From: a virus
Taxonomy: Duplodnaviria; Caudoviricetes
DNA length: 64,000 nt
Direction: 5' to 3' (one strand)
IMG/VR virus record: IMGVR_UViG_2912829908_000001
Coordinates: 3,164 to 67,163 of that record
Of the stretch, positions 1 through 64,000 are shown piece after piece (positions within the stretch are counted from its first letter, which is position 1; every line of letters starts with the position of its first letter). The notes beneath the pieces were generated by a model. It was not told the DNA's origin. It ran no database searches and saw only the letters and a list, made by a program, of their open reading frames with translations. The position numbers and the translations under genes were made by a program.

Positions 1-129
1 GAGTACATCAACGAACTTCGGTAAATAAACGATAGTTGTAACGATGATTGCGACTGTTGCGATTTGTTTTGCTAGCGTCATGAATCGAACCTCCTTTCGG
101 TAACTTAGGTATATTGTACCACATAAATA

Positions 130-143
130 CGAATATGTGTTCG
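130..143. promoter_or_regulatory. LexA (SOS/Cheo) box upstream of the replication block
   Basis: CGAATATGTGTTCG, matching the Bacillus consensus CGAAC-N4-GTTCG type with one mismatch; intergenic, about 30 nt before the RBS. Confidence 0.75.
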
Positions 144-175
144 GTTTTTATAAAAATTTCGGGAGGGATTGCGTA

Positions 176-1264
176 ATGGCTGAAACGAAAAAGTATGTGC
201 GGATTAAGAAGGCGAAGTTTTTGCGTAACTGGTATTCGGCTTATATCGGAAGGATGTATATCGTAATCGGTGAAAATGAAAGCGAATATATTACTCATGT
301 CGGAGACGTACTCAAAGAAGACGCCGAACTATTCGTCACAGAAAAGCGTCCGGCCAAAGTTGGCGAGCGCGTGTTGATTACGGAGGCGTATGCGTATACG
401 GGATGCCCATATAAAAATGGCGATATTAACAACGTGAAAACCGCAGATAAGCATGGACACATTCTCGTCGAAGACCATTCTGTGAGCCTAATACGACGGG
501 AATACGAAGTCATCGTCAATAACGAAGTTGAAAACGAGGAGGCTGACGGAATGGAAAACGTAAATCAAACGGCTATTGATAGCGCGAGCACAGTATTCGA
601 AAAGGTAGGCGAGGATTATATCGGAAGCAAGTCGAGGTTCGGCGATATTCTAATCGGGGCACCATATTCGGAAGCATTCGTAAAAGCCTACGCAAACGAA
701 CGAAAAGATGTCCTGGTGATTCCGAAGACAATTGAATATACTGCGTTTCTCCGCAACGAGGAAATGAAGAAAGTCGCTACGCACGGGCAGACTCCGGCTC
801 ATAAAAGCGCACAAGCCCGCCGTGATGAGATCGTTGAGCAGGCGAAGGCGGACGTTGAGCGACTTAAGGAGAATAACATACGGCTGAGGACGTTTAACAT
901 TTCGTTAGAGGTTAATCGAAAAGACAGATCCGTTGAAGCTATCGCAAAGAGACCAAAGAGTAATAGGGCGTTTTATGGAATCGCCAAAGCCGCACCTGCC
1001 GACTGCTTCAACGTTCACATCGGAAAGGCGATCGCGCTAAGACGTGCGCTAGGCTTGGCGGTGCCTGACGAATACTTGAACGCTCCGCAGCCGACTGAGG
1101 TTCGTGTGGGCGATGTTGTTTCGAATTCGACGGGTGTTTTCGTAGGCGGGGTACTTCCCGACGATTCATGGCGGCCACTTACCGGAAATTGGGTGAGACA
1201 GAGTGACGCACGCAAATATGGCGCGTTAGTCATCGACGACTCACGTGAAGAGGTGGGCGAATGA
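176..1264 (+). CDS. hypothetical phage protein with an SH3/KOW-like segment
   Basis: ORF 137-1264; start moved to ATG 176 behind GGGAGGG; KRPAKVGERVLIT segment. Confidence 0.8.
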   Translation: MAETKKYVRIKKAKFLRNWYSAYIGRMYIVIGENESEYITHVGDVLKEDAELFVTEKRPAKVGERVLITEAYAYTGCPYKNGDINNVKTADKHGHILVEDHSVSLIRREYEVIVNNEVENEEADGMENVNQTAIDSASTVFEKVGEDYIGSKSRFGDILIGAPYSEAFVKAYANERKDVLVIPKTIEYTAFLRNEEMKKVATHGQTPAHKSAQARRDEIVEQAKADVERLKENNIRLRTFNISLEVNRKDRSVEAIAKRPKSNRAFYGIAKAAPADCFNVHIGKAIALRRALGLAVPDEYLNAPQPTEVRVGDVVSNSTGVFVGGVLPDDSWRPLTGNWVRQSDARKYGALVIDDSREEVGE

Positions 1265-1473
1265 AGACGGTAAACGTTACGTATTTCAAACCAACCGGAA
1301 AATTTTATACGCACGAAACGATCGAAATCTCCGAAGAGCTTACCGGCTATCATGCGTTATTTGAAGAGATACCGAAGCATCATCGTATACCAGATATGCG
1401 AATGCTCGTGCAGGATAGCGGAGACGGAAAAGAGCCTTACATTGTCCCGCATCTATACGATCCGATCTATTAA
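1261..1473 (+). CDS. hypothetical protein
   Basis: ATGA overlap with upstream gene, RBS GAGGTGG. Confidence 0.75.
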   Translation: MKTVNVTYFKPTGKFYTHETIEISEELTGYHALFEEIPKHHRIPDMRMLVQDSGDGKEPYIVPHLYDPIY

Positions 1474-1492
1474 CGAAAGGAGGTCTGCGAAT

Positions 1493-2272
1493 ATGACTAA
1501 CGAAAATACTTGCGTACTCGCTGACGGATGCAAAGTGGCCGGGACCGACGCATGTACGCGGCACTGTACGCATTTCATCGCGATGCACGGCGCATCAGGC
1601 GAAGGTGGGCGATCAGGGGCGGCAGGGCTTCCGCGTGAATACCGGCTCGTCACGATGAAGAATTCGCCGGCGCGCGCTGACCAATCCGAAGTCTATAAGG
1701 CGGCCGAAGCTTATGCGGCATCCTTTGCGCGACAGTTCGAACAGAGCGGACCGGTTGCGCCGGCCGACCGCATCAAAGACCTGTATCTGTTCAGCGAATC
1801 GCCGGGCACCGGAAAGACGACGACGGCCGCCGCACTTCTTAATGAATGGCTGCGCGTCCATTATAGCGGCTCCCTGCGGCGCGGCCTCGAACCGTTACAG
1901 CGGCCAGCGTACTTCCTCGACGTGAACGCGTGGCAGAACGAATATAACGAATTCAACCGCCCGCGTGTTCCGGATTCCGTTGCAGAGCCGGCGGCCGCCC
2001 GTTATTATCGCGCATTAGAATCGGCCAAGGTGGCGCCGTTTGCGGTGCTGGACGATATAGGGGTTCGTGATGCAACGGACGGTTTCCGCGGTGATTTGCA
2101 TACCGTTATTAACGCAAGAGTAACAAATCAACTACCGACCGTATACACGAGCAACATTGCGCTCGATCAGCTTTGGCAAGTATTCGGTGAGCGACGTCTG
2201 GCCGATCGGGTAGGCGACTTATGCCGCGAGATTGAATTCGTAGGCGAATCGAAAAGGGGGATGCGTAGATGA
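1493..2272 (+). CDS. DnaC/IstB-like AAA+ ATPase (helicase loader) with Cys/His-rich N-terminus
   Basis: Walker A SESPGTGKT, Walker B VLDDIG, TVYTSN; RBS AAAGGAGG before ATG 1493. Confidence 0.85.
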   Translation: MTNENTCVLADGCKVAGTDACTRHCTHFIAMHGASGEGGRSGAAGLPREYRLVTMKNSPARADQSEVYKAAEAYAASFARQFEQSGPVAPADRIKDLYLFSESPGTGKTTTAAALLNEWLRVHYSGSLRRGLEPLQRPAYFLDVNAWQNEYNEFNRPRVPDSVAEPAAARYYRALESAKVAPFAVLDDIGVRDATDGFRGDLHTVINARVTNQLPTVYTSNIALDQLWQVFGERRLADRVGDLCREIEFVGESKRGMRR

Positions 2273-2796
2273 AAACGGAATTCACCTTCGGAGACCTCGT
2301 CTCGGTTGTCGGGTACGAAAATCGGATATTCTACGTCGATGCTTGGCGCGAAGTAAAGGAAACCGATGAGTGGGGCGTAAGTGAATACGTCGAGTTCGAG
2401 CTGACCGACGCCATAAACGGTGAATTCCTCGACGCGTTCGAAACGGATCTGCGGCTAGTATGCCGGAAACAGTTCGCGGAAGATTACCTTTTAGAGTACG
2501 ATGAGACGGACTATCCGGAGCCGTCGGGCCCATCGTTCCACTTTACGGATGATTTTTCTTTCGGAATAGGTTACGCGAAAAATGAGGCGGTTGGGATGGC
2601 GAGAGAACCGAAGGAAACGCCGAAGACGGCGCGGGCGTTAAGTGCGCAGGAGGTTGCGAAACGTAAACGGAAGACTGACGAGCTGCTGGACGAATACAAC
2701 GATAACATGCGCTTGTACGAGACGTTTGGAGATGCGGAGTATAAAACGAAGGCTGACGCTGTTATGGCGAAATTGAGACGGGAGGCGGGCGAATGA
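2269..2796 (+). CDS. hypothetical protein
   Basis: coupled ORF in the replication operon, 175 aa. Confidence 0.75.
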   Translation: MKTEFTFGDLVSVVGYENRIFYVDAWREVKETDEWGVSEYVEFELTDAINGEFLDAFETDLRLVCRKQFAEDYLLEYDETDYPEPSGPSFHFTDDFSFGIGYAKNEAVGMAREPKETPKTARALSAQEVAKRKRKTDELLDEYNDNMRLYETFGDAEYKTKADAVMAKLRREAGE

Positions 2797-3017
2797 AGCG
2801 CAGAATTAGATACGTTTATACGGATGAAGAGTGGACTAAACAGGTACGCATAGAAAACGTGATCTTCTTCGTCCTATCTCCGATATACTTACCACTAGTC
2901 GCGATTTACTATATCGGGGAAGGCGCTTTATATACAGCTGAGGGGATTGCATTAGGAGTAAGAGCATTAGTTAAACGGATTTTCTTTCGTAAAAATCGAA
3001 GGGAGGAGCGCGCATGA
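2793..3017 (+). CDS. small membrane protein
   Basis: hydrophobic core IFFVLSPIYLPLVAIYYIG; ATGA overlaps. Confidence 0.7.
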   Translation: MKRRIRYVYTDEEWTKQVRIENVIFFVLSPIYLPLVAIYYIGEGALYTAEGIALGVRALVKRIFFRKNRREERA

Positions 3018-4408
3018 ACTACGGAACTTTACTAATATCGAAAGCCATCGAAGCGAACGATCCGAACGCCCTTCTGCGCTTCAATGTTTCCGAAGCCGAC
3101 TTCCAAACGCAGGGCGAACGCAAGGCCTTCCGGTACGTTATGGATTACGCGGAGAAATACCGAGGCCAAGCGCCGACAGCCGAGATGGTTGCGAATGAGG
3201 TGCCGGACTTCCAACCGGATTTTAATATCGAAGCCAGCTACGATTACCTTGCGAAAAACCTCAAAGATCGGGCGGCCGAGCGCGAATTTATCGAGCTGAT
3301 GAACGGCCGTATTGATCCGGAAACCAATCGTCAGGTTCAGGAGCCGCAGCTCGAAAAACGATTTATTGAAGCGCAAAAAAGCGGTGATATGGGAAAATTC
3401 TTCGAGTGGTTGACGGGGCAGGCCGAAAGTCTTAAAATGAGAACAAACGTTCGAAATTCGGTCGGGACGGATATCAAACGGGACATCGACAAGTTTAAAG
3501 CGGAATATGAAAACCGTAAGGCCGGCGAGTCCTTTCGGATCTGGCGCAGCAAATTCGACTTTGTTAATAAGGCGATGGGCGGCTACGTATCGTCGAACGT
3601 GTACGTGATCTACGGAAAGTCGGGGCGCGGTAAATCGGCCGTATCGTTAGAGGAGGTCACTAACTGTGCGATGCAGGGGGCGAACGTTCTGATTTGGTCG
3701 ATGGAAATGGGCTGGTACGAAGTGTTGGTGCGTCTGTACGTATCGATTTCCGGAACCATGGGCGTTACGACTGCGACTCTGGACGGCGTCGATATGGAAG
3801 CCGGATTCAATTCTCGCGATGTACGTCAGGGAAAACTATCCGACGAGTTCGAGGCGGGTTTTATGGAATTCCTTGATCGTCTTAACGAAATCATTCCGGG
3901 AAACATTACGGTGCGAGCTGTCGACGATGAAGACTTCGGCTCAAGAACCCTACGCGACCTAAAATCGGACATTATTGAAACGAAGGCTGACGTCGTGCTT
4001 GTAGATCCGTTTTATTACCTCGACTACGAAGCCAATACGTCAAAGACGGCGGGCGGGGATGCGGCTAATACTTCGCAAAAACTGCGCCGTCTGGCCGGGC
4101 ATACGAAAACGACGATCTTTGCGCTCACACAGGCGGATGAGGATGACGAGAAAGAAACGGAAGACGGAGCGCGCGAGCTTAAGCTGCCGCAGCGTAAGGA
4201 CGTCAAGAAAACGAAAGCCCTGCTCGAAGATGCTGCGTTATTGATTGCGGTTGATACGAACGCGAAAGAAGGACGCGGCTTAATCGGATTGAATAAAGGG
4301 CGCGATGGCGGCGAAGGGGAAGTCGCAGAGATTATCTATCTGCCGCAAATCGGCGTGGTGAAACAGCCGGAAACGGGTGCCGGAGCTGCGGACGTATTCG
4401 AGTTTTAG
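3014..4408 (+). CDS. dnaB: DnaB-like (SF4) replicative helicase
   Basis: GKSGRGKS Walker A, WSMEM, VVLVDPFY, ALTQ, LNKGRDG motifs. Confidence 0.9.
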   Translation: MNYGTLLISKAIEANDPNALLRFNVSEADFQTQGERKAFRYVMDYAEKYRGQAPTAEMVANEVPDFQPDFNIEASYDYLAKNLKDRAAEREFIELMNGRIDPETNRQVQEPQLEKRFIEAQKSGDMGKFFEWLTGQAESLKMRTNVRNSVGTDIKRDIDKFKAEYENRKAGESFRIWRSKFDFVNKAMGGYVSSNVYVIYGKSGRGKSAVSLEEVTNCAMQGANVLIWSMEMGWYEVLVRLYVSISGTMGVTTATLDGVDMEAGFNSRDVRQGKLSDEFEAGFMEFLDRLNEIIPGNITVRAVDDEDFGSRTLRDLKSDIIETKADVVLVDPFYYLDYEANTSKTAGGDAANTSQKLRRLAGHTKTTIFALTQADEDDEKETEDGARELKLPQRKDVKKTKALLEDAALLIAVDTNAKEGRGLIGLNKGRDGGEGEVAEIIYLPQIGVVKQPETGAGAADVFEF

Positions 4409-4542
4409 ATCGTTTGGAATTTACCGGATGATATTGTCAACAATTACATCTAAATTTTTGAATATTTTCGACAAATTGCGACTGTAAGTTTCGTAACAAT
4501 GTCGTAATATAATTTACAAGTCTCGAAAGGAAGTGTCTCGAA

Positions 4543-5538
4543 TTGCCGATATTAACTTTGAATGGGCGTTTTGTAGACGTCGACATTCGGTATGAGCTCG
4601 AACAATTCGACTGGACCCGGCCGACGTGGGGCGATGAACGCCTGCTGGCCGCCAGTCCATTCAGATACGATCGGACTCCGAGCTTTTACGTATATCTCGA
4701 AGACACAGCGTCTGCAAAAGCCGGCTATTGGGGCGACTCAGGCGCTTATGACGAAGAATTTGCGCGGGGCGGGTTCGTTAAACTGCTCGCTTTCCTGCGC
4801 GGCGAAACCGAAGACGACGCAATCGATTACTTATTGGAAACGTATGCACCGGCGGCTGAAGGCGGACGTATGGCGCTGCGGCTCCCGAAATTAAAGGCCG
4901 TCACGAAGCCGGAGCCTTTGCCGGAATCGATCCTCGCTGACACAACGCCGGGGCCTAACGCTTATCTAACGGGCCGGGGCATTGCGGACGCGGCCCAAGA
5001 AGAGGCCGGCGTATCGCTTGCCGGAAATGCAGTCGCGATTCCTTGGCGGCTTCCTAACGGCCGGCTGGCAAACGTTAAGTATAGGGCAACGAAGGGAAAG
5101 GCGTTCTGGTACGTAAACGGCGGCATGCCTATCCGGTACTTAGTGTACGGAATGGATCTCGTATACGCGCAGCGGCTTAAAAGCGCGGTGATATGCGAGG
5201 CCGAAATCGATGCTATGGCGTGGCGATCAGCGGGCATACCGGCGATCGGAACAGGCGGCAGCACATTTAATTTACAGAAGGCGGACATAATTGCGCAGTC
5301 TCCTATCGAATATTTAACGGTAGTTACAGATAACGACAAAGCTGGCGAAAAGTTACGGCGGGAGATTGAGCGTTATTTGATCGGAAAGGTGCGGCTTGCG
5401 CACGGTTATATTACGGAGGTGAAAGACGCTGATGAACTACTTATAAAGCGCGGTACAGAAGCGTTGCGAGACGTGTATGATCGTGCGGAGGTCGTAAGAA
5501 ATACTTTGCGTTTAGGTTCGGGAATTCCCGTACTTTAG
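4543..5538 (+). CDS. DNA primase (TOPRIM)
   Basis: ICEAEIDAM and VVTDNDKAG TOPRIM motifs, KDADELL; TTG start after AAAGGAAG. Confidence 0.85.
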   Translation: MPILTLNGRFVDVDIRYELEQFDWTRPTWGDERLLAASPFRYDRTPSFYVYLEDTASAKAGYWGDSGAYDEEFARGGFVKLLAFLRGETEDDAIDYLLETYAPAAEGGRMALRLPKLKAVTKPEPLPESILADTTPGPNAYLTGRGIADAAQEEAGVSLAGNAVAIPWRLPNGRLANVKYRATKGKAFWYVNGGMPIRYLVYGMDLVYAQRLKSAVICEAEIDAMAWRSAGIPAIGTGGSTFNLQKADIIAQSPIEYLTVVTDNDKAGEKLRREIERYLIGKVRLAHGYITEVKDADELLIKRGTEALRDVYDRAEVVRNTLRLGSGIPVL

Positions 5539-5554
5539 GTCGGCGGAGGTTGTA

Positions 5555-5794
5555 TTAACCCTCCGTGTTGCTGTCGGATACCTCAATCCAATCGTACAGA
5601 TCTTCGGGCGCGCAGCCGAGCATCATTGCGATATTGTAGGTTCGTTCGATGCTCGGCAGATTCCGAAGGCTGACATAATCGGACATGTGCGTTTTTGATA
5701 CTCCGACCATTGCTGCGAGTTGACTGAGACTAATTCCGCGTTTCTTGCATAGTTCGGGTATCCGACATTTGCCGACCTTAAACGTGATAAACAC
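5555..5794 (-). CDS. XRE-family HTH regulator (true start may be ATC at 5788)
   Basis: ISLSQLAAMVGVSKTHMSDY HTH; the ORF-track GTG overlaps the GGAGG RBS. Confidence 0.8.
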   Translation of the reverse strand: MFITFKVGKCRIPELCKKRGISLSQLAAMVGVSKTHMSDYVSLRNLPSIERTYNIAMMLGCAPEDLYDWIEVSDSNTEG

Positions 5795-5847
5795 CTCCGT
5801 ACTACATCAAATAAGGTGTCACGGAGGAAATTATAGACTATAAACAG

Positions 5848-6060
5848 TTATTTTTCCACTTCGTCAGGAGAGATTCGAACTACTTTCTCAATTGGGACAT
5901 TTAACTTTAGACATAAGAACTCAATGGTACGAAGGTTGACTGATTCATTATTACTAAGTCTCCTCTGAGTTTTGGAATTAAAATTCTCTCCCCTAAAGTG
6001 ACTTAGCTTCATACCTCTTTCTTCTAATAATTCGAATAGCGGAGAGTAATCAATCATCAT
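5848..6060 (-). CDS. Cro/CI-type HTH regulator divergent from aimR
   Basis: MIDYSPLFELLEERGM...VNLRTIEFLCLKLNVPIEKVV; start trimmed to ATG 6060/6057. Confidence 0.75.
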   Translation of the reverse strand: MMIDYSPLFELLEERGMKLSHFRGENFNSKTQRRLSNNESVNLRTIEFLCLKLNVPIEKVVRISPDEVEK

Positions 6061-6154
6061 CCAACAACCTTTCAAGGAAAATTTGTTTACAAAAAGGAAC
6101 ATTTTGATTATACTAAAAATAGGATAAGACGTAAAGAGCGGAGGGGTACTCAGA

Positions 6155-7333
6155 ATGACGTCAATTAGAGACGAATTTGTGCAAATAAGGCAAGAACGCG
6201 AATTAAGTATACCACGAATTTCTTTAGAAGCGGACATTCACCAGGATTGCTTATACGGACTTGAGGAAGATGGGGGAATAGGTTTTAGGCAGCTTCTACA
6301 TTTATCCAGATATTTATTCGGAGCTGACTACGATCAAAAAATGAGGGAATGGTGTCTAAAGTTAAATTCAACTGAAACTTTGAAGCAAGCCTTTGAGTAT
6401 GCTGCCCTAAAGAGGGATATTGGACTTCTGCAAGAGCTTATTGACCAAAACAGGAATGACCCTGGTTTAAAGAACTACATCAACACTTACACGATCATTT
6501 GTGATTTCATGACAGATAAAATAAACTTCAGTGAGATGTCTTCTAGGATAAGTAAATTAAAGGTATCAAGCGACAAGGATCTGGCCTTGTTTAAAAGGAT
6601 TTATAATTGCGTGTCACTGTACTATCGAAAAGAATTTCTTGAAATGACGAAAGAAGCAAAAGCTATTGATGTAGAATTAAAGAAAATAAATAGCTCAAGA
6701 CAAAGGCAACGAGCGTTTTTTAAAGAGTGTTTTTCGTATAGGTTGTCTGAGATACTGGCACCAGCCTATTTGCATCTTAATGAATTAGATCTATGTCGAA
6801 AACACGCTAAGGTCCTAATCTCTACAGCGTTAAATCAGAAGCATATATCTGATGGGTATTACTGTTTAGCAATGTCCTATCTAGCTGAAAACCCAGAACT
6901 AAGCATAAAGCTCTTAAATCAAAGTAAATTAGCCGCCGAGAAGACAGGATATGATGCGTTAATTAAGATTGCGGACAGCAATTTATTTTTCGCGAAACTT
7001 TACTTCGATTTTAAACAGGGAAGGGTTGAAGTCCCTGATCTAAACCTGCTATCAAAACAACTTCTTTTGGGAGGTGATGCTGACTTTATAGTATACTTCG
7101 ATTATATCCAGCACAAAACAACTCAAGAGGCGTATAAGGGCTGGCGGTATTTTTTAGGGAAGATGAATTTCCTGTTCGCGTCCCTATCTGCTGATTTTTT
7201 ATTAACCTTAGGCGTTGATGAGGATCAAGTCCAAGCACTAAAGTCAATTACATTCGAAAAGGGAGAGGTTATTTATGAAGAAAATTTTATTAGCAGTTTT
7301 AGTTTTAGGGGCGCTGGTCTCAACGTATCTTAG
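6155..7333 (+). CDS. aimR: arbitrium receptor AimR (HTH + TPR, RRNPP family)
   Basis: 392 aa, N-terminal HTH, LKQAFEYAALKRD, helical repeats; followed by a secreted pro-peptide gene. Confidence 0.85.
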   Translation: MTSIRDEFVQIRQERELSIPRISLEADIHQDCLYGLEEDGGIGFRQLLHLSRYLFGADYDQKMREWCLKLNSTETLKQAFEYAALKRDIGLLQELIDQNRNDPGLKNYINTYTIICDFMTDKINFSEMSSRISKLKVSSDKDLALFKRIYNCVSLYYRKEFLEMTKEAKAIDVELKKINSSRQRQRAFFKECFSYRLSEILAPAYLHLNELDLCRKHAKVLISTALNQKHISDGYYCLAMSYLAENPELSIKLLNQSKLAAEKTGYDALIKIADSNLFFAKLYFDFKQGRVEVPDLNLLSKQLLLGGDADFIVYFDYIQHKTTQEAYKGWRYFLGKMNFLFASLSADFLLTLGVDEDQVQALKSITFEKGEVIYEENFISSFSFRGAGLNVS

Positions 7334-7406
7334 TTCAGGTAGCACTCAACAAGCATCGAATGATGATAGTAGCGTCAAGGTTGCAGAAATAAAAGTAGGC
7401 GGATAA
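7275..7406 (+). CDS. aimP: arbitrium pro-peptide AimP, 43 aa MKKILLAVLVLGALVSTYLSSGSTQQASNDDSSVKVAEIKVGG; predicted mature peptide EIKVGG
   Basis: hand-translated, not in ORF track; RBS GGGAGAGG, Sec-type signal peptide, cleavage inferred after V-A. Confidence 0.88.
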   Translation: MKKILLAVLVLGALVSTYLSSGSTQQASNDDSSVKVAEIKVGG

Positions 7407-7418
7407 GTGTTTAGGGAT

Positions 7419-7443
7419 GGGCCGTGCAGACGGCTCTTTTTTT
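7419..7443 (+). terminator. intrinsic terminator after aimP
   Basis: GGGCCGT-gcag-ACGGCTC followed by T7. Confidence 0.8.
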
Positions 7444-7579
7444 ATTTTGATTATTCGGAAAAATCGCTAAAACAATTTTTGTTACTTTACCAAATTTAAA
7501 ACAATTGAAGTTTGTTCCATGCTAATATTTTCTTATAGAGGATAATCAACCAAACAAATGAAAAACTTTTTAAAAATGG

Positions 7580-7618
7580 TGTCTCAAAATCGAATGCATC
7601 CTACCCGTTATATAAGTG
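7580..7618 (+). promoter_or_regulatory. phage-specific promoter-like motif 1 (copy A)
   Basis: TGTCTCAAAA-N10-CCTACCCGTTATATAAGTG, repeated with identical spacing at 22801-22839. Confidence 0.65.
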
Positions 7619-7642
7619 TAGGGCGAAGGGAGAAATGATAAA

Positions 7643-8170
7643 GTGGAAATTAAACAATTTAATAGGTTGCAACTTGCAGCGAACAGCGGCGCAATACCTT
7701 ACGTAGTAAGAGAAGCCGAAAAGTTAGCGCATCTGATTCCGGACTTTACATCGTTTGAGCAGGAATGTTATCAAGCGATCGGGCGGGCGTTAGAAAATCT
7801 CGCTGATAACGGACGCGAAAAGAAGGCGCTGATACAGCGAATTATTCGCGAAACCCGGCATAGATTTGTGAAGAATAGACGATCTAGGGACGAAATTGCA
7901 ATCGAAGCTATTAACGAAGAAGGAACCGTTTGGGAGCCGGAAGACACTTTGGCGAGTGTTGAGGACGCGGTTTTGCTTAAAGAAAAAGTCGCCCTGTTGG
8001 CGCAGGACGACGAAAGAAAAAAACTTATTCTCGATACTTGGACTCGCGGATGTACAAACGATACGGAAGTTTCCACGTTGTTGGCGCAACGTTTTGGAGG
8101 AAATGCTCCGTCCCATCGAAAGTTTATCCAACGATTCCGATCAAACTGTCAACGCGAATTAACAGCTTAA
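7643..8170 (+). CDS. sigma-70/ECF-like phage transcription factor
   Basis: 175 aa; region-2-like SFEQECYQAI, C-terminal helical HTH-like region; preceded by motif 1. Confidence 0.55.
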   Translation: MEIKQFNRLQLAANSGAIPYVVREAEKLAHLIPDFTSFEQECYQAIGRALENLADNGREKKALIQRIIRETRHRFVKNRRSRDEIAIEAINEEGTVWEPEDTLASVEDAVLLKEKVALLAQDDERKKLILDTWTRGCTNDTEVSTLLAQRFGGNAPSHRKFIQRFRSNCQRELTA

Positions 8171-8312
8171 TATTTCTGTCGCAGCTAGACCCGAAGGACT
8201 TTCGCTACGTCCTCATTGTATTGCATATTGTCAACAAATTCAAGGGAACAATTATGCGAACAAGTCCTCGGTCTAGTGCGATTATCCTTAAAATAACGGA
8301 GGCTAACGTACT

Positions 8313-8474
8313 ATGCATACATCGAATTTACCCACATTTAACGAATCTCAAACGCTTTTAGCGCTAGATGAGCGCAAACTCACCGATTTCATTTACCAAG
8401 GCGCATGGCCGCACGATGAAGACCCGGCCGACTATTTGCCGGCTACTCCGATTAAGGCGGTGCGCGTCGGATGA
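8313..8474 (+). CDS. hypothetical protein, 53 aa
   Basis: hand-translated MHTSNLPTF...; RBS GGAGG; ATGA coupling to next gene. Confidence 0.65.
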   Translation: MHTSNLPTFNESQTLLALDERKLTDFIYQGAWPHDEDPADYLPATPIKAVRVG

Positions 8475-8989
8475 TTACCGCCGGTCAGGTCAAGTTTTCG
8501 CACCATGCACGCAAGCGCCTGAAGGAACGTTACAATATTACGAATTTACACGTAGCGCGTAATTGGGTTGCGCAAAAGCTTCAGCACGCAAAGTATCTCG
8601 GAATCACCGTAGATTCTAACGGCAAGGAAGCGCGTATGTACGGCGGAAAAGGAGTCGTTATACTCTTCGCGCTGAATAGCGATTATGTACTGACCGTTCA
8701 TCCTCCCGAAAAGAATACGGCGATCCGATTTATCAACGAAGCGTATTACACGATGAAACAAAGCGTAGAGGCTGCGGTTCAAAATAACGAAAATTATGCC
8801 GCGGAACTTCACGAAGAAATAGCGCACCTGACGGCCGAGCTTAAACGAACGCGATCAAAAGCGAAGAAGATGGCGTACCAAGCGCGAATCAATGCGGTTC
8901 AGATGCGGATTGACGAATTGCCCGCCGAATCCTTCGAATTAAAACGCAGGCTTACAAAAGCGGCGAAAGGAGTTGCGGCGTATGTCTGA
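8471..8989 (+). CDS. hypothetical protein (N-terminal FSHHARKRLKER domain plus coiled coil)
   Basis: ORF track; coupled start. Confidence 0.75.
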   Translation: MITAGQVKFSHHARKRLKERYNITNLHVARNWVAQKLQHAKYLGITVDSNGKEARMYGGKGVVILFALNSDYVLTVHPPEKNTAIRFINEAYYTMKQSVEAAVQNNENYAAELHEEIAHLTAELKRTRSKAKKMAYQARINAVQMRIDELPAESFELKRRLTKAAKGVAAYV

Positions 8990-9077
8990 TCTTTCGTGGG
9001 TGGGACCGATTGCCGCCTTCATCATCGGATTAATACTTTTCGGCATGTGGGCGCAAAGTGGCGAAGACGACGCATGA
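8982..9077 (+). CDS. small membrane peptide, 31 aa
   Basis: MSDLSWVGPIAAFIIGLILFGMWAQSGEDDA; RBS AAAGGAG. Confidence 0.6.
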   Translation: MSDLSWVGPIAAFIIGLILFGMWAQSGEDDA

Positions 9078-9226
9078 TAGGCGCGTCGCGTCCTCGGAGA
9101 ATGTCGGGGCGGCCGTTAGGTAATCCGTGTCGCGTCGCTACTGCCAAGCGCTGGCGGCGTTTCGGGCGCAGACACCGGCATTTTGCGAGGGCGAAAAGCC
9201 TTAATAAAAACGTAGGGGGAAAACGA

Positions 9227-10006
9227 ATGAGCAAATTTGAAAAAGGTGCAGCGGCGTTAAACGCTTTAAATTCAACGAACGAGGGCGGAAACGGTAAGGA
9301 AACCGAGTTCACAAGTTTTACATCCGGCACTTCCTTTAAAGTTCGCGTTCTCGGTACTGCGGATCTTATCCGATTCTACAACTACGGAATCTATAAAAAA
9401 GTTAACTCGTTCGTGGCTGAAAACCCGAGCACTATGAACGAAAAAGGCTTCCCAGTCGGCAATTACACGCCGTGGGATCTCGCGTGGAAGTACTATCAGG
9501 ATCTAAAGAAAGAAGCCGAAAACAAAGGCGATAGCCATGCGGAAGAGAGATATAAAGAAGAGGCGAGTAAATATCGCGTAAAAGAGCGATATGCTCTCGG
9601 ATTCATCGATCTGGCGACGGGCGAACCGATCATTATCGACCTCTCGAAGAAGCAGGCGCAAACAATTTACGCGGTTATCTTGAAGTATGAAAAGAAACTC
9701 GGAAAGGTTGCGTTCGAGCTTGAAAAGACAGGATCAGGCACGGCAACAACCGTTAGCTTAACGCCTATCATCGACATGGAAGACGATCTAACGGAGAAGG
9801 AGCGCGAGAACTTCGCTAAGTATGCGGATAAAGAATTCGATATGTCGCTGTTTGACGGCCTGCTTTTCGAAGCGGATGAGAAAACTCAGATCGAAAACCT
9901 AGTCGCGGCCGGCTTCGATATCAGCTTAATCGGTCTGTCACTCGGCGGAAATGCTGCGAACGAACCTGAGCCTTGGAAGCCTAGCGACGAAGAATTACCG
10001 TTCTAA
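9227..10006 (+). CDS. phage single-stranded DNA-binding protein
   Basis: acidic C-terminal tail ending SDEELPF, OB-like content; start trimmed to ATG 9227 after GGGGG. Confidence 0.7.
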   Translation: MSKFEKGAAALNALNSTNEGGNGKETEFTSFTSGTSFKVRVLGTADLIRFYNYGIYKKVNSFVAENPSTMNEKGFPVGNYTPWDLAWKYYQDLKKEAENKGDSHAEERYKEEASKYRVKERYALGFIDLATGEPIIIDLSKKQAQTIYAVILKYEKKLGKVAFELEKTGSGTATTVSLTPIIDMEDDLTEKERENFAKYADKEFDMSLFDGLLFEADEKTQIENLVAAGFDISLIGLSLGGNAANEPEPWKPSDEELPF

Positions 10007-10040
10007 TTACGTATCAACCAAACGAAAAGGAGGCGCTCAT

Positions 10041-10475
10041 ATGGCGCATAAATCAGAAGATACCGGCAAGTATTCGGAACTGATCGCTCGTGCTGCGCTG
10101 CTGGCTAGCGGCTGGCAGGCGGTCAGTACGTCCGAAACGGAAGAGGCATTCGATATTAGCGCAAAAGATCCGTTAAGCGGAGAGTGGAAAACGTTTCAGG
10201 TAAAAACGATTTATGATCGGAAGAAGCGCGGCAGCCTCATCGTTCAGGCACGGAAAAGCGACCGGACACCGTATAAGCTCGATGAAGTCGATTACTTTAT
10301 CGGCGTGCTGATCGGCCGCGGTCCGGTGCCTACCGTGTGGATGTTCGAGAATCGCGAGCTTACCGAGTATTGGGGGCCGCAGTCGAAGGACGGCAAGCGG
10401 TGGGTACGGATGGATTTGAACTTCCGGCGGGAAGACGTAGAGCTTACGGAAATTAACGAATCGGAGGCGGTATGA
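10041..10475 (+). CDS. PD-(D/E)XK-family endonuclease
   Basis: GKYSELIA...FDI...FQVKT pattern; RBS AAAAGGAGG. Confidence 0.65.
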   Translation: MAHKSEDTGKYSELIARAALLASGWQAVSTSETEEAFDISAKDPLSGEWKTFQVKTIYDRKKRGSLIVQARKSDRTPYKLDEVDYFIGVLIGRGPVPTVWMFENRELTEYWGPQSKDGKRWVRMDLNFRREDVELTEINESEAV

Positions 10476-10726
10476 TGGCGTGGTTTAAATACAGCGATAT
10501 GAGCACGGGCGGCTATGCGAAAAGTGATTACGGGGCTATTTTCGTTGAGGCTCACAATGAGTACGAAGCTAACGATATCTTTGAAAGTGAGCTTGACCTC
10601 GATCCTTACGGCGTTGCTTGCGATTGTTGCGGTAATGATTTTTGGATATCAGAGGTCGAAGCTGACTACGTTGAGGGTTACGCGCAAAGAGAAGACGTTC
10701 TTGTGCTTAAAAAGGAGGCGGTGTGA
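10472..10726 (+). CDS. hypothetical protein with CDCC motif
   Basis: coupled ORF. Confidence 0.7.
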   Translation: MMAWFKYSDMSTGGYAKSDYGAIFVEAHNEYEANDIFESELDLDPYGVACDCCGNDFWISEVEADYVEGYAQREDVLVLKKEAV

Positions 10727-10995
10727 TGGCGGAATATAAACTCTTTAAAGTCGGATTAAACGGCTATTACGACATTATTGCCGCTGAAACAGAGGAGCAA
10801 GCACTGGCGCATCATCTCGACTTAGTGGGGCCGGACGACTACTCCGAAGATGAAATGCCGGAAGTTTCCGAAGTGGGTACGGACACCATGGAGAAATTTG
10901 AAACGGAAGCGGGCGGATTTGAATACATGACATACGCGGAATTCCTAGCGGATTTTAAATACGAGGAGCCAGCAATTGTTTGCTGGTTCGAATAA
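10723..10995 (+). CDS. hypothetical acidic protein
   Basis: coupled ORF, RBS AAGGAGG. Confidence 0.7.
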   Translation: MMAEYKLFKVGLNGYYDIIAAETEEQALAHHLDLVGPDDYSEDEMPEVSEVGTDTMEKFETEAGGFEYMTYAEFLADFKYEEPAIVCWFE

Positions 10996-11008
10996 GGAGG
11001 ACGAACGG

Positions 11009-12277
11009 ATGGCGAAATTAGACGGCGTTAAGACACTCGATATGGTGAACGGTGAAATTACGAAGGTTGCGTATGGCGGTGCGGAGTATGTGAAGACGGA
11101 AGGTTTACCGAAGGAAAACGACCTGGTAATGTCCGAGGAAGGCGGTTACGACATTACCTGCGGCGCTTTCTACAAAATTACGGAGGATGCCGACCATGAG
11201 GAAGACGTTAGATTCTTGGACGACGTAGATGATGGGCGTGTTAGAGATGCCGACGATTACGTACTCTTCCGCAAAGTATCCGCCAGCACCGATCCGTCCT
11301 TAGAAGAACGCGTCAGCTCCGCGGAAGGCGAAATCGAATCGTTAAAATCCGACGTGGCTGCTTTGAAGGGTGAAGCGGGGTACGTACGGATTGACAAAAG
11401 CGAAGCGCAGGAAGGCGATTATATTAAGTTCGATGAGGCTCCTAGATCTTATCTAACCGCGGGCGAGTATTACGAAATTGATTACGTTGATTCGCACGGA
11501 GATCCTCAGATCACTGACGATGACGGAGACGAATTTGATACGTACTCTCTGGACCATTGCGAATTCGAAGTCTACCGCAAAGTCAGCGCCGCAAGCGTAG
11601 AAGCTGAGCGTCTGAAGGTCGGTGATTATGCGAAGGTGGTCGGTCAGGCTATTGTCACCGAAAAAGGAGAAATCGTTAAAGTAATTCAAGATACGGGTGC
11701 GATCATTCCTTTTAAGGTCGAAACTATGGACGGTAAATACACGGAATGGCGTTCAGAAGCATCACTCGTCCGCGCCACTGACGAAGAAGTTGCCGAAGCT
11801 AAAGACACAGCAGCACGCGCTAAATTTAAAAGAGGCGATAAGGTGCGGTTGCTTTCAGGCGGCGGAGACTACCCTCTTAGCGGATTTGAGAACGATAAGA
11901 TTTACGAGGTTTTATATAATAACTTCAATCACCCTAAGGGTAAACGTATTCGAATCGCTGACAGTACCGAGAGGTTCGGCTACGCAACGCCAGATCAGCT
12001 CGAAATTTTATCCGAAGAGGAAGCCGCCGAAATCGAGCGCAAGCAAGCCGAAGAAGCGAAGTGGGCGAAGATTGGGCGCAAGGTTGGCGAGTATAAGAAA
12101 GGCGATATCGCAAAACTAACAATCAGAAGTGGCGATATTTTCTTCGGTGAGATTACCGGACTTAGAGGAGGCAACTACTACGGTTTCAAGCATTTGCACG
12201 CTAAATACGGAACTGCGTCTGAGAATACGCGAGATTTAACACTCATCACGCCAGTCGAGGCACGCTTTGACCGCTAA
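11009..12277 (+). CDS. multi-domain protein with repeated SH3/KOW-like units
   Basis: EAQEGDYIKF, LKVGDYAKV, FKRGDKVRL, YKKGDIAKL repeats; RBS AAGGAGG. Confidence 0.75.
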   Translation: MAKLDGVKTLDMVNGEITKVAYGGAEYVKTEGLPKENDLVMSEEGGYDITCGAFYKITEDADHEEDVRFLDDVDDGRVRDADDYVLFRKVSASTDPSLEERVSSAEGEIESLKSDVAALKGEAGYVRIDKSEAQEGDYIKFDEAPRSYLTAGEYYEIDYVDSHGDPQITDDDGDEFDTYSLDHCEFEVYRKVSAASVEAERLKVGDYAKVVGQAIVTEKGEIVKVIQDTGAIIPFKVETMDGKYTEWRSEASLVRATDEEVAEAKDTAARAKFKRGDKVRLLSGGGDYPLSGFENDKIYEVLYNNFNHPKGKRIRIADSTERFGYATPDQLEILSEEEAAEIERKQAEEAKWAKIGRKVGEYKKGDIAKLTIRSGDIFFGEITGLRGGNYYGFKHLHAKYGTASENTRDLTLITPVEARFDR

Positions 12278-12446
12278 GCCGGCCGCCGTCTGCGCCGCAT
12301 GTAACGCTAACCTCTACGAAGGGCGATCCGCAATTTACGACTCGCTCTTCGAGGTATATTCGTGCGGGCCGTCTTGCTGGTCGGAGTGGTATGCGGAGAA
12401 CGAAGCGGATTATAAACGAAGATGGACGGAGGCGGTCGATTTATGA
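12267..12446 (+). CDS. small Cys-rich (Zn-binding) protein, 59 aa
   Basis: hand-translated MTAKPAVCAAC...SCGPSCW; TTG start. Confidence 0.6.
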   Translation: MTAKPAAVCAACNANLYEGRSAIYDSLFEVYSCGPSCWSEWYAENEADYKRRWTEAVDL

Positions 12447-12598
12447 GGACGAAAGTAGACCGAACAGGTTCGTACATTACAGGTGCATTATGCGTAGGGG
12501 TGGGCGTGCTATCCGCAGTTAATGCGGAATGGTTCGGCGTTATATCGTGTGGATTGTTAGCGGCTATATTCGGAGTTGTAAACTACCACGTAAAATAA
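12443..12598 (+). CDS. small membrane protein, 51 aa
   Basis: hand-translated MRTKVDRTGSYITGALCVGVG...; ATGA coupling. Confidence 0.6.
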   Translation: MRTKVDRTGSYITGALCVGVGVLSAVNAEWFGVISCGLLAAIFGVVNYHVK

Positions 12599-12632
12599 CC
12601 CGCAATTACTTCGCGAGGAAGGAGGACGACGG

Positions 12633-14873
12633 ATGGAAGGCTTACGGTTAAATATGAACGCGATTAAGCCGGCGGCGCCGAAATCGGGCGCAGTAGAGGC
12701 GACGGCCAAGCGGAAGGCGAAAGCCAAGACCGCCGAGCCGATCGAGGAAAGCTGGCGCAAGATACTCGCGATGAAGCTATCGGATGCCGATCGCAAAAGG
12801 GTAACGGAAGTCAAGGCGGCCATGGATGCGGGCAAGCTGGCGCGCGATCCGGCTGACTGCGTGAACAAGGCCGGCAATCCTAAAGCGTTCAGCAAGGCGG
12901 AGGCGCTCCGATTATGGAAGACGCTTCAGGAAGCCCAGCGCGAAGAAACCTTGCGGCAGATGGTCGAGAACACGCCGGATAATTACTGGCTGATTACGGA
13001 TGACGAACTTTTTAACGAATTTCTGGCGCTGCTGGCTGACGAAGAAGAGATCGTATTCGACGTAGAGACGACGGGCGCTGATACGTGGGAAGACCGCATC
13101 GTAGGTAACGTGATAAGCGCAGTCAAGGCGAATATACACGCTTACATTCCGACTAAGCACGTTACAGAGGCGCCACAGCTACCGCACGATTACGTTATGG
13201 CGAAGCTGAAGCCGATTTACGAAGATGCTTCCATTAAAAAGATCGCACATAACGGTAAATTCGATATTCACATGTTATCACATGAAGGCGTTACGCTGCG
13301 TGGCTTGGCGTGGGATACGCAGTTCGCGATGCATATTCTTAACGAAAATGAGCGTGTGACTGGCGGATCTTACCGACTGAAGGATCTCGTTACTAAATAT
13401 CTCGGCATTCCTTCGCAGACATACGATGAGTTGTTCGGTAAGGCCGGCTTTCACGAGGTCGCCGATTTAAGAGTCGCGCTGGCTTATGCTGCAAAAGACG
13501 GTGACGTTACGCTTAAATTGCGAAAATTCCAACGGGAGCACTTACGAAAAATCGGACTACTCGAATACTACGAACAAGTCGAGAATCCAACGATCGGTGT
13601 GTCGGTCGAGATGGAGGCGGCCGGCTTCGTACTGGATATCGAGAAGGCTAAAACGTTGGGCGCCGAGCTGAAAGCGGAACTGGTCGACATCGAAGAGGGT
13701 TTACGTAACCATTTCGGCGAGATTAACTTCAATTCGCCGGCGCAACTATCGGAAAAGTTCTTCGATGAATTAAAGCTCGACCGTTACTTGCCGAAGGGTT
13801 TCAAGAAATCGACTGACGTTAAGACGTTGAAATTACTGGCGCCACATCACGAAGGAATTAAGCTCTTGTTATCTTATCGCGAGAAGACGAAGCTTCTCGG
13901 AACGTATATCGAAGCTTTGCCGCAACAGGTAAAGGCAGACGGACGCATTCACGGGAACTTCAATCAAACGGGCACCGTGACCGGACGCTTTTCTTCGAAC
14001 AATCCGAACCTACAAAACCAACCGTACTTTGCGCGTAAGTTATTCGTTGCTCCTCCGGGTCAGGTTATTTTATCCGGTGACTTCTCGCAGCAGGAACCGA
14101 GATTTCTATCACATTTTACTGGCGAAGAAGTCCTCGTAAATGCTTACCGTGAAGGACGCGATCTTTATTCAACGGCTGCCAGCGAATTATTCGGCTTGCC
14201 GATTGAGGAATGCGGTGACGGTTCTAAGTATCGGAAGATGATGAAAACAGGCATACTCGCGGTTATGTACGGAACTGGCCCGAAAACACTTGCCGATCAG
14301 CTGGGCATAACAGAGAAGGAAGCGAAGGACTTTATCGCTCAGTTCTACGAAAAATACCCGAAAGTTAAGGCGTGGATTGACGGCAACGAGCAATTTGCAA
14401 AGCGTTATGGATACGTTCAAATGTTTCACGGACGAAAGCGTAGGCTCCCGGAAGCTAAATCGCGCGACCGATTTACACAGTTCCGAGCAATGCGCCAAGC
14501 TACAAACGCGATTATCCAAGGCAGCGCGGCCATACAGACGAAGCTAACGATGATCGAACTGCAGAAATTATGCCGCCGCAAAGGATGGGCGATGGCTTTC
14601 TCGGTACACGATGAGGTTGCCGTCTATGCTCCGGAAACTTTAACGCGTGAAGATGTAGCGGATTTCGAGGCGGTGATGCTAAATACATTGCGGCTAGATG
14701 TGCCGAATAAGACGGATATCGAGATCAGCCGAAGATGGGGCGAAGGGATGAAAGTAAACGAATTTTTCACTGGCGAAGTCATTCGCGATGATTACCCTAA
14801 AGTGGCCGATTATGAAAAACAAAAACGGATTGTTAGCGAAGGCTGGCAAGGAAAAACGAAAGGGGACGATTAA
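12633..14873 (+). CDS. polA: family A DNA polymerase (3'-5' exonuclease + polymerase)
   Basis: FDVETTG ExoI, TGRFSSNNPNLQN, DFSQQEPR motif A, RKMMKTGILAVMYG motif B, VHDE motif C. Confidence 0.95.
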   Translation: MEGLRLNMNAIKPAAPKSGAVEATAKRKAKAKTAEPIEESWRKILAMKLSDADRKRVTEVKAAMDAGKLARDPADCVNKAGNPKAFSKAEALRLWKTLQEAQREETLRQMVENTPDNYWLITDDELFNEFLALLADEEEIVFDVETTGADTWEDRIVGNVISAVKANIHAYIPTKHVTEAPQLPHDYVMAKLKPIYEDASIKKIAHNGKFDIHMLSHEGVTLRGLAWDTQFAMHILNENERVTGGSYRLKDLVTKYLGIPSQTYDELFGKAGFHEVADLRVALAYAAKDGDVTLKLRKFQREHLRKIGLLEYYEQVENPTIGVSVEMEAAGFVLDIEKAKTLGAELKAELVDIEEGLRNHFGEINFNSPAQLSEKFFDELKLDRYLPKGFKKSTDVKTLKLLAPHHEGIKLLLSYREKTKLLGTYIEALPQQVKADGRIHGNFNQTGTVTGRFSSNNPNLQNQPYFARKLFVAPPGQVILSGDFSQQEPRFLSHFTGEEVLVNAYREGRDLYSTAASELFGLPIEECGDGSKYRKMMKTGILAVMYGTGPKTLADQLGITEKEAKDFIAQFYEKYPKVKAWIDGNEQFAKRYGYVQMFHGRKRRLPEAKSRDRFTQFRAMRQATNAIIQGSAAIQTKLTMIELQKLCRRKGWAMAFSVHDEVAVYAPETLTREDVADFEAVMLNTLRLDVPNKTDIEISRRWGEGMKVNEFFTGEVIRDDYPKVADYEKQKRIVSEGWQGKTKGDD

Positions 14874-15932
14874 TTGACGAACGCAAACGCACGATCAGCC
14901 GCAAACTCACTACGCGCCCAATTATCGCCGGCGCCCGAACCGACCGGCTATGCACAGCAGATTGCGGATGAACTCATCGAATATCTAAACGAATGGCACT
15001 CGCTTCCGGAAACGTGGGATAACGCACTGGACGCGCAGATACACCGATGGTACGCAGACGCTCCGAAAGTATTTCCGAAGAAGCCGTATTTCTCGCCGTC
15101 ATCTGCAAACGCATGTCCACGTGAACTTTACCATAAGGCGCTAGGCGATCCGCGGGACGTAACTCGCAAGCCTCCGTATCAGGGACGCTGGACCCGTATC
15201 GGAACGGCAATCGGCGATGTGATTCAGCGTGATCTGCTCTTTATGGAAAAACATTTCGAAAAGAAAGTCGGTCGGCCCTGCCCGTTCAGCTTCGAACGCA
15301 ATCCGGACGGCACGCCGATGTTCGAGGACTTCGCTAAGCGGAACCATAAGATCGAGCGCGGCGGCAAGACGTTTCATCTCTTCGGAACATGTGACGGCAT
15401 CATACGCTATGTCACCGAGGATGGCGAAGTATTGCGCGTGGGCCTCGAAATCAAGTCGAAGCAAACAAGCGCGGCCCGTACGTCTTTCTATTCGCTGAAG
15501 AAGCCGGATGAAAAGCACGTTAAGCAGTGCGTCGCTTATGCGGAGATGTATGGCGTCGACTTATACGTAATCCTCTACGTAAACGCGTCTAAGAAGGCGT
15601 GGGAGTATGAAGAAGGAGAATTCGAAAAGTCGCCGGACATCCGGGCGTTCGGCCTTGAAATCGGACGCGATGACATCGACGTGCTGCTCGATAGATTCGT
15701 AGAAATTCAGAATTCGATTGACGACGGAAAGCCAATGGCGGTCGACCTTAACGGTTGGACATTCAACGGATACAAAACGGCCATAGCGCGGTCACTTACG
15801 GCGGCCGAGCTGGAAGCCATCCGCGATAAGGTTTCGCGAGTCAAACGGTCGAACGTCTTTGATTCTACGAAAAGGCAGTACGCCGGGGCGCTAGAGTTTA
15901 TCGAAAAAGTACGCAAAGGGGAGGCGGTCTGA
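14874..15932 (+). CDS. PD-(D/E)XK exonuclease (Cas4-like/RecB-like)
   Basis: FSPSS..CPR, GTCDG, LEIKS, QCVAY. Confidence 0.75.
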   Translation: MTNANARSAANSLRAQLSPAPEPTGYAQQIADELIEYLNEWHSLPETWDNALDAQIHRWYADAPKVFPKKPYFSPSSANACPRELYHKALGDPRDVTRKPPYQGRWTRIGTAIGDVIQRDLLFMEKHFEKKVGRPCPFSFERNPDGTPMFEDFAKRNHKIERGGKTFHLFGTCDGIIRYVTEDGEVLRVGLEIKSKQTSAARTSFYSLKKPDEKHVKQCVAYAEMYGVDLYVILYVNASKKAWEYEEGEFEKSPDIRAFGLEIGRDDIDVLLDRFVEIQNSIDDGKPMAVDLNGWTFNGYKTAIARSLTAAELEAIRDKVSRVKRSNVFDSTKRQYAGALEFIEKVRKGEAV

Positions 15933-16093
15933 TGGTGAGATTTGTTATTTATACAGTAATTGCGGTATTGTTATCGACTCTCGTTACCTTTTTGATATCG
16001 CTAATTAATCCGGAAGCGGGCGGCATACTATCGGTTCCTATCTCCCTTATTTTAGGGCTCATCGCAGGGTGGAAGGCGGTATTAGATGACTAG
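15932..16093 (+). CDS. small membrane protein, 53 aa
   Basis: hand-translated MVRFVIYTVIAVLL...; two hydrophobic helices. Confidence 0.65.
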   Translation: MVRFVIYTVIAVLLSTLVTFLISLINPEAGGILSVPISLILGLIAGWKAVLDD

Positions 16094-16649
16094 CGCCAAG
16101 CCTATCCGATGCCTCGCGTTCGATACGTCGATGACCTGCCCCGGCGTCGCGATAATCGAGGTACGCAATCGAAAGCCTACGATTAAAGCGCTGTCACACG
16201 TGAAGCCGAATTCTAGCCGATCACACGCACACAGGGCGGAGGTTATCGAAGGGTGGGCGATGATGTTTCTCGACAAAAACTATCCGCGAGATGGCTTCGA
16301 CTATGTGGTGCGGGAAGACTTCGCGGGCAAAACGTCGACCTCTAACTATCCGGTGCTGGCGGCATGGAACGCGTGTGAACGGGCGACGTCGCGCTTCGGA
16401 CTGACATTCGATAAATATTGGAAGACACCGAACGCAAAGCAGCCACAGCTCGGTATCTCAGCAACACGTGTTAAGGCGTTGGTTGCCGGATCAGGTAGTG
16501 CAGAAAAGGACGCAGTAAAGACGGCGGTACGGCATATGACCGGATATACCGGCGAGTTCGCTAATTTCGATGAAAGCGATGCGGCTGCGATCGGACTTGC
16601 GTGGCTAATTCATGTGGGCGAAATAGATAAACCGAAGGAGGACGAATAG
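16086..16649 (+). CDS. RuvC-like Holliday junction resolvase
   Basis: LAFDTS..GVAII, VVRED, FDESDAAAIG. Confidence 0.8.
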   Translation: MTSAKPIRCLAFDTSMTCPGVAIIEVRNRKPTIKALSHVKPNSSRSHAHRAEVIEGWAMMFLDKNYPRDGFDYVVREDFAGKTSTSNYPVLAAWNACERATSRFGLTFDKYWKTPNAKQPQLGISATRVKALVAGSGSAEKDAVKTAVRHMTGYTGEFANFDESDAAAIGLAWLIHVGEIDKPKEDE

Positions 16650-16847
16650 ATGAATCAAGGATATTTTTTAATCGCTGGTAAAACGGAGGGGTTTAGTTAC
16701 GAGGATGCTAAAGTTCTTCGCTGCGGCTCCGAGATCGATGCAGAAAGCCTTGTTAACTCACTTAGACACGAAGGCTATTCGATCTTTTACGTCACTAAAA
16801 CCGTCGATCGAATTGATGATAACGCGACTATCGGGGAGGGCGAATAA
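16650..16847 (+). CDS. hypothetical protein
   Basis: RBS AAGGAGG. Confidence 0.7.
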   Translation: MNQGYFLIAGKTEGFSYEDAKVLRCGSEIDAESLVNSLRHEGYSIFYVTKTVDRIDDNATIGEGE

Positions 16848-17099
16848 ATGGGCAAATACGAACAATACACGCTAGGTATTTTCGGAGCGATTTCTGAGGT
16901 CTTTAACGAAGAATCCGACCACTTTATTGCGGAATTAGAGGACGTAGACTTAACGGAATTCTTTACTGCCGCAAATGTGGCGCTTCTCTCTATGTTCAAC
17001 GAATTTACAGGCGAACAAAAGAATGCGTTGGAATTTACGCATGTGCTCAACGGATTGGCTGCGCAGAAGGCGGTCGAGTCCGTAAGGGAGGCGAAATAA
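16848..17099 (+). CDS. hypothetical protein
   Basis: RBS GGGGAGG. Confidence 0.7.
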   Translation: MGKYEQYTLGIFGAISEVFNEESDHFIAELEDVDLTEFFTAANVALLSMFNEFTGEQKNALEFTHVLNGLAAQKAVESVREAK

Positions 17100-17461
17100 T
17101 GGACCGCATAATAAAGTGGGGGACGATCGCAATGATTGCGCTGGCTGTGTTTGCTTTCGTGGTAGCAGCGCCGGCATATACGATTGCGGCTTACCGTAAC
17201 GAAAATACTTACGTAATAAAGGTTACGGATAAAGAAACGAAAACCTCCAAAGATTCCTCGAAGTATCTGATTTTCGGAGATGACGAGAAAGGTAACGCAA
17301 AAGTGTTCGAAAACACAGATGCAATATTTGCGCGGAAGTTTAATTCCAGTGATCTGTACGCGGAGATTGAAGTCGGTAAGACGTACGAATTTAAAACGAT
17401 CGGCTTCCGTATTCCATTCATGTCGAGCTACGAAAACATAATGACGGTAAAGGAGAAGTGA
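17099..17461 (+). CDS. membrane-anchored phage protein (DUF1523-like)
   Basis: N-terminal TM; VFENTD..F..KFNSSDLYAEIEVGKTYEFKTIGFRIPF. Confidence 0.65.
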   Translation: MDRIIKWGTIAMIALAVFAFVVAAPAYTIAAYRNENTYVIKVTDKETKTSKDSSKYLIFGDDEKGNAKVFENTDAIFARKFNSSDLYAEIEVGKTYEFKTIGFRIPFMSSYENIMTVKEK

Positions 17462-17465
17462 TCGG

Positions 17466-17711
17466 ATGTTTAAGCGGAGGTTACTCGAAACGCTTTCGTG
17501 GATATGTTCAGGTGTGGCGTATCTGGTACCCGTTAGCTTAATGATTTGGTCTGCGGGGTTTCCGGTGGTGAGGACGTTGGTTATAGTAGTCTCCGTATTC
17601 GGACTGCTTCTCGTCGGGCTTTACGGAATCGTCCGGTTTATCTTATGGCTCATCGTCGAACCCTACCGCGCGTATAAACGCGAGCGCGAAACGGAGGGAA
17701 CGGCCGAATGA
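17466..17711 (+). CDS. small membrane protein
   Basis: two hydrophobic helices. Confidence 0.65.
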   Translation: MFKRRLLETLSWICSGVAYLVPVSLMIWSAGFPVVRTLVIVVSVFGLLLVGLYGIVRFILWLIVEPYRAYKRERETEGTAE

Positions 17712-17893
17712 TTCACGGAGCGACTGACGAAGGTTTGCGGAATATGAGACGCTGGCTTAACGAAAAACTGATCGAAAGTGATACCGCCATTAGCTTCCAC
17801 GACCGGAAACTGATCGAAGAACGTATCGAGCGCGAACGGACACAGGCGCGTCTGGACGAAGTAGAGGCGGAAATTGAGAGACGGAAGGGGTGA
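17708..17893 (+). CDS. hypothetical coiled-coil protein
   Basis: coupled ORF. Confidence 0.65.
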   Translation: MIHGATDEGLRNMRRWLNEKLIESDTAISFHDRKLIEERIERERTQARLDEVEAEIERRKG

Positions 17894-17897
17894 GCGT

Positions 17898-18254
17898 ATG
17901 CTGATCGCCTATTACTCGCTGACAGGCAACGTCCGCCGATTCGTCGCTAAGACCGGTCTGGCCGCCGTCGAAATTAAGCCGGGCCTGATGCTCGCCGAGC
18001 CGTTCGTATGCGTGACCGGTACGTATGGCTTCGGTCAGGTCGCCGGTACGGTTTCGGATTTCCTTGCGGATAACAGCGACTATCTGGCGGGTGTGGCTGC
18101 GTCAGGCAATCGTGCATGGGGCGGAAACTACGCAAAGGCGGCGGATGTGATTGCGGCGCAATACGGCGTGCCGGTGGTCGGGCGTTTTGAATTAGCGGGC
18201 ACGGACGAAGATGTACGACAATTTATCGAAAGGGTGAACGCGCTTGACGAATAA
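17898..18254 (+). CDS. nrdI: class Ib RNR flavodoxin NrdI
   Basis: YYSLTGNVRRF, VTGTYGFG, ASGNR..G..Y, FELAG. Confidence 0.92.
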   Translation: MLIAYYSLTGNVRRFVAKTGLAAVEIKPGLMLAEPFVCVTGTYGFGQVAGTVSDFLADNSDYLAGVAASGNRAWGGNYAKAADVIAAQYGVPVVGRFELAGTDEDVRQFIERVNALDE

Positions 18255-19386
18255 ACACGCAAGCTATATCGAACTTAATAACGAAATCATGATACAGAAG
18301 GACGGCCGGTTCCAATTCGAAAAGGATATCGAAGCCGTCCGCGCTTATTTTATCGACTACGTAAATCAAAACACCGTATTTTTCCACGACCTTCGCGAAA
18401 AGCTCGACTATCTGCGCGAGAACGATTACTACGAAACCGAATTCCTTGACGCATATACGTTCGATGAAATCAAGGCGGTTTATCAGGCGGCCTATGCGCA
18501 CAAATTCCGATTCCCTTCGTTCATGAGCGCGTTCAAATTCTATAACGACTATGCGCTGAAGACGAACGACGGTAAGAAGATTCTCGAACGCTACGAAGAT
18601 CGCGCTTCTATTGTCGCGTTGTTCTTTGCGGGAGGAGACGCAGACAAGGCGATCGAGTACGTAGATTTGATGATGCGGCAAGAATACCAACCGTCAACGC
18701 CGACGTTCTTGAATGCGGGCAGGAAGCGTCGGGGCGAATTAGTTTCGTGTTTCCTGCTCGAAGTGGGAGACTCGCTGAATGACATCGAAAGGGCCGTCGG
18801 GATCTCGATGCAGCTATCGAAAGTAGGCGGAGGCGTATCGTTGAATCTATCGAAGATTCGCGCGAAAGGTGAATCGATTAAGGGCATCGAGAATGTAACG
18901 AAAGGCGTCGTCGGAGTTATGAAGCTCCTCGATAATGCATTCCGATATGCAGATCAGCAAGGTCAAAGACAGGGGTCGGGCGCGGCGTACCTAAACGTAT
19001 TCCATGCGGACATCCACGACTTCCTTGATACGAAGAAAATCTCGGCAGATGAAGACGTCCGTGTCAAAACGTTGTCCATCGGCGTTGTCATCCCGGATAA
19101 ATTCATCGAACTGGCGCGAGAGAATCGGCCGGCATACGTTTTCTATCCGCACACCGTTTACAAAGCGTATGGCCAACACTTAGACGAAATGGATATCGGA
19201 GAGATGTACGATCAGCTCGTCGACAACCCGGCCGTCCGTAAAGACAAAATCGATGCACGCAAGCTCCTCGAAAAGCTCGCCGTGTTGCGTTCCGAATCGG
19301 GCTATCCGTACATCATGTTCGAAGGCAACGTAAACGCGGAGCATGCTAACAATCACATTTCGAAGGTAAAGTTTTCAAATTTGTGT
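18244..19386 (+). CDS. nrdE: class Ib RNR alpha subunit NrdE, exon 1
   Basis: YQPSTPTFLNAG, LVSCFL, ends KFSNLC at the splice site. Confidence 0.92.
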
Positions 19387-20261
19387 TAGCTGTAGCACCT
19401 TCGGTCAGCAATGGCCGTAGCAAACCCGCCTAAACGGTGAAACTCTTTACAAGACAATACCGTGCTAAATCTTCGTCGCAGGAGAGGGGAACGGTTGAGA
19501 TAAGATACGGATTCATTTATATTACCGTAAATAAAAAGAGTAATAAACGGTATGTAGGTAAGTGCGTGTACGGAAGAATAAACTCATGGGAAAACTACCT
19601 CGGTAGTGGAGTGTATTTAAAACGTGCAATAAGGAAACACGGAAGAGATAACTTTTTTCGAATTATAATTGACGAAGCCGATTCCGAAGAAGAATTGCGT
19701 GAGATCGAAGAATATTATCTTGAGATGTTTGATGCGGTAGATAGTAATGCTTTTTATAATCTAAAAGACACCTCAATCGGAGGAGATACTTTCACCCATC
19801 ATCCAGAAAAAGAAAGGATTAGAAAACTAAAAAGCTATAACGCAAGTGGTTCTCGCAATCCTATGTATGGAGTGCCTAAGACAAAAGCTAATATTGAGGC
19901 GACAAGAAAAGCGAATAGTAAGCCGGTAGAGATAGACGGGAAAATCTATAGAAGCTCTACGGAATACGGCCGACTATTCGGAATTGGAGTTACAACGGTT
20001 ATCTACCGTATAAACTCACCTAATTATCCGAATTATAAACGAATTGTCTAACGAAGTCAATGAAAAACCTGCGACGAAGTAAATGCCGAACGACTATCGA
20101 AACCACGCAATTGCGGAAGGGAGTAGAGTACATCGCAAGCTTACGGCGATGGAAACGGCGGGCGGCCTTTTGGGCCGATGATATAGTCTATTCTTGCGGG
20201 CGACCGTAAGCAGTTCATAAGAGAACGGGCGAGAGTGTTGCGGCTTTCGTCGAATATAAAG
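19387..20261 (+). mobile_element. group I intron in nrdE
   Basis: 5' exon ends in U (TGT), intron ends in G; splicing restores FSNLC-SEVLQ in frame; P/Q/R/S-like elements AAACGGTGAAAC, ATACCGTGCTAA, GAACGACTA, GATATAGTC; 12-bp stem 19471-19482/20068-20079 brackets the ORF. Confidence 0.92.
19437..20051 (+). CDS. intron-encoded GIY-YIG homing endonuclease (5' start doubtful)
   Basis: YGFIYITVNKKSNKRYVGK, E...RE.YY, NUMOD-like C-terminus. Confidence 0.8.
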   Translation: MKLFTRQYRAKSSSQERGTVEIRYGFIYITVNKKSNKRYVGKCVYGRINSWENYLGSGVYLKRAIRKHGRDNFFRIIIDEADSEEELREIEEYYLEMFDAVDSNAFYNLKDTSIGGDTFTHHPEKERIRKLKSYNASGSRNPMYGVPKTKANIEATRKANSKPVEIDGKIYRSSTEYGRLFGIGVTTVIYRINSPNYPNYKRIV

Positions 20262-21218
20262 TCAGAAGTACTACAATCATCTCAGGTTTCGGAATACGCC
20301 GACTACGGCGAAGAAGACGAAATCGGCCTCGATATCTCGTGTAATCTCGGATCGCTCAACGTTGCGAACGTTATGGCAAACGGAGACTTCGAATCTATCG
20401 TCAAGCTGTCCGTCGATGCCCTCACGCGAGTCTCGGAAACTTCGAATATCAAGAACGCGCCGGCAGTCGCAAGAGCTAACCGCGAGATGCGTTCGATCGG
20501 CCTCGGCGCGATGAATCTGCACGGCTATTTAGCGCAGAATGGCATCGCTTATGAATCGGAGGAAGCGCGGGATTTCGCTAACGTATTCTTCGCGCTGGTG
20601 AATTATTGGTCGCTTGTGCGTTCGAATGAATTGGCGCAGCAGACCGGGACCACTTACGAAGGATTCGAAGGGTCGACGTATGCGGACGGTAGCTATTTCG
20701 ATAAGTACGTCGCAGGAGATTTCCGTCCTAAAACGGAGAAGGTTGCGCGGCTGTTTGAAGGCGTGATTATTCCAACACCTATCGGTTGGGCTCGGTTGGA
20801 AGATAACGTGCGTAAATACGGCCTTTACCATTCGTACAGACTTGCGATTGCACCGACCGGATCTATTTCGTATGTGCAGTCGGCTACGGCGTCAGTCATG
20901 CCGATTATGGAGCGCATCGAGGAGCGTACGTACGGCAATTCGAAAACGTATTATCCGATGCCGGGACTATCGCCGCAGAATTGGTTCTTCTACAAAGAAG
21001 CGTACGACATGGATATGTTTAAGGTCGTCGATATGATCGCGACGATTCAGCAGCACGTCGACCAAGGCATCTCGTTTACGCTGTTCTTGAAAGATACGAT
21101 GACGACGCGCGATCTGAATCGGATTGACTTATACGCACATCATCGCGGCATCAAAACGCTGTATTATGCGCGGACAAAGGATACAACTCAAGAAGGCTGC
21201 CTATCGTGTGCAGTCTAA
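20262..21218 (+). CDS. nrdE: NrdE exon 2
   Basis: ISCNLGSLN, LAIAPTGSIS, IKTLYYART, C-terminal CLSCAV. Confidence 0.92.
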   Translation, partial: SEVLQSSQVSEYADYGEEDEIGLDISCNLGSLNVANVMANGDFESIVKLSVDALTRVSETSNIKNAPAVARANREMRSIGLGAMNLHGYLAQNGIAYESEEARDFANVFFALVNYWSLVRSNELAQQTGTTYEGFEGSTYADGSYFDKYVAGDFRPKTEKVARLFEGVIIPTPIGWARLEDNVRKYGLYHSYRLAIAPTGSISYVQSATASVMPIMERIEERTYGNSKTYYPMPGLSPQNWFFYKEAYDMDMFKVVDMIATIQQHVDQGISFTLFLKDTMTTRDLNRIDLYAHHRGIKTLYYARTKDTTQEGCLSCAV

Positions 21219-21231
21219 GAGATAGTTACCT

Positions 21232-21744
21232 ATGAAAAATAGCTACGAAATTAGAGGCGATACAACCGCAATATTTATTGAAAGTAAGAAGTACGGGATT
21301 TTAGAAACTTTAATTTCCACTAGCGACTTAGAAAAAGCAAAAGAGATAGAAGGCTGGTGGCACGTGAGTTGGGATAATTGTGTAAAAAACTTCTACGTGA
21401 GAGGCAACAAAAGAAATTCGGGTGGATCATGGAGAAAGGTTCGATTGCATCGATGGATTATGGGTGTTAACGATTCAAAAGTTCAGGTAGATCATATTTT
21501 ACAAGATACTTTAGATAATTGCAGATGGGCGTTACGTGTGGTAACACCATCTCAGAATAGCCAAAACAGGGGCTTCCCGTCCAATAATACGAGCGGACAG
21601 AGAGGAGTTTATTGGAATGGTAGGTTAAATAAGTGGGAAGCGCGGATAGATGTTAATACGAAAACAAAATATCTAGGGTATTTCAGAAATAAAGAAGACG
21701 CAATTAATGCTAGAAAGTCAGCAGAGAGACTCTATTGGATATAA
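21232..21744 (+). CDS. free-standing HNH endonuclease with AP2-like domain
   Basis: LHRWIM..VDHI....LDN...LR..T.SQN; SGQRGVYW...KWEARI...YLGYF. Confidence 0.82.
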   Translation: MKNSYEIRGDTTAIFIESKKYGILETLISTSDLEKAKEIEGWWHVSWDNCVKNFYVRGNKRNSGGSWRKVRLHRWIMGVNDSKVQVDHILQDTLDNCRWALRVVTPSQNSQNRGFPSNNTSGQRGVYWNGRLNKWEARIDVNTKTKYLGYFRNKEDAINARKSAERLYWI

Positions 21745-21760
21745 AAAGGAGGACGAATAA

Positions 21761-22744
21761 TTGACGAACGCAAACGCAATCCATACGGCGGCCGACTGGT
21801 CGCGCCACGAAGACGACTTCACGCAAATGTTCTACGCGCAGAACGTTAAGCAGTTCTGGCTTCCGGAAGAGATTTCGCTAAATGGCGATCTCCTTTCGTG
21901 GAAGGCGTTGGGCCCGGCCGAGCAGACGACCTACATGCGGGGCCTTGCCGGCCTGACGCTATTGGACACCGAGCAGGGAAATACCGGAATGCCTCTCATC
22001 GCGCAGCATATCGACGGCCACCAACGAAAAGCCGTCCTGAATTTCATGGCGATGATGGAAAACGCAGTCCATGCGAAGTCCTATTCGAATATATTCATGA
22101 CGCTGGCACCGACGGAGACGATCAACGAAGTATTCGAGTGGGTTAAGGTCAATCCGTATTTGCAGCGGAAGGCGGCGTTGATAACCGGCCTATATCGCGA
22201 CATAAAAGAAGGCGATGTCCTTTCGCTATATAAGGCGCTTGTGGCTTCGGTTTACCTCGAAAGCTTCCTGTTTTATTCCGGCTTTTATTATCCGTTATAT
22301 TTCGCCGGCCAAGGCAAGCTAACGAGCAGCGGCGAGATCATTAACCTTATCATTCGCGATGAGGCGATCCATGGCGTGTACGTCGGCTTATTGGCGCAGG
22401 AGATCTACGGAAAGCAAGAGCCGGGCGTCCAGCTTGAGATGCGCGACTTTGCCGTCGAACTGTTGACGGAGCTGTACGATAATGAGGTCGCATATACCGA
22501 GGATCTATACGATGCGGTCGGCTTAACGCACGATGTGAAACGGTTCCTTCGATACAACGCGAATAAGTCGCTGCAAAACCTCGGTTTCGATCCGTATTTC
22601 GAAGAGGAAAGGCCGAACCCTATCGTCATGAACGGACTGAATACGAAGACGAAATCGCACGACTTCTTCTCGCAAAAAGGAAACGGCTATAAGAAGGCGA
22701 CGGTCGAAGCGATCAAAGATTCGGATTTTTATTTCGGCGAATAA
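21761..22744 (+). CDS. nrdF: class Ib RNR beta subunit NrdF (uninterrupted)
   Basis: [42 protein letters not shown]. Confidence 0.95.
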
Positions 22745-22800
22745 GCGTCCATTTTCCGGAGTAGATTCGCAGTTATATACGAAAGGAAATTATCTGGCGA

Positions 22801-22839
22801 TGTCGCAAAAGTGGCGATTACCTACCCGTTATATAAGTG
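22801..22839 (+). promoter_or_regulatory. phage-specific promoter-like motif 1 (copy B)
   Basis: TGTCGCAAAA-N10-CCTACCCGTTATATAAGTG directly before RBS GAGGAGG. Confidence 0.65.
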
Positions 22840-22854
22840 AGGAGGTTATCGCCT

Positions 22855-23001
22855 ATGAAACGATTTATCAGCGCCATGGCAACGATCATCGCCGGACTGC
22901 TTTTCGTTCTGCCGTACATCCATACGATAGGATTCCGGTGGTTTTCGATAGTGGCCGTGTTCGCCTTGATCGCGATATTAACGAAGGAGGAAACGAGATG
23001 A
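22855..23001 (+). CDS. small membrane protein, 48 aa
   Basis: hand-translated MKRFISAMATIIAGLLFVLP...; RBS GAGGAGG. Confidence 0.65.
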   Translation: MKRFISAMATIIAGLLFVLPYIHTIGFRWFSIVAVFALIAILTKEETR

Positions 23002-23621
23002 ACGTAAATATAAAACGATTATCACCGGACGCACAGATTCCGGCTTATGCGCACGCAACGGACGCCGGCTTTGATCTGGTCGCGGCAGAGGACGTAATTA
23101 TCGAGCCAGGCGAGACGGCGTGTGTGCCGACGGGCTTAGCGTTTGAGATTCCGGAAGGCTTTGAAATGCAGATTCGACCGCGCTCGGGCATTACGCTGAA
23201 GACGCCTTTGCGCGTGCAGCTCGGTACAATTGACGCAGGCTATAGGGGCGAGGTCGGAGTGATTGTCGACAATATCGCCGAGAGATCATCGGCAATCAAC
23301 TTAGACAACTGGACAAAGTACGAACATATTGACGGAACTACGACGGAAACAGCAAAGCATGCACGGTACTGTAAGCGATGGGGTGATTACGTCGAACAAG
23401 ATGAAGTTGCGTATAAGACGTACATCATCCGCAAAGGTGATCGCATCGCACAAGCCGTAATCAAGCCGGTCGAACAAGCGGTGTTTACGGAGGTTGATAC
23501 GCTCGGCGATAGCGATCGTGGTGCGGGCGGCTTCGGGAGTAGCGGGGTTACTGCGAAGAAGGAAGAAACGCATTTAAAATCCAGCGGACTAACATTTGAT
23601 TTGCCGAAGGAAGAATCTTAG
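22998..23621 (+). CDS. dut: trimeric dUTPase with internal insertion
   Basis: AGFDL, RPRSG, GTIDAGYRGEV, RIAQ, RGAGGFGSSG; start trimmed to ATG 22998. Confidence 0.92.
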   Translation: MNVNIKRLSPDAQIPAYAHATDAGFDLVAAEDVIIEPGETACVPTGLAFEIPEGFEMQIRPRSGITLKTPLRVQLGTIDAGYRGEVGVIVDNIAERSSAINLDNWTKYEHIDGTTTETAKHARYCKRWGDYVEQDEVAYKTYIIRKGDRIAQAVIKPVEQAVFTEVDTLGDSDRGAGGFGSSGVTAKKEETHLKSSGLTFDLPKEES

Positions 23622-23822
23622 ATGACGCAAATATATGCGTGCTTTCTGAACGGTAAGTTGTACGGATGCGGCGACATCGAGTATATGAACGACCTATTAC
23701 GCGATTACGTTGTTTATTGCGAAATGTACGGAAGAGATGACTGCACGTTCCGAATAACTACGAAAGAGAAAGCTCGTAGATTATTGATTAACGAACTATT
23801 TGCGAAAACGGCGGAGCGTTAA
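23622..23822 (+). CDS. hypothetical protein
   Basis: ORF track, abuts dut. Confidence 0.65.
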   Translation: MTQIYACFLNGKLYGCGDIEYMNDLLRDYVVYCEMYGRDDCTFRITTKEKARRLLINELFAKTAER

Positions 23823-23844
23823 AACGATTGGAGGATGGTGCAAT

Positions 23845-24123
23845 ATGAACAAAAAATACTTATGGAAATTCGGTTGGGGCTTCGGTTACGGAGAAGTAGG
23901 AGGGCTTTTTGTTGCGAGAGAAGAGGAAGTTGCTGAATTAATCGGAAAAGAAGTCTACTTCGGAGCGGTACTAGGTAAGCACAGCGAAGTTTACGGCGAA
24001 ATCGAAGAAGGTGATATCAAAAAAGTCGACCTTGATCCGGAAACAGTCGCAAAAGTATCCGCAGCTTTAGGCGATACATGGTCTGGATATAACCCGTTAC
24101 ATTACGTAGAGGAGGACGAATAA
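23845..24123 (+). CDS. hypothetical protein
   Basis: RBS GGAGG before ATG 23845. Confidence 0.7.
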   Translation: MNKKYLWKFGWGFGYGEVGGLFVAREEEVAELIGKEVYFGAVLGKHSEVYGEIEEGDIKKVDLDPETVAKVSAALGDTWSGYNPLHYVEEDE

Positions 24124-24888
24124 ATGGCGGAAACCAAAATGAACGTACAGCTAATCGCACATACGCAGTTGAGTCCGCATTTTTGGAAAGAATTGCGCCA
24201 AGATTGCGAAGAAATTTTCGACAAGGTGATAATGAAGGAGATATCCGAAGGCCAAGCGGTCGCCCTAACCGCAATCAGAACGTGCTATAGCGCCAATAAG
24301 CCGACCGAAATCGTCGCAAAGGAAGGCGCCAAGTATTTCGGCTCCAAAGCGTCAGATGGCGGCGCAGGCACGGACGCCGACCGGCTTTTCCGGCACATCT
24401 TCGCATCCAAACACACGTCGACGTTGGAGCATATCTCGTTCACCTTTGCGATCGAAGGCGTCAGCCGGGCGTTATTGGCGCAGCTTACACGGCATCGCGT
24501 TGGTTTTAGCTTCAGCGTCCAGTCACAGCGGTATGTGCGGATGGGAAGCGATGACAGATCGGGCGGGTTCGATTACGTGGTTCCGGACAGTGTCAAAGGA
24601 TCGACTGTTAAAGAAGCGCTTTTCCGAGCGGCAATGAGATCGCATCAGGAGGATTACGATGCGTTAAGATCGCAAGGGGTGCCCGCAGAAGATGCCCGCG
24701 CCGTCCTACCGAACGCAGCCGCAACGAATCTCGTGATGACTGCGAATCTGACCGCGTTGCTTTCGTTCTATTCTAAACGGAAGCCCGGAAAAGGAGCGCA
24801 AAAGGAAATTACCGAATTAGCCGAAGCGTTAAGACGCGAAGTGGTCGCCGTGGAGCCGTGGACTTCGCAGTTTTTTGAGGAGGTGTAA
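24124..24888 (+). CDS. thyX: flavin-dependent thymidylate synthase
   Basis: HTSTLEH, SRALLAQLTRHR, SVQSQRY, ARAVLPN. Confidence 0.92.
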   Translation: MAETKMNVQLIAHTQLSPHFWKELRQDCEEIFDKVIMKEISEGQAVALTAIRTCYSANKPTEIVAKEGAKYFGSKASDGGAGTDADRLFRHIFASKHTSTLEHISFTFAIEGVSRALLAQLTRHRVGFSFSVQSQRYVRMGSDDRSGGFDYVVPDSVKGSTVKEALFRAAMRSHQEDYDALRSQGVPAEDARAVLPNAAATNLVMTANLTALLSFYSKRKPGKGAQKEITELAEALRREVVAVEPWTSQFFEEV

Positions 24889-24890
24889 GC

Positions 24891-25481
24891 ATCGGTATAC
24901 TAACGAATCTAGCGATGTCAACGCAATTACTTACGAATCCAACCGCCAAGCCACCGGAGCCGCCACCGCCTGACCCGCCTCGCATCACCGAGGAAGAATC
25001 CGCGCTCCAAGAAGCGGAAGCCGTTATCGAAGGCAAGGACGCTGAATTGGCGGCCAAGGATGCGAAGATAAAGACGCTCGAATCCGAACTTGCTTCCGTA
25101 AAAGACGAAGTTAAGGCGCGGTCTGATGAAAAGCGCGAGAAGCCTTCGCATAAGCACGCACAAACATCCGGCTGGCAAACGTTCGAAGCGACCGCGTATA
25201 CGGCTTATTGTGCGGAAGGGTGTACCGGAACAACAGCGACCGGCCTCGACGTTAGACATACGATCTATCACGCAGGCAAGCGTATTATAGCGGTCGATCC
25301 GTCAGTGATTGCGTTAGGCTCAACGGTTGAGGTGCGGCAGGCAGACGGCACGACGTTCGAAGCCGAGGCGCAGGACACGGGCGGCGCGATTAAAGGCGCC
25401 AAGATTGACGTATTAGTTGCGCGAGAAGCCGACGCGGTACAGTTCGGGCGGCAGTCGGTACAGGTTCGCGTAATAAATTAA
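24891..25481 (+). CDS. 3D-domain (YocH/MltA-like) cell-wall protein with Pro-rich linker and coiled coil; likely ATC start
   Basis: FEATAY, IAVDPSVI.LGS, QDTGGAIKG.KIDV; first ATG at 24915 lacks an RBS. Confidence 0.8.
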   Translation: MGILTNLAMSTQLLTNPTAKPPEPPPPDPPRITEEESALQEAEAVIEGKDAELAAKDAKIKTLESELASVKDEVKARSDEKREKPSHKHAQTSGWQTFEATAYTAYCAEGCTGTTATGLDVRHTIYHAGKRIIAVDPSVIALGSTVEVRQADGTTFEAEAQDTGGAIKGAKIDVLVAREADAVQFGRQSVQVRVIN

Positions 25482-25499
25482 CGGGAGGGAGTCCGTGTA

Positions 25500-26045
25500 G
25501 TGGTAGTAACTATCGAGGAAATGACGGAAGAAGCTCGCCGATTTCTCTCAGTAAACTACGGAATAGATCTGCGAATCCCTGTACGAAGAAACAATAGGCT
25601 TAAAAGAACGTTAGGTCAGTTTATTCATAGAGGCAGGGAGTCTGATTGTATAGAGCTTAGTGGTATCTTACTAGATTATGGGGGTAAAGAGGCCGCTATT
25701 GATACTCTGAAGCACGAACTGATACATTACGCTCTTTTCGAGCTAGAGAAGCCGTATCGGGATGGAGATCCTACGTTTGAGAATGAGTTGCGAAAGCATA
25801 ACGTCAGCCCTACAGATACTCTAGAATGCTTCGGACCTATCGTTCGTTTCGAATGCGTGGAGTGCGGAAATGAAAGCTTTACCGAGACAAAGAGAGTGGG
25901 AATCAGTCCGCAAAGTTATAAAACGAAGTGTTGTAAGGCGGCTTTAATTAACGTTAGAAATGACGTCATTTATGGAGGGCGATCGGATGGAATTAAAGTT
26001 AAGTCAGGCGGAGATACAGAACGCGATAAACGATTACATTCGTAA
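25500..26045 (+). CDS. SprT-like metalloprotease with Zn ribbon
   Basis: TLKHELIHY (HExxH), CVEC...KCCK. Confidence 0.8.
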   Translation: MVVTIEEMTEEARRFLSVNYGIDLRIPVRRNNRLKRTLGQFIHRGRESDCIELSGILLDYGGKEAAIDTLKHELIHYALFELEKPYRDGDPTFENELRKHNVSPTDTLECFGPIVRFECVECGNESFTETKRVGISPQSYKTKCCKAALINVRNDVIYGGRSDGIKVKSGGDTERDKRLHS

Positions 26046-26157
26046 GAAAGGACTAAACGTGGATGTAAAACGGATTGAATACGTCGGTCCGTACGGGGAC
26101 TTTCTTAACTACCTTGATTATGCAGTAGTAGAATTTGAAAACAAGGAGGCGGAATAA
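25987..26157 (+). CDS. hypothetical protein
   Basis: RBS GGAGGG before ATG 25987. Confidence 0.6.
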   Translation: MELKLSQAEIQNAINDYIRKKGLNVDVKRIEYVGPYGDFLNYLDYAVVEFENKEAE

Positions 26158-26970
26158 ATGGCGGAAACTAACGCTAAGATTCACGTACTGGCTGACGAAA
26201 CACTTGGCGGCATCAAACGCGAATACGTAGAGGTCGATCGAAAGGCGATAGAGGGCGAAAGCATTGTTATCGTATGTACAAAGTTTCCGGAGGACGTGTA
26301 CAACAACGGAGATATTCTTACGGTAGATCGTGACTTTCACTCGGAAGAAGAGTACGTAGAAAGTGACGAAGCTATCTCAGTCGATTATAACTGTAGCGGG
26401 CTTATCTATCACGAAGAATACCACGTACTCGAACAGACCGACATCGTCCACATTGACGGCGAGCGCTACGAAATGATCGATAGGAAGGCGGAAGTTGGCG
26501 AGAAGGTTGTGCATGCGGATAAAGACTGCGGTGAATCTGACGGAGTAGTAACCGAAGTTACCTCAGTAGGCGTCAGTATGATTGACGTATCTGGTTACGA
26601 AGATTCCGATGGATGTTCTGTTTGCGGATTCTCTCACGGATATTATCGCGTACTCGTCCCGGTCGAAGCCGCCGAAGAGGAACCGAAGCCAGCCGACCCA
26701 ATCGACGTTATCGCCAGTTTAGCGCGAGAGGTTGCGGAAATGAAGCGTAAGGTGAGCGACCTTGAAACAACGGTTGAACGCCATGAGCGTGTGAATGACC
26801 GTCACAGAGACGAAATCGACACGCTGTATAAAGACAAACGGACGCTCGGCGAAGAGTTATCGCGGTTGAAGCAGGACGGGAATACACAGCAACCGACCGG
26901 AACTTCCTTCGCGGATTTCTGTGAAGGATATATTGCGTATTCAAAAGCGATGAAGGAGGCGCAACAGTGA
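26158..26970 (+). CDS. protein with two SH3/KOW-like repeats and a coiled coil
   Basis: RKAIEGESIVI / RKAEVGEKVVH...YRVLVPVE. Confidence 0.75.
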   Translation: MAETNAKIHVLADETLGGIKREYVEVDRKAIEGESIVIVCTKFPEDVYNNGDILTVDRDFHSEEEYVESDEAISVDYNCSGLIYHEEYHVLEQTDIVHIDGERYEMIDRKAEVGEKVVHADKDCGESDGVVTEVTSVGVSMIDVSGYEDSDGCSVCGFSHGYYRVLVPVEAAEEEPKPADPIDVIASLAREVAEMKRKVSDLETTVERHERVNDRHRDEIDTLYKDKRTLGEELSRLKQDGNTQQPTGTSFADFCEGYIAYSKAMKEAQQ

Positions 26971-27071
26971 ACGATGTAGATTACGTAATCTATTACGGAG
27001 AGGATATTTGCCTTAGAACTTACATTTATTACGAAGATTTCGAAGAGTCGGAGGAGGAGGAGCGCCCATGA
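26967..27071 (+). CDS. tiny acidic peptide, 34 aa
   Basis: hand-translated MNDVDYVIYYGEDICL...; RBS AAGGAGG, coupled at both ends. Confidence 0.5.
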   Translation: MNDVDYVIYYGEDICLRTYIYYEDFEESEEEERP

Positions 27072-27643
27072 AGCTTGCCCTGACCGCACCGTTACGCGCA
27101 GGCAAGTCGCAGGCCGCCGGTTATCTATCGACGTATTACGATTTCCAAACGTTCGCCTTCAGTGACGAATTAAAAGCGGCTTTCCATCGCGCATTCCCTT
27201 CCGTGCCTGAAAATCCGAAGCCACGCGCGTATTATCAAGAATTCGGTCAGGCGGCGCGGAAGATACTCGGAGAGAACGTCTGGATAGACGCATGCATGGC
27301 GAAAGTTGACGCATATACGGCGCTCTTCTCTCGCAAATGTGATTGCGGCTTAGCACCGTCCCTGAAGAATCGCGTACTGATCGAAGACGTTCGGCAGCAG
27401 AACGAATATGACCGGCTGCGCGCCGAAGGGTTTACTATCGTCCGCATCACAGCGCCGGCTGAACTACGAATCGAACGTGCACGAAAGGCCGGCGACGATT
27501 TCGATTTAGCAGCGCTCGATCATCCGACTGAAAAAGCGCTGCAAACTTTCGAAGTTGATTACGAAATTGTCAACGATGGGACGTACGAGCAGCTTTACGC
27601 GAAATTGGATGCGCTGGCTGCCGAGTTACTTGGCCGAGCTTAA
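27068..27643 (+). CDS. deoxynucleoside monophosphate kinase
   Basis: P-loop APLRAGKS, FAFSDELK, VWID, LIEDVRQQNE. Confidence 0.8.
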   Translation: MKLALTAPLRAGKSQAAGYLSTYYDFQTFAFSDELKAAFHRAFPSVPENPKPRAYYQEFGQAARKILGENVWIDACMAKVDAYTALFSRKCDCGLAPSLKNRVLIEDVRQQNEYDRLRAEGFTIVRITAPAELRIERARKAGDDFDLAALDHPTEKALQTFEVDYEIVNDGTYEQLYAKLDALAAELLGRA

Positions 27644-28009
27644 ATCGAAAGCATAAACGCCGGAAGGGTACGCCATATACGGCTGCTTCGCGGCTTCATC
27701 TTCGCCAATCATCTGAAAGCGTAGCGGAAGGTCCTCGTCTTTGAAGCCGGCCGCCTTAATTACTTTGCTTGCGGCTTTATTATACGAACGCTTATCGAAT
27801 TTGAACGGAGTCGCATCGGCCTTTACGCTTTCAGGCTTTGCGCAAACAAGGCGATTCGCTTCGTCATCGTAGCCGATCGTCAGGTAAAACGGTGCTTTGT
27901 CGGGCAGGCCGATGATCTTACGCGCGCCGGACGAAACGTATATTCTTCGTTGTTTATCAAGCGTTATGTAAGCGTCATTACTTTGCGCTGAAATCCAATT
28001 AATAACCAC
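27626..28009 (-). CDS. hypothetical protein (lone reverse gene)
   Basis: GTG 28009 after GAGGTG. Confidence 0.65.
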   Translation of the reverse strand: MVINWISAQSNDAYITLDKQRRIYVSSGARKIIGLPDKAPFYLTIGYDDEANRLVCAKPESVKADATPFKFDKRSYNKAASKVIKAAGFKDEDLPLRFQMIGEDEAAKQPYMAYPSGVYAFDLSSAK

Positions 28010-28053
28010 GCAATTCACCTCGATTATACATTATACGGAAATTATATTCGCTT

Positions 28054-29313
28054 TTGGGACGAAAGTCAAACGAAAAGGGGACGATTTCTATAGGGAAAGC
28101 TGATCGCAAACGCTGGGAAGGAAACGTTAAGTCGATGGAAATCATCGCGAAGGATCGCGGTCAAATAACTGAAGAAGATATCGAATTCTTACGGCAAAAT
28201 TATACGTCGGCAGGCGGGTTACTGCCGAATGCTTTTAGCGGTGGGGCCTTTTTCACGCCTACTCACGTCGCAAAGTTCGTATGGGACGTATTAAAGCCGC
28301 GGTTGCCGGAGACTCCGAAGGTTTTAGAGCCTTCCGTTGGTGCTGGTGTGTTTCTCGAACATGCGCCGAAGGCCGCTGACATCACAGCGTTAGAACTCGA
28401 TGGTACAAGCGCGAAAGTAACATCACTATTATATCCAGACGCTGAAATTATCGAAGGGAATGCGCTAGTACACGGCCGCCGAGATTATTACGACCTAGTA
28501 ATCGGCAACCCGCCATACGGAGTAAGCGTTAAGTTTGAGCCGCAAGAAGACGCGGAATGGCGGTCAATTACTAAAAAGAAGGGAGAATACGGAGGCAAGT
28601 CGGAGGTTGCTTTTATCGAACTCGCTATCAAAGCGGTTAAGCCCGGCGGTTATATTGCGTTTGTACTTCCGTTAGGCATCTCCTTCGCTAGCTACGCATC
28701 CAAGCTTCGAAAGCTCATGCACGAAACATGCTGGCAGGTCGCGACTATTTTACTTCCGGGAGAAACGTTCCAACACGTAGGTACTACGATTCCTACGCAG
28801 ATATTAATACTGCGGAAAGCACCGCCTAGAACGGAGTTAATACCGCCGGCAACTACGAAATGGAGCTCAAATTTCAGAAGAGGCGGTGACACCGACATAA
28901 CAGAATATAACGCAAAATTTCTCGAAGGTCAGCCGCCTGCTTATTTTGCGCAAGTAACAGATATTGGATGGGATGCGAAAGGAAAGTCAACAGATGCGTC
29001 GGGCGAGGGGCTAACGCAACTTGACGAACTTGTTGACGATTTTACTGACGATAATCTTATGCGCGAAAATCTATACCCGCATTTACCGAGCTGGCACGGA
29101 ATCGATAAAGGAAACGAGGCATTCTTCTTCTCACACGGCAACGGTCAGTGTGACGGCTTAAGGGATGCCGCAGCCACTTTTCCGGAGGCGCCTTATCGAT
29201 GGAATGAACTAACGTTAGGCGCCGGCGATGAGATCGAATGGAATGGTCGTATGGTGAGCTCGTTTGATTTCGATTGGCAGGACGAAATCGTTCGCAATTA
29301 TTTCGATAGATAG
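28054..29313 (+). CDS. N6-adenine DNA methyltransferase (orphan)
   Basis: FFTP, VLEPSVGAGVF (motif I), VIGNPPYG (motif IV). Confidence 0.88.
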   Translation: MGRKSNEKGTISIGKADRKRWEGNVKSMEIIAKDRGQITEEDIEFLRQNYTSAGGLLPNAFSGGAFFTPTHVAKFVWDVLKPRLPETPKVLEPSVGAGVFLEHAPKAADITALELDGTSAKVTSLLYPDAEIIEGNALVHGRRDYYDLVIGNPPYGVSVKFEPQEDAEWRSITKKKGEYGGKSEVAFIELAIKAVKPGGYIAFVLPLGISFASYASKLRKLMHETCWQVATILLPGETFQHVGTTIPTQILILRKAPPRTELIPPATTKWSSNFRRGGDTDITEYNAKFLEGQPPAYFAQVTDIGWDAKGKSTDASGEGLTQLDELVDDFTDDNLMRENLYPHLPSWHGIDKGNEAFFFSHGNGQCDGLRDAAATFPEAPYRWNELTLGAGDEIEWNGRMVSSFDFDWQDEIVRNYFDR

Positions 29314-29346
29314 CGCGATTACTAGAGCGAGAAGGAGGTTTTACGT

Positions 29347-29730
29347 ATGGGAACGGTCAAAATCGATCTACACCGAAAGGATCGCGAGTTTAACGCCGCA
29401 TATGCGCTCGATAACGCAGAAGGCGTCAAGCTATTGCTCGTCGATTATCAGAAGTTCGTCAGCCGGAAGCGATGCGGCGACTATGCGGCCGTAGAAGTGC
29501 TAATCGACATTCATAAAGCGATTGAGCTCGCCAGCTTAACAGATCGGCAACGGCAGGCGATTGAGCTCGTTTACTTCGGCGGACTAACGCAGGCTGAGGC
29601 GGGCGAACGGATGGGTATCGCTAAACAAAACGTAGAGGCTTATATATCGAGGGCCGCCGAAAAGATTGCGGACATTTATTACTATTGGGCCGGTCACAGC
29701 GAAGGATATACGACAAGGGGGACGGATTGA
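29347..29730 (+). CDS. sigma-70 region-4 type regulator (late activator candidate)
   Basis: LTDRQRQAIELVYFGGLTQAEAGERMGIAKQNVEAYISRA. Confidence 0.82.
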   Translation: MGTVKIDLHRKDREFNAAYALDNAEGVKLLLVDYQKFVSRKRCGDYAAVEVLIDIHKAIELASLTDRQRQAIELVYFGGLTQAEAGERMGIAKQNVEAYISRAAEKIADIYYYWAGHSEGYTTRGTD

Positions 29731-30272
29731 TGGATAAAACGATTTTGGACGAAACGATTACGGAAATGTACGCACGAACTAAGGCCGGTAAGATGTCTCG
29801 GCAGGAGCGAATTGAGGCAATAACGTCCCTGTCAGACGCTTACTTCGACTCTACCGGAGATCACCCGGAGCCCTCAGCGCTTGAGCGAATGGCTAATCTC
29901 GTACTCTATGAAGAGCTATCCGATTCGCATCCGGATAAGGTCACGCGCGAAGAGTACCCGATCATGAGCGAAACCCAGTTAGAAGAGCGATATAAACGAG
30001 AGGCTTCGGATAAATTGGCGGAGGAATACGACCAAACCGGATCTTATAAAGGTCGGCCGATCCGCAGGCCACGTTCTTCATACGAAAATAAATTACTGGA
30101 TAAGCGCGCCAAGGCACGGAATGAAGAGCGAAGGAAAGCCTACAATTCTTTTACGAAAGGGTATCTAGTCGCCGTTGGCAAAACGCCGCAAGGGGAGGTG
30201 ATTATGGAGAGAAGGTATACTCCCGGCCAATTCACCGTAAATATCGCAACCGGCGAAAAAGTTTATCACTAA
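29730..30272 (+). CDS. hypothetical protein coupled to the region-4 gene
   Basis: TGATG overlap, RBS AAGGGGG. Confidence 0.75.
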   Translation: MDKTILDETITEMYARTKAGKMSRQERIEAITSLSDAYFDSTGDHPEPSALERMANLVLYEELSDSHPDKVTREEYPIMSETQLEERYKREASDKLAEEYDQTGSYKGRPIRRPRSSYENKLLDKRAKARNEERRKAYNSFTKGYLVAVGKTPQGEVIMERRYTPGQFTVNIATGEKVYH

Positions 30273-30280
30273 TACCCGTA

Positions 30281-30306
30281 TTTTACCGCGTTAGTTGTCT
30301 ATACGT
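30281..30306 (+). promoter_or_regulatory. phage-specific promoter-like motif 2 (copy A)
   Basis: TTTTACCGCGTTAGTTGTCTATACGT; 24/26 identical copy at 37311-37336. Confidence 0.6.
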
Positions 30307-30359
30307 TGTGAGGGCGCCCGTTCAGCGCTCTTTTATTTTTGCGAAAAGGAGACGGTATA

Positions 30360-31160
30360 ATGAAGAGATTACGAGTTATTAATACGGAGACAGGCGAAGA
30401 CTGGTCGGAAATGTACACGCTGCGGCACCGCAACCAAGACGCAGCCTTTCGTCAGCAGCAAGAAAAAACAGCCGATCGGCGCGATTTCTCAAACGCCAAT
30501 ATGTCTAATATTCACGAAGTCTATGACGCTCTTACGACGGCACAGTGCGGCTATCTGATGCTGCTTCAGTGCTACGTCGATTATAACGGTGTCCTTATAA
30601 AATCCAGCCGCAATAAAACGCCGATGACCACTGCGGACATGATGGACGTTTTGCAGCTCGGTAAAAAACCCCGGACCTTTTACGACTTCCTTTCCGCTTG
30701 TACCGAGCACGATATTATCCGGGAAGAGGGCGGCCGCTACAGCGTAAATGACCGCTACCACTTCAAAGGTAATTTCGGTAGCCAGCAAGTCGTCAAGCTA
30801 TACAGCGCGAAGATTAAACGTGTGTACAGCGAAGTGAAGGCGACTGACATCGGCCTGATCTATCGTATGCTGCCGTTTATTCACTACGAAACAAACGCTT
30901 TGTGCGCAAATCCTTTCGAAAAGAATCCGAAGCGTATCCGCTGGTTCAATAAGAAGGAGCTTGCGTCGGCGATCGGTGTTACTTCGGATACGCTCGGACG
31001 GCGCCTAAAGCAGATGAAATTCGACGGAGAGTACGTTGTTGCGCGGATTAAAGTCGGAAGCGAGCCGGAGCGCTACACGTTTAATCCTAACGTATTCTAT
31101 CGACAATCCAAGACACCGGACAAAACGTTGATTGCGATGTTCAACGTTAAGAAGGTATAA
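30360..31160 (+). CDS. RepL-like winged-helix DNA-binding/replication protein
   Basis: two HTH-like regions, YTFNPNVFYR; family call from recall. Confidence 0.55.
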   Translation: MKRLRVINTETGEDWSEMYTLRHRNQDAAFRQQQEKTADRRDFSNANMSNIHEVYDALTTAQCGYLMLLQCYVDYNGVLIKSSRNKTPMTTADMMDVLQLGKKPRTFYDFLSACTEHDIIREEGGRYSVNDRYHFKGNFGSQQVVKLYSAKIKRVYSEVKATDIGLIYRMLPFIHYETNALCANPFEKNPKRIRWFNKKELASAIGVTSDTLGRRLKQMKFDGEYVVARIKVGSEPERYTFNPNVFYRQSKTPDKTLIAMFNVKKV

Positions 31161-31161
31161 T
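31132..31161 (+). promoter_or_regulatory. sigmaA promoter for the mini-gene
   Basis: TTGCGA-18-TATAAT. Confidence 0.7.
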
Positions 31162-31185
31162 TTTACTATATCGGAGGTGAGGCGA

Positions 31186-31257
31186 ATGGGAATGCCACGA
31201 GGAGCTAGTCCGTTAGAAAGCATTATCAGAGGCGCAGGTCCAGTACGCGGAGCATAA
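31186..31257 (+). CDS. 23-aa peptide MGMPRGASPLESIIRGAGPVRGA: tandem SPbeta-type arbitrium-like peptides, no signal peptide
   Basis: hand-translated; SD GGAGGTGA 31173-31180, own promoter and terminator; GMPRGA equals the SPbeta AimP peptide. Confidence 0.88.
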   Translation: MGMPRGASPLESIIRGAGPVRGA

Positions 31258-31260
31258 AAC

Positions 31261-31290
31261 AAAAAAGGACGCCTTATACGGGCGTCTTTT
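31261..31290. terminator. bidirectional intrinsic terminator
   Basis: AAAAAAG-GACGCC-ttatacg-GGCGTC-TTTT between convergent genes. Confidence 0.8.
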
Positions 31291-31435
31291 CTTCGTCATC
31301 CTCCGTTTGTAATTCAAGGACTTCGATCTGCGATTTTAAGATCGCTATGTCACGGCTGTTTAGCTTCGTAGGTAATTCAAAGCTCGCAATTTGCCCGTTT
31401 GTAAGCGCAATGCGGGCGTACTGTTTATCGTCCAT
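31274..31435 (-). CDS. hypothetical protein, 53 aa
   Basis: hand-translated MDDKQYARIALTNGQ...; RBS AAGGAG. Confidence 0.65.
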   Translation of the reverse strand: MDDKQYARIALTNGQIASFELPTKLNSRDIAILKSQIEVLELQTEDDEEKTPV

Positions 31436-31460
31436 TCGTGTAGCTCCTTATTGCGTTATT

Positions 31461-31640
31461 TTAAATATTCTTTTTCATTCCACACCGCCGGCACTCCCGA
31501 AGAAACTTCCCGCTCTTCACCGAGCTTTTGAACAGCGTATAGTCGCAGTTATCACATCGTCCTGCGCGCTTGTCCGGAAATTCCTTGTATTCGTAAGTGA
31601 TCGACGTATCAATGCCGTTAGTCTCGTATTTTTCCTCCAT
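31461..31640 (-). CDS. Zn-ribbon protein, 59 aa
   Basis: MEEKYET...CDNC...CRRC; RBS GGAGG. Confidence 0.7.
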   Translation of the reverse strand: MEEKYETNGIDTSITYEYKEFPDKRAGRCDNCDYTLFKSSVKSGKFLRECRRCGMKKNI

Positions 31641-31770
31641 TTTCGCTGTACCTCCGTGTCCTACATCGTTGTATAGAACGATTATACCACGAAATTACAA
31701 CGAGAGAGCCGTCTCAGACGCCTTCAGGTACGATAGGTATCCGAAAGCTCGAAACGGCTTATTTCGTTCA

Positions 31771-32208
31771 TTATTTAACGTTGAATTTCGCTGACTCAAA
31801 CGTGCCGATGTATTTGCGCTTGCCTGAATCCGAATAGCAGTCGATCTGAATAACGTATGTTCCTTTGCCGGTCTTGCTGCGGATCGACTTCGCACTAAAC
31901 GACTTCAGAGGCGTTGCCGTTTTGAAGCTTCCGCGCTGTACTAAATTCGTATCAGTCAGCCCGCCACCGCTGCGCTTTTTATAAACGCCAGCCGTGTAAT
32001 ACAGCGTTGAGCCGCCTTTCTTCTCGGCTTTCCAATCGACCGTGCTTGCGCTACTGCTGTACGTAGTTGCGTCCGTATATACCCGTGCCTTATGCCCGAA
32101 CTTCTCCGTCTGCCATCCCGACCATGCCGCGTCAGCCTGCGGAGCCAGCGCAATAGTGCCGGTTAATAGGGTGGCGGTGATTACGAGCGATTTAACTAAA
32201 CGTTTCAT
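31771..32208 (-). CDS. secreted basic beta-rich protein
   Basis: Sec signal ending QADA-A; start trimmed to ATG 32208 after GAGGAGG. Confidence 0.8.
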   Translation of the reverse strand: MKRLVKSLVITATLLTGTIALAPQADAAWSGWQTEKFGHKARVYTDATTYSSSASTVDWKAEKKGGSTLYYTAGVYKKRSGGGLTDTNLVQRGSFKTATPLKSFSAKSIRSKTGKGTYVIQIDCYSDSGKRKYIGTFESAKFNVK

Positions 32209-32321
32209 ACGATTTCCTCCTCGACTTCCAGCCGCGTACCACACGTAGGGCAGTACGCGTCCGGCTTGATTTCGATATCTAACTTTGCGTAATTGCAATC
32301 GTGGCAAGTGTATTCAATCAT
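32205..32321 (-). CDS. Zn-ribbon peptide, 38 aa
   Basis: MIEYTCHDC...YCPTCG; coupled at both ends. Confidence 0.65.
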   Translation of the reverse strand: MIEYTCHDCNYAKLDIEIKPDAYCPTCGTRLEVEEEIV

Positions 32322-32517
32322 CGTTCTGACTCTCCGTTTCCTTTTCGATACGATATCCGAAGTATTGCATTAGCGTATTAATCCCGATTTGGTAAGCGCG
32401 CCCGCATCGACCGAAATTGGCGGCGGGGCGCACGTATAATTCGAGGATCTGCGCTTCCTGCTGCGGCGTTAATGCCGGTACATCCGGCCATACTTTACGA
32501 ATCATAAGCTGTTCCAT
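32314..32517 (-). CDS. hypothetical protein
   Basis: RBS GGAGG. Confidence 0.65.
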   Translation of the reverse strand: MEQLMIRKVWPDVPALTPQQEAQILELYVRPAANFGRCGRAYQIGINTLMQYFGYRIEKETESQNDD

Positions 32518-32521
32518 ACCG

Positions 32522-32611
32522 TTATCGCCTCCGTTTTAGTGCTACGACAAGACCCGCGATTGCTACGATCAGGGCCGCCGCCGTAATGCCGATGGTTAAT
32601 ACCGTTAACAT
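32522..32611 (-). CDS. hydrophobic 29-aa peptide with basic tail
   Basis: MLTVLTIGITAAALIVAIAGLVVALKRRR; RBS AAGGAGG. Confidence 0.65.
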   Translation of the reverse strand: MLTVLTIGITAAALIVAIAGLVVALKRRR

Positions 32612-32661
32612 GGCGCGCTCGCCTCCTTGTGTTTGCGTTATGGTTACGGTACTATAAGAGA

Positions 32662-32733
32662 CACGGGGCGGACTCTCCAATCAACCCCGTATCAATGTTC
32701 TGGCGCTAGTCGTTTTTGCGATTAGCGTTTTTT
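32662..32733 (+). ncRNA. candidate antisense antitoxin RNA (ends approximate)
   Basis: promoter TTGTGT-17-TACTAT (32627-32655); terminator CGCTAGTCG/CGATTAGCG+T6 (32704-32733) overlapping the 3' end of 32706-32819. Confidence 0.5.
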
Positions 32734-32819
32734 GCGTTAACGCAGGCGGTTGCCAGATTCGTTACTGCAATGACGAAGTTTACTATCGCCGTTATGATTA
32801 GTACCGTTTCCGCGTTCAA
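32706..32819 (-). CDS. 37-aa single-TM peptide, type I toxin-like
   Basis: MNAETVLIITAIVNFVIAVTNLATACVNAKNANRKND; TTG after GGAGGG. Confidence 0.6.
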   Translation of the reverse strand: MNAETVLIITAIVNFVIAVTNLATACVNAKNANRKND

Positions 32820-32846
32820 TCGTTTTTCCCTCCTTTCTATAATTCC

Positions 32847-32875
32847 ATTATACGATATCGTATAACGTAAGTCAA
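32847..32875 (-). promoter_or_regulatory. sigmaA promoter with embedded 18-bp palindrome
   Basis: TTGACT-17-TATAAT; TTATACGATATCGTATAA at 32848-32865. Confidence 0.8.
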
Positions 32876-32878
32876 CGA

Positions 32879-34642
32879 TTAAATCGGAATATTTTGATAT
32901 TCTGTGTCGGTTTCGTTGAGCGATAGGGTGCCGGCTATCTTATTCCCGATGACTCGCGAATTAATAGACTCGGAGGTCTTAATCGGATTGTACAACGCGA
33001 AGGAGTTGGTCGAATACACAACGTTTTCCTTCACGAGCGCACCGTCAGTGTTTTTCGTTTGAATTCCGTAACCGCCGGAAGCCTTCCGATTAAACGTTAT
33101 GTCATTTCCGGATATTTCAGGTTTTTTACCGCCGACGACGTAAATCGGGATCAAACATTTCGCGTCAGTGATGTCGTTATTCTTAATACGAACGGTTCGC
33201 CCCTCAGCGCTTTCTCCGTAAATAGCCATGTTTGCCGGTTTTGGTATACGGCTGTATTCGATATCCACGTCGCTTCCCTTATCGAAAGATATAGCGTATC
33301 CTGTTGCGCCAGAGTAGTCGGTAAGATCAATATCGTTATCTACCAGTTTCGCCGAAGACCGCGTAACCACGACGCCTTGCTTACTGCGCTTAATGTCGTT
33401 CGATTTCGCTTTAACGTTAACAGAGTCGGCAATCTCTATCGCAGCAATATCCGAATCGTGGAGATCGTTACCTTCGAACGTTATGTCTTTTGAGTTACGC
33501 GCGCTACATAATTTACCCGGACAGTGATTTACGATGTTATCCGAAAACTTAACGTTCTTGGCTTCGAAGGTGGACAATGCGGTGCCGTCAGCGCTAAGCT
33601 CCGAAATTGTATTTCCGGATACTGAAACGTCTGCTCCGCGAACGTCAATGCCGCTGCTGAAGCCTTTTATCGTATTTCCGGTGATTGTCGTGTTATTTCC
33701 GGTAAAGCCAGCCGACACACCGAGGCTCGTAATTGCGGTATATTTCTTGTCCGTACGTACAAACGTATTATTCGAGATAGTGGTGTCAGTTCCGAATCCG
33801 TAAGAGATCGAGTTATCCGAATAGTTTCCAGAAATAACGACCTCGTATCCGCTGAAATTACAAACGGACTGCAATCTATTTCCTTTGAAAGTGTTATTCG
33901 TTATCCTCACATTGCGAGGCTCTTCGTAGTCGATATCGCCTTCACCGTAACCCTCGATATCAATGCCGAACATAGGCTTGCAGCCATCATTTATGCCAGC
34001 GTTGGTTATTACGTTTTTATCGATTTTCACATCCTCGCCGCCAGTGACCGATATATTGTTTCGACGAGCGCCGTCTAATTTACAACGCTCAATCGTAACA
34101 TTGCGGGCAGGCCGGTAAGTCGTCCAAGGAACGTTTAACATGCCTTGCGCGTTCACCATAATACAATCGCCTGTACACTCAGCTATGTCAACACCTTCAA
34201 TTACGACATCTTTAGCACCATGTACGTTTATGCCATAGCCCCATTCATGAGTTTCCTTCTTTTTTAGGTTCCCGTGCCCGGTAAAGTCGTGCTGATAACG
34301 TTCGCCGCGTATCTTACCGCCTTTTATCGTCACCTCTTCGACCTCTCCAATGTAGATACAGGAATATCCGTAAGAACTGTTTGGTTCTACAATAAGTTCT
34401 GCTTTTGGATGCAATATTAGGGCCATATGTGACGGTACACGTATCCCGGCTCCTTCTTCCGGGTTAACTGCAATACGGTTTACTGCGTCGATAAGGTACT
34501 TTCCCTTAGGGATTTCTACTTCAGAATAACCGGCCTCAGCCGCCTCGTATATTGCGCGATTAATTCCTTGTGTAGTCATAGCCGCCTCAGTTCCGTCCCA
34601 ACGCACATCGTACTTTTCAGCTTCCAACGTATATCGCATCAT
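32879..34642 (-). CDS. right-handed parallel beta-helix (pectin lyase-like) protein
   Basis: many I/N/G beta-helix repeats, GDCI, RRNNISV; no signal peptide. Confidence 0.8.
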   Translation of the reverse strand: MMRYTLEAEKYDVRWDGTEAAMTTQGINRAIYEAAEAGYSEVEIPKGKYLIDAVNRIAVNPEEGAGIRVPSHMALILHPKAELIVEPNSSYGYSCIYIGEVEEVTIKGGKIRGERYQHDFTGHGNLKKKETHEWGYGINVHGAKDVVIEGVDIAECTGDCIMVNAQGMLNVPWTTYRPARNVTIERCKLDGARRNNISVTGGEDVKIDKNVITNAGINDGCKPMFGIDIEGYGEGDIDYEEPRNVRITNNTFKGNRLQSVCNFSGYEVVISGNYSDNSISYGFGTDTTISNNTFVRTDKKYTAITSLGVSAGFTGNNTTITGNTIKGFSSGIDVRGADVSVSGNTISELSADGTALSTFEAKNVKFSDNIVNHCPGKLCSARNSKDITFEGNDLHDSDIAAIEIADSVNVKAKSNDIKRSKQGVVVTRSSAKLVDNDIDLTDYSGATGYAISFDKGSDVDIEYSRIPKPANMAIYGESAEGRTVRIKNNDITDAKCLIPIYVVGGKKPEISGNDITFNRKASGGYGIQTKNTDGALVKENVVYSTNSFALYNPIKTSESINSRVIGNKIAGTLSLNETDTEYQNIPI

Positions 34643-35439
34643 TATTCGTTACCTCCAACGTTATAGTTTTCGTTAATGAACTCCGACAGCAGCCCGGCAA
34701 ACTTATAGAACGTCTCGGTTTCGGTTCCGGCGCGTCCGTTAAGCGAGAACTTACCGAACATGCTTTTACGCAATCCGGTACTGAGCTCGATCTGTAAGCT
34801 TTCGCCGGTTATGCACTTATTCGCTATGTTCGCGCTACTTGCGCCTGCGAATCGATGTCCTGCGCCTACGAGTTCGGCACTAAAGCCGGCAGCATTCATG
34901 CGATCTACTAACGTCTGTCCGCGGACCGGATCGGTGCCACCTACGATAATATGCTCGGCGCTTTCGCTGTATCCGTGGAGCGATATAGCGCGATGGTGTC
35001 GCGCAACTAAGGCAAGCGCAGTTGGTTCGTCGAAATGGGTACTCGTGATGTGGAGGTCGAAGCCGTTCGGCGTCTTAAGAGATTCGAATAGATACGTAGA
35101 ATAGTCGGTACTGAGTTCGCGAGCAAGTTCGCTAGTTCCGCCTTCAATACTGCCGCCGTGTGGCGCTAATATTAGAACGGGCGTGGTGCGGTCGATTGCG
35201 AAAATGTTGTAGTTCGTCTCGGGTTCGTTGGCTTGGAGTTCGGCAAAGTTGCGGTAAGCGTCGGTGGCTTGCGCGGTGGCTGAAGTGGATGCGAATAACA
35301 TTGCGCATAGAATAAACGCTGTGATATACTGGAAGTGCTTCGTTCGATTCGGACGGTGCAGCTTTGCTTTGGTCGGTGGGGCTGCGCCTCCGTTTCGTTC
35401 TTTAATCGCCTTATTCAGTTTTCGTGAATCATTAATCAT
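34642..35439 (-). CDS. poly-gamma-glutamate hydrolase (PghP family), N-terminally anchored or secreted
   Basis: D.Y.NFAEL, LAPHGGSIEGGTSE, LHITSTHFDEP, SLHGY, N.N.N......QIELS..LR. Confidence 0.88.
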   Translation of the reverse strand: MINDSRKLNKAIKERNGGAAPPTKAKLHRPNRTKHFQYITAFILCAMLFASTSATAQATDAYRNFAELQANEPETNYNIFAIDRTTPVLILAPHGGSIEGGTSELARELSTDYSTYLFESLKTPNGFDLHITSTHFDEPTALALVARHHRAISLHGYSESAEHIIVGGTDPVRGQTLVDRMNAAGFSAELVGAGHRFAGASSANIANKCITGESLQIELSTGLRKSMFGKFSLNGRAGTETETFYKFAGLLSEFINENYNVGGNE

Positions 35440-35487
35440 TTCGTTACCCCTCTCGGATTTTATTAACGAGGGCCCTTCGTCATCCTA

Positions 35488-35550
35488 AATATACGATATA
35501 CGATAACGTATGTCAACGAATTTGCAGAAATTTATTCGATATCGTATAAT
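35488..35550. promoter_or_regulatory. divergent sigmaA promoters with CGATAT-type operators
   Basis: minus TTGACA-17-TATATT (35516-35488); plus TTGCAG-17-TATAAT (35522-35550). Confidence 0.75.
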
Positions 35551-35569
35551 GGTCGCAGAGGTGGTCGAA

Positions 35570-35794
35570 ATGAAACTAAACGCAACGCCGCGTTTAAACG
35601 CCGTTATGAAGACGAAAGGGTGGACGCAGGTAAGGCTATCCGAAGCATCAGGCGTGCCGCAAGGTTCGATATCGCGATTTGATAAGAATAGTCGCCACGA
35701 AGACTGGCATGTTTTTTCGATTGCGAAGGCGCTCGGCGTAGAAGTCGATGAGCTATTCGAAATTGAAGAAGCCACGGAAGAGGACGCTGAATAA
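35570..35794 (+). CDS. XRE-family HTH regulator
   Basis: GWTQVRLSEASGVPQGSISRF; RBS GAGGTGG. Confidence 0.85.
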   Translation: MKLNATPRLNAVMKTKGWTQVRLSEASGVPQGSISRFDKNSRHEDWHVFSIAKALGVEVDELFEIEEATEEDAE

Positions 35795-35810
35795 ATCGGC
35801 GTCTTTTTTT
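35783..35810 (+). terminator. intrinsic terminator
   Basis: GACGCTG/CGGCGTC + T7. Confidence 0.7.
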
Positions 35811-35813
35811 GTC

Positions 35814-35875
35814 TTGAAATTCGAGCGCGCGTTGGTATAATTATCCTATCGAAAATAGTTCGGGAATTCCCGAAC
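35814..35875 (+). promoter_or_regulatory. sigmaA promoter and palindromic operator for the GT2 gene
   Basis: TTGAAA-16-TATAAT; perfect palindrome GTTCGGGAATTCCCGAAC 35858-35875. Confidence 0.65.
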
Positions 35876-35892
35876 CGAAAGGACGGTTATAA

Positions 35893-36915
35893 ATGAATCC
35901 GAAAATGAGCGTTATTATACCGGTATACAATGGCGAAAAGTATCTTTGCGATTGCATTGACAGCGTACTCGGACAGACGCTTAAAAATATCGAGGTTTTG
36001 GTCGTAGATGACGGCTCGACTGATGCGACGCGCAATATTCTGCGGTACTATTCCACGATAGATGAACGAGTCAAACCGATCTATCAGGCGAATCAAGGGC
36101 CGGGAACGGCGCGCAATACAGCGATGAAGCAGGCGAAAGGCGAATACGTAGCGTTTATCGACTCGGACGACTGGGTCGAGCTGGAAGCTTACGCGATTAT
36201 GTACGAAGCTGCCCGCGAAAACAACGCCGATATTGTGTTTACGGACATGCGCTGGGATTACGAAGACGCGTCGAAAAGCTACACGAAAAGTTATAGCGCA
36301 AAAGCGAATGAGCCGATCGGACGGGCCGAAATTAAAGCGACTATATTAACGGACTTCTTATACAACGGATCGTACGGCGGCGTCGGCAAAGTAATCCGCA
36401 GAAGCATGCTCGATACGCATAACATAACGTTTCCTGACGGCAAGTACCTCGGCGAAGATTGGCTGTTCAACATGGACGCGTTTACGTATTGTCGGACGGC
36501 CTACTATATCGATAAGCCGTTGTACCATTACCGGCAGATCAATGACGCCAGTTTGATGCGCGAATATAATCCGGAACTATTCGATTCGTACATCGATAGC
36601 GATACGCTTGAACGGTACGCAAAACGATGGGGCTTATACAGCGAGAAAGTTGCGGTAGATCTGGCGCGGCGGAAATGTTATATCGCGGTTAACGGCTGCA
36701 TACAAAACGAATTCAAGCCGGGCTGCCGTAAAACAGTGCGCGAAAAGTTGACGCTGATTAAGCGCATAGTCGAACATCCAAACGTAGGGAAGGCGGTTGC
36801 GATAGCGCTGCAGCACGAGGAGAGCTGGGCGAGGCGGATGTATCTGGCGATGCTGAAACGGAAGGCGGTCGTTGGATTGTTTCTGACGGGGAAAATACTG
36901 ACGCTGAGGCGCTGA
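35893..36915 (+). CDS. GT2-family glycosyltransferase (EpsH/EpsJ-like)
   Basis: SVIIPVYN, VVDDGSTD, ARN, FIDSDD, GEDWLFN. Confidence 0.92.
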   Translation: MNPKMSVIIPVYNGEKYLCDCIDSVLGQTLKNIEVLVVDDGSTDATRNILRYYSTIDERVKPIYQANQGPGTARNTAMKQAKGEYVAFIDSDDWVELEAYAIMYEAARENNADIVFTDMRWDYEDASKSYTKSYSAKANEPIGRAEIKATILTDFLYNGSYGGVGKVIRRSMLDTHNITFPDGKYLGEDWLFNMDAFTYCRTAYYIDKPLYHYRQINDASLMREYNPELFDSYIDSDTLERYAKRWGLYSEKVAVDLARRKCYIAVNGCIQNEFKPGCRKTVREKLTLIKRIVEHPNVGKAVAIALQHEESWARRMYLAMLKRKAVVGLFLTGKILTLRR

Positions 36916-36988
36916 CGAATAGTTGGCGTCTTTTTTCGTGGGTTCGTTTATCCTGCGATTCTCAATTACGATAACCTAAATGATAATG

Positions 36989-37040
36989 AACACGACTTTA
37001 TTCGCACAAATCGGGCAAAAACACGACTTTATTCGCACAA
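36989..37040 (+). repeat. two 21-bp direct repeats (iteron-like)
   Basis: AACACGACTTTATTCGCACAA at 36989-37009 and 37020-37040. Confidence 0.85.
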
Positions 37041-37310
37041 CCGAAAAGTGGTTTCGTACTTAGAGCCGCAAGGGATACAGCCGTTTTAGGCCGCCAATCA
37101 CTTCTTAGTCTTGTGAGTCACAAGCCTCCGGAACTACGGCTCCGCCTTCGTCCGGGGTTAACGCAATCAATATATCTATTAATATCTGCGCGTATGTAGG
37201 GAACGAAGTGACCGGAATTAGCGCTATGTTTAAGTACAAGCGGAAGACATCCGTTAATAGAGCGTTAATCTAACGAAATAAATACCGTTAACAAAGCGTT
37301 ATATAGTGAC

Positions 37311-37336
37311 TTTTACCGCCTTAGCTGTCTATACGT
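37311..37336 (+). promoter_or_regulatory. promoter-like motif 2 (copy B)
   Basis: TTTTACCGCCTTAGCTGTCTATACGT. Confidence 0.6.
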
Positions 37337-37903
37337 AATAGAAGGACGTAACATACCGTATAACCTAGCGATAGGCAGGCGGGATATGGCCGGCACACAT
37401 ACGCTATATGTAACATCGTATAGGCATACGTATAGTTATATAGGAAGGAAGGCGGCGGAGAGGCGTCCGGTTGCGGTGCGTGATGAGGCGAGCAGCAACG
37501 AGCCAATGCCGGAGGATGAGCCCTTCCGAAACTCACGGGGTCAAACCGAATGACCAGCGCAATATGCACGATCCTATACATAGCATACGGCACATAGCAT
37601 ACGGCAGGGTGCAGGTGTGGTGTGGGTTCTCGAATGCATAAACAACATACGTTTAATTGCGATAAGTAAACGATGACGAACGCTATCATATCAACGTTTG
37701 TCTATTGATTCGAATGTAACTCAATTTACTTCTGTTAAATTCGTTATTCATAAATGTGTATTTAATATACAATGACCCAAACGAAGAATCGCGGAAACGC
37801 CGGTCCCCCAACCGCCCCCAAAAATACCGGCGCAACTGCTGTCCGGAACTTGCGCACAATTTTTCGAACTCGGGGCGTCAATTAAACGGAGGCGATCACG
37901 GAA

Positions 37904-38065
37904 ATGGAGAAGAAAATCGCTCTTACAGGCGAAGGCGTTCTATACGCTATTTTGAAAGACGAAATTGTCGGACCGATAGTGAATGTCCCAAATAAGCCGA
38001 TCAGCTCGACGCCGATTTCCGTTGAATATTCGACGCTAAACGGAGGTGTAGGCGTTGCCCCATAA
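37904..38065 (+). CDS. hypothetical protein, 53 aa
   Basis: hand-translated MEKKIALTGEG...; GGAGG upstream. Confidence 0.45.
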   Translation: MEKKIALTGEGVLYAILKDEIVGPIVNVPNKPISSTPISVEYSTLNGGVGVAP

Positions 38066-38183
38066 ATGCGACGTTTGCGAAAAAGATTGCGAAGTAGAAT
38101 ACGATGATATTAACGATCGTCATATGTGCAAGCGGTGTTGGGACGAATATTACGAGGCTTGTTATTATGGCGGCTTAACATAA
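38055..38183 (+). CDS. Zn-finger peptide, 42 aa
   Basis: MPHKCDVC...MCKRCW; RBS GGAGGTG. Confidence 0.55.
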   Translation: MPHKCDVCEKDCEVEYDDINDRHMCKRCWDEYYEACYYGGLT

Positions 38184-38297
38184 CGATTCTACCACGAAAT
38201 AAGTACGCCACAGCCGTTTTAATCCAGACGGAGGGTATTCGGTAGGGTAAACGCAAGAAACGCTAATTTCGTGTGATTTCGAAGGGAGGACGAAAGG

Positions 38298-38567
38298 GTG
38301 GCGAAATATCGTAAAAAGCCGGTTGAAATAGAAGCGGTAAAATTCGAGGATACGGCGCATTCAATCGCTGATATTTCGAACTTGGCCGGCGGAAGGACGA
38401 TCGTATACAGTTACCAGAGTGAATATCCGACTTTAACGATTCAGACTTTAGAGGGAGATATGACCGCGCAAGTTGGCGATTACATTATTCGCGGCATTAA
38501 GGGCGAACTTTACCCGTGCAAGCCGGACATTTTCGAAAAGACTTACGAAAAAGTAATCGACAATTAA
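38298..38567 (+). CDS. conserved phage protein
   Basis: YRKKPVEIEAV...TLEG.M.A..GDYII.G..GE.YPCKPDIF. Confidence 0.85.
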   Translation: MAKYRKKPVEIEAVKFEDTAHSIADISNLAGGRTIVYSYQSEYPTLTIQTLEGDMTAQVGDYIIRGIKGELYPCKPDIFEKTYEKVIDN

Positions 38568-38649
38568 CCGCAATCAGAACGAGGCTTCCGCACCCTACGG
38601 CGGAGGTCTTTTTGTGCTTGCGTAAATAAAACGAAAAGGAGGCTTTAGA

Positions 38650-38850
38650 ATGAGCGAACTAACTTACGAAACAGTGCGCGATTGGGTGCTGTCCGATCCT
38701 TTGAACGACGGCATTATGTCGGTGTCTACGATAAAACGGCGATTTCGTATAGCGCACGGACGGGCGGAAGTGTTTATGAGGCGGTTGGTTGCTGACGGCA
38801 TAGTTAGCGCTGTCGGGAAGCCACGCGCGATTTTAAAAACGAATAAATAA
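38650..38850 (+). CDS. stand-alone FtsK/SpoIIIE gamma-like winged helix
   Basis: SVSTIKRRFRIAHGRAEVFMRRLVADGIVS...KPRAIL. Confidence 0.7.
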   Translation: MSELTYETVRDWVLSDPLNDGIMSVSTIKRRFRIAHGRAEVFMRRLVADGIVSAVGKPRAILKTNK

Positions 38851-38869
38851 CGAAAAGGAGACGATGTGA

Positions 38870-39133
38870 ATGGCGGACAAACGCGAATCAACAGGAATGA
38901 ATAACAGGAACGGAGTTATCCTCGGGTATCATAATCCGAATTTCAGCCTAGAATCTAAAACCGGAAATATCTACGCAACAGGCGACGTTAGCGTAAAAGT
39001 AGCCATAGAGGTATCCGAAGCTATAACCGGCCTCAAAGCGCTACAGCGCGAAGCAAAGGCGGCGACACAGGCGCTAGCTGAATTGCGCGAGGAGCAGGCG
39101 AAACACGGTGGTGGACGAAGCTATGACGAATAA
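38870..39133 (+). CDS. hypothetical protein
   Basis: RBS AAAGGAG. Confidence 0.65.
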   Translation: MADKRESTGMNNRNGVILGYHNPNFSLESKTGNIYATGDVSVKVAIEVSEAITGLKALQREAKAATQALAELREEQAKHGGGRSYDE

Positions 39134-39341
39134 GCAAACGGAATCCCACTGCGCCCCATCCAATTGTTCGCGCCATTTCGAAGTATGCGATTGCAAGTCG
39201 ATGTGTCTGCTGCGGTATGGAGCCGAAATACGGAAACGGCAGGAAGAAGTTGGAGCTGCAGCCGGCGTATACGAAAAAAGACGGGCACACCTACGTTGGC
39301 TGAGGCTCAAACGTTGGGGCGCCCGTCGTCTTATAGATTAA
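39123..39341 (+). CDS. hypothetical Cys-containing protein
   Basis: coupled ORF. Confidence 0.55.
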   Translation: MTNKQTESHCAPSNCSRHFEVCDCKSMCLLRYGAEIRKRQEEVGAAAGVYEKRRAHLRWLRLKRWGARRLID

Positions 39342-39879
39342 CATTCGCATATACTTCGTCGATCCGGTCCTGATTGATTCCGATATATCTCAACGTGACC
39401 GACTGCTTCGAGTGGTTGAAAATCGATTGAAGTAGCGTAAGATCTGTGCCGTTCTTGTACGCGTGATAGCCGAAAGTCTTACGTAATGAGTGGCAGCCAA
39501 TTGTGCCGAGCTTCTCCGAAAGGCCAGCGCGCTCAATAGCTTCGTTAAGAATCCCGTAAGCACGGACGCGGGTAATAGCTTTCGAACCTTTCCGAGAGGG
39601 GAAAAGCCAGTCGTCGTCGTTTGCTTCGGTCGGAATCAGGTCGGCGATGGCTTTCTTGATAGCGGCATTGAAGAAGAAACGTTTTGACTTCTTCGTTTTC
39701 CCTTCCGTAATCGCAACGAAGTCCTTTCCGCGTACATCGCCGACTTTGAGCGCAAGTATATCGGAAATGCGTAGGCCGGAATTAATGCCGATCGTAAATA
39801 AAAGCAGATCACGCCCACGAAGGGCCTTTTTTATTGCGTTTATTTGGCGTTTTTCTCTAATCGGTTGGACTTCGTTCAT
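39331..39879 (-). CDS. short tyrosine recombinase (catalytic domain only)
   Basis: GLRISD, HSLRKTFG, FNHS, LRYIG. Confidence 0.9.
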   Translation of the reverse strand: MNEVQPIREKRQINAIKKALRGRDLLLFTIGINSGLRISDILALKVGDVRGKDFVAITEGKTKKSKRFFFNAAIKKAIADLIPTEANDDDWLFPSRKGSKAITRVRAYGILNEAIERAGLSEKLGTIGCHSLRKTFGYHAYKNGTDLTLLQSIFNHSKQSVTLRYIGINQDRIDEVYANVNL

Positions 39880-39961
39880 TCGAATTTCACTCCGTTCTCA
39901 ATATGTTAAATTCATATTAACGAAAATAATAACGAAAGTCAAGCGAAAGGAGGGCGATAAT

Positions 39962-41716
39962 TTGGCGTATATTAACGGAAAATGGTTGGATCGTGAAGAG
40001 CGGCGGGAGCGTATCGACTTATTGATCGAGAGTGTGCGCCGATTAGCGGCCCTCATTAAAGCGAAAAAAGCCACCGACTACCATATCGATATGTTCCGGA
40101 AGAATAAGGCCGAATTAATTAAACTGAAGCGCGTTCACCGTGCCGAGGTGGATATCGCATATTTCACCTACGAGTATTTGAGCGACGGCCTAAACCCGGA
40201 AAACGAGGATAATGTCGTAAGGAACTCGGATGACGGGACGCCCCACGACGGCATTGAAGATATCGCGAAGATACACGAAGAGTTTTTTGAGCTTTGCGAT
40301 TACGTCAACGAAGAAAAAAGGAATGCGCGTCTTGCAATCGCAGCAGCCCGGGGCCACTCAAAGTCCGGAATGTTTTCGAACGCTTTGCCGTTACATCAGG
40401 CGGCTTATAGGAAGCGCAAATATATCCTCGTCATATCAGAGACGGATTCGCTATCGAAAAAGCTCATCGGATGGGTTAACAAGCAAATGAAGTTTAACGC
40501 AAAGCTGCGGGAAGACTTCGGGCCTATGATGCACGAGTCGGCCAGCCGCAACGAAAAGGATAACGAAGAGGCGTTCATTACAACGACGAATATCCTTATC
40601 GAGTCGTCATCTTCCGGAAAGCAGCTTCGCGGTAAACGGCACGGAGCTGTTCGGCCGGACCTCGTAATAATTGACGACCCGTCATCGACAAACAACGAAG
40701 GAACCAAGGAAGCACGTGAAAAGCTCGTTCACTGGTTTAACTCCGTCGTTGTTCCTATCGGGTCCAAGGCGACCGCGATCGTGTTAGTCGGGACAATGGT
40801 TTCGGCGACCGGGCTTCTTAACCACGTTCTGAAGCGTAAGGATTTCAAGGCGAGCTTTCACGGAGCGATCATAAGTGAGCCGACGCATCCGGAATTATGG
40901 GACAAATACTGCGAGGTCTATGCGAGAGCAGAAACGATCGAAGAGGCTGACGAATTCTACGAAGCGCATAAAGAGGCGTTGGAAGACGGCGTCGAACTGG
41001 CGTGGCCTTGGCGCTGGACCTATCGCGAGCTCATGCACGAGAAAGTAAACATGGGAACGCGTGCATACAATTCGGAATTCCGAAACTTGGCTTTCAGTGA
41101 AGACGAGCAGTTTTTCTTTCCGGATAACTACGCTTATTATCACTACTACCACGAGAACGGAACAGCATACGTCGTGTACAACGAATTAAAAATACCGGTC
41201 AGCGATCTTCTAATTGTTGGTGCGTGGGATATCGCGCAGGGTAAGAATGCGAGGTCTTGCTATAACTCGGTTATTACGCTCGGCAAACACGAACCGACCG
41301 GCTATATTTTCGTACTCGATGAATACGCGTCGAAGGAACCGGCGCACGTATACATTGACGTCATTATTCGGAAGATCAAACAATACCGGCATCGTTCCTT
41401 CAACGTCGAAACAATAAACGCGCAGCACGAATACTATCGTCAGCTTCAGGAGCGGGTCCGGCAGGAAGGTCTTTATACGTGCCGCGTGAACGATGTGAAA
41501 TCGCATAAGTCTTCGAAAGATGAGCGTATTCAATCGATGGAACCGATGCTGCATAACAAAACGCTGATTCTGAACGATAGGCACACGATGCTGCTCGATC
41601 AGATGGCGCAGTATCCTTTCGGCGATTACGTTGATTCACTCGACGCGCTTCAGCAGGCGCTCGAATCCGTATTCAGGCCGAAAACAAGGCTGGTGAAGAA
41701 GCCGGGATGGCTATAA
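39962..41716 (+). CDS. terL: terminase large subunit
   Basis: ARGHSKS Walker A, LVIIDD Walker B, GAWDIA nuclease; TTG 39962 after AAGGAGGG. Confidence 0.9.
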   Translation: MAYINGKWLDREERRERIDLLIESVRRLAALIKAKKATDYHIDMFRKNKAELIKLKRVHRAEVDIAYFTYEYLSDGLNPENEDNVVRNSDDGTPHDGIEDIAKIHEEFFELCDYVNEEKRNARLAIAAARGHSKSGMFSNALPLHQAAYRKRKYILVISETDSLSKKLIGWVNKQMKFNAKLREDFGPMMHESASRNEKDNEEAFITTTNILIESSSSGKQLRGKRHGAVRPDLVIIDDPSSTNNEGTKEAREKLVHWFNSVVVPIGSKATAIVLVGTMVSATGLLNHVLKRKDFKASFHGAIISEPTHPELWDKYCEVYARAETIEEADEFYEAHKEALEDGVELAWPWRWTYRELMHEKVNMGTRAYNSEFRNLAFSEDEQFFFPDNYAYYHYYHENGTAYVVYNELKIPVSDLLIVGAWDIAQGKNARSCYNSVITLGKHEPTGYIFVLDEYASKEPAHVYIDVIIRKIKQYRHRSFNVETINAQHEYYRQLQERVRQEGLYTCRVNDVKSHKSSKDERIQSMEPMLHNKTLILNDRHTMLLDQMAQYPFGDYVDSLDALQQALESVFRPKTRLVKKPGWL

Positions 41717-41732
41717 GAAAGGAGGCGATAAA

Positions 41733-42164
41733 ATGTCGCGGATGAAAGAGCTCGAAGCAAAACTAACGCTTCAGCAACGTAAGGCAGCGCAAGTCGTTGC
41801 GAGTAATGAAGTCACGCCCGAAGACGGGAACAAACGAAGTCAGGACGCGCTGGCCGAAGAAATCGGTGTAAGTCGTATGACGCTCTATCGATGGCGGTTT
41901 CAAAATCCGATATTCATCGAATACATGAACCTATTAGCGGACGACATGCTTTCCGGGCACCGGTCCGAAGTATACGGGCAGCTCCTAAAGCTGATAAAAG
42001 GGCCGCAGCCTTCAGTTAAGGCTATCGATTTGTTCATGCGTCGCCACGGCTTACTGACCGATCGTCAGATAACGACCAATGAAACAGACGACGGCGCCCG
42101 CAGTAACGAAGATATCGAGAAGGAAATCGAAGACTTACCTGAAATTATCGGAGAGGAGGAATAG
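41733..42164 (+). CDS. HTH protein (phBC6A51-type), probable terminase small subunit
   Basis: SQDALAEEIGVSRMTLYRW; lies between terL and portal. Confidence 0.65.
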   Translation: MSRMKELEAKLTLQQRKAAQVVASNEVTPEDGNKRSQDALAEEIGVSRMTLYRWRFQNPIFIEYMNLLADDMLSGHRSEVYGQLLKLIKGPQPSVKAIDLFMRRHGLLTDRQITTNETDDGARSNEDIEKEIEDLPEIIGEEE

Positions 42165-42166
42165 CG

Positions 42167-43798
42167 TTGGGGTTTTTCAATTTACTAAAGAAACACGACC
42201 AGCCTTCGGATGAATACACAGTCAAAAAGACATACAGTATCATTCGGGAAGGCGCGCAATTTCCTCCGGATGATTCAATCGAGAGGTTGGCGAAGTATAA
42301 GCGTATGCGTAAGCTCTTCGAAGGAAAGCACCGAGACGTGTACGAAAGGGCTACGGACATTTTAAAAGATTCGCCACAATCGAAACAGCTCGAAAAGCTC
42401 TACATCGCTATCAATCTCGCGGATATTTTGGTAACGAAGCCGGCGGATCTTCTAGTAGGAGAACCGGTTCATTTTGAGAGCGGACTGGACGATACCAGCG
42501 AAGAGCAAAAGGCGCTCAACAGATACGTAGAAGAAAACGACCTCAATCAACTGCTGCACGAGAGCGCCATGTCGAACGGATATCGCGGCGACGCGTGGAT
42601 TAAAGTACGGTTTGGTTATCGACAAGACTATTCCGAGCTCGTCGCGATGGGCTTAGAGGTTCCGGAAGACGCGAAAATGGAGGCCGTTGTTGAGCACGTT
42701 AATGCAAATTGCGTTTTCCCTGAGTTTTCGGCAGGAAACGTTAAGCAGATCAAAGCGGTCAATATAGCCCAAGTCGAATGGGTAGAGACGGAGCAGACGG
42801 AGGTTCCTTTCCTAAACGTAGAGCGTCATATACCGGGCCATATCTTCTATACGCGATACAGACTATATCAGAACGGCGTCGATGTTTCCGGCGGCGCCCC
42901 GATCAGCATTTTTAATATAGGCGAAGAGGTTTCGACGGGTCGCGAAGAAGATCACGAAGAGACGTTCCTCCCGCACATTCCGGTCTTTCACATTCCGTAC
43001 AAGTCAATCGATGACAGCTATTTCGGCATTGGCGGATTGGAGAAGATCGAAACGACGCTTGCGGCAATTAATGACCGTCTGGTGCAGATCGATTACATCC
43101 TATGGAAGCACAGCGATCCGACTGCGTACGGCCCGGATTTAGAAGGGTCCGGAGATTCAGTTCAGTTTGGCGGCAAGTACATTCCGGTTACTAAAGACGA
43201 TACGACTCCGGGCTATATGGTTTGGCAGGCGCAACTTGACGCAGCGTTCAAAGAGCTTGACGTCCTCTTTAGTAACGTCTTTCAAATGGCCGAGACGCCG
43301 CAGTGGTTATTCGGCACGACGATCTCCGGAGATAATTCAGGCGGCACAGGTACGTCTCACACAGACGGCGCGGCGATCAAAGCTCGCTTCATGCCTATTC
43401 TTTCGAAGGTAAAGCGGATACGTGCGCACTATGACCGGGCGGTAAGAGACGCCCTTTGGACGTGTATGTTGCTTGAAAAAGCAGTCGGTGTCCTCGACGT
43501 TGAAAATGCGGTTTATCCACGGGCTATTTGGAGCGACGGACTTCCGAAGAATGAAAAAGAGCTCGCTGAGATTATGCAAATCCGCACAGGCGGTAAGCCT
43601 ACGATTGATGTTCGCGGAGCCATTAAACAGCAGGACGATGTGGACGACGAAAAAGCTGACGAAATCATTCGCCGCATTGAAGAAGACGAAAAAACGACGA
43701 GCGGCTTTGTTGACGGATCGATTTTCAACAAGGAAGAACCGGAAAAGAGCCCTTTGGACGAGGATAAAGAGGAAATCGAAGAGGAGGACGATAGTTAA
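42167..43798 (+). CDS. portal protein (SPP1 gp6-like)
   Basis: 543 aa, position, acidic tail. Confidence 0.85.
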   Translation: MGFFNLLKKHDQPSDEYTVKKTYSIIREGAQFPPDDSIERLAKYKRMRKLFEGKHRDVYERATDILKDSPQSKQLEKLYIAINLADILVTKPADLLVGEPVHFESGLDDTSEEQKALNRYVEENDLNQLLHESAMSNGYRGDAWIKVRFGYRQDYSELVAMGLEVPEDAKMEAVVEHVNANCVFPEFSAGNVKQIKAVNIAQVEWVETEQTEVPFLNVERHIPGHIFYTRYRLYQNGVDVSGGAPISIFNIGEEVSTGREEDHEETFLPHIPVFHIPYKSIDDSYFGIGGLEKIETTLAAINDRLVQIDYILWKHSDPTAYGPDLEGSGDSVQFGGKYIPVTKDDTTPGYMVWQAQLDAAFKELDVLFSNVFQMAETPQWLFGTTISGDNSGGTGTSHTDGAAIKARFMPILSKVKRIRAHYDRAVRDALWTCMLLEKAVGVLDVENAVYPRAIWSDGLPKNEKELAEIMQIRTGGKPTIDVRGAIKQQDDVDDEKADEIIRRIEEDEKTTSGFVDGSIFNKEEPEKSPLDEDKEEIEEEDDS

Positions 43799-44622
43799 TG
43801 TCTCGTTCTCCTGAGCATCAATACGACTATCAGACGAATCGGCTTGCCGGATATTATCAGGAAGCGATAGAAGACATCCTGACCGAGCTTGAACGAATTG
43901 ACCTCGATAATTTTCGAAGGGCTAACGCGTTGGCGACCTTGAAATCTATTAGCGAGATCCTCAGCGATTTAGACGAAAAATCTTCCGCATGGGTCAAAAA
44001 GAATGTTCCGAAAGCGGCCACCGATGGCATTGCGCGAGCACTGGTCGCTCTGGACGTAGCAAAGACGGTGGCAGACGCGGAAAAGATCGTTTCTTTTAAC
44101 GAGGTAAACGAGTACATGGTTGCGGCTGCTGTAGCGGATACGCAGTCGGATTTATTAGCGATTACGCAAAACGTCGATAGGAAGACGCGGGCTGCCGTCA
44201 GGAAAGCCGTTTCGGATTCGATGCGGCTTAATATGACCAAAGGGACGAACGGACGGCGCAGCATAACGGATCTGGTGCGCAAGTCTCTTCGAGCTTCGGT
44301 GAGTACCGGCATTATTGATGCGAGGGGAAATCGATGGAAGCCGGAAGTGTATGCGGATATGGTCGTCCGTACAAAGATGATGGAAACCTATCGGGAGGCC
44401 CATACGAATGAGGCGGTAAGTCGCGGCGCATATTATGCGCAAATTTCGTCACACGGAGCGAAGGATCTATGCCGTCTCCACGAAGGGCAAATCATTAAGC
44501 TGACCGACGATGCTCCCGGCATTTACCCAACATATGACGAACTCAAAGCGACCGGGGAGATATTTCACCCGCGGTGTAAGCACGTAATTTCCACAATAAG
44601 AAACCCATCAAGCGCCGTGTAG
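43798..44622 (+). CDS. minor capsid/head morphogenesis protein
   Basis: DARGNRWKPEVY, ISSHG..D.C, FHPRCKH. Confidence 0.8.
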   Translation: MSRSPEHQYDYQTNRLAGYYQEAIEDILTELERIDLDNFRRANALATLKSISEILSDLDEKSSAWVKKNVPKAATDGIARALVALDVAKTVADAEKIVSFNEVNEYMVAAAVADTQSDLLAITQNVDRKTRAAVRKAVSDSMRLNMTKGTNGRRSITDLVRKSLRASVSTGIIDARGNRWKPEVYADMVVRTKMMETYREAHTNEAVSRGAYYAQISSHGAKDLCRLHEGQIIKLTDDAPGIYPTYDELKATGEIFHPRCKHVISTIRNPSSAV

Positions 44623-44711
44623 CGCTTTTTATTTTGTCCGAACGTTATGACGTTAAAAGAAACGGCTGCATCACTCAATAGCCGACGGGCTTTAAGCGGT
44701 GGAGGGACTGT

Positions 44712-45383
44712 ATGAGCGAAGAACTTAAAGAAACGCAAACAAGCGAGGTTACCGATCAAACTACGGCTGAGGTGCCGGAAAATAAACCTGAAGCGCAAAC
44801 GGTGACTATGACGCAGGAGGAATTTAACGCTGTAATTGCTCGCGAAAAGGGGCGCGTTAAGAACAAGTACGCTGACTATGACGAAGTGAAGGCGAAACTT
44901 AGCGATTACGAAAAAGCCCAGAAAGAACGCGAAGAGGCGGAAATGACCGAGCTGGAAAAGCTTACGAAACAGCTCGACGAAAAGGCCGAAGCTGAAGCCA
45001 CCTTCGTAAAGCAGATCGAAGATTTAAAAGCGGCTGCTGAACAGGAAAAAGTGGCGAACGAATTTATCAAGGTTGCTACGAGCAACGGCATCGCCTACAT
45101 TGACGACGCTTTACGTCTGGCTGACCTATCCGCGGTAAAGGTTGAGGACGGAAAAGTAATCGGCATGGAGGACGTTGTAAAGGGGCTCGTTGACAATAAA
45201 CCGTACTTAGTTGCGAAACAACAAACACTCAAACCGATCGGCCAGCCCTCTAATAGTGGAGGAGACGGAGACGGCGGCGAAATCAAGACGTTAGAAGCGC
45301 AACTGAGCGAAGCAAGGAAAGAAAAGAATTTTTCGAAGGTTATCGAGCTTTCAAACAAATTGAAATCACTTTTGAAGAAGTAG
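44712..45383 (+). CDS. capsid scaffolding protein
   Basis: acidic coiled coil, KPYL motif, precedes MCP. Confidence 0.8.
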   Translation: MSEELKETQTSEVTDQTTAEVPENKPEAQTVTMTQEEFNAVIAREKGRVKNKYADYDEVKAKLSDYEKAQKEREEAEMTELEKLTKQLDEKAEAEATFVKQIEDLKAAAEQEKVANEFIKVATSNGIAYIDDALRLADLSAVKVEDGKVIGMEDVVKGLVDNKPYLVAKQQTLKPIGQPSNSGGDGDGGEIKTLEAQLSEARKEKNFSKVIELSNKLKSLLKK

Positions 45384-45394
45384 GGGGAAAATAA

Positions 45395-46498
45395 ATGTTA
45401 ACTAGTTACGATTTTAAAGATCAGGTACGCCAGCTTGACGCCGGGATTGACCTTATTATTCAGGATGAACCGACACTACTCGGTCTGATCGGCTTAAACG
45501 GAGAGGCGCTCTATCAGACTAAATTCGAGTGGATGTCTGATCGATTGAACTCAAACCTCGCGACTGTTAAAACGGTAGCGGAAGATGGAAAAATTACTGT
45601 GGCGGAGGATGACGGAGAGAAGTTTCGTAAAGATGCCATTGTTGTTTTTGGCGAAGAGTATCTGAAGGTTACGAATGTGTCCGGTGATGTGCTTACTGTT
45701 GTCCGTGGATTTGACGGAACAGTTCAAGAGGAAATCAAGGCAGGCTCTGAGCTGCGCATCGTTTCCCGTCCGCAAAATGAAGGCGCTGGTGTCGGTATCG
45801 ATGAAGGCCACGACCGTTATGTAGATTACAACTTCACGCAAATCATTGAAAGATACGCGGCCGTATCGAATACTCAACAAGCAGTCCGTACACATAATGT
45901 ATCGAGCGAGCTTGATTATCAAGTACAACTACGTCTTAAAGAGATGGCGCGTGAATTTAACGACTGGTTGATCTACGGCCGCAGAATTGACGGCAAGCCT
46001 CGTATGACTGGCGGCTTACTGAACTTTGCGAACTTGAAGGACGCTGCTAAAGCTAACCTGAAAGGAGCAGAGGTTCAAGCGAAAGATATTAATGCATTAA
46101 TGGAAAAAGTATATCAGCGCGGCGGTTCAGCAAATACAATCCTTACAAACACCGCGGGTGCTCGTCAAATTTCTAAAATGGCGACGGATACTATTCGAAC
46201 AGAGAGAACGGACGCAGCTACAGGCCACCGCGTAAGCACATTCGTTTCTGATATGGTTGGCGGCGGAGTCGCGACTGTAGTCGTAGATCCGAACTTCCCT
46301 AAAGACAAAATCGCACTTTTCGACCGTAGTATTCTTTCTCTGCACCCACTGAATGGCCGTTCTGTCTACGACGAGGATGCCACAGTTCCGGGAGCTGACT
46401 TTGTTGCGCGTCAGATCCGTGGCGAATACGGAATCAAGGTCAAAAACGCGAATGAAAAAATCGCCATTCTCGAAAACATCTCGACAACTGTATCTTAA
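45395..46498 (+). CDS. major capsid protein
   Basis: 367 aa, position; TQIIERYAAVSNTQ, GEYGIKVKN. Confidence 0.82.
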   Translation: MLTSYDFKDQVRQLDAGIDLIIQDEPTLLGLIGLNGEALYQTKFEWMSDRLNSNLATVKTVAEDGKITVAEDDGEKFRKDAIVVFGEEYLKVTNVSGDVLTVVRGFDGTVQEEIKAGSELRIVSRPQNEGAGVGIDEGHDRYVDYNFTQIIERYAAVSNTQQAVRTHNVSSELDYQVQLRLKEMAREFNDWLIYGRRIDGKPRMTGGLLNFANLKDAAKANLKGAEVQAKDINALMEKVYQRGGSANTILTNTAGARQISKMATDTIRTERTDAATGHRVSTFVSDMVGGGVATVVVDPNFPKDKIALFDRSILSLHPLNGRSVYDEDATVPGADFVARQIRGEYGIKVKNANEKIAILENISTTVS

Positions 46499-46549
46499 TG
46501 ACAATCGACGGGCTTCGGCCCGTCTTTTTAATTTGAAAGGAGGCCAACA

Positions 46550-46804
46550 ATGGCAATTACAGATGAGCAGAAACGAAGATTAAATGAATCTATGCCAGTC
46601 GCCAACGATCTAAAGCTCGGTGACATCATTCAGGAATTACAGGAAGGAGGAGGCACGGTTGGTCCAAAAGGCGATAAAGGGGATACCGGACCTCAAGGAC
46701 CGAAAGGCGATACCGGACCTAAAGGAGCGGACGGGTTCGGAACCAAAGCGCAGTACGACGACATCATCGCGCGGCTTAAAGCGTTAGAGGGAGCTGGCTC
46801 GTAA
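46550..46804 (+). CDS. short collagen-like head protein
   Basis: about nine Gly-X-Y triplets GPKGDKGDTGPQGPKGDT. Confidence 0.75.
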   Translation: MAITDEQKRRLNESMPVANDLKLGDIIQELQEGGGTVGPKGDKGDTGPQGPKGDTGPKGADGFGTKAQYDDIIARLKALEGAGS

Positions 46805-46806
46805 TA

Positions 46807-47025
46807 ATGGCCGTCTATAAGGCTTCTCCGTTTTATTCCGTAGGCACCGACCAGACGATTGTTTTCGACCACAAAGGCGTTTATGAAACCGATGTACCGG
46901 CTGAAATCAAGCAGTTGAATGCATTATGTCCGCGATGGATTCGCTGTGTTGCGTCAGACGATGAGACGGAAAAGGCGGAGGCAAAGGCGCCGAAAAAGCC
47001 TGCACGTAAGTCCTCCGGAAAATAA
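46807..47025 (+). CDS. small virion-associated protein
   Basis: position in the head operon. Confidence 0.65.
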   Translation: MAVYKASPFYSVGTDQTIVFDHKGVYETDVPAEIKQLNALCPRWIRCVASDDETEKAEAKAPKKPARKSSGK

Positions 47026-47039
47026 GGAGGGTTGCGTGT

Positions 47040-47426
47040 ATGGCTTTAAGCGTAGAAGCTGCAAACGAATATATCAACCGAATGACGATCGATAACGAGG
47101 ATTGGAACGACTATGACGCCGCAAAGCAGCAACGGATACTAAACGTAGCCGAGGACGTCTTGGCTCGAAAGTTTCGTAAGTACGTCATTCCTGACGACGC
47201 AGTTTACGAGTTTACGAATGTGCTTGCGACTGCTTATAACGATACGAACCGTCTGAATAAGCATGGCATCGCGTCTTTCTCACTCACCGGCGTCGGGTCG
47301 TTTACGTATAAGGAAACGCTTCGAGCTGACGATGAGTCTCTCATACCCAAAAAGACAATCGACCTGATCGAAGAAGAGAACGACGTAAAACTTAGCGGCC
47401 GGACCGTAAAAGCGACGGTGATGTAA
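47040..47426 (+). CDS. head-tail adaptor
   Basis: position, size. Confidence 0.65.
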   Translation: MALSVEAANEYINRMTIDNEDWNDYDAAKQQRILNVAEDVLARKFRKYVIPDDAVYEFTNVLATAYNDTNRLNKHGIASFSLTGVGSFTYKETLRADDESLIPKKTIDLIEEENDVKLSGRTVKATVM

Positions 47427-47762
47427 TTGGCGATCATACCGATGCGTCAGACCGTGACCGTTACTCGTGCTTCAGATGATATAGACGTGTGGGGAAACCC
47501 GGTGGACGTCGATCTGTTCGAAATTAAGTGCCGAATCGACGAAGGATCTACTATTGCGAATTCACGTTCTTCCGGCGTTGTGAAGAGCGAGGAAGTCGTA
47601 GCCACGGCGCGCATCTTGGTCGATAAATTAGCCGACATCAGGTATACGGATACACTCGCGTTCACGAACGAGCTGGGCGAAACTATTGAGCGTAAGCCGA
47701 AGGAAATAAATGTGAAACGGCATGTCAGCGGTAAGCCGATTCTGACCGAGGTAATCGTATGA
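47427..47762 (+). CDS. head closure protein
   Basis: position, beta-rich. Confidence 0.65.
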   Translation: MAIIPMRQTVTVTRASDDIDVWGNPVDVDLFEIKCRIDEGSTIANSRSSGVVKSEEVVATARILVDKLADIRYTDTLAFTNELGETIERKPKEINVKRHVSGKPILTEVIV

Positions 47763-48166
47763 GTTTTACGTTGGATGCTGGCGATTTTCTATCGTTGTTG
47801 GATAGCCGAGAGGCAGCCGTTGAGCAGGCAGCAAAGACAGCGATGCATGATAACACGGATGACCTCGCTAGACTTGCGCAAAATATCGCCCCGATCGATA
47901 AAGCTACGCTCCGTCGCGGCATGAAAAAGAAGGTTACGTTAAAGCGCGATAGTCTGATCGGTGAAGTATCGTTCCGGGCCGTTGATAAAGGCTTTAACTA
48001 TGCGCTATGGACCCACGAAGCGGAATACAAACTCGGACCGAATTCGGCAAGTGCCGGCGGCATTAGCGGCTATCCGGTCGGTAATAAATATCTGGAACGT
48101 CCGCTGAAAGGTGGATCACAGAAATATATTAATCACGTAGCAGACGCGGTGAGAAGGGAGTTGTGA
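47759..48166 (+). CDS. HK97 gp10-like neck protein
   Basis: APIDKATLRR, YA...HE, GNKYLERP. Confidence 0.75.
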   Translation: MSFTLDAGDFLSLLDSREAAVEQAAKTAMHDNTDDLARLAQNIAPIDKATLRRGMKKKVTLKRDSLIGEVSFRAVDKGFNYALWTHEAEYKLGPNSASAGGISGYPVGNKYLERPLKGGSQKYINHVADAVRREL

Positions 48167-48172
48167 TAATCG

Positions 48173-48562
48173 TTGAAGATAACCGAATTAATCTCGTTTA
48201 TACAGTCGCGGGTTGACGGCGTTTATTACGCAAACGGATTCCCGCGAAATGCGGCAGATGAATGTACTTATGTGCGATTTACAGGCGGCTTTCCTCCGTC
48301 TCAATGGACCGGAAAGAGTCAGCCGTCGTTTCAAATAATCGTACGAGGAAAGGCGAGGGGCGATGCAGGCTGCGAAGAGAAAGCGTATCAGCTTCAGGAA
48401 GCGTTAACGAATCTCCGTGAAGTGTTTATCGGTAATAGCTCAATCGTTGTTATCCGCGCGGCCAATTCGGTGCCGTTATTTATCGGATACGACGACAATG
48501 ATCGTCCCCAATACTCGTTAAATTTCGATTGTGTAGTGCGCCCCGGCCGGGCGCTTTTTTAA
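48173..48562 (+). CDS. tail terminator
   Basis: PSFQIIVRG, DDNDRPQYSLNF. Confidence 0.7.
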   Translation: MKITELISFIQSRVDGVYYANGFPRNAADECTYVRFTGGFPPSQWTGKSQPSFQIIVRGKARGDAGCEEKAYQLQEALTNLREVFIGNSSIVVIRAANSVPLFIGYDDNDRPQYSLNFDCVVRPGRALF

Positions 48563-48586
48563 TGCAAAAATAAAGGAGGAAAACGG

Positions 48587-49141
48587 ATGGCTGGAATTAA
48601 AACGATTCAAGTTCCTATCGGCCCCGCAATCGTCGAATACGGCGAGGGTAAGGATATGGTGACGTTTGACATCACGAAGGGCGGCATCGTTTTTAAGGCG
48701 CAAATGTCTAAGCAGGATACAACGGTCGACCAATACGGTGACTCGATCGTAGGCTCACGGACAAAGGGTGGAACTTGCGAATGTACCGTACCGTTTGCGA
48801 TCTATGATTTAGAAAAGATTCATAAGGCGGTGCCGAACAGTAAGTACGTGTCTGACGGAGACAAAAAGAAGCTGGTAGTCAGCGGTAAAGCCGGATATGA
48901 CTTGCTGAAGGACGCGAAGCCTTTACGAATTAAGCCGACAGATCCGGAAGCGACGGCCAATGACTGGCTCACGATCCCGTTAGCTGGTGCGTCGACTGAC
49001 ATCGAATATACGTATGATTCCGATAATGAGAGGATCGCTAACCTAACGTTTACCGGTTATCCGGACACGATGGGGGAAGGCGATCTTTTTATTATGGGCG
49101 ACGAAACGGCCGGGACCTCTTCCGGCACCGGCAGCGAATAA
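48587..49141 (+). CDS. major tail (tube) protein
   Basis: position, 184 aa. Confidence 0.75.
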   Translation: MAGIKTIQVPIGPAIVEYGEGKDMVTFDITKGGIVFKAQMSKQDTTVDQYGDSIVGSRTKGGTCECTVPFAIYDLEKIHKAVPNSKYVSDGDKKKLVVSGKAGYDLLKDAKPLRIKPTDPEATANDWLTIPLAGASTDIEYTYDSDNERIANLTFTGYPDTMGEGDLFIMGDETAGTSSGTGSE

Positions 49142-49198
49142 CAAACGAAAGGCATCGTCGAGAGGCGGTGTCTTTTTAATTAACGAAAGGGGACTCGC

Positions 49199-49570
49199 AT
49201 GAACATTTTCAAAAAGAAACAGGAGACTGATTCGATCCAGCTCGGAAAGTATCCGGTCGAGGTTGCGAAACTTACTCCTGCCAAGTGGAAACAGCTTTTC
49301 GCGACACTCGATAAAATTCCATTTCTCATTCTGGAAGTCTTTAGCGCGCCTAAAACGGATTTCTACTCGTATTTAGTAAGCGCGGTTGAGGTCGGCATGG
49401 ATGAGATCGTCGAGATTACAGCATTATTGAGCGGCGTAGATGCCGAGTACATTCGAGAAGAAGTCGGTACGGATGAAATCATCGAGTACATCACGTTGAC
49501 TGTCAAAAGGAACCGTCTCGATTCGCAAGCAAAAAACGTGAAGAGCCTTCTTCCGAAACTCGAAAAGTAG
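49199..49570 (+). CDS. tail assembly chaperone G
   Basis: precedes TMP; contains slippery A-AAA-AAC at 49531-49537. Confidence 0.8.
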   Translation: MNIFKKKQETDSIQLGKYPVEVAKLTPAKWKQLFATLDKIPFLILEVFSAPKTDFYSYLVSAVEVGMDEIVEITALLSGVDAEYIREEVGTDEIIEYITLTVKRNRLDSQAKNVKSLLPKLEK

Positions 49571-49902
49571 ACGAAGAGGGCGACCCATATACGATTGACG
49601 ATTATCTAATCGAGGCGGCTATCAGTTTAGGCGTCACGCAGCGTCAGATAGAAAACGAGTTTTATATGGTAGACATACCGAAATTTGTACGCGCCAAGAC
49701 GAAACAAGGCGCGGTAAGGCGTATAGAGGACATTCGCGTACTTCTCGCGACGAATAGTCGGGCAAGTGAGGACGACGAGTATAAACAGCTCATGAATACG
49801 TTGATTCGGGCGGCAGGACTTCGACCTGAAGTGAAATTCGACCGTGAGAAATTCGAACAACTACGGGCTTTACAGGGGAATTTTCGGAAAGGAGGTAAAT
49901 AG
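49531..49902 (+). CDS. -1 frameshift extension of the chaperone (G-T)
   Basis: the -1 frame is open from before the slippery site to 49902. Confidence 0.7.
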   Translation, partial: KKREEPSSETRKVDEEGDPYTIDDYLIEAAISLGVTQRQIENEFYMVDIPKFVRAKTKQGAVRRIEDIRVLLATNSRASEDDEYKQLMNTLIRAAGLRPEVKFDREKFEQLRALQGNFRKGGK

Positions 49903-52701
49903 ATGGCCGGAACAACAGTCGGAGAAATCCGGGCGCGTCTCGTATTAGACATGGCGGACTGGTCCCGACGATCTCAGCAAGCTCGAAACGATATGGATCA
50001 AATAGGCCGTTCATCAGCGAATCTGTCGAAGCAAATGGGCCTCATCCAAAAGGCTTCGCTTGCGGTCGGAGGTGCAGTCGTGGCCGGCATCGGTGTTTCC
50101 GTCAAGAAAGCGGCTGACTTCGAGGAGGCCATGTCGCGAGTTAAAGCGATCAGCGGTGCGACCGGTCAGGACTTCGAAGATCTGAAGAATATCGCGGCTA
50201 AGATGGGCGCCGAAACAAAATATACCGCAGTCGAGGCGGCCGAGGGTCTTCAATACCTTGCGATGGCGGGCTTCAGCGTAAAAGCGCAAGTCGGATCGTT
50301 GCCGGCCGTGCTTAACTTGGCTGCGGCTTCAGGCGAAGGGCTCGGACGTTCAGCGGATATCGTTTCGAACATCATGACCGGCTTCGGCATTAAAGCGGAA
50401 GACTCCGGGCATGCCGTTGACGTACTCGTAAAAGCGATGACGACGGCCAATACGGATCTGCCGCAATTAGGCGATGCAATGAAGTTCGTCGCCCCTGTCG
50501 CGCACTCTCTCGGATATTCAATCGAAGACACTGCGACGGCCGTTGCGAAAATGTCAGACGCCGGTATTCAGGGATCGATGGCGGGTACGGCGCTTCGTGC
50601 GTCACTCTTGCACCTTACGAATCCGGTAGGCCAGTCGGCCAAGGCGATGAAAAAGTACGGCATCGAAGTTAAGGACGCGCACGGAAACCTAAAGCCGATA
50701 CCGGAACTCGTCGGCCATATTTCGAAGCAGTTCGAAGGGATGACGTCAGCGCAGAAAACGGCAGCGGCGGCACAGCTCGTCGGAGTTGAAGCGGCTTCCG
50801 GATTCGTTACGCTTTTGGGCGTCGGAGAAAAGGGATTGCGCAATTATTCGAAGACGCTGAAGGAAGCCGGCGGGACTGCGGACAAAGTAGCGAAAACGCA
50901 GATGGATAACCTCAAAGGGTCGTTCGAACAGTTTACGTCTGCGCTCGACGGCCTCGGAATCGCGATCGGTAACGAGTTTTTACCTACTTTCCGAAAAATT
51001 GTCGAAACTGGTACGAAGGTAGTCGAGTTCCTTAGCGAACTGAATCCGGGGATCATCACGACGGGCCTCGAAATGGCGGGCGCGGCAGCAGCGGTGGCGC
51101 TGGTTGCGTCGTCCATGATGAAACTCGGAATTGCAGTACGCGGTTTGTTCGTTGCGATGGGTCCGGCCGGATGGGTAATCACCGGGCTCTCTTTGTTAGC
51201 GGGAGCACTTGTCGGAGTAAAAGCGGGATACGATCAGATGAACACTGTTAGTTTAGAGGCGGCCGAGTCGAAGCAGAAGGAAATAGACTCTATCAACAGC
51301 TTAACGAAAGAGTTCGATAAACTTCAAAATAAAACGAAGCTGACTGCCGATGAATTCGTTTACTATCTCGATTTGAATGATCGAATTAAAACGGAGACGG
51401 ATGCCAATTCTATCAAACGAATGAAGGAAGAACAGGAAGAGCTGCGTAAGAAATCCGGACTGACAAACGAGGAATTTAATCGCTACTTAGATTTAAACGA
51501 TAAGGTTATCGCAAAAGCTCCGGACACTGCGGCCGCTATCAGCGAGCAAGGCAATGCCGCAGCAAAGAACACGGACGCATTAAAGCGTCTTAATAAAGAA
51601 AAAGCCGAGGAACTCCGGCTGGAACTGGAAACCCAAAGGGCTAAAGCTGAGGCCAATATGTCTAAATATATAGCCGAAGAAGCGCGATTAAAAGAAAAAG
51701 TTAATGCGTTGACGAGAGAGCGATCCGATTTAGAGCAACAAGTATCGGATCAACTGCAAGTTGTGGCGGATAAAGAGAGCGAATTGGCGGCAGCTAAAGA
51801 GGCTAAAGATACAGCACGGGTGGCAATGGCTGAAAACGACCTCAACTTAGAGCAAACAAAGTTACAGAGATTACGCGAACAGTTTTCTACAAATATGGAA
51901 AACTTGAGCTCTAAGAATCAAGAGCTCCAAAAGACTCGCGAGAATATCAATCAGTTAGATGTCGTTAATCAGAAGATGATCGACCTTGAGCTCCGTCAAG
52001 TTGGATTAAACGCCAAAAAGGGCGAAGGCGTGAGAGTGATCGATAAGGAGATTGGGCGCTTACAAGATGCGAAGGCGAATCTGAAAAACAACACGACAGC
52101 AGCCGATCGTAAAACGGATGAATATCGAAAGTCTGTTAAAGCAATTGACGATGAGATCGCAAACCTTCGTACCGCAAGAGGACGAGTCGAGGAGATTACG
52201 TCAGAAGCCAATAGAATGAACGCTGCTCTAAGTAAGGACATCTCGAAGCGAATAACAACAATCACATCGGATGTCACCATGAAGACAGAGCGAGCTGTAA
52301 GTCGGGGAAGAGGGAATGAGGGCGCCTACCACACTGGCGGCGTTATCGGCCTCGGACAGATCAATAAACTTCACATCGGTGGCCTAGCGTCTCAATTCGC
52401 TAATCCGATGAGCCACGAAGTAGATATCCGGGCCTTGCGTAACGAAATGGTGCTTACTGAAGCGCAACAGGCGAATCTTATGCGAATGATAGACGCAGGC
52501 CACACGACGGGCCTCGGAGGAGATTCCGGCTTATCGTCGGATATGCTTCGAGCGCTTAGTTCGATTGAGCAGGCGATTAAGACGAAAGGTGGCGCTTCCA
52601 TAATCGTAGATGGATACGAACTTGGCCACGTAATTGAACCGCATATCAGCGCGATCCAACAAGACGGCCTCGATATAGAAAGTCTAAAGAGCGGGAGGTG
52701 A
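49903..52701 (+). CDS. tape measure protein (TP901-family core)
   Basis: 932 aa, Ala/Gly-rich helical, AAEGLQYLAMAG. Confidence 0.92.
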   Translation: MAGTTVGEIRARLVLDMADWSRRSQQARNDMDQIGRSSANLSKQMGLIQKASLAVGGAVVAGIGVSVKKAADFEEAMSRVKAISGATGQDFEDLKNIAAKMGAETKYTAVEAAEGLQYLAMAGFSVKAQVGSLPAVLNLAAASGEGLGRSADIVSNIMTGFGIKAEDSGHAVDVLVKAMTTANTDLPQLGDAMKFVAPVAHSLGYSIEDTATAVAKMSDAGIQGSMAGTALRASLLHLTNPVGQSAKAMKKYGIEVKDAHGNLKPIPELVGHISKQFEGMTSAQKTAAAAQLVGVEAASGFVTLLGVGEKGLRNYSKTLKEAGGTADKVAKTQMDNLKGSFEQFTSALDGLGIAIGNEFLPTFRKIVETGTKVVEFLSELNPGIITTGLEMAGAAAAVALVASSMMKLGIAVRGLFVAMGPAGWVITGLSLLAGALVGVKAGYDQMNTVSLEAAESKQKEIDSINSLTKEFDKLQNKTKLTADEFVYYLDLNDRIKTETDANSIKRMKEEQEELRKKSGLTNEEFNRYLDLNDKVIAKAPDTAAAISEQGNAAAKNTDALKRLNKEKAEELRLELETQRAKAEANMSKYIAEEARLKEKVNALTRERSDLEQQVSDQLQVVADKESELAAAKEAKDTARVAMAENDLNLEQTKLQRLREQFSTNMENLSSKNQELQKTRENINQLDVVNQKMIDLELRQVGLNAKKGEGVRVIDKEIGRLQDAKANLKNNTTAADRKTDEYRKSVKAIDDEIANLRTARGRVEEITSEANRMNAALSKDISKRITTITSDVTMKTERAVSRGRGNEGAYHTGGVIGLGQINKLHIGGLASQFANPMSHEVDIRALRNEMVLTEAQQANLMRMIDAGHTTGLGGDSGLSSDMLRALSSIEQAIKTKGGASIIVDGYELGHVIEPHISAIQQDGLDIESLKSGR

Positions 52702-52707
52702 TTTCGA

Positions 52708-54132
52708 ATGGGAAATACGGACTTCATAAAGAAAATCGCCCCGGATGCGCAGAAGATATTCGTAAATTATAAAATTCTCGCCAGCCTAGTAATCGCGCAG
52801 GGATGTCTCGAAAGTGCATACGGAACCAGTGGTCTTGCCGTTAATGGAAAGAACCTTTTCGGAGTGAAGGGCGAATATAACGGAAAATACGTCATCATGA
52901 AAACTTGGGAAGTAGTCAACGGAAGGAACGTTCAAGTGGACGCCAAGTTCCGGAAGTACCCGACGTGGTATGAGTCGATGCAAGACCTTGCGAAGCTTTA
53001 CGTAAATGGCGTTAGTTGGGACCCGAATCATTATAAGGCGGTCGTAGGAGAGAAAAACTACAAGAAAGCGACTGCTGCGCTAGTAGACGCCGGTTATGCG
53101 ACGGACCCGTCTTACGCGTCAAAACTTAACAGGATCATTGAGACGTATAGTCTAACGAAGTACGACACCGCCCCCTCACCGTCGAATCCATCTACTCCTT
53201 CTACGCCGGAGACAAACAACCCGGCTCCGGTTGTCGTTGAAGAGCCGGAGGTATCTATCGACGTTTTTTCAAGCGTCTATACAACGCCTCCATCCGGTGT
53301 ACCTATTACGGATAGCAACTTCCGGATACTTTACAAGGACGGACGCATAATCGATATGGCTCGCGATTTATCAGTTCTCGTGCGAAGTTTCAAAATTGCT
53401 TCGCCCACTCCCGACATTGATTACGAAACGATTCCGGGGAGGGACGGCTTAGTTCGAATAGGAAAAAACTTCGGAGCCCGAACGCTGACTGCCGAATGTC
53501 TCTTGCTCGGAGCGGATGACGTTGATTTTCATTTATTACAAGCGGAACTCTTTCACGCGCTTCATCGCGAGGAGGAGTTCTTTTTAGTTTCGGAAGCGAC
53601 GCCGAAAAAGCGATGGCGAGTCGAGTTAAGCGCATCATTCACGCCTGACAGAATCGGTAGTTTTGGCGACTTTACGCTGACTTTCCAAAGCGCCTCGACT
53701 TATTGCGAATCAGTCGGCACCACACTGGATGCGTTTACGTTTGATGCGAACAAATGGCAGATAGGCGAAGGACTGACGGACGATATCCCTTCGTACAAAC
53801 ACAAGACGAAGACTTTTCGTATTTTCAACGCGGGAGCCGTCCGGCTAGATCCGAGATACATGCCTTTAAAAATCACGTATAAAGGCGAGTCAAATAAATT
53901 GTCGATCAAAAATAGAACGACGGGCGATCTATGGACGTTTTCGGGCAAATCTACCGCGAAGGAAGCGATTCAAATTTCCGGGGTTACCGCGAAAAAGGGG
54001 AACGTTAGCATTTTCGGGCAGACAAATTTCGGACTCATTACGCTTGAGCCCGGATGGAATGATTTTGAGTTAAGCGGAACGAGCGGGGATTTTGAGATCA
54101 CCTTTGATTTCAGATTCCACTATTACGCGTAG
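52708..54132 (+). CDS. distal tail protein (Dit) with N-terminal GH73 glucosaminidase domain
   Basis: IAQGCLES.YG, NLFGVKG, GYATDPSY; P/T linker; C-terminal Dit ending GWNDFEL...F.FHYY. Confidence 0.8.
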   Translation: MGNTDFIKKIAPDAQKIFVNYKILASLVIAQGCLESAYGTSGLAVNGKNLFGVKGEYNGKYVIMKTWEVVNGRNVQVDAKFRKYPTWYESMQDLAKLYVNGVSWDPNHYKAVVGEKNYKKATAALVDAGYATDPSYASKLNRIIETYSLTKYDTAPSPSNPSTPSTPETNNPAPVVVEEPEVSIDVFSSVYTTPPSGVPITDSNFRILYKDGRIIDMARDLSVLVRSFKIASPTPDIDYETIPGRDGLVRIGKNFGARTLTAECLLLGADDVDFHLLQAELFHALHREEEFFLVSEATPKKRWRVELSASFTPDRIGSFGDFTLTFQSASTYCESVGTTLDAFTFDANKWQIGEGLTDDIPSYKHKTKTFRIFNAGAVRLDPRYMPLKITYKGESNKLSIKNRTTGDLWTFSGKSTAKEAIQISGVTAKKGNVSIFGQTNFGLITLEPGWNDFELSGTSGDFEITFDFRFHYYA

Positions 54133-54143
54133 GGAGGTGCGCC

Positions 54144-55544
54144 ATGCCTAGTTTGATTGTAAAAAACCTCGCTAATCAGGTCGAAGCCTTAACGGACTTT
54201 AACGTGACAAAGAAAGATGAAATCGATAACGGCAGATCTTTAGATGTATCAGTTATACAGACCGATCGGAACGCGCACTCCTTTCCGCTGATTCAGAATG
54301 AAGGCTCTCTTTTTTATGAAGACGAGGAATTTGTCATCCGAAAGACGCGCTATGTACCGATCGGAGGCAAGAGACTAAAGGTCGACATTACGGCCCTGCA
54401 CCGATCATTTTCAGACCTCGGAGAGAATTACGTGTACGAGACTTCAGGGAAAAAGAAAAAACTTTACCTCGAAGATATGCTGGATATCGCATTAAAAGGC
54501 TCCGGGTATTCTTACGAAGTTGTACCGGATGGTCTTGGTGATTCATTTGAAGTAGAAGATTTCGGGAATGGATACTCGCTCGGACTGTTAAACGATATAA
54601 AAGAAAAATACTCGGCGGAATATGAATGTATTGGAAAGAAAGTGTACTTCGCGAAGGAGATAGCGAGAGATACAGACTATGTTATTCGCGATCGAGTAAA
54701 TGTAAAAGATCCGACACAGGAAATCGACACCTCTTCTATAAAAACGTTTATCAAGGGCTTCGGAAAGAAAGACGACAAGACAGGGAAATATGCGGTCGAA
54801 GCTGAATACAAAAGCCCTTTGGCTGCAATCTACGGAATTAAACACGCAAATCCAATATTCGACGACTCTTACACGGCAAAGGACGAGGGTAAGCTTGAAC
54901 AGCGGCTAGAAAAAGAACTGACCGATAAGATTGAGATATCTATCAGTTTGACATATGTGGAAGTCGAAGCTTTGAAAATGCAGGACATCCGAAAAGGTGA
55001 TTACGTGTGGTGCGTATTAGAGCCGTTTGACTTACGCACCAAGCTACGCGTTGTCAGTGTCGAATCTTATTCCAATCCGAATAAACCGTCTGTTTTTACT
55101 TTCGGAAAATTGCGGCCGAATATCAGTAAAACTGTCGCAAAACTAGGTCGTACGCAGAGCACGCTCTCCAAGCTTATCGATACGTCAACTGGGAAAGTGA
55201 AAGGCAGCGCTATAAGCGGAAACATAACCATCGGAAAAGACGCGATTTACGAAGACGGTTACGACCCGACAAAGCTGACGATTCCTACGTACGGCCGGGC
55301 AAACGCAACAACGGACGGTCTTATGAGCTCGCCGGATTATGTGAAGCTGGCGAGTATCGTATTGGGGCCCGACGGCCAAGTTTCTGTCTCGCTAGCTACC
55401 GAAACAACGGATGGCTTAATGAGCGCAACTGACTTCGCAAAGCTGAAGCGTATCAAGGTCGGTACGGCTACGGTGGATATATCAACACTTTCGCAACAGC
55501 TCGAATCTATAAACAAGCGCCTGACCGCGCTGGAGACTAAATAA
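54144..55544 (+). CDS. tail hub/Tal (prophage tail endopeptidase family)
   Basis: position after Dit; C-terminal TDGLMS..D..KL repeats. Confidence 0.75.
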   Translation: MPSLIVKNLANQVEALTDFNVTKKDEIDNGRSLDVSVIQTDRNAHSFPLIQNEGSLFYEDEEFVIRKTRYVPIGGKRLKVDITALHRSFSDLGENYVYETSGKKKKLYLEDMLDIALKGSGYSYEVVPDGLGDSFEVEDFGNGYSLGLLNDIKEKYSAEYECIGKKVYFAKEIARDTDYVIRDRVNVKDPTQEIDTSSIKTFIKGFGKKDDKTGKYAVEAEYKSPLAAIYGIKHANPIFDDSYTAKDEGKLEQRLEKELTDKIEISISLTYVEVEALKMQDIRKGDYVWCVLEPFDLRTKLRVVSVESYSNPNKPSVFTFGKLRPNISKTVAKLGRTQSTLSKLIDTSTGKVKGSAISGNITIGKDAIYEDGYDPTKLTIPTYGRANATTDGLMSSPDYVKLASIVLGPDGQVSVSLATETTDGLMSATDFAKLKRIKVGTATVDISTLSQQLESINKRLTALETK

Positions 55545-55558
55545 CGAGGAGGAATACA

Positions 55559-58123
55559 ATGCCGAAATTTCCGTACAGAAAGGCCGGGGCAGCGTGGGAC
55601 CGTGTTTTCCGTAACGACCACAACCAAAACCTCGATGATATTGCGGACGATATTAAAGGATCGTATACGGATCTGGCCGCACATAAGAACGCGAAAACCG
55701 CCCACACGTCGGAGCAAATCGACCATGGCGGTTTTTCTTTGCGCACATATATCGACGGCCTGTATAACCGTATCAGAAATCTGATCCTTAATGCGGACGG
55801 AACAAACGTAAAAGAGGTCGTTGACGCTCGTGTGGATGCGGAAGGGAATATCGCACCTTTATTGAAGGAGCGGCTTGACAAAGAGTATAACAAGCTTTTA
55901 CGCAAAATTGAGCGCGATGTAAACGTTGATGACTACGGAGCCGATCCGACAGGCGTTAACGATAGTACAGAAGCGTTTAAAAAGGCGATCGGGAACGGTA
56001 AGGTGCGGCTAAATCTATCGGCAGGCACGTATATCGTTAAAGGCATCAAGTTGCCATCATGGACGTATTTGATCGGCCAAGGTATGGGCGTTACTACGTT
56101 GAAGCTACACGAAGACACGCCGGCGAGCGAGTGGGTCATCATTAACGCGGACCCAGCGTCCGGCAACCGGAATATCGTAGTCCAAGGGATGTCCCTCGAC
56201 TGGAATCCGGATCGTCAAGGCGGCGTGAGTTCAACCGGGGGCATTCATTCAAGCTGCTTAACTTTTGCGCAAGTGAAGTTCGGTATCATCCGGGAGGTCG
56301 AAGGTATTAATCCGGGGCTCCATTGTTTCGACATATCGGCGCCTACCTACGATATTACTGCGAAGGATTATACCGCAACAGGTAGTAAGTACGTCTGGAT
56401 CGATCGGTGCGTCGGCTATGGATACGGTGATGACGGGATCACTACGCACTACAGCGAATATATCTTCATCACCAATAACGTAATGACAAATCCGCGCGGC
56501 ACAGCCCACCGTAAGGGTGCCGCCAATTCGAACGGTATCGAGGTCGATGACGGATCTAAACACGTGTGGCTTCTCGATAACTACACTGAAGGTAACATTC
56601 GAGGCGTAGAGGTGAAGGCACATACGGAGTGGCCGGCGCCGTGTAATGTCCATATTCGCGGACACGAATCTTTTCGGGATGTACGTTCATTCGACTTGCG
56701 ACATATCGGACACCACTTGGCAACTGATCCGTGGAGCGAGACGGCGAGGGACGTAACGCTGATCGACTGCACTTCACGAGAGCCGATATACAATTCGCTG
56801 TATGAAGGGCTGGAGCCGAAAGCTTTAGTCGTCTCGGCATACCAACGCGTAAAGATAATCGGTTTTACTGCGATCGGTGATCCTACGTATGACTACAAAG
56901 GGAAATCGGTGATTGCCTTTCAATACAAAAGCCGGAAGATAAACGTATCCGGTCTGCAAATTTCCGGTTTTAAAAAGGCCGGCTGTGATCTCTATATTAC
57001 CGGAGGCGATCAGCGGACGGATGACGTCTTCATTTCCAATTTCGTTATCCATGATTCAGCGCAGAATGGCATCGAGATCGGAGGAGGAGTATATAACGTA
57101 AACTTGGAAAACGGTATTCTTCACGTAGCAAGCGGTACGGCCGGCATCACATCGCCGAATACGCAAACAAATATCTTAATGGTCCGAGCGTATGGTTACG
57201 AGAGTGCGGCAGTCCTCGGGGGCCAGAAACATAAGGTCGTCCCGAACAACGTTAAAGGCGGTTTCCGCGCTGCTTCTACATCGGGTCACGTTTTAGACAA
57301 AACAAGCGCAGTCATTGCGACCACGGGCGGATGTATAACGAAAGGACCTAGAAACGTCGTTTTAGGCGCCAGTGGTGGCTCATCCACAACAGCTTCGCGT
57401 CAAGCGGTTATAGCGTCAAACAATTCACATACAAAAGGTGACGGGCCGTCGAGGGTCGTACTCGCTGCCAACGGGGTTATCAATGATAACGGATACAGCG
57501 TAAGAGGGGGCTACGGAAGCGGAAGCGCCTCGACCGGAAATACGAAATGGGAACTCGATTCAACTGGCGGACATATTCGTGGTACAGGGCGGGTAGAAAG
57601 CGTCTCAGATTTCAAAGACTTCGCGGAGTATTTCGAATCTGCTGACGGTCAGAAAATTGATTCTAGCTATCTCGTCGCGTTAGAAGGCGAAAAGATACGC
57701 AAAGCAGGCGAAGGAGATAAGATTCTCGGAGTTGTTTCGGAAACGGCCGGATTGGTGCTCGGAGGCGCGGCGTTCTATTGGAACGATCAGTTCGAAAGAA
57801 ACGAATTCGGCGGCTTGGTTTACGAAACGGTTATCGATGGCGGCGAAGAGTTAAGCGTTCCAAAATTAAACCCCGACTATGATCCGACTCTCGAATATGT
57901 GCCGCGCGACTCTCGTGACGAATGGCATGTCATCGGACTAATCGGTCAAGTCTTCGTTAGAATTGACGAAACAGTGGCCGTAGGAGATAGCGTATCAGCA
58001 ATCGAAGGCATTGCAACCAAGGCGGAAAGCAGCGGCTATGGGACCGTTATGAAAATCAAATCTCCGTATGACACGGAAAAAGGCTACGGTGTAGCGCAAA
58101 TGATCGTTACGCCGCAGCACTAA
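55559..58123 (+). CDS. beta-helical tail spike with peptidase G2 autocleaving chaperone (phi29 gp12-like)
   Basis: NVDDYGADPTG..DST.AF, beta-helix, DFAEYFES. Confidence 0.85.
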   Translation: MPKFPYRKAGAAWDRVFRNDHNQNLDDIADDIKGSYTDLAAHKNAKTAHTSEQIDHGGFSLRTYIDGLYNRIRNLILNADGTNVKEVVDARVDAEGNIAPLLKERLDKEYNKLLRKIERDVNVDDYGADPTGVNDSTEAFKKAIGNGKVRLNLSAGTYIVKGIKLPSWTYLIGQGMGVTTLKLHEDTPASEWVIINADPASGNRNIVVQGMSLDWNPDRQGGVSSTGGIHSSCLTFAQVKFGIIREVEGINPGLHCFDISAPTYDITAKDYTATGSKYVWIDRCVGYGYGDDGITTHYSEYIFITNNVMTNPRGTAHRKGAANSNGIEVDDGSKHVWLLDNYTEGNIRGVEVKAHTEWPAPCNVHIRGHESFRDVRSFDLRHIGHHLATDPWSETARDVTLIDCTSREPIYNSLYEGLEPKALVVSAYQRVKIIGFTAIGDPTYDYKGKSVIAFQYKSRKINVSGLQISGFKKAGCDLYITGGDQRTDDVFISNFVIHDSAQNGIEIGGGVYNVNLENGILHVASGTAGITSPNTQTNILMVRAYGYESAAVLGGQKHKVVPNNVKGGFRAASTSGHVLDKTSAVIATTGGCITKGPRNVVLGASGGSSTTASRQAVIASNNSHTKGDGPSRVVLAANGVINDNGYSVRGGYGSGSASTGNTKWELDSTGGHIRGTGRVESVSDFKDFAEYFESADGQKIDSSYLVALEGEKIRKAGEGDKILGVVSETAGLVLGGAAFYWNDQFERNEFGGLVYETVIDGGEELSVPKLNPDYDPTLEYVPRDSRDEWHVIGLIGQVFVRIDETVAVGDSVSAIEGIATKAESSGYGTVMKIKSPYDTEKGYGVAQMIVTPQH

Positions 58124-58135
58124 GGAGGTTTTGCA

Positions 58136-59719
58136 GTGATATACAATAACGCACCACTTGCGTTTGAGGTGACGAGCCGGACAAAAACGAATATAAAAAC
58201 CGCAATACAGTTCAGCACGCAAGACATCGATACGGCGCGTTTAATCTTCTCGTTAACAAAGGACGGCGTCCCGTTGCCGTTGTCCGCCGTTACCGGGAAG
58301 CTCGTCATGCTTATGGCGGACGGCAGCCGGTTCATAAGAAGCGTAGAGATTACGGATAAAGTCGAAGGTGTTGCGCAGTATGTTCTGTCAGCCGAAGAGA
58401 TCCGACACAGTGGCGATGTACAAGCGGAACTTTACCTGTATTACGCGAATAAGCAGGCGCTTTCCATCCATAAGTTTTCGTTTACCATCGACAAGGCGCT
58501 GATTGATACGGATATCGTACCGTTGGCGGAATACTACGTGGATGACTTCGAAGCGTTGCGCCAACAAATCAACGATTTATACGACGAAGTGGTCGAAACA
58601 GTCGAAGAGCTGCGCAAGAAATTCGAAGACCTCGAAAATATCGAAACGAAAGAAGGAGCGCAAGCAAAAGCGGATGCTGCGGAAAAGAATGCGAAGTCTT
58701 ATACGGACACTCATACGAAAAGAACAGACAATCCGCATGGCGTAACGAAATCGCAAATCGGTTTAGGAAACGTTGAGAATGTGAAGCAGGAGACGCCGGA
58801 CGGTGCGCAGGCAAAAGCCGACAAGGCCTTAACGGACAGCAAAGCGTACACGGACGAACATATGGCCCGGACTGACAACCCGCATTCAGTGACGAAAGAC
58901 CAGATCGGACTTAGTAACGTCGACAACGTTAAGCAGGCGCCCCTCGACCAATTCCGGGCCCATGATTCCAATAGCATCCGTCACACGTCGCAGGTTGAGA
59001 AGGACAAGTGGAACGGATCGCAGTTGTTTAAATTGACGCAGGATACTGGTGCGGCACAGTATATGACAGGCATCGATTTTAATGCGGTTACAGATACCGG
59101 CTTCTATTATATGAGCGGCGCAACGACGGCATTGAATGCACCGGTAAATAACAACGGATATCTTCTCGTTCATAACTACAGCACGTACGCGTATCAGGAA
59201 TACACGTCTTATAGTAGCAATGATTCGACGTCATCGGGCCGGCGGAAATTTATGCGTAATAAGGCCGCGAGCTCGGATTCATGGACGTCGTGGCGCGAGC
59301 TTGAATCGGTAGAAGGGGCGCAATCAAAGGTGGATGCTCACGCAAACAAAACGGACATTCACGTCGTACAGGCGGATAAAGATAAGTGGAATAGTCCGTG
59401 GGCCGCAACGTGGAATAACGTTACTTTGATTAATGGAGCGCAGCAAAACGCCAGCTATCCGTTCAAGTTTTCCGTTGCGAATAACGAAATTAAACTGCGA
59501 GGCACGTTCGGCTCACTGCCGGCCGCCGGTACGACGGTAGCGAAATTCACGTATAAGCCGACGCAGCTCGTAGATTTCGTCGTTCCTACGATCGGCTCTT
59601 ACGGTACGGCGCGGTTTGCATTTACGACGGATGGCGAATTACGATTCGATGGCCTTTCAGCAACCGACTCGGCGAGCGTTACGCGTGTGTCCTTTAATAT
59701 CGGTATCCCATTATGGTAA
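58136..59719 (+). CDS. BppU-family baseplate/receptor-binding protein
   Basis: FSTQDIDTARLIF N-terminus, two H..RTDNPH.VTK.QIGL.NV.NV repeats. Confidence 0.8.
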   Translation: MIYNNAPLAFEVTSRTKTNIKTAIQFSTQDIDTARLIFSLTKDGVPLPLSAVTGKLVMLMADGSRFIRSVEITDKVEGVAQYVLSAEEIRHSGDVQAELYLYYANKQALSIHKFSFTIDKALIDTDIVPLAEYYVDDFEALRQQINDLYDEVVETVEELRKKFEDLENIETKEGAQAKADAAEKNAKSYTDTHTKRTDNPHGVTKSQIGLGNVENVKQETPDGAQAKADKALTDSKAYTDEHMARTDNPHSVTKDQIGLSNVDNVKQAPLDQFRAHDSNSIRHTSQVEKDKWNGSQLFKLTQDTGAAQYMTGIDFNAVTDTGFYYMSGATTALNAPVNNNGYLLVHNYSTYAYQEYTSYSSNDSTSSGRRKFMRNKAASSDSWTSWRELESVEGAQSKVDAHANKTDIHVVQADKDKWNSPWAATWNNVTLINGAQQNASYPFKFSVANNEIKLRGTFGSLPAAGTTVAKFTYKPTQLVDFVVPTIGSYGTARFAFTTDGELRFDGLSATDSASVTRVSFNIGIPLW

Positions 59720-59733
59720 AGGAGGAAATCAGA

Positions 59734-60003
59734 ATGCACGTTTTATACTACGACAAAAATTTCGACTATGCCGGCGAAGAAGATATCGATGTAGAAGTGC
59801 TGCCGCCAAACAGTACGGACGTATTGCCTGATCCGTCGATTATCTCACCGCGATTCGATAAGAAGAAAAACGTATGGGTCGAGGCGGCGACGGAGGAATA
59901 CAAAGAGAGCATTAAGCCCGATCCGCCGGCTCCGAATGAAATCGAGAATCTTCAAAAGCAGATAGCGGATTTATATTATCTTATCGCGACAGGAGGAAAC
60001 TAA
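59734..60003 (+). CDS. small tail-associated protein
   Basis: RBS AAAGGAGG; position. Confidence 0.65.
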   Translation: MHVLYYDKNFDYAGEEDIDVEVLPPNSTDVLPDPSIISPRFDKKKNVWVEAATEEYKESIKPDPPAPNEIENLQKQIADLYYLIATGGN

Positions 60004-60192
60004 ATGACTTGGTATCTCCGTATCAAAAATCTTTACGACGCCGGCCTCTGGACGAAAAAGCAAGTTCACGATACTGTCGGAGCTGGCCGGATAACACCGG
60101 AAGAATACGAAAAAATCACCGGGGATGTTTACGATCCAAACAAGCCTCCTATCGAAGAACCTTCGGAAGAAACAGGCGGACAGGGGGCGTAG
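60004..60192 (+). CDS. XkdX-family protein
   Basis: IKNLYDAGLWTK.QV...V..G.IT.EEY..ITG. Confidence 0.8.
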   Translation: MTWYLRIKNLYDAGLWTKKQVHDTVGAGRITPEEYEKITGDVYDPNKPPIEEPSEETGGQGA

Positions 60193-60195
60193 TTA

Positions 60196-60405
60196 TTGAG
60201 CGGCGGCGAATTAGACGTACTCAAATATTTTTTAACGCAGGGGCCGTTCGCGGTCCTTTTTACGTGGCTGCTGATTTACGTAATGAAATCGAACCGTGAG
60301 CGTGAATCGCGGCTACAAGATCTACTCGATAAATTTAGCGATAAGTACGACGTCATCATCGATAAGATCGATAGACTCGAAGAGAAATTCCGCGGAAGAG
60401 AATAA
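60196..60405 (+). CDS. bhlA: BhlA/UviB-family holin-like protein
   Basis: TQGPFAVLF.WLL.YV.K.N.ERE.RL. Confidence 0.85.
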   Translation: MSGGELDVLKYFLTQGPFAVLFTWLLIYVMKSNRERESRLQDLLDKFSDKYDVIIDKIDRLEEKFRGRE

Positions 60406-60486
60406 CCGAATAAACGCAACACGCCCGTCAGGTGAGAGTCCCGGCGGGCTTTTTTAATGCAAAAAAAACGAAAAGGGGACGATTTA

Positions 60487-61425
60487 ATGGCGATTTCAGT
60501 ACGTAAGAATCTCGTTTCATCCGGAGATTACGATTTAAAGTGTCCATATTCAATGGATGCGAAGTACATCACGTTCCATAATACGGCCAACGATGCTTCG
60601 GCTGATGCGGAGATCCGGTATATGATCGGCAATACAAGTTCAACGAGTTATCATTTCGCGGTAGACGACAAAGAGGTTGTTCAAGGCATCCCGACAGACC
60701 ATAACGCTTTTCACTGCGGAGACGGAAGTGGCCCTAACTCTGGAAACCGGACGTCTATTGGCGTCGAGGTATGCTACTCGAAATCAGGCGGCGCTAAGTA
60801 CAAAGCGGCCGAAAAACTTGCGATTAAATTCATTGCGCAATTGCTGAAGGAGCGCGGATGGGGCGTTGACCGTGTTCGTAAGCACCAAGACTGGTCCGGC
60901 AAATATTGCCCACATCGCGTGTTAGCGGAAGGCCGTTGGGAATCCGTAAAAGCGGCAATCGCTGCGGAACTCAAAGCACTCGGCGGCAAGTCTTCCGCAA
61001 GCAAGCCGGCCAAGACGTCCGGGTCGACATACACCGTTAAGAAAGGCGACACTTTGTCCGAAATTGCGGTGAAAACAGGCGTCAGTATGGCGAAGTTACA
61101 AGCATACAATGGCATTAAGAACGCGAATAAGATTTCGGTCGGCCAAGTTCTAAAGTTGACGGGGGCGGGCGGTTCTTCTAAGCCGTCATCCAGCGGCAAA
61201 AAATACGTTTACCTTCCGGCGTCTGCCGACTCATGGCGCATCTATCCGACAAACAAAGCGCCGGTCAAAGGGAACGAATGCGGATTACTACGCCCTAAGA
61301 AATTCGGCGGCCTTAAATACGAAATTCTTGCGAATCCGCAGGCGGACGTGTACACGATCAAGACGGACCAGTTCGGAAAGGTAAATATCTATGCCGCGAA
61401 GTCCACAGGCGCAACAGTAAAATAA
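60487..61425 (+). CDS. endolysin: N-acetylmuramoyl-L-alanine amidase + LysM + C-terminal binding domain
   Basis: ITFHNTAN, SYHFAVDD, SIGVEVC, HQDWSGKYCP, YTVKKGDTLS. Confidence 0.92.
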   Translation: MAISVRKNLVSSGDYDLKCPYSMDAKYITFHNTANDASADAEIRYMIGNTSSTSYHFAVDDKEVVQGIPTDHNAFHCGDGSGPNSGNRTSIGVEVCYSKSGGAKYKAAEKLAIKFIAQLLKERGWGVDRVRKHQDWSGKYCPHRVLAEGRWESVKAAIAAELKALGGKSSASKPAKTSGSTYTVKKGDTLSEIAVKTGVSMAKLQAYNGIKNANKISVGQVLKLTGAGGSSKPSSSGKKYVYLPASADSWRIYPTNKAPVKGNECGLLRPKKFGGLKYEILANPQADVYTIKTDQFGKVNIYAAKSTGATVK

Positions 61426-61446
61426 ACGAAAAGGGAGACGATAATT

Positions 61447-61704
61447 ATGGAAGAAGTGTTAATTTTCGCGACTATCCTCGCGCCCATCTTAACGGCGCTT
61501 GTTCAGCTCGTTAAGAAAACGGTTAAGCTGCCGACAAATATTGTGCCGGTTCTCAGTTTCGTTATTGGTATCGGATTGGGCGCGATTGCCTATCCGTTTA
61601 CTGATCTCGACTTGGTGCTGCGTTTGTGGGCCGGCGGCTTTGCGGGTCTGGCAGCGACGGGTCTTTTCGAAATCGGAACAAAACGAGAGGGAACTACGAA
61701 ATAA
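61447..61704 (+). CDS. holin
   Basis: 85 aa, hydrophobic helices, GLAATGLFE. Confidence 0.8.
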   Translation: MEEVLIFATILAPILTALVQLVKKTVKLPTNIVPVLSFVIGIGLGAIAYPFTDLDLVLRLWAGGFAGLAATGLFEIGTKREGTTK

Positions 61705-61831
61705 AATAACGAAACCTTTTGCGGGCGCTTACGTATTCATACGTAGGTGCTCGCGCTACATAACGAACAGGTATTGCGGAAAAAGATGGTCGGATAGTAT
61801 AATTTAACTACGAATAGGGGAGGCGTGGAAT

Positions 61832-62197
61832 TTGGAGAAGATTACTGTTAAGGTGCTTATGTATTTGAGCATCATTTGTGTAGTAGCCGGAATTATTGCG
61901 GGGTTTGTAATATACGATAAGGATGTAGCAGAAGATGCGAAAACGAGTAAAAAGGTAAGCGAAGAACTATACGATAATTCTGTCGCTCAAGCGCAATATA
62001 AAACGGACAAAGCACTTGCGAACAGTATGCAGTCTTCCGTATTCTTTAGCGTCTTGGCCGGCGTAGTATCCGGCGCTGTTCTTTTCGGACTCGCGATTAT
62101 TATTCGAATCTTAGATGAAGCGAATAGTAGAGCGCATGAATCCGCGAGTGATCTACGATTAATAAAAAACGGTATTCGCGAACAAACTGCGAAATGA
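61832..62197 (+). CDS. two-TM membrane protein (moron)
   Basis: own promoter TTGCGG-18-TATAAT (61774-61803), RBS GGGAGG. Confidence 0.75.
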   Translation: MEKITVKVLMYLSIICVVAGIIAGFVIYDKDVAEDAKTSKKVSEELYDNSVAQAQYKTDKALANSMQSSVFFSVLAGVVSGAVLFGLAIIIRILDEANSRAHESASDLRLIKNGIREQTAK

Positions 62198-62211
62198 TAA
62201 ACGCCCCGTCC

Positions 62212-62547
62212 TTAGCCGGATGGGGCGTTTTTTACGTTTATGATATCCGCAAACCTCACGAAATTGGTATCGCCTTTGGCGTCCTTCACACGAAATTCCT
62301 TCCGTATGTGGTCCACGTAATGAACTGCGCCGATTACTTCACGTATGTATCCGTCGTCGTAAATCTCAAACGACAAATCTGCGCCTACTTCCATCGATTG
62401 CGCGACCGTCAATTCCATATCCTCGATCTGCTGCGCGTCCAGTTGCGGCTTCTCTACTTTAAGCTTAGCCTCAGCCAGTCGCTGAAACCCTTCGCGTAAT
62501 TCCGGCAAGATAAAACTCGAAGCCCACAGTTTGTTATCGCTAGTCAT
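62212..62547 (-). CDS. YolD-like protein
   Basis: KLW.S.F.LPELRE...KPQLD.QQ.E; LexA box upstream. Confidence 0.8.
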   Translation of the reverse strand: MTSDNKLWASSFILPELREGFQRLAEAKLKVEKPQLDAQQIEDMELTVAQSMEVGADLSFEIYDDGYIREVIGAVHYVDHIRKEFRVKDAKGDTNFVRFADIINVKNAPSG

Positions 62548-62574
62548 GCCGAACACCTCCGGCTTTATTATATG

Positions 62575-62588
62575 CGAATGTGTGTTCG
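62575..62588. promoter_or_regulatory. LexA box upstream of the YolD-like gene
   Basis: CGAATGTGTGTTCG. Confidence 0.75.
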
Positions 62589-62606
62589 GTTATCAATCGG
62601 AAATAA

Positions 62607-62852
62607 TTAACTTTCCTCGTTTTTGCCGAAGATCTCATCGCCTGCAACATCGGTATCCGACGGTAGATCCTTTTCGTACTTGCGGATTAAGTCGTAAATA
62701 AGATCTCGCAATTTGTTTACGTTGTGAGGAAGATCCCCGTCTCCTCGTGAAGAATTCCCGTTTAAACCATAAATGCGTCCATTCTCCATATTTTGAAGGA
62801 TGTATTCAATCTCAAGCAGCTCACCCTCGTAGTAACACTTTGGTCTTTTCAT
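62607..62852 (-). CDS. hypothetical protein
   Basis: RBS GGGAGG. Confidence 0.65.
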   Translation of the reverse strand: MKRPKCYYEGELLEIEYILQNMENGRIYGLNGNSSRGDGDLPHNVNKLRDLIYDLIRKYEKDLPSDTDVAGDEIFGKNEES

Positions 62853-62876
62853 GAGGCACTCACCTCCCTTCCTTAA

Positions 62877-63083
62877 TTAATCACGAAACTCAAACAATTC
62901 GTTCATATCTGTAATACCGAGAACTTTCGCAATACGACCGATATGCTCACGATTATAAGTTGTGCGTTGGTGGTTACATATTTCGCTAATAATGTTCGGT
63001 CTAAGTTCCGTTTCTTCTGCGAGTCTTTTGCGAGTCCATCCACGCGCGTCTAATATTTCGTCCAATTTAACGTAGAGTTCCAA
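62877..63083 (-). CDS. XRE-family HTH regulator
   Basis: GWTRKRLAEETELRPNIISEI. Confidence 0.85.
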   Translation of the reverse strand: MELYVKLDEILDARGWTRKRLAEETELRPNIISEICNHQRTTYNREHIGRIAKVLGITDMNELFEFRD

Positions 63084-63214
63084 TCGAATCGCCTCCGTTT
63101 TCTGTTAATTTGATTATAACGAAATATCGCTATCGTGTAAATAAAAATATTGACATACCGATATATCTGTATTTATAATCAACAATAACGATATAGCGAT
63201 ATGGAGGTAGTGTT

Positions 63215-64000
63215 ATGCATTACTTAGCAGAGCATCAGACGTTTGATTCAACGGCTGCCCTTAACGCGGCAGTCTACGAACACATCAAGCGAAATACATA
63301 CGACTTGAACGACACCGACCGCCAAGCGCTGAAGAAGATCGCCCGGTATGCGGTTAAGTTCAGCGGGGCGGCGCACCTGAAGGCGGAAACGCTGGCGGAC
63401 CTCATCGGCAAGTCCGTCAAGACTGCGCGTCGGGCTCTGAATAAATTGGCGACGCTCGGCATCGTTAAGAAAATCGCAACAACACGGAAGATAAATGGAG
63501 GGAAGGGCGCGAATATAATCGTGATCCTGCCGGTAGATGACCAGTCGACAATGTCCAATCGCGGACAGGCCGAAAAGCCAACGGAGACAACGGCCGCGGC
63601 ACCGAAAACGGAAAACGAACCATCGGATTCTATTAAGCGTTCTAAAAACAAAAATAACGTATTAGATACGGCAACTGTACCGGCTGAAGCGTTAAAAGGC
63701 GCATTGCCTGACGAAATGTTTAACGCGATGGCTCGCTACTTTGACGCAGAGGATATTTATAAATACTACGGAATTTTACTTCGCGCTAAGGCAAGCGTAG
63801 ACAGAACGATCAGACTCGAAGAACATGCGGCGCCTTTCGTAGAAGCGTGGCACGCAACGATTATGAAAGCGAAATCGCACGAAATTAGACGTTTCGACGA
63901 TTATCTATACGCAGGGTTCAGGAAGGCGGCTTGGACGGTTAAGGCGCGGTTAAATCGTGGCGGATCGCTTATGGATCGTTTCAGGCAGGAGTTTGAATAA
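63215..64000 (+). CDS. winged-HTH (Rep-like) DNA-binding protein
   Basis: LKAETLADLIGKSVKTARRALNKL; promoter TTGACA-18-TATAAT 63150-63179. Confidence 0.75.
   Translation: MHYLAEHQTFDSTAALNAAVYEHIKRNTYDLNDTDRQALKKIARYAVKFSGAAHLKAETLADLIGKSVKTARRALNKLATLGIVKKIATTRKINGGKGANIIVILPVDDQSTMSNRGQAEKPTETTAAAPKTENEPSDSIKRSKNKNNVLDTATVPAEALKGALPDEMFNAMARYFDAEDIYKYYGILLRAKASVDRTIRLEEHAAPFVEAWHATIMKAKSHEIRRFDDYLYAGFRKAAWTVKARLNRGGSLMDRFRQEFE

Follow-up and report, generated by a model that had tools for sequence, protein, structure and literature searches.

A receptor-less mini-gene of Bacillus prophages encodes strings of foreign arbitrium signals and is a candidate moron for silencing rival phages

Introduction

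Communication between viruses was first described for arbitrium. Binding of the arbitrium hexapeptide by AimR involves both ends of the peptide, the free N-terminal amine and the C-terminal carboxylate (PMC6458997). Recent studies of arbitrium cross-talk (bioRxiv 10.1101/2025.10.13.681967, Manley et al.; PMC13220667, Gallego-del-Sol et al., Cell 2026) showed that a foreign peptide represses the AimR of the receiving phage and that the emitter gains. In those studies, non-cognate clade-2 peptides gave about 10-fold more lysogenisation of the receiver in the emitter's lysogen, lowered prophage induction, and favoured the emitter. Cross-talk, shown only in 2025-26 and as a side effect of similar signals, is the nearest published work to the locus described here, and it is about the emitter's own secreted AimP.

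Four further systems each resemble this locus in part. AimP of SPbeta-like phages has the same mature hexapeptides and a last unit that ends at the stop codon, and its target, AimR, is the presumed target of the locus as well. SIP-RopB of Streptococcus pyogenes reportedly combines a tiny leaderless ORF with a product that acts on a cytoplasmic peptide-binding regulator. Morons are promoter-gene-terminator inserts expressed from prophages, and they share with the locus the form of a compact insert between conserved genes, a patchy occurrence among relatives, an own -10 box, and a terminator. In the tandem Phr propeptides of phage Rap-Phr systems, several units share one precursor, from which proteolysis releases those inside the chain as well as the C-terminal one (Felipe-Ruiz et al. 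2024, PMC11343458). A full-text literature search for the unit sequences reported below, and for leaderless, orphan, tandem, or decoy arbitrium or aimP genes, found no such gene described; the words orphan, tandem, and decoy are absent from the body text of bioRxiv 10.1101/2025.10.13.681967 and PMC13220667 ("tandem" occurs in one reference title).

Results

The resident arbitrium system and the mini-gene

The window, by which we mean the whole 64,000-nucleotide stretch of DNA analysed here, is an IMG/VR provirus record of 67 kb minus its first 3.2 kb. The phage shares 82% DNA identity with the B. subtilis phages 268TH007 and 268TH002 and is more distant from phi18-2. Its resident arbitrium system (6155-7406, plus strand) lies inside a low-GC island and consists of aimR (6155-7333; PF22871 with 83 bits against a Pfam cut-off of 26.7) and an overlapping aimP (7275-7406), which has a signal peptide and the C-terminus EIKVGG. 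With an SPbeta-type AimR the resident AimR shares only 23% identity, and it belongs to a different clade. A preliminary description of this DNA had named the unrelated peptide EIKVGG as the apparent signal of the phage itself, and the end of aimP beside a Pfam-confirmed AimR upholds that assignment.

The mini-gene lies 24 kb from this system (31186-31257, plus strand; 23 codons plus stop, with ATG at 31186 and TAA at 31255-31257) and encodes M-GMPRGA-SPLE-SIIRGA-GPVRGA-stop; direct reading and a six-frame scan both confirmed the ORF given in the preliminary description. Unit 1, the SPbeta signal GMPRGA (31189-31206), comes immediately after Met-1, with its Gly at position 2. It is followed by the linker SPLE (31207-31218), of which NPLE and SSLE are variants, the other linkers of relatives being GPAE, GPQLY, and KELPKPKY. 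Unit 2, SIIRGA (31219-31236), is a natural clade-2 arbitrium signal (bioRxiv 10.1101/2025.10.13.681967). Unit 3, GPVRGA (31237-31254), abuts the stop codon as the last unit of an AimP does; GMPRGA and SIIRGA are exact natural signals, and the terminal GPVRGA is undocumented, with no natural counterpart found. The three RGA units differ in their codons (CGA GGA GCT, AGA GGC GCA, and CGC GGA GCA), exactly as had been stated.

Upstream of the ORF, and like it on the plus strand, is a promoter-like site, TTGCGA-18-TATAAT (31132-31161; -35 at 31132-31137, -10 at 31156-31161), which matches 10 of 12 consensus positions, is the top-scoring site in the scanned region, and is the putative promoter of the mini-gene. 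The stop codon (31158-31160) of an upstream gene for a 273-aa protein falls within the -10 box, and the -35 hexamer sits within coding sequence that is also found in non-carriers. The Shine-Dalgarno sequence GGAGGTGA (31173-31180), spaced 5 nt from the ATG, is invariant among carriers. Downstream, a bidirectional intrinsic terminator (31268-31296; hairpin at 31268-31286, then a T-run) is common to the mini-gene and the convergent genes. All three elements had been named in the preliminary description.

The mini-gene closes a rightward block that encodes an N6-methylase, a small sigma-like factor, an unknown protein, and the 273-aa protein, the last of which is phrog_9501 (unknown function) with a sub-threshold Crp-type HTH (18.8 bits against a cut-off of 27). 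The convergent block facing it encodes small proteins, a beta-helix protein, and a poly-gamma-glutamate hydrolase. The mini-gene product has no hydrophobic N-terminus, even when extended in frame to an upstream TTG at 31132, and no aimR adjoins the gene, the only AimR in the window being that at 6155-7333; the lack of both a signal peptide and an adjacent aimR had been claimed before and is borne out here. At the mini-gene spot of NCBI chromosome CP016395.1 (Bacillus; same protein context), no gene is annotated, and an Rfam search of the mini-gene region gave no match.

RGA occurs 42 times in the 128,000 codon positions of the window. The chance expectation for three occurrences in a single ORF of 23 codons is about 1e-3, the exact signal matches not yet counted, and a chance origin of the mini-gene is excluded. 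Across the entire window, a Shine-Dalgarno sequence in front and a GA or GG end coincide in just two ORFs of up to 50 codons, namely, the resident aimP and the mini-gene.

A possible transcription start (31166-31170, plus strand) lies 5 to 9 nt past the -10 box, where RNA-library contigs of a relative start, at 31166 and about 31170 (two runs of one study). In the same relative, the depth over the upstream gene is 5-fold lower, and there is a gap at 31099-31166. These contig starts are a weak hint that fits a promoter of the cassette's own, the contigs being strandless, the convergent genes strongly covered, and antisense read-through possible. In RNA runs X7 and X14, long contigs span the whole region of a relative and are uninformative on transcription of the mini-gene.

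A gene family under peptide-level selection

The mini-gene is one member of a gene family. Each of the 14 versions begins with a unit in the form M-G, has its last unit abutting the stop and then the terminator, and is preceded by the TATAAT/SD leader. None of the 14 has a signal peptide, whereas the natural AimPs that we found begin with MKK followed by a hydrophobic stretch. The number of units per ORF ranges from two to four, as in M-GMPRGA-SPLE-GIVRGA, M-GMPRGA-NPLE-SAIRGA-SPSRGA, M-GMPRGA-SPLE-SIIRGA-GPAE-SASRGA, the four-unit version M-GELNPGA-GPQLY-GMPRGA-SPLE-SIIRGA-GPAE-SASRGA, and the version of the licheniformis-group hosts, M-GFTVGA-KELPKPKY-GFPRGA. Indels among versions are in frame, with whole units lost or gained.

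We compared seven versions at the constant codons, that is, Met, unit 1, the linker, and the RGA of unit 2 (pN = 0.024 versus pS = 0.323, pN/pS = 0.075). At the three specificity positions of unit 2, pN was 0.33, and the changes there convert one real signal to another. Several units exist in synonymous DNA versions (five for GMPRGA, four for SAIRGA, and four for SASRGA). Because the constant codons are conserved and the family holds this synonymous variety, selection acts at the level of the peptide. The linker is itself under purifying selection and may be a cleavage site. The preliminary description had proposed a comparison of homologues, and in these the identity of the hexapeptides varies, with RGA, the start, and the stop position conserved. 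GPVRGA, which is present in the window only, is a 12-nt deletion and one substitution away from the aligned GPAE-SASRGA of relatives and looks like a derivative of it by deletion.

These data bear on whether the ORF has a peptide function at all. Its very short length, the failure of gene finders to call it, and the lack of a tblastn match would suit an ORF that arose by chance, a leader peptide, or a spacer without coding function, but the pN/pS of 0.075, the whole-unit indels, the exact signal matches, the conserved expression signals, and the lack of an Rfam match make such an origin scarcely credible, and the comparative data effectively refute it. An antisense ORF of 85 codons (31005-31262) was likewise rejected, since selection and unit structure track the plus-strand frame.

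Units and natural arbitrium signals

Seven of the nine xxxRGA unit types, and also GFTVGA, are exact natural signals. GMPRGA, SAIRGA, SIIRGA, SASRGA, SPSRGA, GIVRGA, and GFTVGA are named clade-2 signals (bioRxiv 10.1101/2025.10.13.681967; PMC13220667; PMC6458997), with SPbeta the owner of GMPRGA, phi3T of SAIRGA, and Goe11 of GIVRGA. Furthermore, we found 17 natural aimP genes ending in VA/GMPRGA in low-GC stretches of IMG/VR prophage records, mostly of 110-140 kb; at L250, the sole GMPRGA aimP checked for its neighbour, the upstream ORF is a strong AimR. The earlier identification of GMPRGA as the SPbeta signal is thus backed by published work and by natural aimP genes alike. One natural aimP ending in IA/GFPRGA was also found, and it adjoins a strong AimR.

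For the other two units of the window, the preliminary description needs to be amended. SIIRGA had been introduced as one residue away from SAIRGA, which it is, but it is also a natural signal in its own right (bioRxiv 10.1101/2025.10.13.681967). GPVRGA had been likened to other xxxRGA peptides. It is one residue away from both GIVRGA and GVVRGA, and the receptors for these two accept substitutions at position 2 (PMC13220667), but it was not found as a natural signal: a search of IMG/VR limited to TAA stops gave no aimP ending in GPVRGA, nor any ending in EIKPGA. No natural signal matched the relatives' units EIKPGA, EIKLGA, EIRPGA, ELNPGA, and SIVRGA; the first four of these, all of them first units, resemble the signals of the siblings' own clade.

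The cassette as an insertion

In 268TH007, a homologous terminator follows directly after the stop of the upstream gene, with no mini-gene between them; compared with this phage, that stop and the terminator are about 95 bases further apart in the window. We took 50 IMG/VR loci encoding the upstream protein for comparison. The mini-gene is at the same place in 18 of the 50, and about 25 are without the cassette. It is also carried by the genomes of B. paralicheniformis KJ-16 and B. glycinifermentans GO-13, and in one record (L140) the same cassette stands behind a different upstream gene, where it keeps TGCGA-18-TATAAT, there with TG before the -10 box. In total, about 20 related prophage loci have the cassette, with 14 distinct peptides among them. 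Every carrier has TATAAT, and no non-carrier does.

Among isolated phages, the picture is one of absence. A tblastn search of the 23-mer against 50,697 phage records (INPHARED) gave no match, and blastn with the cassette region aligned nothing but the final 41 nt of the upstream gene, in phi18-2 and 268TH007/268TH002. The cassette is missing from 268TH007, 268TH002, and phi18-2, and no isolated phage of INPHARED has it.

The arrangement is best read as that of a moron-like accessory cassette, apparently inserted between a conserved early-region gene and that gene's terminator. Insertion, patchy distribution, and terminator are seen directly, and the promoter is represented by a consensus match together with the weak hint from RNA contigs.

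Exclusion of the carrier's own signal and co-residence with a target

The AimR alleles of sibling prophages have diverged widely (29-57% identity), and their signals are DIRVGA, ELRPGG, INAIGG, INIIGG, ANQLGG, DPVPGG, GIKVGG, and EIKVGG. Among the 13 carriers with a known signal (DIRVGA, ELRPGG, INAIGG, ANQLGG, or EIKVGG), the carrier's own signal was found among the units of its mini-gene in none (0 of 13). The units are foreign to the carrier and never its own signal.

This exclusion also bears on the idea that the peptide, whole or in fragments, has its target in the host (an arbitrium-responsive pathway, another RRNPP receptor, or Opp) and not in a rival AimR. A 2026 preprint (10.64898/2026.08.23.746533) describes SAIRGA as altering B. 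subtilis colony development and sporulation, which is in line with such a target, but the swapping among many phage signals, the combination of units, and the exclusion of the own signal would be left unexplained, and we regard a host target as improbable.

In B. glycinifermentans GO-13, the mini-gene M-GFTVGA-KELPKPKY-GFPRGA accompanies the carrier's own AimR with ANQLGG, and another contig of the same genome encodes a low-GC AimR (286 bits) paired with an aimP that yields mature GFPRGA. A carrier and a target signal thus reside together in this genome, the only one in which we saw such co-residence. No natural GFTVGA aimP was present in the two carrier host genomes searched, GO-13 included. 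We found no sign of reciprocal forgery, as no leaderless copy of ANQLGG was present in the GO-13 genome, no leaderless copy of EIKVGG was found, and none of DIRVGA was found in IMG/VR. The 17 IMG hosts of natural GMPRGA prophages did not overlap with the 17 carrier hosts, a comparison that is uninformative with such small samples.

The preliminary description had interpreted the gene as a polyvalent decoy. Its view that the units are foreign stands, since they are never the carrier's own, and GO-13 fits the version in which the decoy keeps a co-resident prophage uninduced; one of the three units in the window, GPVRGA, is undocumented as a signal.

Discussion

We consider it fairly likely that the moron-like mini-gene gives rise to a trimmed cytoplasmic product that switches off the AimR of rival phages and thereby forces their lysogeny or dormancy. 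The product has no export signal and would be made in the cytoplasm. Methionine aminopeptidase would free the N-terminus of GMPRGA (Gly-2 is present in 14/14 versions), the stop codon would leave the last unit with a free carboxylate, and host peptidases would cut after RGA and after the linkers, which end in Glu or Tyr, to yield free hexapeptides. These would be the signals of rival clade-2 (SPbeta-like) phages and would bind the rival AimR, turning aimX off. An SPbeta-like phage infecting the lysogen would then enter lysogeny and not kill the host, and a co-resident SPbeta-like prophage would stay uninduced, with the carrier acting freely on its own EIKVGG. In this scheme, the transcription start, translation, processing, cytoplasmic route, and effect on rivals are the steps that we infer.

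As AimR needs both termini free, processing of the 22-mer would take two to four cuts at exact bonds. Degradation of free oligopeptides in the cytoplasm is as a rule rapid, which counts against our preferred reading, and linker ends in Glu or Tyr are no less suited to secreted Bacillus proteases (Mpr, subtilisin) than to any cytoplasmic enzyme. If the peptide stayed uncut or partly cut, it might instead be an antagonist that occupies the rival AimR or blocks the true signal and leaves rivals deaf and lytic; the extended termini of the full-length product, expected to be unfit for canonical AimR binding (PMC6458997), agree with this. Lysis by a superinfecting rival would kill the carrier's own lysogen, though, and the units copy agonist signals exactly, with a native N-terminus once Met is removed and a native C-terminus, which points to agonism, so that we hold antagonism to be very unlikely.

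A serious alternative, though a less likely one, is that the peptide acts outside the producing cell. It would then build up in the cytoplasm in the course of the carrier's lytic cycle, be freed at lysis of the carrier or by a leaderless route, cut by secreted proteases, and imported via Opp by neighbouring cells, whose SPbeta-like rivals would lysogenise early or stay dormant and leave more hosts for the carrier. Several observations are in keeping with this. The linkers end in Glu or Tyr and the units in Ala, and natural pro-AimPs are likewise cut after Ala (VA/GMPRGA, IA/GFPRGA). Extracellular WprA and Bpr cleave tandem Phr propeptides so that both internal and C-terminal pheromones are freed (PMC11343458), and in conditioned-medium and co-infection experiments a foreign signal raised the fitness of the emitter (bioRxiv 10.1101/2025.10.13.681967). 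In addition, the mini-gene ends an early-region rightward operon with a sigma-factor gene, which makes lytic co-transcription possible. Yet a signal peptide would serve a released signal earlier and better, non-carriers would profit too from a public one, and the own -10 box is kept in two different contexts, as in prophage-expressed morons. We favour action inside the producing cell because no version has a leader although the phage's own aimP has one, because the cassette has the look of a moron expressed from a prophage, and because a private signal guards the carrier's host only.

Under this preferred reading, the mini-gene is probably a weapon that sends rivals a false message to go dormant. 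We lean slightly towards the broader view that temperate Bacillus phages have dedicated, receptor-less, polyvalent counterfeit genes that are unit-swapped to track whichever rivals occur in the host population and act inside the lysogen. If this is true, the mini-gene would be the first known case of a gene whose sole role is to counterfeit the communication signal of another virus, and signal forgery would be an evolved weapon in phage-phage conflict. It would also help to explain the fast diversification of arbitrium alleles, and the versions in the family would be a natural set of polyvalent constructs for testing the jamming of AimR systems. More generally, ORFs far below gene-caller cut-offs can hold decisive phage functions.

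Each of the known systems differs from the mini-gene in a separate respect. To our knowledge, rival signalling peptides have not been reported as a function of morons, and it is the cargo, a string of such peptides, that sets the mini-gene apart from them. SIP is a single peptide for the producer's own receptor, whereas the units of the mini-gene serve no receptor of the carrier. Tandem Phr precursors are secreted and are paired with their own Rap receptor, which their units serve. AimP has a Sec signal peptide and an adjacent aimR, and the mini-gene is without Sec leader, aimR, or aimX; moreover, it holds two to four foreign units per ORF, and its carrier's own AimR-AimP is of another clade. 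Finally, the interfering peptide of the cross-talk studies is the emitter's own secreted AimP, similar to the receiver's signal by chance, whereas the mini-gene is a separate, dedicated, polyvalent, and receptor-less gene.

Variants and surroundings of the mini-gene

The mini-gene, a leaderless string of rival arbitrium-type hexapeptide units, takes a fused form in one related prophage locus, L018 (M-GEIKPGA-NPLE-SA-SPSRGA, positions 2348-2410 of the locus), where the middle unit was cut down by an in-frame deletion and the C-terminal SPSRGA was left whole. In another locus, L140 (IMG/VR record 2912865023_000006), the cassette lies on the reverse strand near base 1112 of that locus and encodes M-GMPRGA-SPLE-SIVRGA. 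The gene upstream of this cassette differs from that of the other carriers, and TGCGA-18-(TG)TATAAT is still present there. Because L140 keeps this motif behind a different gene, the comparison suggests that the predicted promoter is part of the mobile unit.

Four metagenome viral contigs (L280, L283, L285, and L288) share an identical short open frame that ends RNRDIRVGA-stop, lacks a Met, and has a stop codon just upstream. This frame may have arisen by chance, or it may be a leaderless copy of DIRVGA, the signal of some siblings (related prophage loci), with an unusual start.

Within the window, a terminator-like hairpin lies at 30310-30332, directly before the ribosome-binding site of the 273-aa gene; this gene and the mini-gene would thus be flanked by two terminators. 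A 59-aa gene (phrog_8829/DUF8096) is encoded on the minus strand at 31461-31674. In RNA-library contigs of one relative, which do not show the strand, depth was highest at the convergent small genes (181 to 562, versus 5 to 28 for their neighbors), hinting that these genes form an island expressed from the prophage. Contigs from RNA-library runs X7 and X14 carry about 1.3 kb of extra sequence in place of 9 bases at 31449-31459, which makes this site a variable accessory-gene slot adjoining the mini-gene. The minus strand at 32879-35439 encodes a NosD-like beta-helix protein together with a poly-gamma-glutamate (PGA) hydrolase; the two are likely a depolymerase pair that acts on capsule/PGA during infection of Bacillus hosts that produce PGA.

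Resident arbitrium module

The resident module (aimR, 6155-7333; aimP, 7275-7406) lies in a low-GC island (window 6001-8000, GC of 0.38 versus about 0.49). In every sibling, aimP shares about 59 nt with the 3' end of aimR. The module is swapped between siblings as an allele: AimR is 29 to 57% identical, whereas the flanking genes are 88 to 98% identical.
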